Positions 1-64,000 are shown, numbered from the stretch's first letter. The stretch: DNA of 64,000 nt from Yuukianura sp. NJ FZ-2021 (GCA_046563655.1 CM102283.1:6510001-6574000); one strand, 5' to 3'. Notes: generated by a model not told the origin, from the letters alone. Numbers and translations are program-made.

Positions 1-3000
1 CTAGTAGCTGGAGACTAGAAGCAATCGAATGTAATGACAACGGTCCAGGTAATTCCAGGACTTGACATAAAAGGAAGGCATGGTCAACCTTCCAGGACGA
101 CATGGCTTTTTCTTTCCTTTGAGGTCAAGGACTCTATGTGTTCACAAACCACACGCGTGGTCATAAGCACTACTGCTGGAATCTTTTTAGTCCACTTAGG
201 AAAAAGTCTTTTGAAAGAGGGAAATGTGATTTCCAATTTCACAGTTCCTTACACACTCTACAAATTCATTCCGTGTCTTTGGAAAACCTTCTATCACTCC
301 TCGTGCTTCAATCAAGCCTTTTCAAATCATAAAAGTACCTCATGCAGTTGTGATTGAAAAATGAGCACATCATTGGAACATGTAGCATTTTTTCAATAAT
401 TAGGTTTGGTTTGTATAGTCGTACATAAGAAACTAACTTGAAAAAAATAACTTGGCTTACCAGTTTTATCAAAAACAGAATAAAAAGTAATTTTGTTTAA
501 AAAAGATGGTTTTAATCCTGGTGCTTAATTTTGCCAATTTGAAAAACGTTTCAGAACTGCGTACGGTGTGTTTGTTTTGCCAAATTCCATCAAATGAGGC
601 TTAAAATTTTGAAAAATTTCAAGAAAATTGAATTCGACAAAACTTTTTAATTCCAATTTAATAAAGAAATGCTCTCAATATTATTAGAAACAAAAGTTTC
701 CAAAGAAAGTGCACCGGAAGAGAAAAAAAAAGTTTAAAAAAAAGTTTTTATTTAACTAAACTTTAAACTTTGAAGAAAAAATTAAATTTATAGCTTTGCA
801 CAATGCAATCAATAATGACGCAATACGCCAAGCTATAAAAAAAATTCTCATGATTTTTCTTTCTTATAGCTTTCACATTTTGCGTACAATACCGTGAAAG
901 TCTACAAAGTTCAAGATTTTGAAAATGACAAATCTAAGAACCGTAGGAAGTTGCTGATCACGTAGTTTTATCCTTTTGACCTTTCTCCAACGACTGTAAA
1001 AGTTAGGCTCCTAACTTTTGCAGTCTCTGAGGGCTTGGTAACCAAGACAACGAATAGGATTGAAGTCGTTTGGAGCCCTTAAGGTGTCATGTAACTGCTG
1101 GAGGGAGACAATGCCACTCGCTGTGACCTAAATGGGAATGACATTGTCATTCCGCCCAATTACATCCACTTCTTCCGTCCAATTACGCATTATGTCCACC
1201 GGACAAGAAACAACCATGTCTACCTCTGGACTCCATTTACTTTCTTCTTAGAACCAAGTTCTCCTTCAGTGTTGTCAGAAATTACAAAAGGACCTGTTGC
1301 AGAACGACAATTCAAAAGAAACCTTTCTCCGCTCAAATTCTCACGTTTGAACACTCCTGCTCTACTTAACTACCGTCTTTTGTCCACTTTTTAATTAAGG
1401 GAGCCATCATGTCAACTATTATAATCGAGAAAAATTGTGAACACGCGGCGCACGTATAGTCGCGTGTCATGACGCAAATGGCTCTACTCATACCGAAAAT
1501 CCCAAATTTTGGAAATTTTGAAACCCCAATAAAATTTCAATTTTTTGAAATAAATTGCGTTTGGCTTGTTATAACAAATTGGCGCCAATTTGAAAGTGAA
1601 AGTGTAGGTTTCTCGTTTCTACTTTCACCAATAATTCTAGATTTACACAATTAGCAAAGTTTTGACGCAACACTAGTGTTGGGTGACATGAAAATTTGAA
1701 ATTTGTGTGCCCCCGCGGGCTTTCGACTCTGTTGGGTTATACATGTAAATGCTAAAAGATACAAAGGTCAATGAGCTTGACTTCTCACATGAGCACATGA
1801 GCTCACGGATATCTCCAAATCACACAATTAGTCAGCCTATCCTCGTAAATCACTGTCCCATTTACTCAGCTTTACCAAATTGGACTCGCCACTTTACTTT
1901 CACAGTGGCTTTCCACTGCCTTTTACTTTCACCGTGTGGTTAAGGTGTCGTGTTCGTTAGGTTTTCTAGTCTAAGTTCCTGCCATTACGTTAGCCTAGAT
2001 TCAAAGAAAAGTTTAGGTTAGGCTGTCACTGGAAAAGTCTATTGTTTTATTCTGGAGAAAGAGTCGGTGGAGCTTAACCAGAGAAAGCAAATGGTGATGG
2101 GCTGTTGTTTGCGGCCTCAAACCGACTTCCTAACCAAAGCTTCATTTAATTAGGCTAATAGATTTCCACTTGATTAATGAAGACAGAAAGCCCTTCCCTC
2201 CTAACCCTATTATGGTCCAGTTCAATTTCCCGCTTTTCACTCCAACTTAACTCCAAATCGGCATCTGTGGATTGTCCACACTAATACCAACATCGGGTGA
2301 TCATCAACTCTAACCTTTTGATCCAATTTAGACTCACTGCTGGCCAACACAAATGAAAGTAAAGTCCGGAACCAAATTTTTAAAATTGGTTCTCACTGTT
2401 TCAAAATTTTGCAAACGAGTGATGTGGTGAACCAAAAAAGTTTAAGAAATTAACACGTTACAAATTCCACATAAAAACTCCAGTCTTCCATTATGAACGA
2501 GGATGCTGCGCAAGCTTGCTGCGATTTCGCAGCAGACATGTCCAATCGTCCTAATTTTTTAGCCTAAGGATGACTTTTTTCTAAAAGTAATACGCTACAA
2601 TGTTAAAAGGTTTGACGGTGTTTTTAAAGAAAATCAGTATTTTGAAAATTTTCTATTTTATATGATACACTTTAGCATGAAAATGTGAAAATCTTAAAAA
2701 TTTGAAAGCAAGCAAAGCAGTAATTAATAACGATATAATTCCGGAATTACCTTTCACATTTAATTTTCATTAGTATACAATAGATTTAGTATTTCTGCTG
2801 CCATTAATTCGAAATTTGCTATTGCTAGTTGCGATAGCAGAACAATTCTGGCATTGGGTTTTTTACGAAATGAAATTTCCTCTCAAAAAGTTCTATTTTA
2901 CTAATCTTATGAAAAGACAGCGGAGCGGAATTGTTTGAACACTCCTGGCACGTTTGTCCAACATTGCGAGAAAGAAAGAGAGAGAAATTGTTTGATAAGT

Positions 3001-6000
3001 TCCATTCAATTCGAAGAACTTTTTCCTCGTTTTCCTACTTGCGTCGATTCCTATTGACTTCTAGACTGGCCTCCCGAGATATGGCAGTTTTTTCCAAAAC
3101 TAAAGTAAATTGAAAATGACAATTCTGACAAGGAGAAAGCGATTCGCCCTACTCCAATTCATGATGTTGATGAGAACGAACTTTTCCACCTGTTTCCTTC
3201 AATTCAAACTACTGCCGTAAACCATTCAGCAAAGGTTTGTGCTTCATCTTCCAGTACATGAACAGTGCATAACAGACTGTAACCAGCACCAAACTAACAG
3301 AACCTAATTCTAGCGCAACTTGAACAGGTCGTCTGTTGGGTCTAAAACCTAACAGACGATGGAGAAAGCGGAGACTTTACTGAAATTGGATTCCGAGAAG
3401 CAGGAACGAGGTCGACTGTGGACGTAAATCATTGTTCCCCATTATACGGTGTCTGGACACCCTTATTCATGCCACAAACCAATAAATATCAATCCGGAAG
3501 CATTAAATTTATTTCCAAATAAAAATGGAAAAATTTCTAGAAAACTGTTTTTTTTTTAGAATAGCTATTTTCCTCATTCGCGCTGCAAGCCGTGCGAATG
3601 AGGAAATTTCTAAATCTAAAAATCTTTTACCTAATCAATTTTATCCATTTTTGAAAAAGTTGGAGAACATTTGTCTTTGTTTTTCTTCAAATTTGAGTGT
3701 TCATTTTCCAAAAACGCAAATCAGGAAGTAAAATTCTGCAAAAGTGGGGCAAAAAGTAATTAAAGTTCAAAAACAACTGTTTGCACAAGTCAGAACTCGT
3801 GTTTGAACAAAAATTGTCGGTTGTTTTCTCTTTCGGACAACATTTTTAAACAGAGTTATGCTTTTATGATCGATTTCTCTTTCAACAGTAAAAAAAAGTT
3901 TGTTTTGTGAACTTACCGTGGACGTCACTTTCGTGTGAGATTCAAATTGAAGCGCACTCTCGCCTGTCATCTGTTCCTTTGAGGAAACCACAACACTTTC
4001 CCCATATGAGAAACCAAGCAACACTTCCCTTTCACCATCCAAATGTTGCGGTGAGCATCACTTCACGATGTATTAAAACTCACAGCCGTGGCGACAAACT
4101 CCTTCCGTCCACACGGAATTTCAAAAATGTTCGTCATCAAATTTTGAATTTCTAAATTCCTGGAACAAGGCAGACACGGAATTAGATCACGGTGGCTCCT
4201 TTCTACGCAGCAACTTCCTTTGAAGTTTGTTTTACAGAGAGCGACGAACTAAAATCACATTTTTCAGAATTTGTAATCTTCGAAATATTTTTTCTTGCTA
4301 TTGATCACTTTCTCTTTCTTCTTAAGATTTTTTATAAGTTGAATCTTTAGTTTTCTTTTCCGAATTTTTGAAAGAAAAATGCCATTTTTCAAAGTATTGT
4401 TTTTGTAAAGTACATGCTAAAGAAAGGCAACTCCATTCCACCTTCATGTTTCTGTTGTTTTGTGTTTGAAAAACTGCGGGAAATGAGTTTCACACGACTC
4501 TCAAATCAGGTTGTTTCCGTGTGTTTTTTGAGAGATGGAATTATATGGGGTTTGGAATTGAAATCTCAAAATGCATGAAACTCCTATCCTTCAACACACA
4601 TGAATAAAACATTTTCGTTTTCTACTTACATCAGCGCAAGCACAAATACGAAAATAGTAGTTTTTGAAAAAACCGAACTTTATTGAAAAACATGAAGCAT
4701 TACCTATTTTTCTTTTTCAAATTGCACAATAGTGTGTAATGCAGGTTTACATTATGTCCTATGTGTAACAAACGAAATAACCCAATCTTTCACTGTCATA
4801 TCTGCATTAATCTTAAATCAGTTTCTAAATAAATTCAAATAAATCAGGTTCTAAACAAATTCAAATAGGCGTGCTTCTTTTTAAAAAAAAGTAGTATCTT
4901 CTAAGTGACTTGCCAAAATTAATTTAATCTCAATTGAACGTCTTATTTTTTGTGGCAGTCTTTATATTTTCTGTTTAATGGAGGGTGGCTTAGCTTTTCT
5001 TCAAATTGCCGCCATTTTCCAAATGCCAGTATTAATTTGTGTTTTAAATTTCGACGTTTTTAAAATTCACCGCAGGAATGAGTAGTGCGAGTTAAAAGTT
5101 TGGAATTAGTCAACTCTGTTTTTCATCTGTGTCAGACGCCATTCTATTCCTAACGTCGCCTCGATTTAAACAAGTTTTTTGAACTTTTGAAAATAGATGA
5201 AGACGCAAGGAAAGTGAAGACATGCTGATTGAGAAATAGGATATGATTGCTCCTTTCCAGCCAAAAAATCAACATGAACTTTCACTTTGCTTTTTCTCTT
5301 TTATTGGCGCCAACCAAAGAAAACTCGGTTGTCACCATTTTGGGAATGACTTGTGGTTTAGCTTCTAATGTTAGGCTAAACTTATGTGACAATATGGACA
5401 GACAGACAAAAGAAAAAGACTCAATCAGTTCTATTATTGAGCTTACCTTTAAAAAAAAGAAACGTTCTCCTTTTAAAATAGTTTTTCAAACTTGTTGGAA
5501 AAAGTAGAGAGATGTTTGAAAAAAAAAGTCAAAGTCGTAACAAAATCCTTCGAAACACTTTCCGTTTTCCTGCTTTCCCCTCGAAGCACTTGAGAATAAA
5601 TTTCTTTTATTTGGAAAAAAAAAGGCTCAAACATTGGCAATTTCCAAAAGTCCTTGAATAAAATTGCGCCATTTTTTGAATACATAAAGACACTACGACT
5701 CGTAACGTTTTTTAACTCTACCTACATTGTATACAGTTTCTTCTTTGGTGGGCAATTTCCTGTTTACTGTGTAAAACGTTTGCACCAAGCCTGATCCAAC
5801 TTGTTGAATCTTTCGATTTCCAAAACAAAATCCTGTCTTCACAAAAATGTAGTGCAACGTGTTTTATGTTTGCGATTTTTGAAGCTAACCTAACTTTAGC
5901 TTAACATTGAACTAAACATTACATTAACCTAACAATTTTCGGTGTGTAAATTGGATTTGCGAATGATGAAGTAGAGTTGCTGGAGGCGAAAGTAGAGGGT

Positions 6001-8820
6001 ATTGGAGTAGCAAGACGAATAAGACGCTTACAAAATGAAATTATGAAAACGTAACAAAAACCGGAGATTCGACTTTCATCTTGGTTATGAAACACTGACC
6101 GCAATTTTTCCTTCTCGTTAGCAAAGCTCGCCTTCTAGGACTTGTATTTCCAATTTTCTTTTTTATTTTTCGAAAAAAAGATGAAAAGAAAATACGATTT
6201 GGCCTGAAAACGATTTTCGAACTTCGGATTCGATTGTTTTTCTATGAAATGAAATTGTATTGACAATATAGACGCACAAAATATTTGGTTTTAAAAAACC
6301 TCGATATTTTTTAAAGTCAATAATACAAAATAAATTGTATTTTTGAAGCGAACTGGAAATAAAATATTATTTTTAGATCTTTTTGAAAAAAGTGTTTCAA
6401 AAAAATATATCGAAATAAGACTTTTAATCGGAAAGTAAACTTTTAATAATAATACTTTGAACCGCACATGACTATTCCGATTTATGACAATTTCAATCCC
6501 GCCTTTTAGCGTTGTTGCACTCTCTTTAATTATTTCTCAGAATTTGGTAATATTTGAACTCTCAAAAAGAAAACCCCGGAAAAGCCTCTCTGTTTAGATT
6601 ACCAAAGTCCAATCGCCTCAAGCGATTTCTCAAAATGAACAAAGACTTTCAAGTTTTCAGATTTCGTGCTACGGCTGTTTCTTCGACTTTTGAAAGTTCT
6701 AAATTCAAAATTCTTTCAGAAACAAATTTCCTGTAACTTCATCTTCTTTCCGTTCCATAGGAAATTACTAAAACAAGAAATTCTTGAGTTTTCTCTTGGT
6801 CTTGGACTCTATTACAATGTATTGCACAAAATATCAACAAAACACTCCAGGAAGCTTTTAATACCGTATGACGGACATTCCAAAGTCCAAATTTTGAAAA
6901 TTTGGAACTAACTTGGCAAAGAAGCTTCTTCCCTTTGAAGAATTTTGTTCCATTTGGAAAACATGACAGGCGAAAAGCTCCTAATCCTAATCCTCTAGCT
7001 TTCTTCCATTTTCTTATTAACATAAAACATGAACCTGCTTTCGCTTCATTAGAGTTCCGCTTTCACTCAGCAACACTTCAACATAAACTTGTAGCCAAGC
7101 AGTTACGTGTGTAATAGCTAAAAAGTTCACTCTGCGCATGTCTTTTTAGGTGTAAATTAATTAATTTAACCTTAATGAAAACATAAAAAAACACATAAAG
7201 ATATTATATAAACCAGACAGAAAAAAATTTCATTCTTTTTTCTAAATTGAAAAAAAATCTAAATTATTTGAGCTTACTTAAACAAAAAATAGAAGAGGAA
7301 ACAAAAACCGCGACGAAAAACAATACCAAAAGTTTTTAATTTTAAATTAGGAAAAAATGTTTCTGAGGTTTCACTTTCACTTCATTAAAAGTAAAATGGA
7401 AAAATAAGAGGCGCAAATCTTTTGCTGGGCAAGAGTTTCACGTTTCTCTTCTGAAAAGTATAAACATCAAAGGAAACAATGAGAAACAGTGGATTTGGGA
7501 TTAAGTTTCTGTACAACATACGAAGGTGGCAGGAGAAAGTGAAAGTAATACTCCTCACGAAAGAAATCAAAGGAGCAGAAAAATAAAGAAAAAGAGTTTG
7601 AATCGTATAACTAAGCTTGCTTTAGCTTAACCTAGCAAACCAAAGCCTGCCTCCTCCATGTCCTTACTGTTATTTCCGCGATATTGAGACGCTGGCATGT
7701 TGACACGAAGGGCACGTAAAGCCCTCATACTTTCTACAGTCTTGGTCAAACAATCCATTGGAATTCAAAGACTTTTCCTTTTGAGCGGAAGGAGGCTGGA
7801 GTAGGTTTCAACATGGCAGCGGAAGAGTGATTGGTTTGTAAAAGAAAGTTCCTGTTTCCTCTGAGGCTTCGCTAACCTAACCTAAGTTATACTGGTGTTT
7901 GTGGTGGGGGCAGATGTATTTCAACTCTGCTTTCACATGCTACTGGTATAAGTAGTAAGTCCTAGTTTTTAGCAAAGTGTTTAGAACAATGACAAAAGAA
8001 CTTGTTCAAAGGAAGAGGAAGAAAGTGCTTTTTCCATTGTAAAAGAGACTCCGGGGCTTCCATGTCAATGGAAACAGGAACACTTCATTTCCTTCGTCTT
8101 CCTTTCCAGAGCAGCAAACAATTTCCATCGGTCTATTCAAGTTTTTTAGAACAAACAAAATTTGAAAGTGACGCAGAACTTTTAAAGTTGAGTTGATCTG
8201 ACTGGGGCGTCTCAATCCATTCGTCGGGGAAAAAAATATCAAGAAATTTATTTTTTTGAAAAAAAAATGATATAGGTTAGGGTTTGGCAAAGGTGAGTTG
8301 CGTTTGGCAAGGTTAGGCTGCGTTATGTTAGGCTTAAGATTAGGTTAGGCGAAGATACTAGTAAAAAATGTTCAACTCTACCAATCCTGTCAAGAAAAAC
8401 ACCCCTAAATTTATTTATGGCGGCTTTAATCTAAATTTTATTCAGAAGATGAAATTACTTTTTTGATTTTTCTTTTCTGAAAAACGGGAGGTGGGAAAGG
8501 TGAAAGAGAAAGTTTCTAAATTTGCAGATGATGATGTATTGAGGATGGAGAAGACTAGTTGGAAGTTTCCAGCACCTAAATATACCGCTTTCAAAATACT
8601 TAAAAGAAACTTCTTTTTAAGTGTTTCAAAAATTGGGTGAAGTTGGCTAATTTTTAGTTAACTTTGTACAAGATTAAAAAACTAAGAACTTTTTTTCGGC
8701 AAGCCACCGAACGTGAACGAACAAAAAACGAAATTTTGAAAAAATATTTCTTCGTTTTTTTTTAGTCTTTTTTGAAACCGACATACTGTACTGCCGTATA
8801 GCATAAAAATCCACTCCAGT

Positions 8821-9820
8821 GGAAGCCCACTTATAAACATAGGCTACCCTAACTTTGGCATAGCCTAACTTTACCCGAATCACTTACCGCACTCAGATTT
8901 CCTTACTTATAAAACACTTTCCCTCATTGTGGTAGATTTGAGGAACTTTTCTCCGAGTTAGGTGAGGTGGAGGGGTTAGAGGGGAGTGCGCAGACTCCGC
9001 AGCTCCAAAACATTTCAGTTTCAAAACAAAACAGAGATCAGCTGGTTGATCATGTTTATGACAATAGCCATTGCCAATGATTATTATAACCACTAATCAT
9101 TCAACAATGGCCATATCGATATTTATCTTGTCTAACAGAGTTCCGAATAGGAAACTGCTGGCCATGACATGCTCCTAACCAAATAGAGCTCCCTTCAGCT
9201 AACCTACACATCACCATATGACAATGTAATGAAGATGACAACTAACGATAACGATTAGTGACCTTTGACAATCTGCTGGATGACATTCTAATTGAATGGT
9301 AATTCATATTCACAAATTGACGTTTATTGACCAAATGAACGGGTTCCTTATGGGAACCCAATTGTTATTACCTAGTACAAATGGAAGTGTGCTCCTCATG
9401 AACCTAGTGATGATAATGATGACCTCACAAGCCAGTTTAACTTCACAAACTACTAACATCACCTTATTTAACCACAAAGTACCTTAAATTAGTTAAATTT
9501 ACTATTAGTTTCATTGTGAACTCTAATTGAAGTGATAGATTGACTGCGGTAACTTTAGAGCACCCCTCGAGAATCCGTAGATTTGCCACATACGTCACTC
9601 TACTCTCGAGGGGCGGAGCTCTTCATAGGTAGTGATTTGGCTACCACGAGAAAGTTCTCAATGGGGAAACAAGAGGAAGAGAAAGGGGTGAGGTAGGAGT
9701 TGCAACACTCTCTACCACACTCCTTACTCTTGTTTTATAAGTAAGAAATGCCGTAAATTTTTGAATTTTTTCGGCGGGCAGCTCTACCGCGGTCGGCTAA
9801 AGTTTTATAAGTGGGCTTCC
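8821..9820. mobile_element. Degenerate non-autonomous TIR (DNA) element, about 1 kb
   Basis: GGAAGCCCACTTATAAA at 8821 is the exact reverse complement of TTTATAAGTGGGCTTCC ending at 9820. A second inverted block pairs CTTACTTATAAAACA (~8904) with TGTTTTATAAGTAAG (~9731). No clean TSD and no ORF. Confidence 0.5.
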
Positions 9821-10880
9821 TCAGTTCATCTTCATATTCGTATTCTGTTCTCACGCTTTTTCATCAACTCCAATAAAGTCAATGAGTTTCTAGTTCCCAC
9901 TGGAGACACTAATTTTGCACTTACAAAAAAAGTTGTTCTAACCATGCGCGGCAATGTTTTCAAGAAAAGAAAAAAGTTTTTGAAAGACGCTGCACGCAAT
10001 GTTATGAATCAACAGAAAGGCAGATTCGAAATCAATTAAAAAAAATCAAGTTAGTCGTTGTACGACTCTAGCGTTCGTGCTGGAATGTTTTACTTTCCCT
10101 GTTAGTTTTTTCCTTACAAATGAGTTTTCCTTGTTAGAAAGCATAATAACTAAGGTCACAGCATTGCATTTTATTCTAACGTTTTCAATTGTAATATTTT
10201 ACGTTCAGCTGGTGCCATTATGTTGACATTTTAGTAACTTTGATCTTGGTGAAAAAATCTGACATGAAATATCGTCAAGCGTTTCATGATTCATATACGG
10301 CCTTGTTCCTTCTCACCTTCGTTTCTGTACTAAAAGTATAACGATCTTAGTTTTCAAAAAAGTTTTAAAAAGTTTTGAAATGTTTATGTGATTTGCATTA
10401 GCAGAAAATTAGTAAATTCGTGTCATTTTACAAACACTTTGAGTTTCATGCTAAAATTTCATAAATTTCTGTGTATAGTTATTGCCAATTTTACGCCGAA
10501 TTTTCACTGCCAATTTTGTGGTTAAATTATTACTCACTAAAGTTGTGAAAATCAAAAATTCCACTTAAAACCAAAATGTTTGTCATTCTCATTCAAACAC
10601 CCAAATCCAGGCAAGGTTATAGTTTTGTGGTGTCTGTTTTTTATGTTTATGAAATTTTGTTGGTAATTCCTTTGATTCTATCTGACATTTTACGTCATTT
10701 TCTTTGCCATGTTGCGCAATAGTGCTCCAGCGTAAGACTTATATTTCCCAGAAGCAACGCTTTAAAGCAAAATATTCTTCAGTAGTTTTTTGCTCTCCTT
10801 AGCGTACTGAATCTGGTCTAGTTTAGTTAACTAACTTAACCCACTACACATAATTTTAGCCAAAGGTCATAATCTACAAA

Positions 10881-12594
10881 ATGCATTACTTTTTTACACT
10901 TTTGCTACTTTGTGGATATTGCATGAGTGCGGAAATCGTTCAAAACCAGCAAAATCCTTACGTCGACCTCGGTAAGTCATTGTGTTCATCTTTTTTGGAA
11001 ATGACTTTGGAACTGACTACATTTAAAATTTGATGTCAATTTTTGAAGGTTTTGTTTGAAATTTTTAGCAACACTGTTTGTTCGCAAAGATACGGTGACC
11101 TTGTCCGGATTCAACAGTGGTGGTGGATTGGCTCAGCAACTTTTAGTTTCTCATCCATCGCTTTTCAAGGGAATTGGTGTTATTCAACAAGGTAGTAAAT
11201 TATTTTTCAAAAAAAAAGTATTTTAAAATTGAAACAAAATTCTAAAATTTGTGTTTTTGAAAATTGAAGTGTTTTACCGTTGTGGGGATGGAGATGGGGA
11301 CATGGACCACTTTGATTCATCCTGTACTAAACTGGCCAATACGAGTACAGAGAACATGTATCCTACGCAGAGAGCAATGGACGACATTAAAAACTACTCA
11401 GCTTCTGGCCTCATTGAAAACAAAGACAATTTAAAAGGAAAGAAATTCTACGTCTACGCAGGGCTAAGCAATGGAATTTTGTCAATTGGTAAGATTTAAG
11501 ACTAACTCACGCAGACAAATCCTGAAATTAAAATGGAATTTTTCAATTTGCGAAACTTTTCAATTTTAGAATCTATGCTCAACACTGTCAAAGTCCTGGC
11601 ACCATTTATTCAAAATCCATACAAAATCCGAACACGGGTACAAGATGCCGGATGCCTTTTGGTAAATTTTCAAAAAACAAGAAAATTGAAAATTTTTAGT
11701 TTCAGTTGATATTTTTTTTTTTTTACAATTTTCAACGTTTAGCCAACTGACAATCCAGCAGGATCAGAATGTACTGAATCCTTTGGAAGTTCTGAAACAC
11801 ATCGAATTGGAAACTGTGGACTTAACGTTCCGCACGAACTTTTGAATTTTCTTTTGGGCGATACAATTGAGCGCCCTATCGGTAAAAAATCGAAACAAGA
11901 TTTCCAAATTTCTTGCACTTTTTACAAAAAAAATTACTTATTGTCAATTTCAATTGTCAAAAAGGTAAAATCTGGCGATCAAAGTACGATTTTGGATTTG
12001 TGACAATCTACCAAGAAACGGAACTTCAAATGCAGACACTCCAAAAATTCCAGCAAAACAAACACTTTGAAGGGCTCCCATTTGAAACCCACTTTTTGGG
12101 TGCTGAAGGCTACGTCTATGTGCCCCTCCGATGTCAACAAGCCTGGTCACCACGATGTCACCTCCATGTGTACTTACATGGATGTCTCTCTGGAAGGTAA
12201 AGGTCGAAGTTACAGTATGAACCAACATGCAAAACAACAAAAATTTGAAATTTCCCTCAATTTCAGTGAATTCACGGGAGAGGGGCATATTCGGGGAAGC
12301 GGGTATTTGGAACTAGCGGAACTGAATGGGATCATTATGTTGTTTCCTCAAGTCAATTCTTCTGCAAAGAACGACATCGGCTGCTGGGACTCCTTTGGAT
12401 ACACTGGACCCCTTTACGGTAACGACTTTCCTCAATTTTCAAATAAAACTGGTTTGAAGGCTACAGAATCTTCCCGCCTTTCCCCCATTTTAAATCAAGT
12501 CGTTACTAAAGTTTCTTTTCCGGTTTTTACAGCTACGCAAAAGGGAAGTCAAGTACGGATTGTGCGGAACATGATCCAGTCCATGCTGCACTGA
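10881..12594 (+). CDS. Secreted poly(3-hydroxybutyrate) depolymerase-like alpha/beta hydrolase (multi-exon); triad Asp/His appear substituted
   Basis: GT-AG exons assemble to signal peptide MHYFFTLLLLCGYCMSA, then TVTLSGFNSGGGLAQQLLVSH, GYVYVPLRC, CHLHVYLHGC, ELNGIIMLFPQ and GCWDSFGYTG. This motif order matches extracellular PHB depolymerases of the Penicillium funiculosum PhaZ type. Confidence 0.85.
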
Positions 12595-15500
12595 AACCAA
12601 AATCAAATCTTAGTCAGAAATTTTAGTTTTGAGTTTCTATTTTCTTTTTTTTTCTTTTCTTTTTTTGGTTTTTCTTTTGTTTTTGTTTTTTTAAATTTTT
12701 GTTTTTAAAATTTAAGTTGTTGGTTAAAACTGAGGTTGATTGCAGTAAACGTCGAATGAAAGTTGTGTAATAAAGTTAAAATTATTTGCGCAACTAGCAG
12801 TAGTTCTTTCGAATTCTACTTGCTTGAAAAAATTCCAAATAGGAATGTTGATTTTTTTTAGAAAAACTTTTTGCTACTGCTGTTCAGTTTTAAACGAAAA
12901 AGTGTTACTGAAACAAAAGTTTTTTTTAAATAATTACTTCTTTTAATCAAACTGAACAAGTGAAGTGAGACCGTAAATCAATAGACACTTTATAACAAAA
13001 CTAGAAACTTCCAAAGGTGTAAAAAAGTAATCAGAAACTTTTCCAGAGTGAAAATGATTAACGACCTAGTATGGATTCTTTAAGAGAAAAACAATAAAAA
13101 ACCAACTCGTAAGAAACCTAGCGACTCACTTGCATCCTCCATAGTTTCAAAAATTTTTTAATATTGGTTTTTAACTTTATTTTTCAATTTTTTCCACGTT
13201 GCTAAGTTAGAATTGTCCCTCGAGGAACACTAATACCCAGACACAACAGAATTCATTAACTATATCCCCAGGCATCATTACTCCAATTACTTTGCTCAGT
13301 CTAATGCTTTATGTTAGGTTAGGTAACGTCAGCCTCCAGCCTAATCCTTGTTTTGTTTGTACTTTAACTTTTCAAACTAATGCCATTAATTCACTTTTCT
13401 TGGACTTTTCAAAGGTTACTGAGGTCAACTGGACAGCTAATGTTAAAGGTCAACATGTAAAACAATCGACAGACATTACAAATTAAGACAACATTTTGGA
13501 TTAATTATCAGTTTTGGTTTTTTTTTTGAAAAAAAAAAGTATTATACATGTGCATGAGAGGATAAAGTATGATGTTAAGTTTAGATAAAATGAAAATTTT
13601 TAGTAGTTTTTCAAATATAATTTGGGTTTTTTGGGGAAAGTGTGCCCAAATGTTTACAGAGTTTTTACACCAACTTCAGTTTCGTTTTGTGCAAGCAGGC
13701 GAAAGTTTTGGGGTGGAGTGAGTAGGAGAAAGTTATAATTTTGAAATTTCCCTCCTCGTGCATGCCTGCTTTTCCAATTCAAAAAAGTAAAATCAAGGAG
13801 TTGGGAAGGAGTGCTGTAGTCATCTCATCTTAGGAATCATATGCTTCGTTGATTTCTCGTTCGAAGGAGGCTTAAGCCAGAAATGACGTTAGGGCCGGAT
13901 ATGGCGTGCCAGGAAGAAAGTTGCCCTTGTGTCCCACTAAAACCCGGGTTTTTATGAGGCTCTTGGGCACCTTAGCTAGATTTGTTAAGCTACAACCTCC
14001 GTGGTGATAACCATCTTGTCAGCTTATGGCTTCTTCTCTCACATCAAAAGTCTAAAAATCTAACCTAGTTTGACAAAATTAACAAGACGTGCGTATGACA
14101 TCAAACGACGACACTCAAGGGCGTGAATCAAAAATTCATCCCTTGCGTACATTTGGAAAGTTACGCGTTTAAAAAGTTTTCGCGCCATTTTCGTGTGTTT
14201 GACAATTTTTAGATTTTTAGATGAAAGTTGTTGACCTTTTCGTTTTTTCGTTTCGTTAGTTTTCGCAGAAGATATAAATTTTAAGGTCGGATTGGCCTAT
14301 GCCAGATTAGGTTTAGGTTAGGCTGGATCAGATTAGGTTGGATTAGGATAAGGAGAGCCTGGTTTAGCCTTTATTTTAGCGAGATAAAAGTGATATGAAT
14401 GTGCACTACCAAAAACTGTAGATAAGTCATAAAATTAAGTCTGAGCGAAAGTGCGCCAAATTCGAACGTTGAACATGGCGACCGCAACAGATTTATACCA
14501 AACTTCATGTCTGCTGTAGATAAAGTTAGAAAATTAGCATAAATCTACACGATACAAAGCTAAAAACTTTTTGTTGTTTCGTGTCAAGTCACGATGACAA
14601 GTTCATTAGATTTCAAAATGGACTTCAAAACTCCCCGGAGTTTAGGTAATTAGCAGTGACTTTGTAAACGTAAGCTTCCAACAACACGCTACGAATCAAT
14701 TCAAATTCTCCCGCTCCTGCTTTGTAAGCTCGCAATTACTCAATTAAATTTCAAAAGCCAGAAATTTTAGAAAAACAAATAGTTGGAAACGTAAAATGTT
14801 TGAAGATTAGTCAAGCGTTGTTTAACCACCGTTAGAAAAAATCTGGAATAAAAATTTCAAATTTAAAAAAAGAAAAATTTGAACCAGTTTTTAAAACAAT
14901 TACTTTCACGTGTGGGGTTTCTTTCAAAACTTATTTTTTGAAAGTTGCAGTTTCTGGTTTCACAGTTTTCTAGAATAAAAACCAGGAAAAAGAAAGTCAA
15001 GCGATGCCCAAAAACAAAAGTGAAAGCGGAAAACGTGGTCCCTGAGCTTGTTAATATGTAAGAAGTGAAGTGTTAAGCTGGAGCACACCTTCTGGATGTA
15101 GCAAGATGGAGGACACATTCTGGATACGTTCGGATAACATAACCTAACAATTCTGGACGCATGAAAGGTCATGCAAAATGGCGGCCATGAAACGTAAGTC
15201 ATCTGGATCCGGTAGACACATTTCCAAGCAACGCTACCAATAAATGTCACCCAAGAGAGAACATTAAGATGACAAGGAAAAAAGCCGGAGATGGTTAAAA
15301 TTTGAAAAAAAAAAGTCGAGTAACGTAACTTCCCGCCAATTTTGTGAAACTGATATTTCAGTATTTCAATTCAAACTTCAAAATTTTACAAAATTGAAAA
15401 AAGAGAAAGTCGTACTAGCTAAATCAGGAAGCTTTTACTCCTTAATTTTTTTTTCATTTAGGAAGGAACTAATTAAGGACAATAATGAGAGAGAAAGGAG

Positions 15501-16495
15501 TCATTTACTTGATTCTACTTTGAATTCAGCCAAAATTCAAAATTTTTCAAGAAAAGAGTCATTTTTCTTTCTTCTTTTCCAGTTTGAAATTTTGTGAAGT
15601 GAAAGCTCATTTGAATCTCCGCTCCAAAAAGTTTCTTTTGTGTAAGCATAACTTTTCCTGTCTGCGGACTTTCTCTCTACCCAAACCCACTTTTCTCCCG
15701 CCAAAAGTCAACTTTGTCCAATTACCGTTTGGTTTTCTCCAACCCAAATGAATCAACCTCAATAAATTTACAAATCTGAAAGAGAAAGTATCGCTTATAA
15801 GGCTTCAAAAATTCCAACTTCAAAGGCTTTTACTTACCTTCGACGCTCAAATCCATAAATTCCAAGCACTCAAACTCAACTTTTTTTTTTTTATAAAAAT
15901 AAAAGGAAAGTCCACTTTTATAAATTCTAAAAAGTGCTATAAGTGCTAGTTTTTTGAATGTTTCCAGCGTTGAATCTTTCCACTACTCACAAGGTTATGT
16001 TGAGGCTAAGCTGACTACACCAACACTACTCAAGTGAGTACCAGAAGCCATGGGAGCCCTTTGGGAAAGGCGTGTGGACTGCTCGAATTGGAAGGAAAGA
16101 CTAACGAGGAGAAAGTGTGGCAGAGTTAGGCAAAGAGAAAGTCTACCGGGACGAGTTCAAAATCCAGCGCCTCGGTGGGACTAGAAGCTTGTAAGTCATG
16201 ACCTTCAACTTATATTTGACCCCGTGGCATACCCGGTTATGCATGACCTTGACCTTAGCATGACCTTACACACCAAATGTAAACAAGGAATGCAAAATAA
16301 ATTCGCAGATTTGAATACTATTGCATGTTTTATTTACTATTTTAATTTTTTTTGAAAAAGTAGAGTATTTTGAATATTTTTAAGAGTAGTATTGTATAAA
16401 TTCATACCATTTTGGTATGTACATGTTCATGTACACATTTTTTTTTGTGAAGTTGAGTATAAAGTTGATGAAAGATTGAGTTGCGATATTGAAAT

Positions 16496-18178
16496 TCAGT
16501 GTTCGGCAGTCCCAATAAGCATTTGGTAGTTCACATCTCTGACATGGTGAAAATAGTGTCGAGGGCGGACGTTGCGGAGCGTTTGAAATGAGTCGATTTT
16601 GACATTGTCTCCTCCCCCTTGGTTACACCACGTCACGAATTCAGGCGAAACGAATTCTGGAAAATTCTCCAATCCCATTGCATTTACCGCTTCTCTATCC
16701 ATTACGAATTCATCTAGTGCAACCCCTTTAAGCGTCAGTTTTTGAGTTTTTGGAAATAAGTTCAGAAGCCAGCGAAGGTGCATTTTTCCAAAAACAGTCA
16801 CCGGGTAGCCATCTTGAATGAGCCAAGGAACCAGACCAAGCGACACTTCGGTCAAGTTAGGAAATTGTGACGGTTCGGTGACCTTGTCGAACAGTTCCGA
16901 CGATCCAGTTGGAATAAATCCGGTAAGAGACAAAGTCTTCAACGAAGATGGAAGCAGCAAGAGGTCAAGCAATTTGACCCTCCGATTTTTATATTCTGAG
17001 CAAAGTGTCAACTTCTTCAAGGCCAAACATGCTGCAAACCATGAGCAACTCAATGAGCGATGAGTGGGTTCCTCCACTCTCTCCATTGATCCAATTCTAA
17101 TTTCCTCCAATGTGGCACAATTGTTTTTGACGATGTTTCCAATTTGTTCCAACTCTTCTTCATTCGTGTAGCAGATGACCAGATTCTTCATGTTCAACTG
17201 TGTTGCAAAAATTTTCAAGGCCATTCTTGTACGTTGACGGTTCTCAGGACGAGACGCTTCGAAATTAAACAAGCAAGATTCGACAATTTGAAATCTCTGA
17301 TTGGTCGAATTTGTGATGGCAGGAGATGACTCTGAGGCGCTTGCGTATCGATGGAATCTGATGAACAAAGTTACAGATTGAGCTCTACCGAAGAGTTCTT
17401 CAACCGTAATGAGCTGGAGGGATTGACATTGTTCGTCCAGAATCCGTTTCATGACGATGTTTGCGAAATCTCCGCGGAGCGGTTGATCTAAAACTCCTGG
17501 AAAAAGCAGCCGCAAAACGTTTTCAATGTTGAAGAGTGAACTGAGGTTCATTTCTCTCAAGCAATTGAATTTCATCCGATGACAAACATGGTCAGTCACT
17601 AGTAGAAGGTCATGCTTCTCTTCAATCTTCGGCATTCCAATGTTCAATTTCGTCACCTCAAGCACGAGTTCATCAGCTGAAATGTTGAACTTTGAAAGAG
17701 TTCGGTAGTCGTCGAGTGAGACATAACTGATCGTGACTGATTGGACTTTGCGACATCCGTCGAGGATGTTGACGACATTGTACTCTGGAATGTTGCCGGT
17801 GATTTCCAGATTGTTGACACGAGACATGAACTGTCCAAATTCAGGAGAAAGGTAGATTGGAAACTGGACAGAATTGAGTTTAAGATGGATTTTGGACACA
17901 GTAGTCATTTTGACAAAGGATTCCCAGTTGTGGTTGCCCATTTCCAACCGTGTTGGGTAGATAGAGTCGATGGTGTTGCGCCAGTAGGCGCAAACGGCTC
18001 GACTTCGCGCAAGGGCAGTAGCATCCAAATGTCCAAAGATGATATTGAGTAACTAAAAAGTTTAAATGGACGAATTAAACGTTAATTTTGTTGATTGTGA
18101 TTTAACAAGAGACGTTTGAATTACTTCTGGAGGTAGGTTATGGAAGTGTGTTTGTTGAATGTTGTCAGCAGTGGCCAT
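16496..18178 (-). CDS. F-box + LRR-like protein, paralog 1 (exons 18178-18125, 18052-16496; about 536 aa)
   Basis: Spliced N-terminus MATADNIQQTHFHNLPPE|LLNIIFGHLDATALARSRAVCAYWR is an F-box motif. Downstream LxxLxL repeats (LKKLTL, LKTLSL, LTEVSL). Confidence 0.85.
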
Positions 18179-18528
18179 TTTGAAATGACGTCCAAATCTA
18201 TTGCAAAAAAAAAGTAGAAATTTTTGTAAAATCTAAAAATTTCAAATATCTATGAGTAATTACAAATTGGAAAAGATTTCAGCAACTCTTGAAACCATTT
18301 TACCAAATGCAAGTTCAAATTGACATCCAAAATGTTTCAAAAGTCAAAATTCAACTTTCGAGAGTCTTCCTTGAACGACTTTTGCCAGCAGATGCTCACG
18401 GAACGCTGAAATTGGTTTGAAAATTGTTGAAATTTTCTTAAAGGAATTAAATAAATTTCACACTTTGAAACAGACAGCGGGTTTCCCGGGCGACGTATTT
18501 GATAATTTTGGTTATAATAATAATAATT

Positions 18529-19890
18529 GTGCAGTTGGGACGTAGAAGGGCGAGTTTCGTGTTTACATCTTTTTTTCGATTTTCCGTGGCGATTTTCGAC
18601 AAAATTTCAAAATATTAAGGGTGGTGCACACAGTGAACTCGGGAGCGTAATTCCGCGCTAATAATATTCACCGCAGATGGCGCACGCGAATTGGTTTATA
18701 ATGTTATATCTCCTAATAATAATAAATTAATAATCATGGTAATGATCTTAATCGACGAATAATATAATTTAAACCTTTATTTCCTTAATATTATTATCTC
18801 CATCAAATAGGGTAGAAAAGTCACTACTCGTTGAATTCTAGAAATGTTGAAATGACAATAAGTCAAAAATTCTGTCGACTTTTGTTGCGAGCGCAAAATT
18901 GGATCGGTTTGTCAAACGAATTAGAATGCAATGGTATTATAATGTGGTACAGCTCAATCGTTGCTGAAATCGCACATTGACGTCACTGTAATCACAAGTA
19001 AAAATTGAAGCTGAAATCGCACGTGAATATCGCAGCTGAAATCACAGATCAAAATTGCAGCGTAAATCGCACGTCAAAATCGCTATACTAAGCCTCACAG
19101 CTGAAATCAGACCTAAACAACCCACGCCACAATTGAAACTGATAACCGCGTATCAAAATCGCAGCTGAAACCGGATGTAAACATCGCAGCTGCAAACTCA
19201 TTGAAGCAGCGTGCGACTAACTCGAAACAGAAATTCAACGTGAAAAATATGCAGCGCCAAATATTGCAATCGTATGCGGAAAGTGTCAGCTGTGTGATTG
19301 CGTCCACGTAAGGTGCGATTTTATATTGTTTATTTTGTTTTCACTTAGCAAGGCGGTAACTGCGCATGAGAATTTTCTACTCAAACACTCGCCTCTATGG
19401 CCAACTTTTTTTTGCGTGCAACTGCGATGCTCGCTGATGGGAGTTTTTTTTTTCACGTACTACTTTTCACGTAGTTGCACTGCGTTTTTTCTCTTGCGCA
19501 TTAAAAAACGGCGAGATTCGTGTGTGATTCCTGTCGTAATTTTTACATGTGAATCACATCTGCGATTTCTGTCGTGCGGCGGGTTCGGGAAAGAGATTTT
19601 CATGTGTTATTAGGCTATCCGCTGGAGGGAGGTTTTCAAGTGTTCTTATTAGGTATCCGCATATCTCTCCTCTAAATTTTGCTTCTTCCGATATCGCAAA
19701 GAATGCGAGTTAAAATTCAGTACGCACATTAAAGAAAAAAATATAAAGAAAACTCGGCGACGAAAAATCGGATTACATAAAGGCAAAGTGTGAACAGGCC
19801 TTAAAGTGCTGAATTTTTCTAAAAATCGCCAAGGCGACGGGAAAATATAGGAGTAAACACGAAAGTCGCCTTTCTACGTCCCAGCCGCAT
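18529..19890. mobile_element. Palindromic MITE (outer element), AATT target duplication, interrupted by an inner element
   Basis: Left end GTGCAGTTGGGACGTAGAAGGGCGAGTTTCGTGTTTAC versus right end reverse complement ATGCGGCTGGGACGTAGAAAGGCGACTTTCGTGTTTAC. AATT on both sides; single AATT at the paralogous empty site (~26655). Confidence 0.8.
18619..19800. mobile_element. Nested non-autonomous TIR element (PIF/Harbinger- or Kolobok-like) flanked by TTAA
   Basis: TTAA-GGGTGGTGCACAC ... GTGTGAACAGGCC-TTAA imperfect termini. Many AAATCGC(A) motifs in the left half and TGCGATT in the right half. Confidence 0.6.
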
Positions 19891-20264
19891 AATTATTATT
19901 ATTGTTCATTTTTTTTTTACTGTGCAGTTGTTGATTGTAATTTTTCAAGCGTCACTCCTAGAAATGTATTAGGTTGACTTAAGGAAAACTTATCATCAAA
20001 TTTTCTTGAACTTTAGAAAATTCTTCTTTCCTAAAATGCGATTTTGTTTTCGGAGTACAGTGGATTCTCTAAATAAGGGACAGGAGCTCCTCCTCTTTCT
20101 CACTTTCACTCGAAGTCGCGGTACCGTAAAGTTTTAATTTTGGAGGGAACGTATGTTTCAGTTTATCGGCTTATTTTTTACGATTATTTTTTTTTTTTTG
20201 GTTAATTTTTTTTTGGTGCCAAACAAAAGTAATTAGATAATTAAATGAAATTAACTAATATTAA

Positions 20265-20479
20265 TGTAGTGTTTCGGCGCTTTTCAGCGCCTATCTCAAC
20301 TTCCCGTAAGTTTAGATTTAGAGTCCAGAGTGGCGGTAACTTTGAGAGTCACCACCACCCTGCCAAAAACCACACTTTTCGTCACTCGATAGTCAGGTTT
20401 CGAGCCAACAACATAAAATCCGAGATTTAAGTTTTGATTAAATAAATCATCATTTATTTAACTCGGCCGATACACCACA
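20265..20479 (+). repeat. 5' LTR
   Basis: TGTAGTGTTTCGG...GATACACCACA; contains AATAAA; matches 22677-22891. Confidence 0.95.
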
Positions 20480-20656
20480 TTTGGCGTGGCTAGTGAAGCA
20501 ACGATTCGACATCGTCACAGCAACAACCACACAACTGGATAACGGTAATCGTCAACTTTTGGGCACGGTAAATCGGAATTCGCCTCTCCCCACTAAGTTA
20601 CATTATCTAATCATTGTGAGTTGGTATAACTGATCATATCTGAGGAACAGCTAAAC

Positions 20657-22396
20657 ATGGCTTCTACCAGCTCTAAAACGACCCAGTCCGCAAACGTTAT
20701 CGGTTCGGTCCCGTCCTTTGATCATGACAAAGATGATTTCGACGACTGGACTGATCTCTTCAAGTTTTTTCTCTTGTCGAATGGTATCGACGAGAAGGAA
20801 CACGAGACACGATGCAGAGCTGTATTCTGTTCGTCCCTGGGCATGCGCACGTACACGCTGCTAAAGGATCTCCTGTCTCCTGACCTCCCTACGTCGAAAT
20901 CACTTCAAGTGCTCATCGACACGTTGTCGAGTCACTTCAAACCTTCACCTAAGGTAATTTCTGAAAGATTCAAATTCGGAAAAAGGGTACAGCAACATGG
21001 TGAGTCAGTTGCTGAATTTTTGGCTGAATTACGGAAATTAGCCACCACTTGTAAGTTCACATGTTGTTTAGACACTCGTCTTCGGGATCAGTTTATCTTA
21101 GGTTTAGGTAATGCTGCTGCCCAAAAACAACTGTTCACAAAGGAAAACGACATCTCCCTCGCCGACGTACTCTCTCTCGCCCAATCGCATGAACTTGCGA
21201 CCAAGTCGCAACAGCTGATTCGGGATGGGAACTCGGAAGAGAACGAGGAGACTGTCAACGCTGTTTTTCGTGAAGGGAAGGGTAATGGTAAAAAGTTTCA
21301 ACCAAAGTCTAATCATGTCCCACAGGATAACCAAAGCAGGAATTGTCCTAATTGCGGATCCAATCGTCACTCCAGTGCTAGGGACTGTGATAAAAAGGAC
21401 GTGGAATGTCACTCGTGCGGAAAACGGGGTCATTTCGCTAAATTCTGCAGGTCAAAGGGAAAGTCAGTCTCTGACCAACGTGACGAATCACCCGACAGCA
21501 GAATCTCGAATATCTCCTCGGTGAACCACGTTCACTCTGGGAGACGTAAGGAATTGTGTGTGTCACTAACTGTCAATGGTGTTTCCCATTCTTTTGAATT
21601 AGACACAGGTTCTGAGTACAGTCTGCTCTCCGAGGATTTTTGGAAATCGCTCGGCTCTCCGACTTTGAAGAAGTCCAACCTCATTTTCAAAGGATACTCT
21701 GGTGTCACATTTCGTCCAAAGGGTGAGTTGACTGCGACAGTCATGGACCATGGTCAAATTGTGTCACATCGGTTTCCAGTCACCACTGGTTCTTCCCTTC
21801 TTGGTCGTGACTTGATGGGTAAGGTAAAACTTAATTGGGGTGAAATTGGTAAAAGTCTGTCAAGTTGCAAATTTGTGAAAAACTTAACATTGGAAAGTGT
21901 TCTGGATGAGTTTATTACAGTTTTTCAAAATCCAACTGAGTCAGCCACGGACACCCGTGCAAAAGTCGTACACGACGAGGACGCCCAACCGGGGTCCCTC
22001 AAGTCTCGTCCAATCCCGTTCTCGCCAGGGTCAAAGGTCGACGAACAATTGGCACCGTTTTCGTTTCGTAAATTGGAGGAGGAGGAAGTGGCGTTGAACA
22101 CTGCAGTGCCAAAGCCAGTAACGTCACCTAGTCCAAAGTCCACTCCAAAGTCACAACAAAGTCTGAAGGTCACGTCTCCGTACTCGTCTGCTCCGATTCT
22201 GACTCCGCACATTCCTATGGAGAACACGAACGCCGATTCCAAACCCTCCCCGGAATACGAGTCACCGGAAGATGAAGACTACACTAGACCGTCCCCGGAA
22301 CCAAGTCCGTTTACTTCCCCGGAAGCAACTCAAGCCCCTGTGCCGACTCTATGTCGTCCGGTTCTTCCGCGTGCCGCGAAAGGCAAGAAAAACTGA
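20657..22396 (+). CDS. Gag-aspartic protease polyprotein (579 aa), no RT/RNase H/integrase
   Basis: Gag core (ERFKFGKRVQQHGESVAEFLAELRKLATTCKF, LRDQFILG), zinc knuckles CPNCGSNRHSSARDC and CHSCGKRGHFAKFC, retropepsin motifs LDTGS and LLGRD. No YxDD or integrase motifs; Pro/Ser-rich tail. Confidence 0.9.
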   Translation: MASTSSKTTQSANVIGSVPSFDHDKDDFDDWTDLFKFFLLSNGIDEKEHETRCRAVFCSSLGMRTYTLLKDLLSPDLPTSKSLQVLIDTLSSHFKPSPKVISERFKFGKRVQQHGESVAEFLAELRKLATTCKFTCCLDTRLRDQFILGLGNAAAQKQLFTKENDISLADVLSLAQSHELATKSQQLIRDGNSEENEETVNAVFREGKGNGKKFQPKSNHVPQDNQSRNCPNCGSNRHSSARDCDKKDVECHSCGKRGHFAKFCRSKGKSVSDQRDESPDSRISNISSVNHVHSGRRKELCVSLTVNGVSHSFELDTGSEYSLLSEDFWKSLGSPTLKKSNLIFKGYSGVTFRPKGELTATVMDHGQIVSHRFPVTTGSSLLGRDLMGKVKLNWGEIGKSLSSCKFVKNLTLESVLDEFITVFQNPTESATDTRAKVVHDEDAQPGSLKSRPIPFSPGSKVDEQLAPFSFRKLEEEEVALNTAVPKPVTSPSPKSTPKSQQSLKVTSPYSSAPILTPHIPMENTNADSKPSPEYESPEDEDYTRPSPEPSPFTSPEATQAPVPTLCRPVLPRAAKGKKN

Positions 22397-22676
22397 AAAT
22401 GTAACGGTTAGGTTACATAACTTGTAAGTATAGGTTAAGGTCCCAGTTTTCTAATTGTAACCTCCTCTCATAGAAAGGTCACTTCACTGTCCTCTACCTT
22501 AACCTACTTGACCCCCTCAGCGGATGGTCAAGTAAAACCTTGGTGCTGCTGGAGGCCTCGTCCACCTCCATGTCAAAGCAGTTGGTTCCCACCAAGTACC
22601 AAGAAGCTGAGGTCCTTATCCTTCTCTCTCCTTTTCCAAACGTTCTGGAAAGTAGCCTTTCGTAGAGAGGAAGGAA

Positions 22677-22891
22677 TGTAGTGTTTCGGCGCTTTTCAGC
22701 GCCTATCTCAACTTCCCGTAAGTTTAGATTTAGAGTCCAGAGTGGCGGTAACTTTGAGAGTCACCACCACCCTGCCAAAAACCACACTTTTCGTCACTCG
22801 ATAGTCAGGTTTCGAGCCAACAACATAAAATCCGAGATTTAAGTTTTGATTAAATAAATCATCATTTATTTAACTCGGCCGATACACCACA
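22677..22891 (+). repeat. 3' LTR
   Basis: Copy of 20265-20479, directly preceded by a polypurine tract. Confidence 0.95.
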
Positions 22892-22920
22892 ATTAATATA
22901 TATAATATTCATATAGTTAG

Positions 22921-23455
22921 GCAGAAACTGCGCAAGAGCGCAGAAACTGCGCAAGAGCGCAGAAACTGCGCAAGAGCGCAGAAACTGCGCAAGAGCGCAG
23001 AAACTGCGCAAGAGCGCAGAAACTGCGCAAGAGCGCAGAAACTGCGCAAGAGCGCAGAAACTGCGCAAGAGCGCAGAAACTGCGCAAGAGCGCAGAAACT
23101 GCGCAAGAGCGCAGAAACTGCGCAAGAGCGCAGAAACTGCGCAAGAGCGCAGAAACTGCGCAAGAGCGCAGAAACTGCGCAAGAGCGCAGAAACTGCGCA
23201 AGAGCGCAGAAACTGCGCAAGAGCGCAGAAACTGCGCAAGAGCGCAGAAACTGCGCAAGAGCGCAGAAACTGCGCAAGAGCGCAGAAACTGCGCAAGAGC
23301 GCAGAAACTGCGCAACAGCGCAGAAACTGCGCAACAGCGCAGAAACTGCGCAACAGCGCAGAAACTGCGCAACAGTGCAGAAACTGCGCAACAGCGCAGA
23401 AACTGCGTAACTATGCAGAAACTGCGCAACTTCGCACAAACTGCGCAACAGCGCA
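22921..23455. repeat. 19-bp minisatellite (GCAGAAACTGCGCAAGAGC)n, roughly 28 units
   Basis: Perfect units to ~23310, then GCAACAGC variants, then degenerate units. Confidence 0.95.
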
Positions 23456-23960
23456 GCGAACGATTTGATCAGTTGTGGACTCAGTGTTGCAGACATCTCC
23501 AAGAACTTGAAGAAAAGATTTTTGAGCTCGAAAAATTAGCCGAAACGCTTGTTAGCAATCCTATCAATCCTATAATTCCCCTAAGGGAAGACAGTGCAGA
23601 GTCGGATAGCGATAGCGCTAGCTCTTCATATTCAGATGCAGACTAAAATTACGCCCTCTCAATTTTGGTTAAAAATAAAAAAAAATATACGCGGAACGGT
23701 TGAATTTTGGATACATGTGGATCTGTTTGAATCACTTCAACCTAAGCAGTTTCTAAGAGCGACACTCCAAAAATTGCTATCAACAACTGCACAGTAAAAA
23801 AAAATGAACAGTATGATAGAATAAGTTTAATTAAATCCAGAACGCTTTTTAAAAAATTTGCTAATCGGGATGCGACAAATTCAAATAAATGCTATTTTCT
23901 AGCAATTATAATTTTATGGCTTTTCTTCTAATTCATTTTTAAAAATACAATTGCGTGAAT

Positions 23961-24161
23961 TTACTTCAGCGCGTAAGCATCGCCATACAAAGAGGTAACA
24001 CTGCTTCAATACTGGGAACGCTGCCTCCCGGGAAAGAACTCTACGAAATCTATTTACTTTGAATATATACAATACCTTATGAATTTTTAAACCTGCTGCG
24101 GCAGGTGAAAGTGAAAAAGAAATAAAAGTTCAGAATTTCCCTTTAAAAAAAAAAAAAAAAA
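23961..24161 (+). mobile_element. About 200-bp retroposed fragment (5'-truncated LINE/SINE or mRNA 3' end)
   Basis: AATAAA at 24121, poly(A) at 24145-24161 and 12-bp TSD AATTGCGTGAAT (23949-23960, 24162-24173). Absent from the paralogous site at ~26801. Confidence 0.85.
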
Positions 24162-24626
24162 AATTGCGTGAATAGTTCCAAATGGTTAGCTTTGTGAAAA
24201 TATTACAAACATAATCAAATTATTACAAAAATATTGTCGAAGTTCAATGTTTCTTTTGGGATTGGAAGTGTTTGAAAGTGAAGTTGATACGTTTTTTGAG
24301 AAAGTTCGGTAATCAGTTTGGGTTGTTCCGAATAACTATTACATATTTGACCCCGTTGCATACCCGTATATGATATTATGGCATTTTTTTATATGACCCT
24401 TTTGATATTATTATCACACCAAATATAAACAAGCAATGACAAATTATGGAAATAATTCGCAGATTTGAATACTATTTCATGTTTTATTTGCTTTTTTAAT
24501 TTTTTTTGAAAAAGTAGAATGTTTTGAGTATTTTTATTAGTATTGCATAAATTCATATTACATGTTCATGTAATTTTTTTTTGTGATCTTGAGTATGAAG
24601 TTGATGAAGGATTGAGATGTTGAAAT

Positions 24627-26306
24627 TCAGTGTTCGGCGGTCCCAATAAGCATTTGGTGCGCCACATTGCTGACATGACGAAAATAGTTTGGAGGGCGGA
24701 CGTTGCGAAGCGTTTGAAATGAGTCGATTTTGACATTGTCTCCTCCCCCTTGGTTACACCACGTCACGAATTCAGGCGAAACAAATTCTGGAAAATTCTC
24801 CATTCCCATTGCATTTACAGCTTCTCTTCGCATAATGAATTCATCTAGTGCAACCTGTGTAAGCGTCAGTTTTCGAGTTTCTGGAAACAAGTTCAGAAGC
24901 CAGTGAAGATGCATCTTTCCAAAAACAGTCACTGGGTTTTCATCTTGAATGAGCCAAGGAAGCAAACCGAGCGACACTTCGGTCAAATTCGGAAATTGCG
25001 ACGGTTCGATGACCTTGCCGAACAGTTCCGACGATCCAGTTGGAATAAATCCGGTAAGAGACAAAGTTTTCAAAGAAGATGGAAGTAGCAAGACGTCAAG
25101 CAATTTGACCCTCCGATTTTTATATTCTGAGCAAAGTGTCAGCTTCTTTAAGGCCAAACATGCTGCAAACCATGAACAACTGAATGAGCGATGAGTTGGT
25201 TCCTCATTCTCCATTGATCCAATTGTAATTTCCTCCATTGTGGCACAATTGTTTTTGACGATGTTTCCAATTTGTTCCAACTCTTCTTCATTTGTGTAGC
25301 AGATGACCAGATTCTTCATATTCAACTGTGTTGCAAAAATTTGCAAAACCAGTCCTGTACGTTGACGGTTCTCAGGACGAGACATTTTGAAACTAAACAA
25401 GCAAGAATCGAAAATTTGAAATCTCGGATTGGTCGAATTTGTGATGGCGGGAGAAGACTCTGAGGCGCCTGCGTATCGATGGAATCTGATGAAAAATGGT
25501 ACAGATTGAGCTGTACTGAAGAGTTCTTGAACCGTAATGAGTTGGAGGGATTGACATTGTTCGTCCACAATCCGTTTCATGACGGTGTTTGAGAAATCTC
25601 CGTCGGGCGGTTTCTCCAAAACTCCTGGGAAAAGCAGCCGCAAAACGTTTTCAATGTCGAATACTGCACTGAGCTTCAATTCTGTCAAGCAATTGAATTT
25701 CATCCGATGACAAACATGGTCAGTCACCAGTAGAAGGTCATGCCTGTCTCCAATTTTCGGCATTCCAATTTTCAATTTCGTCACCTCAAGCATGAGATCA
25801 TCAACTGAAATGTTGAAGTTTGGAAGAGTTCGGTAGTCGTCGAGTGAGACATAACTGATCGTGACAGATTGGACTTTACGACATCCGTCGAGGACGTTGA
25901 TGACATTGTACTCTGGAATGTTGCCGGTGATTTCCAGATTGTTGACACGAGACATGAACTGTCCAAATTCAGGAGAAAGGTAGATTGGAAACTGGACAGA
26001 ATTGAGTTTAAGATGGATTTTGGACACAGTAGTCATTTTGACAAAGGATTCCCAGTTGTGGTTGCCCATTTCCAACCGTGTTGGGTAGATAGAGTCGATG
26101 GCGTTGCGCCAGTAGGCGCAAACGGCTCGACTTCGCGCAAGGGCAGTAGCATCCAAATGTCCAAAGATGATATTGAGTAACTAAAAAGTTTAAATGGACG
26201 AATTAAACGTTAATTTTGTTGATTGTGGTTTAACAAGAAACGTTTGAATTACTTCTGGAGGTAGGTTATGGAAGTGTGTTTGTTGAATGTTGTCAGCAGT
26301 GGCCAT
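24627..26306 (-). CDS. F-box + LRR-like protein, paralog 2 (exons 26306-26253, 26180-24627; about 535 aa)
   Basis: Same exon structure and F-box as paralog 1; intact ORF. Confidence 0.85.
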
Positions 26307-26948
26307 TTTGAAATGATGTCCAAATCTATTGCAAAAAAAAAGTAGAAACTTTTTGTAAAATCTAAAATTTCAAATATCTATGAGTAATTACAAATTGGAA
26401 AAGATTTCAGCAACTCTTGAAACCATTTTTTACCAAATGCAAGTTCAAATTGACATCCAAAATGTTTCAAAAGTCAAAATTCAACTTTCGAGAGTCTTCC
26501 TTGAACGACTTTTGCCAGCAGATGCTCACGGAACGCTGAAATTGGTTTGAAAATTGTTGAAATTTTCTTAAAGGAATTAAATAAATTTCACACTTTGAAA
26601 CAGACAGCGGGTTTCCCGGGCGACGTATTTGATAATTTTGGTTATAATAATAATAATTATTATTATGATAGAATAATTTTAATTAAATCCAGAACCCTTT
26701 TTAAAAAATTTGCTAATCGGGATGCGACAAATTCAAATAAATGCTATTTTCCAGCAATTATAATTTTATGGCTTTTCTTCTAATTCATTTTTAAAAATAC
26801 AATTGCGTGAATAGTTCCAAATGGTTAGCTTGTGAAAATATTACAAACATAATCAAATTATTACAAAAATATTGTCGAAGTTCAATGTTTCTTTTGGGAT
26901 TGGAAGTGTGAAAGTGAAGTTGATACGTTTTTTGAGAAAGTTCGGTAA

Positions 26949-28912
26949 TCAGTTTGGGTTGTTCCGAATAACTATTTCGTAGACGTCTTCAGTAATACGA
27001 AACGTTTGTTCGGATTGGCTGTGTGAAACTGCAATCGATTCAATTTCATTTCCTCTCCCTCCACTGCGACACCAATCCAAAAATTCAGATGAAACAGGAT
27101 TAGAAACACTTTCCAGTCCAATTGCATTCACAATCCATTCTGATAAGATTTCCTCAGGATTGAAAGCCTTCAGCGTCAGATTTCGAATTTTTGAAAACGA
27201 GTTGCGAAGCCAATCGAACGTTGATTTTTCAAAAACGACAACTGGCGTTTCGTTTTGAAGAAGCCATGGAAGGTAGCTGAGCGACATTTGAGTCAAGTTC
27301 GGGTGATCTGGTGTTCCGGCGACATTGAGCCAATCTGATGGTCCAGTCGGAATAAATCCAGTAAGAGACAAGGTTTTCAAAGAAATCGGAAGTTGAAAAA
27401 AATCAAGCAATTTGACTTTGCGATTTTCAAAATTGGCAGACAGCGTCAGTTTTTCCAGTTTTGAACATGTTGCAAAAGTTTTGCAACTGAAGGTTCTGTA
27501 AGTTCCTTGCATAGGTTCAAATGAGCGAATTGTAATTTCTTCCAGAGTTGTAGCATTTTTACAGATGATGCTTTCAATTTGATCCAAATTTGCTTGGTTG
27601 AAGTAGTAAATCACAAGATTTTTCATTCTGGACTGCTTCTCATAAATTTGTAAAATCGTTTGAAGAAATTCAGGGTTGGGAGGATCCAGAATGTCCAGAG
27701 AAATCAAACATGACTTTAAAATCTGAGGCTGATGATTGAGGAAATACGGCGTTGTACAACGATAAAATGTGATGTAGGGTTTAGCCATTGAAAGCAGGAT
27801 GCCAAATTCATCGGTAAAAGTGATCCGTTCGAGTGATCGACTTTGTTTCGTCAAAATCAGGCCAATGACGTTGTTCTTGTAACCGATTGGCTTAGGCTCA
27901 TTCAAAACATCGGCGTAGATCCATCGCAAAATATTTTCGGTGTAAAAAACACGGCACACGGTTAGTTCCTTCAAACAATTTCTTTGGAGCAGGCGACCAA
28001 CATGATTAACCAGAGCAACAAATTCACGATCCATATAATCTAGACAAAGTTAAAAAGGTCAACTCAATTAGATCAACAGAACAAATTCAAATGTATCAAT
28101 TGAATACGTTTGGTCAACTGAAATGTGTCAACTGCAACTTTTAGGTCAACTGAAAATGTTTCGACAACAGCAAAATTCTACCAAAATCCAAATTATGTAG
28201 CGTTGTTTTAGGCCAAGTAAAGTGAATACGTTATGTTGATACAATTTGGGTGTTGATCAAACTAACCGTAAACCCAAATGTATTTGAAGCATTTGAGTTG
28301 ACACAATTACCGTTGCCACATTTGTGTTGATCAAAATCGTACCGTCATAGGGAAATCCAAGGTACAATTTGCTCAGTCGCAGCCGCGGTAGGTCCTCCGT
28401 TAAAGTATGTTCCTGGAGAGTCCGATAGTCGTCCATCGTCACATTGTTGATACACAACGAAGTAAGTTTACGACATTCGTTGAGAATGTTGACGACATTG
28501 TAAGCTGGAATGTATCCCGTGAGCTGTAGAATTCTCACACGAAACATGAAGTTTTTGAATTCTGGTGCGAGGTAGACCGGGAACTGTAAACTTTTCAGTT
28601 TGAGACAAATTCTGGATGCTGTTGAATGCTTGACGTAGGCTTCCCAGTTGAAGTTAGTCATTTCCAAGTAAGTATTGTAGCCAGATTGAATGATATTTCG
28701 CCAATAGCAGCAAACGCTTCGCATACGCGCCAGGTCAATGTCATCCATGTCGTCAAAAACCATATTCAGGAGCTAAACAAGTCACAGTTTGGCGCATAAA
28801 TTCAGAGTTAGCCGTTTCTAATTTCAACTCATTTAAACGTAAAAACAAACGTTTGAGATACCTCGGGAGGGAGATTATTGAAATTTAGTTGGACAGTAGC
28901 ATCAGTTTCCAT
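26949..28912 (-). CDS. Divergent F-box + LRR-like protein, paralog 3 (exons 28912-28862, 28772-28343, 28039-26949)
   Basis: METDATVQLNFNNLPPE|LLNMVFDDMDDIDLARMRSVCCYWR F-box. Shares QFPVYLAPEF, MKNLVIYY and SLKTLSLTGFIPTG with paralogs 1/2. A phase-1 GT-AG intron joins the two ORF-track pieces. Confidence 0.8.
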
Positions 28913-29350
28913 TTTAGTAGCGTCAGCGTCCAAGAATGCTAAATGAAAAAAAAAGTTACAATTTTTAGACGATTTTTGGAAAACAAGCCTCAAACAATTT
29001 TTTTGCCACATGGAATATATATGCATGTTTTAAGGCACTTACTGGATAGAAGTTTCAATTACAAAAATATATTCACAATGGATTTCAAGCAGGTAGGAGA
29101 AGCGAATCAGTCAATTACAAAAAAAGTCTTCGTTTTTGGACGATTGATGCTGATGCATGATGTGGAATTCAAGATTAAGTTGAAGATGCGGGTAATGAAC
29201 TGCAATTAAAAACGTATTTTTTTTTCTCAGAAGTTCAACAAACTTAGATTTTGAAATTTAGATTTCACCATAAACATAGTATCTCGTTGGCAACTCATTT
29301 CTTGTACCGTTTTTTATCAAAGTATTTTCAAAATTTCGGTTCTTCAAAAC

Positions 29351-30310
29351 CATCGAGTTACCAAGACAATTCGATTTTTTTTTCTTTTAACTAGAGTGGA
29401 CATAAGGCATTTTTTCAACAAAATTTTTGAAACATTTCTAGAGCGGATAAAAACCGCTTTCATCGCAATTTTAAGCCAGTTTCACACAAACTATGAACTG
29501 CAGGTGTCATTTTTTAAAATTTCGAAAATTACTCGCGAATTTACGAAAAAGGTAGAAGTAGGATTTTTTTTAGAAAAACTATCAACCCTAATCTTTGATT
29601 CTGGAAATTGTGACTAGTAGTGGTTAAGACTGCTAGACGTACATATTAACTTTAGATGTAGATAGTTAATTTAACGTTTAAATTTACTTTAGATGTGGTT
29701 AACTAAGTGAAACTATTTGGAATTAGAGATTTTATTTAACAGTAGAGTTTAAATTCGCGAACTGGAAATACTGCGTACCTAACATCATTGACCTCTGAAA
29801 ATCGACCCAACCCAACCCAACCCAACTATTGTTCGTAACACTTGCAACAAAACTGTAATTTTCAGAGGTCAATGATGTTAGGTACGCAGTATTTCCAGTT
29901 CGCGAATTTAAACTACTGTTAAATAAAATCTCCTCTAATTCCAAATAGTTTCACTTAGTTAACCACATCTAAAGTAAATTTAAACGTTAAATTAACTATC
30001 TACATCTAAAGTTAATATGTACGTCTAGCAGTCTTAACCGCTACTAGTCCCAATTTCCAGAACCAAAGATTAGGGTTGATAGTTTTTGTTAAAAAAAAAT
30101 CCTACTTCTACCTTTTTCGTAAATTCGCGAGTAATTTTCGAAATTTTAAAAAATGACACCTGCAGTTCATAGTTGTGTGAAACTGGCTTAAAATTGCGAT
30201 GAAAGCGGTTTTATCCGCTCTAGAAATGTTTCAAAAATTTTGTTGAAAAAATGCCTTATGTCCACTCTAGTTAAAAGAAAAAAAAATCGAATTGTCTTGG
30301 TAACTCGATG
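29351..30310. mobile_element. Foldback (long inverted repeat) DNA element, 960 bp, 8-bp TSD
   Basis: 29351-~29802 is the near-perfect reverse complement of ~29858-30310, with a ~55-bp spacer containing (CCCAA)4. TSD TTCAAAAC at 29343-29350 and 30311-30318; termini CATCGAG...CTCGATG. Confidence 0.92.
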
Positions 30311-30471
30311 TTCAAAACTACAAGGACTGCTGGGGGTAAAAATTCCGAAATAAGAAAATGCATGTTCCTCAGATGGGACAGATGCGATGATTTTTCATTT
30401 CAGTTTTAGTTTTCATCTACGTAACACAAAGATTCGTTGTTTAAAACTTGAAATAAAAAAAGGAACTTAGC

Positions 30472-31093
30472 ATGTGGAACCCCTGCTGCTGCTTCACTCC
30501 AAGAATTGGTTGTTTCATTTTTGGAGTTATGGATCTTGTACGCTCGTTTTGAAAATTTTTCAAAATTAAACCACCAAGATATTTAAACCAAAGAAAATTA
30601 AAAATCACAAATTTTGCAGGTTGTGGCTGCTTCAACAGTTTTATGGACTTTGGATCTTGTGACAGATTCTCCAGAAGAAGTGGAGAATTGGATTGAATTG
30701 ACATTTGCAATTTTCCTCGTTTTTGTTGCAATTCTCTTACTCGTTGCTACTTTTCAAGTAACTACTAAAAGAATTTAAACTGGCATAAGTACAACTAGTT
30801 TTCAGTAGATTTCCTTAATTTTTGAATTTTAAAAATTCCAAACTTTGTAGAATTCTTGCAACAAGTTACGCCTTTGGATTTTCTTGTGCCTCGTTTTGGT
30901 TCTTGCCTTTTTCACCTTGGAAATGCTAAAGATGTCCAAAATTATTCCCCGAAGTGGAGAACGATTCCGCGTCCTCTCTTCGTTTTTCGGAACAATTTGG
31001 TTCCTGTACCAAATGTGGGTCATCCATGCCTTCACTGTTCAACTCAACCAAGGTCCAAAAGCACTTAAGTACTGTCCTGTACAAATTGTTTAG
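30472..31093 (+). CDS. Small four-transmembrane protein with N-terminal Cys cluster (3 exons)
   Basis: MWNPCCCFTPRIGCFIFGVMDL|VVAASTVLW...IFLVFVAILLLVATFQ|NSCNKLRLWIFLCLVLVLAFF...IWFLYQMWVIHAF; GT-AG introns; four hydrophobic segments. Confidence 0.7.
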
Positions 31094-31648
31094 TGCAGAA
31101 TTAAAAAGGAGCATTTATGGAATAACTATGGAAAAGTCAATTCTTACTAATAAAAAAAACATTTTGTACTAATAAAGCAAAAAAAAAGTCTCTGCAATTA
31201 AGTTTTCGACTCATCATTTGCAATTGTTTGCAATTATTGAAAAAAATTGCAACAATTGACAGAGGAATTGTGTCAATTACTACTCGTGTCAATTAGACAA
31301 AGACTGGTGACCTTGAATTGTTTTATCGACTCAAAAAAATATGTCACCAAAGGAAACAAATTTATGCACGATTCCATTTGGTACTTAAGTGACAAAGAAA
31401 TATTTGGTCCATCAAAGGTACTTCTTAGTATCAAGCTTCAACAAATTGAAATTGAAAGTCATTCAGGACGCCACTTCCACTCAATTGAAATTGTATAAAA
31501 TACGAAAACTTTCAATTTTTCACTTTCAGTCTATGATTTCAGCCAGAAGATCAGCAGAAAATTTCAGCTAACCAGAAAAAAAAATCCAAAAATTTCACAA
31601 AAATTTACGTTTCGAGTATTTTGCATTCGGGGTTTTGGATTTTTGGAA

Positions 31649-32761
31649 ATGTCTTGCGCCAAAAGAAACATTGAAATCATCTACAAGGAAGTTCCCTGCG
31701 GAATTCCAATTCCCTCCAAAACTTTCGAAATTCGTCACGGATCAATCCAAATTGACAAAGTTACGTTGCAAGAAGGCGAAATCCTTGGAAGAACTTTGTG
31801 GGTGTCACTTGACCCTTGGCTGGGCCCTTCCCTACGTGACCCTGCAGCTAAGTCTCTCTTTCCAGCAGCAACTCTTGGCATGCCAATGGTTGGCCCTCTG
31901 GTGGTCGAAGTTATCAAAAGCAACAATCCGGAGTTTGACATTGGAGACGCCATTGTTGCCATGGGCAACTGGGCAGAATATGGGGTCATTGACCCCACAA
32001 AACCTCATGTCCATTTCTACACAATTCCGGATGCCAAGAACTCCAAGTTTCCACTTTCGTACTACGTCGGAGTTTTCGGATGGCCTGGATTCGCTGGTAA
32101 ATTTCGAAATTTCAAAATTCAAAATTTCTCAAACCTTAATGAATTTGTTTGTATAGCTTACGTTGGACTTGGAAAAATTTCTGAACCGATTGTTCCTGGT
32201 CAAACGCTGTATGTGACTGCTGCTGCTGGAGCTGTTGGCCAAGTTGTAGGTCAATACGGAAAGGCTCTTGGTCTCCGAGTCGTTGGATCAGCCGGAGATG
32301 ACCGAAAAGTGGACTACTTGCTGAATGACCTTGGATTTGACGCAGCCTTCAACTACAAAACAAATGACTTGGACTCCATGCTAACCGAAGTGTGTCCGCA
32401 GGGCATCGATATCTACTTTGACAACGTCGGTGGACGAACGCTGGACACTGTCATCAAACACTGCAATAACAAAGCACGCATTCCGCTATGCGGTGTCATT
32501 TCGCAGTATTACCGTGAAGACGACGTGGAGCCGCTGTACAACGTCAATTTCCTCAACACCAAAAATATTCGAATGGAGGGATTCATTGTGTCGGCGGAGG
32601 CAGTGGGATGCATACAACCATTTGCAGAGCTGATTGAACAAGGCAAGATGGTCATCAAAGAAGACATTACGGAAGGAATAGAGAATCTTCCAGAAGCATT
32701 TACGCGGATACTTGAAGGCAAAAATCTGGGAAAAGCGGTTGTTCACGTCGCAGATTTGTAA
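31649..32761 (+). CDS. NADP-dependent alkenal/prostaglandin reductase-like (MDR superfamily); intron 32097-32156
   Basis: Motifs VSLDP, AAAGAVG, LGFDAAFNYK, GIDIYFDNVGG, RIPLCGVISQY and GKNLGKAVV. Confidence 0.9.
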   Translation: MSCAKRNIEIIYKEVPCGIPIPSKTFEIRHGSIQIDKVTLQEGEILGRTLWVSLDPWLGPSLRDPAAKSLFPAATLGMPMVGPLVVEVIKSNNPEFDIGDAIVAMGNWAEYGVIDPTKPHVHFYTIPDAKNSKFPLSYYVGVFGWPGFAGKFRNFKIQNFSNLNEFVCIAYVGLGKISEPIVPGQTLYVTAAAGAVGQVVGQYGKALGLRVVGSAGDDRKVDYLLNDLGFDAAFNYKTNDLDSMLTEVCPQGIDIYFDNVGGRTLDTVIKHCNNKARIPLCGVISQYYREDDVEPLYNVNFLNTKNIRMEGFIVSAEAVGCIQPFAELIEQGKMVIKEDITEGIENLPEAFTRILEGKNLGKAVVHVADL

Positions 32762-33107
32762 TTCGCGGTTTTAATTTTTTTGATTGAGGTTGATTTTCCC
32801 GCTTTGGATTTTGAATTTACGACGAAATTTGAATTGGTCAAAAATAAAATTGAATAGCCACACTAACACATGCGACATTTTGGAATGAGGGGACAATATT
32901 TTCGTCAATTGGGAGACGAAATAGGATTGGCAATTAAGATTAAAGTTAAATGACTACTGTTAATTGCTGCAGTGACTTAACAATACTTAAGAGTTAATGA
33001 CAAAGATACCAGTGTGACATAAAAGGTAATTGATTCGGTCAGCATTTGTTTCAGAACTATTTCATCAAAGTAAAGGAAATTCGACGATTGTGCAGACGAC
33101 AACCACT

Positions 33108-33726
33108 ATGCAGGCACGTCTTTCAAAATTTCTGTTTCGAAATTAAGCTTAAATTAAAACTAATTTCAAATTTTTAATTTTCTCGATTTACTGCCTGCTA
33201 GGTTGCCTTCATCACCGCAGCGCTACTGATGTGTCTCGTCGGGGCAGTTCCGATGGAGCATGAAGTTGGATTCTTCGACCATGGGGGACTGCTGGACAAA
33301 ATGCGGGAAAGCATCATTGCTTTGAAAACAGGAGTACGACCGAATGGACCAGTGCCAGCAGCAACTCCTGGACATGCCGTAGTACCGCCTGCTCCAGTCC
33401 ATGGTCAACCATTAGCTCCAGCTCCAGTCCATGGTCAACCATTAGCACCAGCTCCAGTCCATGGTCAACCATTAGCTCCTGCTCCAGCGCATCCTGGAAG
33501 CCAACCTGGCGTAGCTCTTCCAAACAATGCTGGCAACATTCCAACAGCGACTGAAGCTCCCTCAACTGCTGGAGACGTAGCCGCGGCAGTTCCAGTGGAC
33601 AGTGCTGCTCCTGCAACCACGGCAAACGATGCAGCGGCAGTTCCGGCAACCAATGTTGACGCTGCAACAGCTCCGGCTACATCTAGTGGTGACAGTGCTG
33701 CTCCTGCGGATCCACATACACACTAA
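33108..33726 (+). CDS. Secreted Pro/Ala-rich low-complexity protein with 3x PAPVHGQPLA
   Basis: Signal peptide (MQ|VAFITAALLMCLVGA), 30-bp coding repeats and AATAAA shortly after the stop. The first exon is inferred via a GC donor. Confidence 0.7.
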
Positions 33727-33966
33727 ACGTCCTTGTTTCTGAAATAAATGCATAAGCATTCGTCCAGTTCATTACTACAATGTTTAATTGTTTTCTAAGA
33801 GGGTTAGCGCATGCAAGATATGATTCAAGCGTCTTCGAACATAATCTGTTACATAAGGGTTCAAGGTCAATGTGATTATGCTATCCTCCAAACCTCTTAA
33901 AAGCCGTCACATTCTGAATTGTTCCACTTCGAGTTCAGAAACCGTTTAACGTCCAGTGTTCCAGAA

Positions 33967-35259
<1,293 letters not shown>

Positions 35260-35380
35260 GAAACTTGTCATCAATTGTGTTTTGAACACAACGAGTAAAC
35301 ACGCTTGTGGTATTGAAATTTAAAACACTGAAACATAAAAATATAAAAACAATTTAATCAGGATAGAATCAGAATTAATT

Positions 35381-36284
35381 TCAGTCATAAGCTAACGGAT
35401 TTGCGTGAATAGTAACAGACTGGATACGAGTATCATTAATTGGTCTGTAATTCTTCGGATTGACTGACAGTTTCTCCAGTTCTTCCAGGGCTTCGAATCC
35501 ATCTATCAGCCTGAAAAAATTTCGCAAGTTATGCTTTTCTTGGATTTCCCAACTTATTGACCGCACTGACTTACTTTCCAAAAATAGTGTATTTGAGATC
35601 CAAGTGAGGTTGCGCGGAATAGGTGATGAAGAATTGGCTTCCGTTTGTATTTGGTCCATTGTTGGCCATCGAAACCACTCCTCTTGTGTTATGCTGGAAA
35701 AAAATAAAATGAGCTACTATACCACTGGCATTGACAAGAATTTGTCACTTCCTATGTGTGTGAATTAGTTTATAAAGTTTAACGCACACCTTCAATTCCT
35801 CCTTAAATTCGTCTGGAAATTTTTTGTTCCAAATGGACGTTCCTACATTTAAAGAACTGTCGTTTACTTATGGCATTGGCACATAGTTGATCGTTGTTTG
35901 CTGGAAAAGACACCTTACCCCCCTTGCCTGTTCCAGTTGGATCACCAGTCTGTTTATAGACAACACCAAATTAATTTTTTTTAATCACGTATTGGTACGT
36001 GCGTAAGAATAATTAAGATTATACCTGCACCATAAATCCCTTCATGTTACGATGGAAAATTGAACCGTTGTAGTAATCGCTGGCGCACAAGGCTAAAAAG
36101 TTCTCACAAGTTTTCGGACATATTTCACAGTGAAGCTCAATTTTCATGTCACCAACATCTGTGTGCAGTGTCACCGCCTGAAACAAAAAAAAACACAACT
36201 TCCCTTCAAAAACGTTCAGCTGTGTCTGAGACAGCGACACTGAAAGTTGGCATTCCTTAACAAGAATCAAAAATTACTTACCAT
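35381..36284 (-). CDS. PPIL3: Peptidyl-prolyl cis-trans isomerase-like 3 (cyclophilin)
   Basis: [39 protein letters not shown]...[22 protein letters not shown]...[15 protein letters not shown]...[11 protein letters not shown]. Confidence 0.93.
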
Positions 36285-37103
36285 CGCTTGCTCTTCTTCG
36301 GACGTAACTTCTGCTGGTCAAGAATACTGCCAGATTATGTAGTATATTTATTATTTAACGTTGTCCTACTGTATCTTAACTTATTATTTTATAAAGTTAA
36401 TTATTATAATTGCGAAATCGTATGGAATTTAAATTAAGTTTGTGAAAGGAATCACCTGTTTACCGTCTGTTTTTGTTTATGATTGTGTCCTTATTCATAG
36501 TTGAGAGAGGAAGTTTTTGAACAACCAAAATTTAAAAATGTAAACGCGGGAAACGAAATGCGGGGTTGTCAATTTTACGGCTTCCGACTTTTTTTCACAA
36601 TTTTTGTTGGCGTGTGCTTCGTAACCGTGGCAACAGTGCAGCTCATACGTGCTTGCAACGTTGCTTGAGTCGGTGGGTTGTGTGGTTTTACAAAAGAAAA
36701 AAAAGCGAACGAGGAGAGGAAGGGACGAGCAAAACGGCAGAGGGGCAGTACACGGTGTTTTGAATTTGCAAATTGTGCAAATTCTTGTTTCTTACTAGTC
36801 GGTCGCGGTCCTCGGTTCAGTTCGAAAGTGCTCTCAAAAAACGACATTGGACGGACTGACGTCGATAGAAACAACCTGAGACCGTTCTTCATCTTCACTC
36901 TGTGTGGATCCATTACTCGCTACTAACTGGGCTCCACATTCATCCTCCACTTAAAGTAAAATTGGTGAATTCCTCTTCCTCATTTGCTCATGTTCAATTA
37001 ATTAATGAATTTGTTTTGTTAGGTTCAATTTTTGTAAGTTAGTTTTTATTACGACATTCCTCACTAACCAGTCGACAAGATTACTCTGGGTGGAAAACGC
37101 AAA

Positions 37104-38147
37104 ATGAGTAGCTCGGAAGAGGTTTCATGGATTAGCTGGTTCTGTGGACTTCGAGGAAATGAATTCTTTTGTGAAGTAAGTTAACTTAACTAAGGTTAAA
37201 TAGCACAAACGTTTAAGTTAAAGGAGAGTTGTCAAATGATTTTTAATTCTTTGGTACCTTCAGGTTGACGAAGACTACATTCAAGACAAATTCAATTTGA
37301 CTGGCCTGAATGAGCAAGTTCCACACTACCGGCAGGCCTTAGATATGATTCTGGATCTTGAGGCTGACGATGAAATAGAAGATAATCCAAATCAGTCTGA
37401 TCTCATTGAACAAGCAGCGGAACTACTCTATGGATTGATTCACGCTCGTTATATTCTTACGAACCGTGGTATTGCCCAAATGATTGAAAAGTATCAATCT
37501 GGTGACTTTGGTCATTGCCCTCGTGTTTACTGCGAAAATCAACTAATGCTGCCAATTGGTTAGTACACGTTTGTTTCAAACCTCCGACCAGTTGGATTCA
37601 TATCTGTGTTTCGAGACATTTGTATTTATCATTGGACTAACCTTAACCTTGGTCTACTTTTGAATGCTTGTCTAATTATTGTGGACTTTTTGTATTTGTA
37701 CATTTATTAGGACTATCAGATGTCCCAGGCGAAGCAATGGCTAAACTCTACTGCCCGAAATGCACCGATGTCTATTCTCCAAAGTCATCTCGACATCATC
37801 ATACTGATGGAGCTTACTTTGGAACTGGATTCCCGCATATGCTCTTCATGGTTCACCCGGAGTATCGTCCAAAGCGTCCTACTAATCAATTTGTCCCCAG
37901 GTTTGCACTTTTCTGACTAAAACGATTGAATTTCATTTGCACTTGTAAACCGTAGTGTTAATTTTATGTTCCTTGATTTATTTCCAGGTTATACGGATTT
38001 AAGATCCAATTTGATGTTTCTTGATGTATTTCCAGGTTGTACGGATTTAAGATCCATGCGTTGGCTTACCAGCTCCAACACCAAGCTGCTTCAAACTTCA
38101 AAGCTCCAACAATGCGTATGAGCTACAACAACAATGGGAAACGTTAA
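37104..38147 (+). CDS. CSNK2B: Casein kinase II regulatory subunit beta
   Basis: [39 protein letters not shown]..., CPRVYC and CPKC zinc ribbon, [20 protein letters not shown]. Confidence 0.97.
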
Positions 38148-39899
38148 ATCACGACACTAACATCTCCATTTTTTCTTTTCTTCTTCTTCCCTTAATAGAA
38201 AAGGTTCCCAAATAAGCAAATACGAAGCACCAGCCTCTAAGCCCATGCTCTGAATATTCAAATTGGAATTGTACAAGACTTCGTCTGTCTCATAATTTGA
38301 TTTCAATAAACCAGATGTTTAATTGTTTCTATTGTTCCAGTTCCTGTCAACTCCCAAGTCGTTTTAATGTCGGACTTAATTACTCTACTCTCTCTGTCTC
38401 TTTTTTCATTTACTACTTTGTTTACTCGTAGTACTTGATTTTGTTCTTTCCAAGGTGTCACTTGTAGAATTCCCGTTCATCCTGTTTATTACTTGAGCTT
38501 TGGGATTCATATTGCTCTTAATTGAGGTTTCATGAAACTAATGTGAATGACCGGTCCTCAAATACTGCTTTCAATCCTTGTTTAGAATCAGCTCATGTAC
38601 TAAGTACTACCCTCCCGTAAAGAAGATACGTGTTGACGATTACTTAGAATACGCAATGGGGAATTTACTTGTTTATAATTATGATAACTTTGATTGCGTC
38701 CAGTGTTTGTAAACTTTATTGAATAAACAATTTAAGAAAACACATTTCCCACTACTTACTACCATTGTACATGTCCACCATTGCATTTTACCAGGTAGCC
38801 ATCTACTACATAAGGAGAGACCCGTCTGCGTGTGTTCCTGTCCTCTTTCTCAGGGTCTGGCTAAAGGCCGGACATTTCGGACCCCTCGGATTTCTATCCA
38901 CTCTCTGTGTGCAAATTACTTCTTTTATAAAACACAAAGGTTGAAGTAAACTATATACTAACTAATTGTACCCAATTTTGGTTGGTCGATCTTTTTGTAA
39001 TTTAATGATTAGGGTATCGTTTTTTTTTAAAATTAATCTGTCAAACTGGTACGTACGCAACAGTCAAGAATCTTTGGCTGGCCAAAGGCCAGCCAAGATT
39101 CTTGTAAAGATTATGACGAAAAAATTGATTCATGCGTCCACCACACATGGGTTTGGACGCCCAAAACATTACACAGTTATTTTACATGTCCCGAAATGCG
39201 GATACGCCGACAATCATATGATTAGATCTGACGAAGTGAGGAATATTTCGTACAATTGTGTTGAGCAGTGTTGTCTGACGAATAAAATATTTCTTCCACC
39301 TATACATCAAATTGGGTGGAAGTATCTATTTATACCCATTTTATGCAGCTAGTTCTGAATAGAATCGGATGAAATATTCAAAAATCAGAAATACTTTTCA
39401 ATTTGTCAGCAAATTCAAAAACAAGTTGAGAAAGAGTTAATAGTACTCATAAACCGAACGTACCCAAATAGCCAAATTAATATCTAAAGGCTACTTTAGT
39501 ATTGAGAAACTGTTTCAACTTGAACAAAGATGAATACTTATTGGGAGTAATACTTTTAGAACATATTATATGCCAAGTTTTAAAATATTAAACTTAAATT
39601 TAAATATAATATACTCAGCTTATTAGGCATTTTAGTGTAGGGTATGTGCATTTTGGTAATGCGAAGTGGCTCCAAAGGACAATGTACTGTACATCCTCCC
39701 ACAGTGGCCCCCTCCGGAACAAGGGAGAAGAAGGAAGAGATGAGGAAAGAGAGGGAGATCAGTACAGCCCCTTCAGACAACAGGACACTTTAGTTTTAAA
39801 AACCAGTCGATCTCTGTCCTCTTCCTCTTATTTTCACATTTATTTACTCTAATTAATTAATTATTTCATTTACGCAGTTCACAATTAATTCCCTCCAAC

Positions 39900-41354
39900 A
39901 TGAAATTAGTTGAAACCTCGGATGATCAGAAGACCGTCAGACTAGGCATAGTGAAGCTTGGAACTGCAGTAGGAAAGGTGAGTCCTTTGCTTGCCCTTGG
40001 CCTCATTTTTTTTGGCAGAAGCAACATCTATTTGCATTGTAATTTGCAACTTAATAAGTTGCAACAGCACTATTTCTTTTTAAGGAGTAACTGCTTAGTA
40101 CGTCACTAATTTATGTTTAAATAGTAGTAATATGGAATAATATAATTTTTTAACATAAACCATGGAATTTGTTTTTAATGGTTTTTTCTTTGTCTTTGTT
40201 AGATGAAATACGCACTGATAGATGAATCCGACATTCCTGTTATTCACGAGTACAAATTTGATGCCCGACTAGAAATAGATAGAAATGGAGATGGGCTTCA
40301 AGTAATTGCCATGGGACATCCAAAGAATCAGGTCTCACCAAAGCCAATTCCACTGCAGAACATTTTGTGGTAAGGACGACGAGACGAGTATCAACAAATC
40401 TTTTACGGCGGGTTATCAAACCCGTTTACCATCTAACGGGATCGGATGCTTAATGATGTTTTTGTCTAATTGCCCTTAGGCGACATCGAAACGGACCAAT
40501 TGAGGATAGTTTCAAGGTGTGTCACCTCAATGGGATAACGATGGACAATCGAATGGATAACTTAACATTGATCCCTAGCTGGCTATCAAAGGAAGAACAA
40601 AATTCTATTCTTGCTTTCCGTTGTACGGAAGCCCACGCCTGGACTGATCGCCTTGCAGCAACATCCAGACACCTCAGTCATCCTCATTTGGAAGATGACG
40701 TTGGAAGTAGTGAGTCCGAGTCAAATTCATCTTCCGAGGAATTGTCCGCAAATCTAGCTCAAAGTGGTCGAACTAATCATACTCTAGCGAGTGCTGAAGA
40801 AAAACGAAGCAAACGACAAGGTGAAAATTCATTATACTGGAAAGCTATTACTCAACTCCTTGCTAATGAGACTGATGAGGTAAGCTTTACAAAAAACTGT
40901 ACAAAAACACAAAACTTAAGAAATACGAAAGTAAAATTATTTTTTTACAGCAAAAAAATGCTAGTAGCGCACCCTACTCTCGGGCATATTATACCACCGA
41001 AGGCGAATTGATTTCTCGGGACTGTCCATCCTTCTACTTCTTCGAGTGTCATTATCCACCATGTACCGCCGTAGAAACCGAACCGCGAGAGTTTGCAATG
41101 TGTGGTCGCTGCCAGGTTAGTAACGACGACCTTAAAACTTAACTGTTATCCAATCCATCAACACAAGTCTAATTTTGTGTTTCATTACCGTATTTTAGCA
41201 AGCGAGGTACTGCGGTAGAGAATGTCAACGAGATGACTGGGCAATTCATCGAGACAATTGTAACGAGGCGCACCGTCGAAATTCTCATTCTGTATCCAGT
41301 CGTTCCTTCAGATCCAGAAGCAGAGGAATCTTGAAAGGAGACGCAGACCGATGA
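39900..41354 (+). CDS. ZMYND19: Zinc finger MYND domain-containing protein 19 ortholog
   Basis: RLGIVKLGTAVGK|MKYALIDESDIP, HNH-like HLNGITMDNRMDNL, SLYWKAI and MYND finger (CHYPPC...CGRCQ..RYCGRECQRDDWAIHRDNC). Confidence 0.9.
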
Positions 41355-42413
41355 TCTTTGGTTCAACTCTAGCTTTCCAATTAATTATCACAAGTACCCA
41401 CAAGAACTAGGGCTCTTTTTTGCACTTGTGTTTCGTGTTACATGGGTTTTAGATTAATCTCAATCTCAGTGCAGCAACAAGTGAATAATTCCAAACCTAA
41501 ACCAAACATATTTCTCGAATTCCATAATTGTAATTTAACGTGAGCTTTTTCCCATCCTTTTTGAGCTACTCTAATAATCTGTACCGGCCTAGAATCTTTA
41601 AAAAGCTATTACAATTAATTAATTAGTTTCGTTTCATCAAACTGATACGTTTACTTTCATTATTTACTACAATTAATTTCTGTTTTGGCTGCTGTTAGAT
41701 TTTGTTTAAATTATCGTGTTGTCTTAAAATTAAAATCGCAGGATGAGCCTTTTGTAATAACTCGATATAAATAACATTAAAAAAACATTACATTTTTTAC
41801 ACTTGCCTGTATACGATCTGAATTAATTGGCAATTAAAAATTAACTTAAATTCCTGCAAACGAATTCCAAATATGATTTTGAGTGCCCATCTCTTGACAA
41901 ACCCCAACACTTTCCGAAATTGGGTTGAAGTCAACCGGCACTCCATTCGATGGGATCATAGAGTGTAACCACCGCAGCATATTTGTAACCGCTGAAGTGG
42001 TTAGAGCGACATTTAGACTTTAATTTTTTTTTTTCTAATTTTTTAAACCACCTTATCCGTTCCATGCAATGTAAACATAGTACAGTTCAATTTCAACTCA
42101 ACGATTGTTGCATTGCGCGGTTACATTAGATGCAATTACGGTTGACGTCAACCCGGAAGCGTGAATTTGCTCCACGGTTGGATCAAAACCTGATGTAGGC
42201 CTTGTACACTTAATTGTAAATTAGCAGTTAGGTTAACTTAATTCAATTTTTTCAGTAACTGATTCCATTAAACTATAAATCAATCTATACTTTTCCTTCA
42301 TTATCTCTTGAAATCTTTGCATATTACTTAAAGGAAATTAGAATGAAAGTGTATGGACGACGGTATGTTTTTGGGTACGTGGTAGTAGAGTTTGTAAGTT
42401 CAAGGTGTGGAGT

Positions 42414-42605
42414 ATCGCTTCTCGGCTCATTGAGCTAAGATCAAAGTGTAGTATCTGTTCTAATCAGCTTAATCACTGGTTTGACTTCCATTGGGAGTTA
42501 TAGATGATTAAACTGATTTTTGGAACCACGGTGGGATGATTAGGGCTTGCCCTCGTCTCATCACGGGTCGGCCTGACATTGCAGTATAGTCAGGATCGGC
42601 CCAAC
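42414..42605 (+). ncRNA. U2: U2 spliceosomal snRNA (divergent copy)
   Basis: ATCGCTTCTCGG...GCTAAGATCAAAGTGTAGTATCTGTTCT with branch-site GTAGTA, Sm site GATTTTTGG and SL IV loop ATTGCAGT; all stems can form. Confidence 0.95.
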
Positions 42606-43189
42606 ATTATAAACAAATCCAAAAAGAATTTGAAACAACATTGGGAGGTGACCACTACGATGGACGTTTAGGCGTCCAAGTAGATGAGGTCACGCATCTT
42701 TCGCACGTTATGTTTGGCGACCAATCTTTGACCCCGCTCCGAACATGATGTGAATTGAATTAAGTGAAACCTATGGTGTGATGAATTATATACAATGTAC
42801 TGCAATGCTAATGTTTGTAATTGTAATTCTTGTTGGAATGAGATTAAACTGCTGAATTTGTTTTAAAAAAATAATTTATAACAGGCATGCTACGAAACTT
42901 TAAATTTTAATTTCAATTTTAATAAAAATTATTCTTTTTTAAATGTTGAGGATTTTAGTTTGTTATGCAGAAATCTGTGCCCATACATATGAGACTTGGC
43001 GCACGAAAAATTTGTGTCATTTACAAAAAGTCCAAAGTCAAAAGTCCGTTAAAAATAAATACCAGTGAACATGAACAATATCTGTCGGCAGTGTCAAATG
43101 TCGATTGACTAATTCAATTACACTTTTAGAGGTTACCGCATAATTTATGACTTACTATTGCAGAATCACCAGCCGATCCGATCGTTAAA

Positions 43190-45528
43190 ATGACAAGCAG
43201 TATACTGTCAAGTAAGTCTTGTGAGCATTTAACGTTTTTACTACTTTTTTGAATAATTTGATTAGTTTTATGAAATTCACGATGGAAATGATTTACATAA
43301 TGCAATAAGATAATTTTTGGTTTAGTATTCTTGAGGAGAGGACGAGGAGTGTTAACGTCACTGCAGCTGAACAGAAGATTTTCGACCATACCTAAAATTA
43401 CTACTCATTACACACTTAATCCACGTGAAAAAGATCCTCGCTGGAAGGGTAAACAATTACACTTAAGATTAAATTCATGAGGAAGATGCTAAATGATGGT
43501 CTGGTACTTGTTTAGATGTAAGTATGGAGAGAGTAGCTGACGAGGCTGATGTAGTAATCATAGGAGGCGGTCCAGCCGGACTCTCCGCTGCTATTCGTCT
43601 CAAACAGTTAGCCAACGAGAAAGGTCAAGAGATCCGAGTATGTGTTCTGGAGAAGGCGGCGGAAGTCGGAGGTCATATTCTGTCTGGAGCCGTGATAGAG
43701 CCTTCAGCGCTCAATGAACTTATTCCGGACTGGAAAGACAAAGGTGCCCCACTAAACACTCCAGTGACCGATGACGTTTTGTCGCTATTGACTGCTACTT
43801 CTCGAATACCTATCCCAATTCCGCCTGGAATGCCAATGAATAATCATGGCAACTACATCGTCCGCTTAGGCCATGTTGTCCGATGGTTAGGAGAACAAGC
43901 TGAAGCGTTGGGTGTCGAAATCTATCCGGGTTACGCTGCCGCAGAAGTTCTTTACGACTCTGACGGGAGTGTAAAAGGCGTGGCTACAAACGACGTTGGA
44001 ATTGCCAAGGATGGTTCACCAAAGGTATTTCCTTGAAACAAAACTTCCCGTATCCACTATCCAGTGACATTAAGTGTCTAAGTACTGGCTGATTTGAGTA
44101 CTTTTTAGCCTAACTTTTTGTTTAGGAATCCTTCGAACGTGGAATGGAATTTCATACCCGAGCTACCATATTTGCAGAAGGATGTCACGGACATCTTACG
44201 AAGGGTCTCGTCAAGAAATTCAATTTGCGAGAGAAGTCAGAGCCACAAACTTACGGAATTGGACTGAAGGAGCTCTGGGAAATTCCTGCCGAAAAGCACC
44301 GTCCTGGCAGAGTCGAACATACTGTTGGTTGGCCACTGGACAAACATACCTACGGAGGATCATTTCTGTACCATATCAAAGATGAAACTCCGCTCGTGGC
44401 TATTGGGATGGTGATTGGTCTGGACTATTCAAATCCGTATCTGAGTCCATTCAGAGAGTTTCAGCGATTCAAACACCATCCTTTCATTGCGGCTACTCTC
44501 ACTGGTGGAAAAAGGTTACACAACAGTGTGCAATGTACACAGCAGAATTTGATAACACACTTATGTTTTCTTGTAACTAGACTTCTTTTTACTTAATTTT
44601 AGAATTGCTTATGGTGCTCGTGCTTTAAACGAAGGCGGATTCCAGTCAATTCCGAAATTGACTTTTCCCGGAGGCTGTTTGATCGGTTGTGGTGCAGGAC
44701 TGTTGAATTTACCCAAAATCAAAGGAACGCATAACGCAATGAAAAGTGGAATGCTCGCTGCTGAAAGCATCTTCGACTCTTTGGGTTCCTCGGATAAAAG
44801 TAGGTGGTGATTCTTGTTTGTGTAATTGTAGAGATTAACATAACGTTAAGAGATTAATTTAACATATTTTCATTTTTCTTTTCAGGAATTGAACCCATTT
44901 CTTACGCTGAGAAGTTACGAGAGAGCTGGGTTTGGAAGGAACTTCGAGCAGCACGAAACTGTCGACCAGCTTTTCACAATCCTTTGGGTCTGTATGGCTT
45001 CCTTGGGTACACTGGTTTGTTCTATGGAGTCCTCCGAGGAATGGAACCCTGGACACTCTCCCATGGACAACCAGATCACAGCCGACTCAAGAAAATGTCT
45101 GAAGTGACTCCAATTGAGTATCCTAAACCTGATGGTGTACTTAGCTTTGATTTGCTCTCTTCCGTTGCCCTCACTGGAACGAACCACGAGGATAACCAAC
45201 CTCCGCACTTGACACTTCTCGATGACAGTGTTCCAGTGAATCTCAACTTGAAAGAGTATGATGGACCGGAAGGAAGGTTTTGTCCAGCAGGTATGTGTCA
45301 ATCCAGTAGTAGCAGTAGTTACTCGCCAATGCTAAATTCTAATTTTATTCATTGAATATTTCAGGGGTGTATGAATTTGTGCCCTTGGAATCCGGAAAAG
45401 GAGACCGACTGCAAATCAACGCTCAAAATTGTATTCACTGCAAGACGTGTGATATCAAGGACTACTCTCAAAATATCAATTGGGTAACTCCAGAAGGTGG
45501 CGGTGGACCGGCATACAATGGAATGTAA
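43190..45528 (+). CDS. ETFDH: Electron transfer flavoprotein-ubiquinone oxidoreductase, mitochondrial
   Basis: [76 protein letters not shown]. Confidence 0.97.
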
Positions 45529-46164
45529 ACGGTGTAGCCTTACGTTCGAAACTATATTTTACTCAATCGTTCAAAGTCAAATCATATACGCTGAGAAAAT
45601 TGTGTAACATTTGTGTTTGGATTGGCTTGTTTCAACCAATAGCAACACTGATGTATGTACTAAACGAATTATAAAAATCAGTAACTTCCAGAAGGCAGAG
45701 CAAACTACTGAACAACATAGAGTCATGTCTCTTCAAATAAAAGTTCTCTTTTAAATATTCCGATTTCTAAAGTTAATTTTAAAATAGTTTTTCGAATTTT
45801 CATTCCATACTTTTTGTGCAATTTTCACGAAAGCAGTGAAAGAATGTTTTGGAATTTCATTGATAATGCTCTCCTTGTATGATCGTTAACTTTAATTGAC
45901 AATTCAACTAATTAAGCAAAACTTACACAAGTAAGAGACCTCTTGTGAGCGAAATTGTGCAACTATTTTTTTAGGCATTGTTGTTGTTTACATCGCCACA
46001 GCTGATTGAATGTTGTGATAAATTGGGCTCATTCTCAGTCATGATTTTTTCCAAAGAAAATTAGTAATCGACAGTCGGAGTATTTGGTAACTAGTGATCT
46101 GACAAGGTCAGTTTTTTACAAGAGTCGGGACGAGTCCGGAGTCAGAAGACTTGGTAATTTCAAA

Positions 46165-47140
46165 ATGGCTTCCTATTGTGGTTGCGACGAGTCAAGAAAA
46201 TGGGTATTCGTCGACAGAAATCTATTCACAGCCTTTCCATTCGTAGCATCGGTAAGTTTTTACATCATTTAGTTCTTAAATACTCTGGGATTAGATTTAT
46301 AATAATCAGTGATCATTGTTCGCTGAATATGGGCTTAAAGAATTCTATTTGTATTGGTAGGGTGTTGGGGTTGACGAGCTTTTACGTGGAATTCTAGCTG
46401 GTGATGGAATTCGGATCATTGGAGCCATTGCTCTGATACTACAAGGTGTATTTGCTGCCACCATCTTCATCAGGAATCAAATAGCTGGACAAAGCTGGAG
46501 ATTCCGAAGTGCAGTCATCTTCTTCGTAATTCCAATATCCCATCCCATTTCCAGTACACAATAGATAACATAGAGACACTCATTTTTGACTAAAGGTTGG
46601 AGGAATCACGGGACTTTTGATTGGATTGTTGTGCTATTACCCAATGGCGCTCGACCTGGATACCAACATCAGTAGAAATGGGACTCATGCTACTACCACG
46701 ATTAGTAGTATTAGCAGTGCTAACCATTCAAGTTCAACAACAGAAACCATTTACACATCAAGCCCAGGTTTCAATGAAACGTCAACAATTTCCAGGATTT
46801 CGCAGAAGAGAGACTTGGAATTGGTAAACTATCAGTATTATCCTCCGACAGTTTCCACTATCTATATTCAATATCTATCGATATTTTCTAAATCTTGTTG
46901 TTTGCCTAAATGGAACACTGTATTTTCGTTTAGGAAACTTTCCTAAATCTGAATTTTTGTATCTTTTAGGTTTCCAAGTTATGGTTTCTAGTTCCAAACT
47001 TGGCTATTAGTCTCCTAGTTGTGGTGAATACTGTTTACGGTCTCAGTATTACAGTGCGGAAGGAAAAACGTACGGAAAGCCTGCGTGGGGAGGAAGACCT
47101 CGAAACAGTTGACCTTGGAGGTGAAGGACACTCAACATGA
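46165..47140 (+). CDS. Uncharacterised multi-pass membrane protein with Ser/Thr/N-glycan-rich loop (4 exons)
   Basis: Phase-consistent GT-AG exons: MASYCGC...PFVAS|GVGVD...GAIALILQGVFAATIFI...|VGGITGLLIGLLCYYP...NISRNGT...|VSKLWFLVPNLAISLLVVVNTVYGL... Confidence 0.65.
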
Positions 47141-47293
47141 GCGTCTCATCGCATCCAAACTCTTGGTAAGTATGTAAACTGTTAACGAAATGAAACTGCA
47201 TATCTCACTTTAACTAATATCCAATTTATTTCCGTTTAAAACTATATTCTGAATTAATTAATATCGCTTTTCGCTTACATAATAATTTACTTT

Positions 47294-50200
47294 CTAATCT
47301 TTGTGACGTGTTCCATTGTTGTGGATTTTCCAGATGAGGAGATGATTTGTGGAGTCTTCCCTTCCAGACGGGTCTCCACTAGAATCTCCCATTAGGCTAG
47401 TCACCATGGCTGCAAAGGAGGTGGGATACGTCGTGGGACTGGACGCAACTTGCCGAAACTCTTCATACCCATCTCCACCAGAAATCACAGTCCACGCATC
47501 TTTGTTAACGCATGATGTAAGGAAACGTACTTGTCCAGTATGTCCTTGTGGAAGAGGAGTAACTTTGGCATCTGAACTGTTTGCTGGACAAAGTGTTAGA
47601 ATCACACCACCGCTTGTTCCGATCCATAGAGTCTGTCCAAGTGAAACGAAGAGGGCAGTGACACGGAGACAGGCGCTTTTGTGTTGACGAATTATCTCGT
47701 CACAGCCTGGTAAGGAAAAAGAAGTTATTTTATTTTACGACTTAAGCAAGCATAACGAATAAATAGTAAAAGTGCCTGCAAGTATTCGGGTCACGTGGGT
47801 TGCAACGTTAACTTGGTGCATGATCTGGAACGTTCTGGAGTCATAGGCGATGAGTACTGTAGAACCCTGGATTGCCACCCAAACCCATTCTTCTGATGCT
47901 ACAATTGCTGTGATGGAACTGCTCTCATCCCGATCTGTCGTGACATGGATGCATTGCACCAATTCCAGCATCCCTCGGTTGTTTCCGTAAACTTTTACCG
48001 CAGAACCAGAAGCACACCAGAAGTGACATCCAACACAAAGCATGGACGTCACTGGGGCCATCGGAGTGCCTATGGTTACCCAACTCGGTTCTCCAGTTGA
48101 CCATCGAGCTGTCAACCACAAATAACAAGTTACATTCAACACTTTTGCATATTCGATTAACATAGGATTTTTTTATATGCGATTTCTTACCGCCATTCCT
48201 ACTGTAAACCACGACGTCTCCATTTCCGAGCGCCACAAAAACACGGCCCTGGAAAAACGTTATCGCGTTAAGTTGAGCTTTGTGTTGCACGCGGTAGCGA
48301 TTTTTCTTGACCCGGACACTTCCGTCTGCACAGTCGTAGATATGGAGTCCTCCGTCTTCAGTGCCCAACCAAACGCTCCATTCGTCCGAATCATCTGTTT
48401 ACGATTAGTTGAAACACATTTCAGAAACAAGTTAGCATTCTCTGTGTATTTCGAAATCATTCTTTTTTTCAAAATATTTACCTGCCAGAGACTTTACAAC
48501 GTCCGATTCATAAGGTGAATCTGGAGATTCCGCGTAAGCATTCTTCGGATGATTATCCATGTCACTGGGCGGAGGTACTGAAGCCATGCAAGTGATTCTG
48601 GACTATTGAAAAATTCAATTAACTTTTCTTAAATCATTGGAAGCATTCATGAGAAATCTTACATTGCAAACTCCGTTACACGAAGTTATAGACGGTGGGT
48701 CAGCGCTGAGGTTGAGAATGCAGATTTGACCTACATAGCCATCCGAATTCGCAACCCAAACGTCACTATGTCGCTGTTTTCCTTGAGGAGAGACTGGAGC
48801 GGCACAAGAGAGCAGCAGTCCAGCTCTCGTTTTCCTAATGGGAACTGCTTGGTAGAATTCTACTTCAGCGCTTCTGCCGATTCCGGACCGGACGTACTTC
48901 TCTAACGTTTCGTTGAATGTGCTCAACCAAGAGTTTCGTCTTTCCGTTGACCCGAAAAACAGTTTGACCCATTCCGATCCATCACTGTATTCAAAAAGCA
49001 AAGAAATTAACAACTTCAGTGAATTTTTTAAAACTCTGATGAAGTGACAACTCATACTCATACTTGGTTTCTGCACCACGAATTTGTAACTCAAGTGACG
49101 AATCTCCAGCGATATGCCTCGTAGACACAGTCATCATTTCATTAAGAACTGAGTCCAGGCCTGCATGGGGACACTTTAAAGACGATGCCAACTCGACGAT
49201 ACGCTGCAGCGTCCGCAGATCATCATTTTCAGTGTGACCTCTCCACTTTCCTCTATCGAGCGTTCCAGCGTCAAACTCCTCGTTCAGAACAGTCACGTTT
49301 CCTAGAGACGCCTTCAGCAGAAGTTTGAATTTGCATCCAGTCGAGCTGGAACTGGACCTAAAGGAGGTCAAACCTCAATTCAGAAAACTTTTTCAAAAGT
49401 TTTAAACTAAAAAACTTTGCTTTCACAATTCTCTTACTGATTTTTTCTGTTTCCTTTCCTCTTGATAGAAGCGATGAGTAGGGTATCCGGAAGCAGAAAA
49501 ATCGCTCTCTCCTTTCTGTTTGATGGACTTCCAAGTGCTAGCGGTAAAATTTCTTCCCGGACAAGTTTGGCCAATCCAGTGGGCCATCCATCAATTTCAA
49601 CTTCTCTGCGTGCCCCAGGGTCAATCGAGGCACAGTCAATATGAATAGCAAACTTTCTCAGTTTGTCCAGCAACAAGATTAGTCTGGAGTGGTCCTCATG
49701 GACTGGTTGGGTACGCTTGAGTAGCTCCTAAAATAACAAAAGTCAAAGTCAATTGGCACAAACTTAATTTTTGAGCGTTGATTACCTTGAAAAGGAGTTC
49801 GTAGCGTGGAATCCTCTGAATAGGCTTAATGAGTAGTTGGTCCAGGCTAAGTTTTCCCTTATGCTCACTCTGTGCTCTCTCCAGAAAGCGACCAAATGAT
49901 GGTTTGGACGAAAGGCCTATTTTCAAGGCTCCCTTGGCGTTCTTCCAATTACGAACAAAGAGACTGTAACACTCTTGAAGGGAACTCTGACGAAACTGGA
50001 AGTTTAAATTAGACATAATCAATGACACACGCTGTCCACTTTACTTTAAGACTGGAACAACTTACAGCATCCAGAACAATATCAGCAATAGACTGCATGT
50101 CATCCATTAGCCGTTTCTGGAAGGCACTGAGAAGGCGCTCATGATGCCACAGGATCCTTGGCACCTTAAATTTCCAATCAATTTTCAAATTCAAATTCAG

Positions 50201-52773
50201 TCAACAAAAAATTACTTAAACACTTTTCGAAATTTTGAAAATACCTGAAAGAAGATTTCCTCAATGAGCTCGTCTTCAATGATCTCCGATGCTTTGAGTG
50301 GTTCCGCATAATTCTGGGTAAAAAGAAATCAGAAAATTAACTTTTTGCAAAAATTTGATGTCATTTCATTTCAAGGTCACCTTAACAAGCGTTCTGAGGG
50401 CCTCCACATATGATCTCTCCGTTTCCAGAATTTCAGCCAGCACATGTCCACGAGCACTTCCTTCCTGAAAAATCCACACAGAAAAATCAAAATTTTATAA
50501 CAATTTCCAATTCGACGGGCAACTTCTCTTTGCAAGTTGTGGATCCTCGTAGCGTAAGCAGCTTCCCTCATCGCTTTCTCTTCTGCAACCTCATTCACCA
50601 ACGGATTTCCTCCACCCATTCCCAAAATTCCACCGCTACGCATTTTTTAAACTAATCTTTGGTTAAAGTAAGGTTTAACAATCGTTATTGTAGCCGAACA
50701 GTGTAGCCACTCCGGCCATTTTTGTGTCTACAATAGACAGCTACACGTAGTGGCAACATTTGTAGCCGCTAAAGCCTAAACGAAAACCTAGGTTAAAGCG
50801 GCAAGATAAGTACTAGCCGCACCGTAGCCACCCATTGTAGCCACCAAGTGGCTACACCGTAAGGCTACAATGACGATCGTTCAACCTCACTCCAGCATAA
50901 AATTATATTTAAAAACTTCAAGAAGTTAAAGAAAAAACGATTGACTTCTGTTTCGTCCAAAACTAATTTGATTTTTAATTTTTTTTTTCAATTTTTAAAC
51001 TGTCAGTGTTTTTTATCTCAAATCGCTGTGCGTTTAACCCCGATGCTTTCACTTTCGATTCTACAACCAGAATAAACTGAAGAGAAAGCGAAAAAAAGCA
51101 ACCACCGCACCCCCGTTGTGCTTGTAATAGTGCTAAAATTGAATCTAATGATACTCTTACAAGTTGTCTGCCCGTTGGAGTTGACGCATGCGCCGTCGGT
51201 GGGATGGCGGTTGTAGTGGAGTATCGAATGTCAGACGGAGTAGAGGATGTACGTTGATGAAGTCCAACTCCAGCCCAAGAGTCTGCAAATATTCCAAAAT
51301 TGGCATCATTAGTTCCGCCGTAATAAGTGTTCTCTGTTTACTCAAGATTTTGATTATGTCAAAGTTCCATGATATATGAACTGTAATTTCCATAATAAAC
51401 GCTTACCAAAATTTGGAAAAATGAGGATTTGAGATAATGATAGGATTTTGGAAATTTTTGGAAAAATGATATGTTTTTGAAAATGAAACGCTGAAAAGCG
51501 TGGGAACGGTTCTAAATTATCCAGGTTGAACAAACATTCAAAAAAAAATCTATGACTCACCCTTTTCTTTAGGCTGCATTGAAACGTTATTGGAAATTTT
51601 TCTGGAGCGACTACTGAGTCCATGTTTGGAGTTGAGATTGATGTCATCCATAGATCCAAACGGAAGGCTCAGGCTACCGTCTAGTAGTTTCGGATTACCA
51701 GCTTTTTCTGGGATTCCAGCTCCTGAGGGCGGAACTCCAGTAGAACTCTTAACAGCCATTCCACGAACAGAATCTTCTCGTCTTGGCAGAGGTTTTTTCA
51801 TTTCCGCTTCTAGCATTTCTCCATAAGGGCCTCTAAGTGGCCGCTTGTAAAATCCGCCAAGGCCAAACTTCCGAACAACTTCCATCTTCTTGTCTTCCAT
51901 ACTTGGACTTCCATTTTCTTTTCGTTTTTCTTCTTTATCTTTAGTTGGTTTAGGAAAATCCAATGGAAGGCTAGAGGCTGATGGTTTTCCTGAATCGGAA
52001 CTTGAATCTTCAGCGCTACTTCCGAGTCGTAGAGTTGTTGACATATTTTGTGACCCGCGGTTTGACCTCAGATGGGGTGGACTTGGACAACTTCCGTCGG
52101 ACAAGGTCATAAGTGGTGGTGGTTCATCTGAAGCCGAGTCAGATTGGGCTGATGATTGGCGTAGAAGGCTTCCACGTTCACATTGATTGGTTCGAGACGT
52201 AGTAGGCTGAAGTTGTAGAGGTTCATCGTCTCCGCCAATTACAAAGTTGAGTGACTCTAAAGAACCAAAAATACATTCAAAATTTAAGTCAAAATTTTAA
52301 AATTTCGAAATCATAACGAAAGTTTACATACGCATTGGTTCCGAAGTGGGAGTGTTGGGCAGGTCGCTGCAGTATTCTGCCGGGGGAGCTTCGATTTGAC
52401 AGCAGTAGTTTAGTTTCGATCTTCCAGTGGAATCGGGCACGTCTGCGCCGATTTCGACTGGACATGACCTACTCTGTACATGTACAATGGACACTGGTGG
52501 GTCTGGCACCTCCGCTGCCAGTAACATTGGAAGAGGCACATCTTCGGTAGGTGTGGGTGGTTGGTTCAAGCAGAATGCTGTAGGTACTAGTGTAATATGC
52601 GGTTTTGACGGAGATCGTTGAACATACTTTCCATCCGAGGTCACATCCACTTGTGAAAATGATGCTGATCGAAACGGTATTGTCCTTGGGGGGAAGGGTG
52701 ACAGGCGCTGCTTCCCCCCATCGCCAATCACTTCCTCGTCACGATCACAGGGAACGTCAACAGAGTCCTCCAT
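47294..52773 (-). CDS. ARHGEF17: Rho guanine nucleotide exchange factor, ARHGEF17/ARHGEF10 family (DH-PH plus C-terminal beta-propeller)
   Basis: N-terminal PFRSASFSQVD; DH motifs EILETERSYVEAL and LLIKPIQRIPRYELL; VPIRKTRAGL, VWVANSDGYVGQ, PQGHTGQVRFLT, VISGGDGYEEF and REDSTNHLLIW. Confidence 0.85.
50667..50891. mobile_element. Small MITE in a RhoGEF intron
   Basis: GTAAGGTTTAACAATCGTTATTGTAGCC versus right-end reverse complement GTGAGGTTGAACGATCGTCATTGTAGCC (4 mismatches in 28); repeated TGTAGCC/GGCTACA inside. Confidence 0.7.
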
Positions 52774-52927
52774 AAGAAATTACCGCAGATCAAGATACCT
52801 CCATGACACTACAAATAAACTAGCAATTAGTTTTTTCAAAGAAAGTTTTGATCTTTGCTTCTCTCTGGTTCAGAAGTGGAGTAAAGCCTCAAAATAGTTC
52901 CTGGTGCAGATGAGCTTAAAATAGACT

Positions 52928-54675
52928 TTATTCGGCATATGTTTGGAGAGGTTGAGGGGGACGACGGAGGATGCGTGACACGAACATTGGACCTGAGTTG
53001 GCGAAGACATTGGGTTCTATGAGAACTCCGAATTTCGTCCTTGACAGGAAAAATAAATTCATGGCTTGAAATGGAGCAAGAGCCTGCCAGAGCCCTTCAA
53101 TGTCCACGACCAAGTCTCGTTCTTCTGTTTCTCGAAGGGCTGCTCCAACGGCGCCGTCATTTTCAATTGGAGACAGTGTACATGTGGAGTAGACGCAGAC
53201 GGAACCAGGTTCGTTTGATAAAGAACGAAATGCGGAGAGTAGGATTCCTTTCTGAGTTTTTATCAGTCCGAGTCGTTCCTTGAGTCTCCTGGGCTGGAAA
53301 ATGGAGTTGTCAGAAATAGTGGCTGAGATCCGGTCGGAACTGCAGGGAACATCAGCCAGTACTCGATCGTATTCATGTGACCCCGGATAATGAACAGCAT
53401 TTAGTCTTGTCGTTCGTACAATTTCTGGTCTGGCACTCCCTGTAAGATATACGAACACAAATTGAGTAAAATTGCAAATGGAGACATGAAGCATTGAGCT
53501 ACGTTACCTGTAAACTCCAAGAAAAGACGGCGGATTCGTTCGACGCGACTTGCTTCCAGGTCATTGGCAGTGAGAGCCGAAGGACACAATGTCATCAGCG
53601 TAAGAAGCGATTTTGTTCCTGGACCGGCACAGAGATCAAGTACATTCACTTCGGGAATCAAATCCAGAGCCATGATTGGTGCAAGTGAAGCTCCGTTGAC
53701 ACAGATCCAATCACGTAGACCTAATCAAAAGTTAATTAAAATGAAGTATAAACAACAATTTTTAGATCTATTACCTGTATGCTTCCCTTTACGAGCAGGG
53801 GGAAAACTATTGTCGCTACCGGCTTCAAAGGTATACGGTCTAAGTGAAGGAAACCCTATAACTGGAGCATCTTCAAGCGCGGTGAACGTAAATTCACTAA
53901 CTGCTGGTGTATTTCCTTGGCTGTATGCTGCGAAGTATTCTGACTCAAACTCATATTGTTCAGTCCCTTTCAATTTAGTAGGCGGAACAAAGGCCGTGGA
54001 TGCTAATGACAATCAAATAATCAGATCATTAAATAACTTCTTGCGATTGACTTATCATAGTCGATCAATTCGGCTTACCTTCCTGTACTTGTCTAATAAG
54101 TCTAGTATCTTCAACGTCCTCAACTAATGGTGCCGGTATTTTTCCAATTGGAGCATTCTTATAAAGTGCATCTATTTCTTCTGCATGCTTAGTTTTTGCA
54201 ATGGCTTCCAAGGTCTGATCAAGGGCTTCTAAATGTTTTGAAACTTCTTCCAATTCCTCTCCGGTTGTCAACACTTCTCCGCTTAGCTTTTGTTTTCCAC
54301 GGCTCCACACTTTCTGTAAGTCCAAGGCACCCAACGACTCCAGGGTCGCTGAAATACTGTCCACGTCGGAAAAGCTGTTAGGAACAGCAATGTACTTCTG
54401 TGGGCAGAGTAGTCCAAGTCTCATAGAGGGCCATTTTGTTCCATGTACCGAAGGATAGAAGTCATCAAAGTGCTCAAAGGCACGGTCGATATGTGATTGT
54501 CCACGGGGCATGATTAGGTCCAGCTACAAATCACAACGAAATGACTGATTACATTCTCAGAATGTTTGACTACTGCTTAAGCTTGTGTTTTACTTACTAA
54601 CTGCTTTCTCTTTGCACCACCACCGCTTAGGGCGCACGTTCTTGAAAAAGAACGTATATGACCCAGTGGAAGCAT
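52928..54675 (-). CDS. NSUN4: Mitochondrial 5-methylcytosine rRNA methyltransferase NSUN4-like
   Basis: Transit-like MLPLGHIRSFSRTCALS; AFEHFDDFYPSVHGTKWPSMRLGLL, VLDLCAGPGTKS, DRVLADVPCS, VYSTCTLS and NSGPMF. Confidence 0.9.
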
Positions 54676-56068
54676 TTCTCACGTCCTGGAACTTAATATT
54701 TATTATGTAACTTAGCAATGAGTTGATGGTTACAATCTTAGTTGACTAAATTAACAATTAATTCAATTAAATTATAGTTTTATTTTTAATGTTTGACCCT
54801 TTGTTTACTGTGAGCAAATTGTGTTGCTAATAGCAATTTCGATAACTGAACACAAATGTACGGAACCAATCGAACAGCATAAAAGTTGTTTCTATTCCTC
54901 ATCTGAAGTTGAGTCTAATGGTGAATCCCTTCCAATTTCAATGATAATGTGCTTCCTAATTCTTACCACTATTTACTTTTAGGGCATCCAAGTTCGGACA
55001 CTTTTCAACAAGTTCGAACTTCGAACTCAAAGCACTTTGCTGTCAGTTAAACTCCGCGTATTTCCTGCTTTTCTTTTTACATTCCGGATCACTCTCGGCG
55101 ACATTTAGAACGTACATTCGGTCTCCTTGCAGTTTGCCACCACCACAAAAACTAATTTCTATAAAAAAAAATTGTATCTCCACGAATGAAGATTTCCAGA
55201 CTTTAAATTAATTGAATGGGTCCTTAAAATTTTGCCACCTTTTAATCCAGATTTTTTTTAATCCAGATATAATGTATGTGGAGATATTTTTAGCGCAAAT
55301 AATTCTATCCTGGGTTGCTGGAGATATTATTTTATAATTAAATATAATTACGGCAACAAAAATTCCGTTTCATTTCCCCTGTAACTGAATTTTGAATGGA
55401 AAAAGAAAATCAACAAAGGGTCAAACATTAAAAATTGAACTATAACAAAATATCTGGACTTTCTTCAGGACCCGACCGAAAGAAGCAGAAGTCCGACTCC
55501 CTTGAATGAAAATCAAAAGTCGAATGAAATGTTTACCTTTCAATTATTTTTTGTGGCTTTTTCCCGCCCAAATTTAAAAAAAAAACTTGCCGAATTTGAA
55601 CGAGAATGGAATGGAACTTTCTAGAACAATAAGGATTTGATTTCTTGAAACACTAAAAAATTGACGAAAGTTCATAACAACCTTATACTGACGTTAATTA
55701 AAAGTTAAACATTAGCCGGTTTAACCATCTTTAAAGCATCATAAGCTTTAAATTACAATAAATTTTCATTTGTCCTTCACACCTCTTGACCTAAGTGATA
55801 ATTAAATCCTGGAAGACTAGTCATTCAAAACCACTCTTCAGGGACAGAAAGGAAAAACTTTAAAGTTCGATTTGACATAAATGGCTGTCATAAAATTGCC
55901 ATTATCCATGTACACGATAAAACTAAATTGCGCATTTTCGTAAATTGAGATCTTAAATCTAAGGTTAATCGTAAACCATTCAATGAATGGCATTCAATTT
56001 CAGAAATGGTGAAAGGTGGGTAAGGTGCTCAATTAGAGGCTTTAATTCCATTTTCGGAATATCCAAAT

Positions 56069-57097
56069 TAGGGGTCGGAATCCGGATTGTGGCTCCGGAT
56101 TCAAATCCGGGTTTTTGACGGATTCGGATTATCCGAAATCCGGATTTTTAAATACTGAAATCCGGATTTCTACGGATTTCAAGAGCTATTCGAGGGCATG
56201 TGCGGTATCAAAAAAAAATAGCCAACCTCAGATATACTCAATTTCAGGGTTCGTAAAATACTGTATTTTGTATTGTTGTGCCAATGTTGTGCCAGTGTTG
56301 TGCCAATGTTGTGCTAATGTTGTGCTAATGTTGTGCTACTGTTGTGCTAATGTTGTGCCAATGTTGTGCCAATGTTGTGCCAATGTTGTGCTAATGTTGT
56401 GCTAATGTTGTGCCAATGTTGTGCCAATGTTGTGCTAATGTTGTGCCAATGTTGTGCCAATGTTGTGCTAATGTTGTGCCAATGTTGTGCTAATGTTGTG
56501 CCAATGTTGTGCCAATGTTGTGCTAATGTTGTGCCAATGTTGTGCCAATGTTGTGCTAATGTTGTGCCAATGTTGTGCTAATGTTGTGCTAATGTTGTGC
56601 CAATGTTGTGCTAATGTTGTGCTAATGTTGTGCTAATGTTGTGCTAATGTTGTGCTAATGTTGTGCCAATGTTGTGCTAATGTTGTGCTAATGTTGTGCC
56701 AATGTTGTGCTAATGTTGTGCTAATGTTGTGCTAATGTTGTGCTAATGTTGTGCCAATGTTGTGCTAATGTTGTGCTAATGTTGTGCTAATGTTGTGCCA
56801 ATGTTGTGCTAATGTTGTGCTAATGTTGTGCCAATGTTGTGCTAATGTTGTGCCAATGTTTCATTTTTTTTCAACACTAGTAATTTGATTCAAAAAATAA
56901 ACACGCCGAATTTATCATCAAGGTTTTAGCTACGAGTGTTTCCAACCTGCATTTCTGACAGCTTAAACCAATTTTGAATTTCTTATGGGAGTTAACACAG
57001 AAATTGAAATCCGGATTTAAATCCGGATTTCAGGATTGAAATCCGTCAAAATCCGAAATCCGGATTTTAAGAAACCCGCTCCGGATTCCGACCCCTA
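56069..57097. mobile_element. Non-autonomous hAT-like element (1029 bp) with 8-bp TSD and internal minisatellite
   Basis: Perfect 18-bp TIR TAGGGGTCGGAATCCGGA/TCCGGATTCCGACCCCTA, TSD ATCCAAAT (56061-56068, 57098-57105) and many subterminal AATCCGGATT motifs. Confidence 0.92.
56274..56860. repeat. 11-bp minisatellite (AATGTTGTGCY)n, about 53 units
   Basis: Interspersed AATGTTGTGCC and AATGTTGTGCT units. Confidence 0.95.
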
Positions 57098-57679
57098 ATC
57101 CAAATCTAAAAATCATAAAAAAAAATTATACAAAGTCAAGAAATATAATCAGAATTCATGATAGCTCTTGGAAGTAATTGTTTTATTTTGAACAGTAAAT
57201 CATGTCTTCGTGTCCCTCCCTTTACTACCATCGGTGTGCCTAGGTGACTTCATCTCCCGAAAAATTTCTGAGACAAGGCATACATCTTAGAATAGAACGT
57301 AGGCGTTTTAGTAGCCAAAGTACTATAAGTTTCAGTATAACTTCCAGAAGTAGGCCTAAAATATCCTAATTTCAGCACATGCAAGGCATAAAATAAGCCT
57401 TGACTTCGTTCATCTTCTTTGCGAAAAGAAACGGAGCCCAACGTTAATTTTTTTTTGAATTGACAAATGCTTTTCCTGCCCTCACTCCCGACATTTCGGA
57501 ATTTTAGTTCTGCAAAGAATCAGAGTTGATCTGCCTGTCAGACTGTGCAGACAGTGAAAAATTGAAAAATCATTGCGCAGTGGTAGTGTTCCGCTGATTC
57601 AAAAAATATTTGAAAATAAATATAATAAGTAAATACAAAATCTAAGCATATTTGCCATCAGTGTTCCAAATTAAGCGTC

Positions 57680-58659
57680 ATGAACTTCCGCTGGTTTTTA
57701 CAAATATTGGCATTAGCCGTTTTATTAGCCACGGTTTCAGCCAACGTAAGAAAAGTTGTAGAAATTAGCCAAGTTGTCGCAACATTTTGTAATTTTAGTA
57801 CACGTTAGAATAATTTTGAAATTTCAAAATTTTGAAAATTTGTTTCAGTTTGATGTGTCTGAGATCTACCAAGGATGTGGAGAAAAGTCTAAAAATTGTT
57901 TTGGAGACGTCGACGGATGCATTCAGGCCAAAAATTGCACGTTTGTGGTCTCGGCTTCAGAAAATGCTACCCACTACTCTGCAATTATACAAAATTCTTG
58001 CAATATCATAGAGAAAAACGTTTTCTTTGGAGTTGGAGTCCACGCCCTCATCAAAAATGTAAGGTTGACCTTGAGTTTACATCAATCCGAAAGAAAAAAT
58101 TAAATTCCTAAACGGGTATTAACAACTTTGCAGGATGTTCAGCCCTATCCACCATACATTTGCACTCCAAAATTTGAAGATTTCAAGTACATCATTCTGT
58201 GGAATGGAGACAAGTGTGAGGCGCATCAAGTACGTTGTGGTATATCATAAGGAATTTTAAATTTCAATTTCATAATTTTTTAACTCGCGAATTTTAAATT
58301 CATATATTCAGAAAATTCAGCAAAAATGGGGGTACATGGTCAAAGGAGTAGTGCCTCCGTGTAGCAGTACTCCACAACTGGACAATCTTTTGGACTTTGC
58401 GAAAACGAACATGTTGATCAAGTCCGGAAGTATTCCAATCGAACGTATCGGTATGAAATTGTTTTGACAAAAATGGTCCAAAAAATGAAAAAAAAATCCT
58501 GATCTTGTAAACTTTTCCAATTTTTTTTTAGAAAATGGAGGATACGTAATGAAGAGTGGAGGGATTTTTATCACCAATATTGCGACTAGTACGCAAGCGA
58601 ACATAGTTGCGTTTTTGGCAGTCATCTTTGGAACGTCCATTTTCTTCAGGATAGCATAG
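57680..58659 (+). CDS. Small Cys-rich surface protein (signal peptide, hydrophobic C-terminus; FRRS1/DOMON-like N-terminal motif)
   Basis: MNFRWFLQILALAVLLATVSAN|FDVSEIYQGCGEKSKNCFGDVDGCIQAKNC... ending in NIVAFLAVIFGTSIFFRIA; five GT-AG exons. Confidence 0.7.
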
Positions 58660-59499
58660 GCTATACGTTTACTACGCTTTTCATTTCCAAAAAAAAATGT
58701 TGTGCAAAGAAACTGTTTTAACTAAAGTTACTAAATATCGTAAATATCACATAAGTGCTAAAAATGAAATGAATTTTGAAGCATTATATGATTTACATCG
58801 GATTAACAATTACTTCTCTTAGCTGCAGTAGAATTTTAGTTGCATTAAAGCAAGGGAAGCCAAAAATGTTCGAAAAATGTGTCGAAAAAAAAAGTTTTTT
58901 TTTCTCAGATCAGAAAAAATTTGGTACCAGTTTGCAAATTAGTAGGTACAATGTGTAGAGAAATCACAAAACTGTCAATCAAAATAATGATTGACAGGTA
59001 GGGGTTTAGCATTGGCCTATTGTTAGGTTTGGGTAATTAAAAAAACTAAATAATAAATAAATACTAAATAAAATAATTAGGACTAATTAACTAACCCCCA
59101 CCTCTCGACTAATTAACTAACCCCCCACAATACCCCCCCCCCCCCCCGACTAATTAACTAACCCCCCCACCAAAAAAGAATTTTTGGGAGAAAACTATTG
59201 GAAATGGTTTAAACAATACCTAAAAAGTTCAACAAAAAAAAATTTTTTTTTTTTGGCTAATTACACGTTTCCGAAGGATTGTGAGCGGACGCGGAGGTTG
59301 GTTAAAAAAAAAAAGAACGGAGATCGGAAGAGAAGGAGCGAAGAGTGGGAAAAAGTGCCGGCGTATGAAACGAAGTCGCAAATTCACGGGGTAAACAAAA
59401 GTTCCTCCTGCTGTTTATTCGACACTGCTGGAAATAAGTCTCACTTAATTAAGTGAAATATCGGAAGCTACCCCGGCTGAAGAGAAACGAAAACTAAAT

Positions 59500-61985
<2,486 letters not shown>

Positions 61986-62137
61986 GTTAGGCTCAGAAGA
62001 ACCCGCATTAATTCTTCGTTTCCGAAACGTTTTAGTGTAATGCCAAGGAACCAATATTTTCTTTGCTGTTTAGATTGTGACTGAAACAGATTGTTATACT
62101 AATTATTATTGTAATTCTAGATAAATCGTTTAGGATG

Positions 62138-62597
62138 CTAAGATTTTTTGATAAATGTTGGATCATAAAGAGTCGGATTTGATTCAACTGTTGTTTGATT
62201 GATTTGTTCCATGAAGCGGACTCCTCTGTAGCCATACTGCGCCTGTACATCAACCAAAATCAGGAATCATTGTACAATAATTGCATTTTACTTTAAGTTT
62301 TTCCTAGGAATAGTAACGTGATTTACCTGGTATTTAACACCGTTTCGTGCAGGAGCTGCGGGGTCAACTGTAAAAGATTCTGGTGTGTATAGGAAAGGTG
62401 TCCCGATGATGTTGTGCAAATACCCGTGAGACACTGACCCACATCCCACTATGACAGCCACCATCAACCAACCTAACTAAAATTGAACAAGAATCTATTA
62501 GAGACGCCGATTCAACCTTAGTAAGTTAAATAACATTGTGATTAACGTTAAAAATTTTTTGTTAATTCGATACACTTACCATATTTCTCAATTCCAT
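62138..62597 (-). CDS. Small secreted protein (~90 aa, 3 exons)
   Basis: MELRNM|LGWLMVAVIVGCGSVSHGYLHNIIGTPFLYTPESFTVDPAAPARNGVKYQ|AQYGYRGVRFMEQINQTTVESNPTLYDPTFIKKS*; phase-0 GT-AG introns; signal-peptide-like start. Confidence 0.6.
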
Positions 62598-64000
62598 CCT
62601 TGTAGGAACTTTGCTAAAGGAAGATCTACACTCTTTCTGAAGATGCAGACGAATTTCCTCTCGAGGCAAAAGTTACGCAAAAAGAACTCGAGGACGCCAC
62701 AATGCATGCAACATGCAACAATGAAGTCAACAGCTTGAGGTCATCGCAGGAAAAAATGAAAGTGAGGCGTCTCTACTTGCAAAAATTGATTCACCTCGTC
62801 AGAAGCATTGCAATTTGCAAACCCTTCAAGCCAACGAATCCCAAAAATGACAAACGTTATGCAGAGGCGTGTCCATGTATGCACAATTAATTAAATGCTA
62901 TCATGTTTCACAGAAAAATTGTGTATTTTTCAGACATAGTGTTTCAAATTCAAAAGTCAGAACTCAAAACACTCCCGCCTCTGCTCTGCCGTAATGAGGT
63001 GACAATGTCGGCTCCACTGAATACATAAAGGGAGGCCTCCGAAGTCATAAAATGATAACTTATTACCCGCATTTCGACATTTGACAGTTTTTCGGGGATT
63101 TTGAGGGTCTCCAGAGAATCGATGCTTAGTAAAGACCTTGGAGAGTCTACAGCAATCGCAGTGCAGTGTGCATTAGTGCGAGGATGACAAATGGGTATTT
63201 CGAGTTAACAAAATTCATGACAAATGACGCTAAATAATTTGTCTTTTTCATTTAATTGAAATCAATTAACTCAAGTATGCTTTCCAAGGAAGGCCATTTA
63301 GTTTAAATCCTTTTGGGTTTTCCAAATTATATTCCGAGTGTCCGACCTTTGCGGTTTTCAAATTGCGTAGTTTTAACGAGAATCAATTTAAAAAATCGCG
63401 TTGTATCTTAAAGCGTTTTTTGAAATGACAATCTCAACAATTTCCACGAACTGACGAACTTTCATGGTTCTCTTCACCGAATTTTTTTTGAGACGCTAAT
63501 TGAATCTAACTCAAAGAAATTTGTGGCTTTTCCAATAAGTTGACGTCTATGACTTGATCGTAACTTTGAATCACTATGAATCATTACAATTTTTCAGAAG
63601 TAAAAAATTGAAACAAAGTTTGAAAAAAAATCTGCTTCTTGGTGTCTTTGGAATTAGAATTTTATTAGTAGTCGTTTTTCAAAATTTCAGTCTTATCTTT
63701 TCCGGCGAAAATTTCTGAATGTAATTTTTGTTTAAATTCCATTTACGTCCTGAAACTAGTAATCTCTGTAAACAATTTGATCAGTCAAAAACGTCCAGTT
63801 TTGAACTTTCAAAATTTCGCAGCTCCAAATTGTCCATGGTTTGTTGACTCTGCCATTACAAATTTAAGCGCGAAAATCAACAGAAGATAAAATTTTGACA
63901 AAATTATGCAAAGATCATCTTGGCGTCATCTGCGAAATTTTACTTTTCTACTGGACTGTTCTGGAGCTTTAAATTTACGACCCACGTCCGTTGTGTTCCA

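Follow-up and report, generated by a model that had tools for sequence, protein, structure and literature searches.

How an LTR retroelement that encodes Gag and a protease but neither reverse transcriptase (RT), RNase H, nor integrase (IN) came to occupy positions 20265 to 22891 of the window (the whole 64,000-nt stretch of DNA that was analyzed, which contains no N), and whether it is a single damaged copy or a member of a lineage that propagates in this form, are the questions raised by this locus. The missing enzymes were evidently borrowed from full-length relatives, since the enzymatic core was lost in frame, yet at least two sites were reached and the capsid gene was conserved.

The element is a Ty3/gypsy (Mag-like) LTR element of 2,627 bp, and its features are collected in Table 1. 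An earlier note, prepared from the sequence without database searches, had listed identical LTRs, a target site duplication (TSD), a primer binding site (PBS), a polypurine tract (PPT), and an uninterrupted 579-aa open reading frame (ORF) with two zinc knuckles and a DTG protease, and all of these were recovered. The LTRs, which have TG...CA ends, are identical at 215 of 215 positions; the insertion is young, because zero differences correspond to a divergence below 1.4%. The left flank lies within a high-copy repeat, and the TSD can be taken as real because in all 11 paralogous copies of the repeat that were examined ATTAA occurs once and leads into the TA-rich sequence of the right flank. 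The PBS matches the end of the host tRNA-Ser(AGA) over 13 nt, two such tRNA genes were found, and its first 12 nt are identical in all six copies compared.

Table 1. Positions of features of the Gag-protease element and its target site in the window
Feature	Positions	Strand	Evidence or remark
Left TSD ATTAA, 5 bp	20260..20264	+	Single copy at 11/11 paralogous empty sites
5' LTR, 215 bp, TG...CA	20265..20479	+	Identical to 3' LTR
PBS, 13 nt	20482..20494	+	Complementary to tRNA-Ser(AGA) 3' end plus CCA
Single ORF, 579 aa, Gag-PR fused in frame to pol C-terminal tail	20657..22396	+	No internal stop
Predicted capsid (CA), two-lobed, helical, ~aa 15-191	20699..21229	+	AF2 pLDDT 95; fold matches; dN/dS 0.03 (aa 15-185)
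Nucleocapsid (NC), two zinc knuckles	21344..21448	+	CX2CX4HX5C at 21344-21388; CX2CX4HX4C at 21407-21448
Retroviral-type aspartic protease (PR)	21542..21856	+	DTG at 21602-21610 (aa 316); LLGRD motif kept; PF13650, E 3.6e-6; fold match
Remnant of segment leading into RT, ending in VDEQL, decaying	21962..22051	+	13/28 full-length-invariant residues changed in deleted copies
Deletion junction 22051/22052 with microhomology	22038..22052	+	2,385 nt absent relative to two full-length copies; same junction in L024
Pro/Ser-rich integrase C-terminal tail, basic motif at end	22052..22396	+	In frame; relaxed selection; mostly disordered (predicted) from aa 482
PPT, adjoining 3' LTR	22664..22676	+	Sequence
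3' LTR, 215 bp	22677..22891	+	Identical to 5' LTR
Right TSD ATTAA	22892..22896	+	Matches left flank; paralogous empty sites

A Pfam search of the 579-aa ORF recognized the aspartyl protease above the curated cut-off, gave weak matches to gag (E 0.13) and to the zinc knuckle (E 0.035), and returned no match to RT, RNase H, or integrase (rve). The capsid identity of approximately aa 15 to 191 rests on the predicted fold: the top structure matches of the model are nearly all capsids (dArc1, PNMA2, MLV, PEG10, and Ty3), the best with an E value of 2.7e-3 and none at E≤0.001. The predicted protease fold matches the proteases of EIAV, FIV, HIV, and Ddi1. Among the 25 matches that a protein search found in 8,000 scored candidates, the closest named homologue belongs to the springtail Orchesella dallaii (46% identical), and one homologue bears the name K02A2.6-like; these matches come without genomic context, and those of Gag-PR length are therefore not callable as deleted elements.

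A search of the genome with the element gave at least 23 matches. Five long copies, 78 to 81% identical to it, align with the element as far as its position 1788, the alignment picking up again at 1791 in most of them; by comparison with two full-length copies, the element lacks 2,385 nt, an in-frame loss of 795 codons that comprise RT, RNase H, and integrase. One in-frame deletion thus removed the three enzymes and fused Gag-PR to the integrase tail, bearing out the loss of the enzymatic core proposed in the earlier note. The break falls exactly after VDEQL: the segment before it, formerly described as a pre-RT linker, aligns with the stretch just ahead of the RT core of the relatives, and the part beyond it, formerly taken for a pol C-terminal extension, aligns with the C-terminal extension of their integrase. 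Both parental breakpoints are preceded by an in-register match at 8 of 9 nt, equaled by about 0.2% of random position pairs in a window chosen after the match had been noticed, and the crossover lies approximately 6 nt beyond this microhomology. A template switch at short in-register homology would account for the deletion, and since the microhomology is in register, retention of the frame can be explained without selection.

The full-length relatives carry RT, RNase H, and rve, and a full-length relative shows the Ty3/gypsy domain order PR-RT-RH-IN (PR, 305 to 342; RT, 523 to 651; RH, 714 to 848; IN, 959 to 1120). One long copy, with this domain order, retains an uninterrupted frame, of 1,381 aa, and in the others the frame is disrupted by a stop, frameshifts, insertions, or truncation; the parent family has a low copy number, and most of its long copies are broken. 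A full-length partner with related LTRs and PBS, which the earlier note had suggested seeking, is present: PBS, PPT, and LTR ends are common to the deleted copies and the full-length relatives, whereas the LTR bodies are only 74 to 76% alike. Given this figure and the 78 to 81% identity of the nearest full-length copies, the subfamily that actually serves as helper may be missing from the assembly.

A second deleted copy (L024), located on a different contig, matches the first at 88% identity over its whole length of 2,622 bp, has its own LTRs identical at 216 of 216 positions and the TSD TTAAT, and carries an intact ORF of 576 aa that agrees with the 579-aa ORF at 507 of 580 alignment columns. 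The LTRs of the two copies differ at one site in their first 122 nt and are far more diverged over the rest. The deletion junctions are the same. At least two deleted copies therefore exist, at unrelated sites with different TSDs, and the deleted form inserted at both with a fresh LTR pair and TSD. The earlier note had staked its reading on the deletion not being unique to this locus and had proposed a search for further copies of about 2.6 kb with the same junction and a different TSD; L024 is such a copy. A small propagating nonautonomous lineage, rather than a one-off, is well supported because L024 shares the junction, and two insertions with fresh LTRs and TSDs imply that RT and IN were supplied from elsewhere, in trans. 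The proposal of a propagating lineage that borrows Pol, encoding no RT or IN itself, has thus stood.

With respect to further members, a search with the LTR for solo LTRs and additional close copies gave 16 matches, among which only the four LTRs of the two deleted copies exceeded 90%. None of 11 further Gag-related loci that were fetched, two of them not seen whole, showed a Gag-PR deletion of the same kind; several of these sister-family loci have single frames of 1,368 to 1,418 aa, L117 ends within RT, and L121 was seen only in part. A 562-aa frame at L115 was considered as a Gag-PR deletion and rejected, the locus being a frameshifted full-length copy. A contig from run X2 bridges the junction and differs there from the 20265-22891 copy at 17 sites, as many as L024 does; the assembly may have been made from the sample of this run. 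A contig from run X1, covering 22050 to 22560, has 6 differences from the 20265-22891 copy, compared with 63 for L024 over this stretch, a slight indication that another allele or copy exists. Run X5, which bears another organism label, contained relatives over Gag, the protease, and the 3' end, with zero cover across the junction, and an outdoor metatranscriptome RNA run (0.07 word share) yielded two short, diverged contigs.

Both deleted copies appear to be mosaics that include sequence from the full-length pool. The synonymous divergence between them ranges from 0.70 in the capsid to 0.08 in NC, the incompatibility of near sites is 0.26 versus 0.37 in permutations (P = 0.001), and the branch parting deleted from full-length copies is 0.22 to 0.32 long in three segments and 0.03 to 0.09 in three others. 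The two copies group together in all six segment trees, so the case for recombination is one of branch lengths and site compatibility and not of topology; longest-run tests for donor tracts gave no significant result with any of the five full-length copies (P values of 0.13 to 0.26). Such mosaicism suggests co-packaging with the full-length family. If segments were imported, co-packaging is implied, but the low dN/dS of the capsid becomes weaker as proof of selection within the deleted lineage, and part of the conservation of the capsid may have been imported from autonomous donors, sampled or not.

The dN/dS analysis called for in the earlier note was carried out between the two deleted copies and gave an overall value of 0.19 (bootstrap range, 0.14 to 0.26), with 0.08 for Gag. 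Values between the deleted copies and in full-length pairs, respectively, were 0.03 and 0.02 for CA, 0.12 and 0.06 for NC, 0.23 (0.11 to 0.43) and 0.14 for PR, 0.59 (0.57, with a range of 0.32 to 1.07, in the analysis that gave the overall value) and 0.13 for the tail, and 2.5 (from only eight nonsynonymous changes and one synonymous change) and 0.01 for the RT remnant. Of the residues invariant among full-length copies, 26 of 286 in CA, NC, and PR were changed in a deleted copy, whereas for the RT remnant and tail the figure was 44 of 124 (P = 5e-10). The pol remnants thus decayed while the capsid, the nucleocapsid, and, less clearly, the protease did not, and this contrast indicates a lineage old enough for the former to decay while Gag did not. 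Approximately 194 substitutions accumulated without a stop (neutral P = 0.002). Indels in the ORF comprise events of 3, 3, and 9 nt, a compensating +1/-1 pair separated by 5 nt, and a single-nucleotide gap that was assigned to the stop codon. Outside the ORF, 20 indels were scored, all of 1 to 2 nt; three of them repeat the same LTR indels. Constraint was also seen in segments far from all full-length copies, with dN/dS values of 0.24 (P = 7e-5) and 0.33 (P = 0.007), and aa 170 to 269 show six synonymous and three nonsynonymous changes (P = 0.003); an unsampled subfamily could have supplied these segments. Lineage-specific changes in the protease are nonsynonymous in 9 of 15 cases, indistinguishable from neutral (P = 0.14), and the private protease changes of the 20265-22891 copy are mostly nonsynonymous (6.25 versus 2.75). 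Constraint on the capsid is strong but partly confounded by recombination, and that on the protease is weaker.

We consider it probable that the element arose by deletion from a single-ORF, Mag-like Ty3/gypsy family and is semi-autonomous, using the RT and IN of that family in trans. RNA driven by the LTR of the deleted element would be translated into a Gag-PR-tail protein, and this would join mixed particles with the Gag-Pol of full-length family members; tRNA-Ser(AGA) would prime the deleted-element RNA, the enzymes of the full-length members would reverse transcribe and integrate it, and it would swap segments with co-packaged RNAs. Mobilization in trans by its own full-length family is very likely. 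That the element's own Gag is made and selected is likely; activity of its own protease is somewhat favored, and a preference of Gag in cis for its own RNA is possible, with the balance tipping slightly against it. That the element builds and matures its own capsid is something we only infer.

The alternative that best survives, although we judge it unlikely, is that the element is wholly parasitic: the Gag of full-length copies would package the deleted RNA, its own ORF would lie idle, and its capsid would be refreshed by recombination with autonomous RNAs. It would accord with a capsid that is the most mosaic-looking part of the ORF, both in its dS (0.70, versus 0.08 in NC) and in its short separating branch, with the weak protease constraint in the lineage-specific test, and with a microhomology that renders the in-frame junction explicable without selection. 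It sits less well with constraint that persists far from all sampled full-length copies, as at aa 170 to 269, and with the decaying tail, which is linked to the junction, whose internal indels (3 and 9 nt) all preserve the frame, and in which no stop has arisen.

A defective-interfering or restriction role, in which surplus Gag-PR dilutes Pol, damps the family, is tolerated or favored by the host, and marks a first step toward a domesticated capsid gene, appears very improbable. An intact and constrained capsid in a low-copy family with mostly broken long copies would suit it, as would a fold like those of the dArc, PNMA2, and PEG10 capsids, a likeness to be expected of any Ty3/gypsy capsid. 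However, both copies are young (LTR differences of 0/215 and 0/216) and occupy unrelated sites, one inside a high-copy repeat, and there is no pointer to a fixed, old, orthologous locus. Where a domesticated capsid would occupy a fixed, old, and immobile locus, identical LTRs, intact TSDs, and two unrelated sites were found; the route to Arc/PEG10-like genes envisaged in the earlier note is not borne out, both copies being recent insertions that are bounded by LTRs and show no trace of domestication.

More improbable still is an origin without deletion, in which a Gag-PR subgenomic RNA of the parent, spliced as in copia elements, was retrotransposed. A parent with one Gag-Pol frame would need surplus Gag, and GTGAGT, which resembles a splice donor, occurs 9 nt into the missing segment in each of the five long copies that cover it; yet the segment starts with GT or ends with AG in no copy examined, and the 9 nt ahead of the donor-like motif were not retained. 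This origin was rejected because the missing segment lacks GT..AG bounds, and it is largely refuted. A one-off deletion, segmental duplication, or assembly collapse, which might be entertained if the junction-bridging run is the assembly's source sample, is refuted by L024 and has a negligible probability: the two loci are on separate contigs, differ in TSD and flanks, have bodies 12% apart but each with identical LTRs, and share the junction.

An extension of the semi-autonomous reading, which we hold to be doubtful, is a two-component, mutually dependent animal retrotransposon in which the deleted lineage would be a genomic source of surplus Gag and protease and the full-length partner a source of RT and integrase, their capsids being kept compatible by exchange of the capsid segment during co-packaging. 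Surplus Gag would be needed because the parent and sister families make Gag and Pol from one frame, at a ratio of 1:1; Ty1/Copia elements are described as obtaining it from a spliced RNA (PMC8892269).

The locus reveals no new mechanism and no domesticated gene, and its arrangement is already known from wheat, with related forms in fish and mouse. It does, in our view, constitute a natural experiment on why nonautonomous LTR elements keep gag: parent and derivative lie in one genome and are separated by a single clean deletion, and the decayed RT remnant serves, next to a constrained capsid, as a neutral control within the element.

Comparison with plant TR-GAG elements, among which the earlier note had placed the element, shows a common plan of less than 4 kb, with LTRs, PBS, PPT, a 5-bp TSD, one Gag ORF, and at least two copies (Chaparro et al. 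2015; PMC4350172). The TR-GAG screen excluded elements similar to aspartic proteases, and the search for a full-length partner of TR-GAG1 was unsuccessful (PMC4350172); the present element, in contrast, keeps its protease (PF13650 and the protease fold), so that this filing does not hold, and its parent family is in the same genome. Categories of nonautonomous elements are said to blur in a sugar-beet study (PMC13570524).

The restriction to plants that the earlier note had implied does not hold either, as gag-only and gag-pol-fusion elements of animals have been published (PMC12067270, PMC6466679). Zebrafish BHIKHARI (Bik-1 and Bik-2) and chicken ENS-1 are recently active, nonautonomous LTR elements, with intact gag without pol stated for Bik-1 and Bik-2; they are of the ERV type and gag only, with hundreds of insertions and host developmental roles (PMC12067270); no role of this sort is indicated for the 20265-22891 element. 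In mouse IAP 1-delta-1, a class II endogenous retrovirus, an internal deletion of 1.9 kb created a gag-pol fusion ORF in a nonautonomous, actively inserting element, and the fusion acts in cis (PMC6466679). That deletion takes part of both gag and pol, so the IAP element needs both in trans, whereas Gag and PR are whole here.

Affinity with the Mag clade is suggested by a tRNA-Ser PBS, a 5-bp TSD, LTRs of about 200 bp, a one-ORF parent of about 5 kb, and two knuckles, which are described for that clade (PMC3286476, PMC2577118) and recur here. Against the broader range of the clade (a tRNA-Ser/Leu PBS, short LTRs, one or two ORFs, and two CCHC-type knuckles), the first knuckle departs in having five residues, not four, after the His. 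The putative placement in the Mag clade goes by PBS, TSD, LTR size, ORF number, and knuckles. A table of Culex elements includes short, young Mag copies of 2,887 and 3,248 bp, which the available part of that report does not analyze as a propagating Gag-PR lineage (PMC3286476). No report of an invertebrate, Mag-like, propagating Gag-PR deletion lineage was found in the literature within reach, subscription papers and Repbase lying mostly outside it, and the wheat and Culex supplements may hold closer cases.

The nearest parallels come from wheat. RLG_Quinta, in relation to RLG_Cereba, has likewise lost RT and INT, kept GAG, and shares its partner's PBS and LTR termini, with recombination in the GAG region, but it carries GAG plus an unknown domain in place of the protease and is centromeric and old (PMC11302176). 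RLG_Sabrina_SA and RLG_WHAM are gypsy elements that have been called semi-autonomous: their ORF for GAG and protease is intact, RT and INT are missing, an autonomous partner mobilizes them, and they are supposed to contribute Gag (Wicker et al.; PMC9744471). Features of this pair that are present in our element are LTRs, PBS, and PPT around a Gag-protease ORF, no RT or integrase, at least two insertions, and a partner sharing the PBS, PPT, and LTR termini. The wheat elements, of 8 kb, occur in a plant in thousands of copies and have coevolved over millions of years (PMC9744471), whereas the 20265-22891 element is an animal one of 2.6 kb, with at least two copies, a clean in-frame deletion that retains the integrase tail, and a parent that is 78 to 81% identical. 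The semi-autonomous GAG-Pro lifestyle known from wheat is thereby extended to an invertebrate, Mag-like gypsy family.

A splice-donor-like hexamer, GTGAGT, is retained in all five long copies from the same genome (L025-L029), just past the protease-RT boundary and 9 nt inside the segment absent from the window element. It could act as the donor if the parent makes a spliced RNA for Gag-PR; its conservation could also be a mere consequence of the M-V-S codons. A basic motif, a possible nuclear-localization signal, ends the integrase tail in both deleted copies and in the long copies reaching that far (4/4).

A different deletion derivative of the family, L031, lacks gag, PR, and RT, and its RNase H-integrase persists as broken remnants; its 5' LTR is partly duplicated, its TSD is intact, and its primer site matches tRNA-Ser(AGA) over 27 nt rather than 12-13 nt. 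A sister gypsy element is present twice (L115 and L116), with the same flanks and TSD in both places and a frameshift in one copy; the pair either arose by duplication nearby or consists of two haplotypes that were both assembled.

Locations of features in the window and at related loci
Feature	Position	Contig or strand
Repeat hosting window element, as far as traced	window 20056-20264, 22897-about 23460	
Basic C-terminal motif	window 22370-22393	
Tandem paralogous open frames	window 16496-18052, 24627-26180, 26949-28049	minus
L031 element	L031:2027-5900	G000:C1
Sister gypsy element, two copies about 11.5 kb apart	L115:1238-5814, L116:1282-5859	G000:C3

The window element is inserted in the interior of a high-copy repeat that begins TACAGTGG and contains a 19-bp tandem array; 40 of 105 candidates were scored, the majority being 94-98% identical. 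This nested repeat is flanked by the tandem open frames, which we take to have an F-box-like start and an LRR-like body, and the host repeat itself is, we assume, Tc1/mariner-like.
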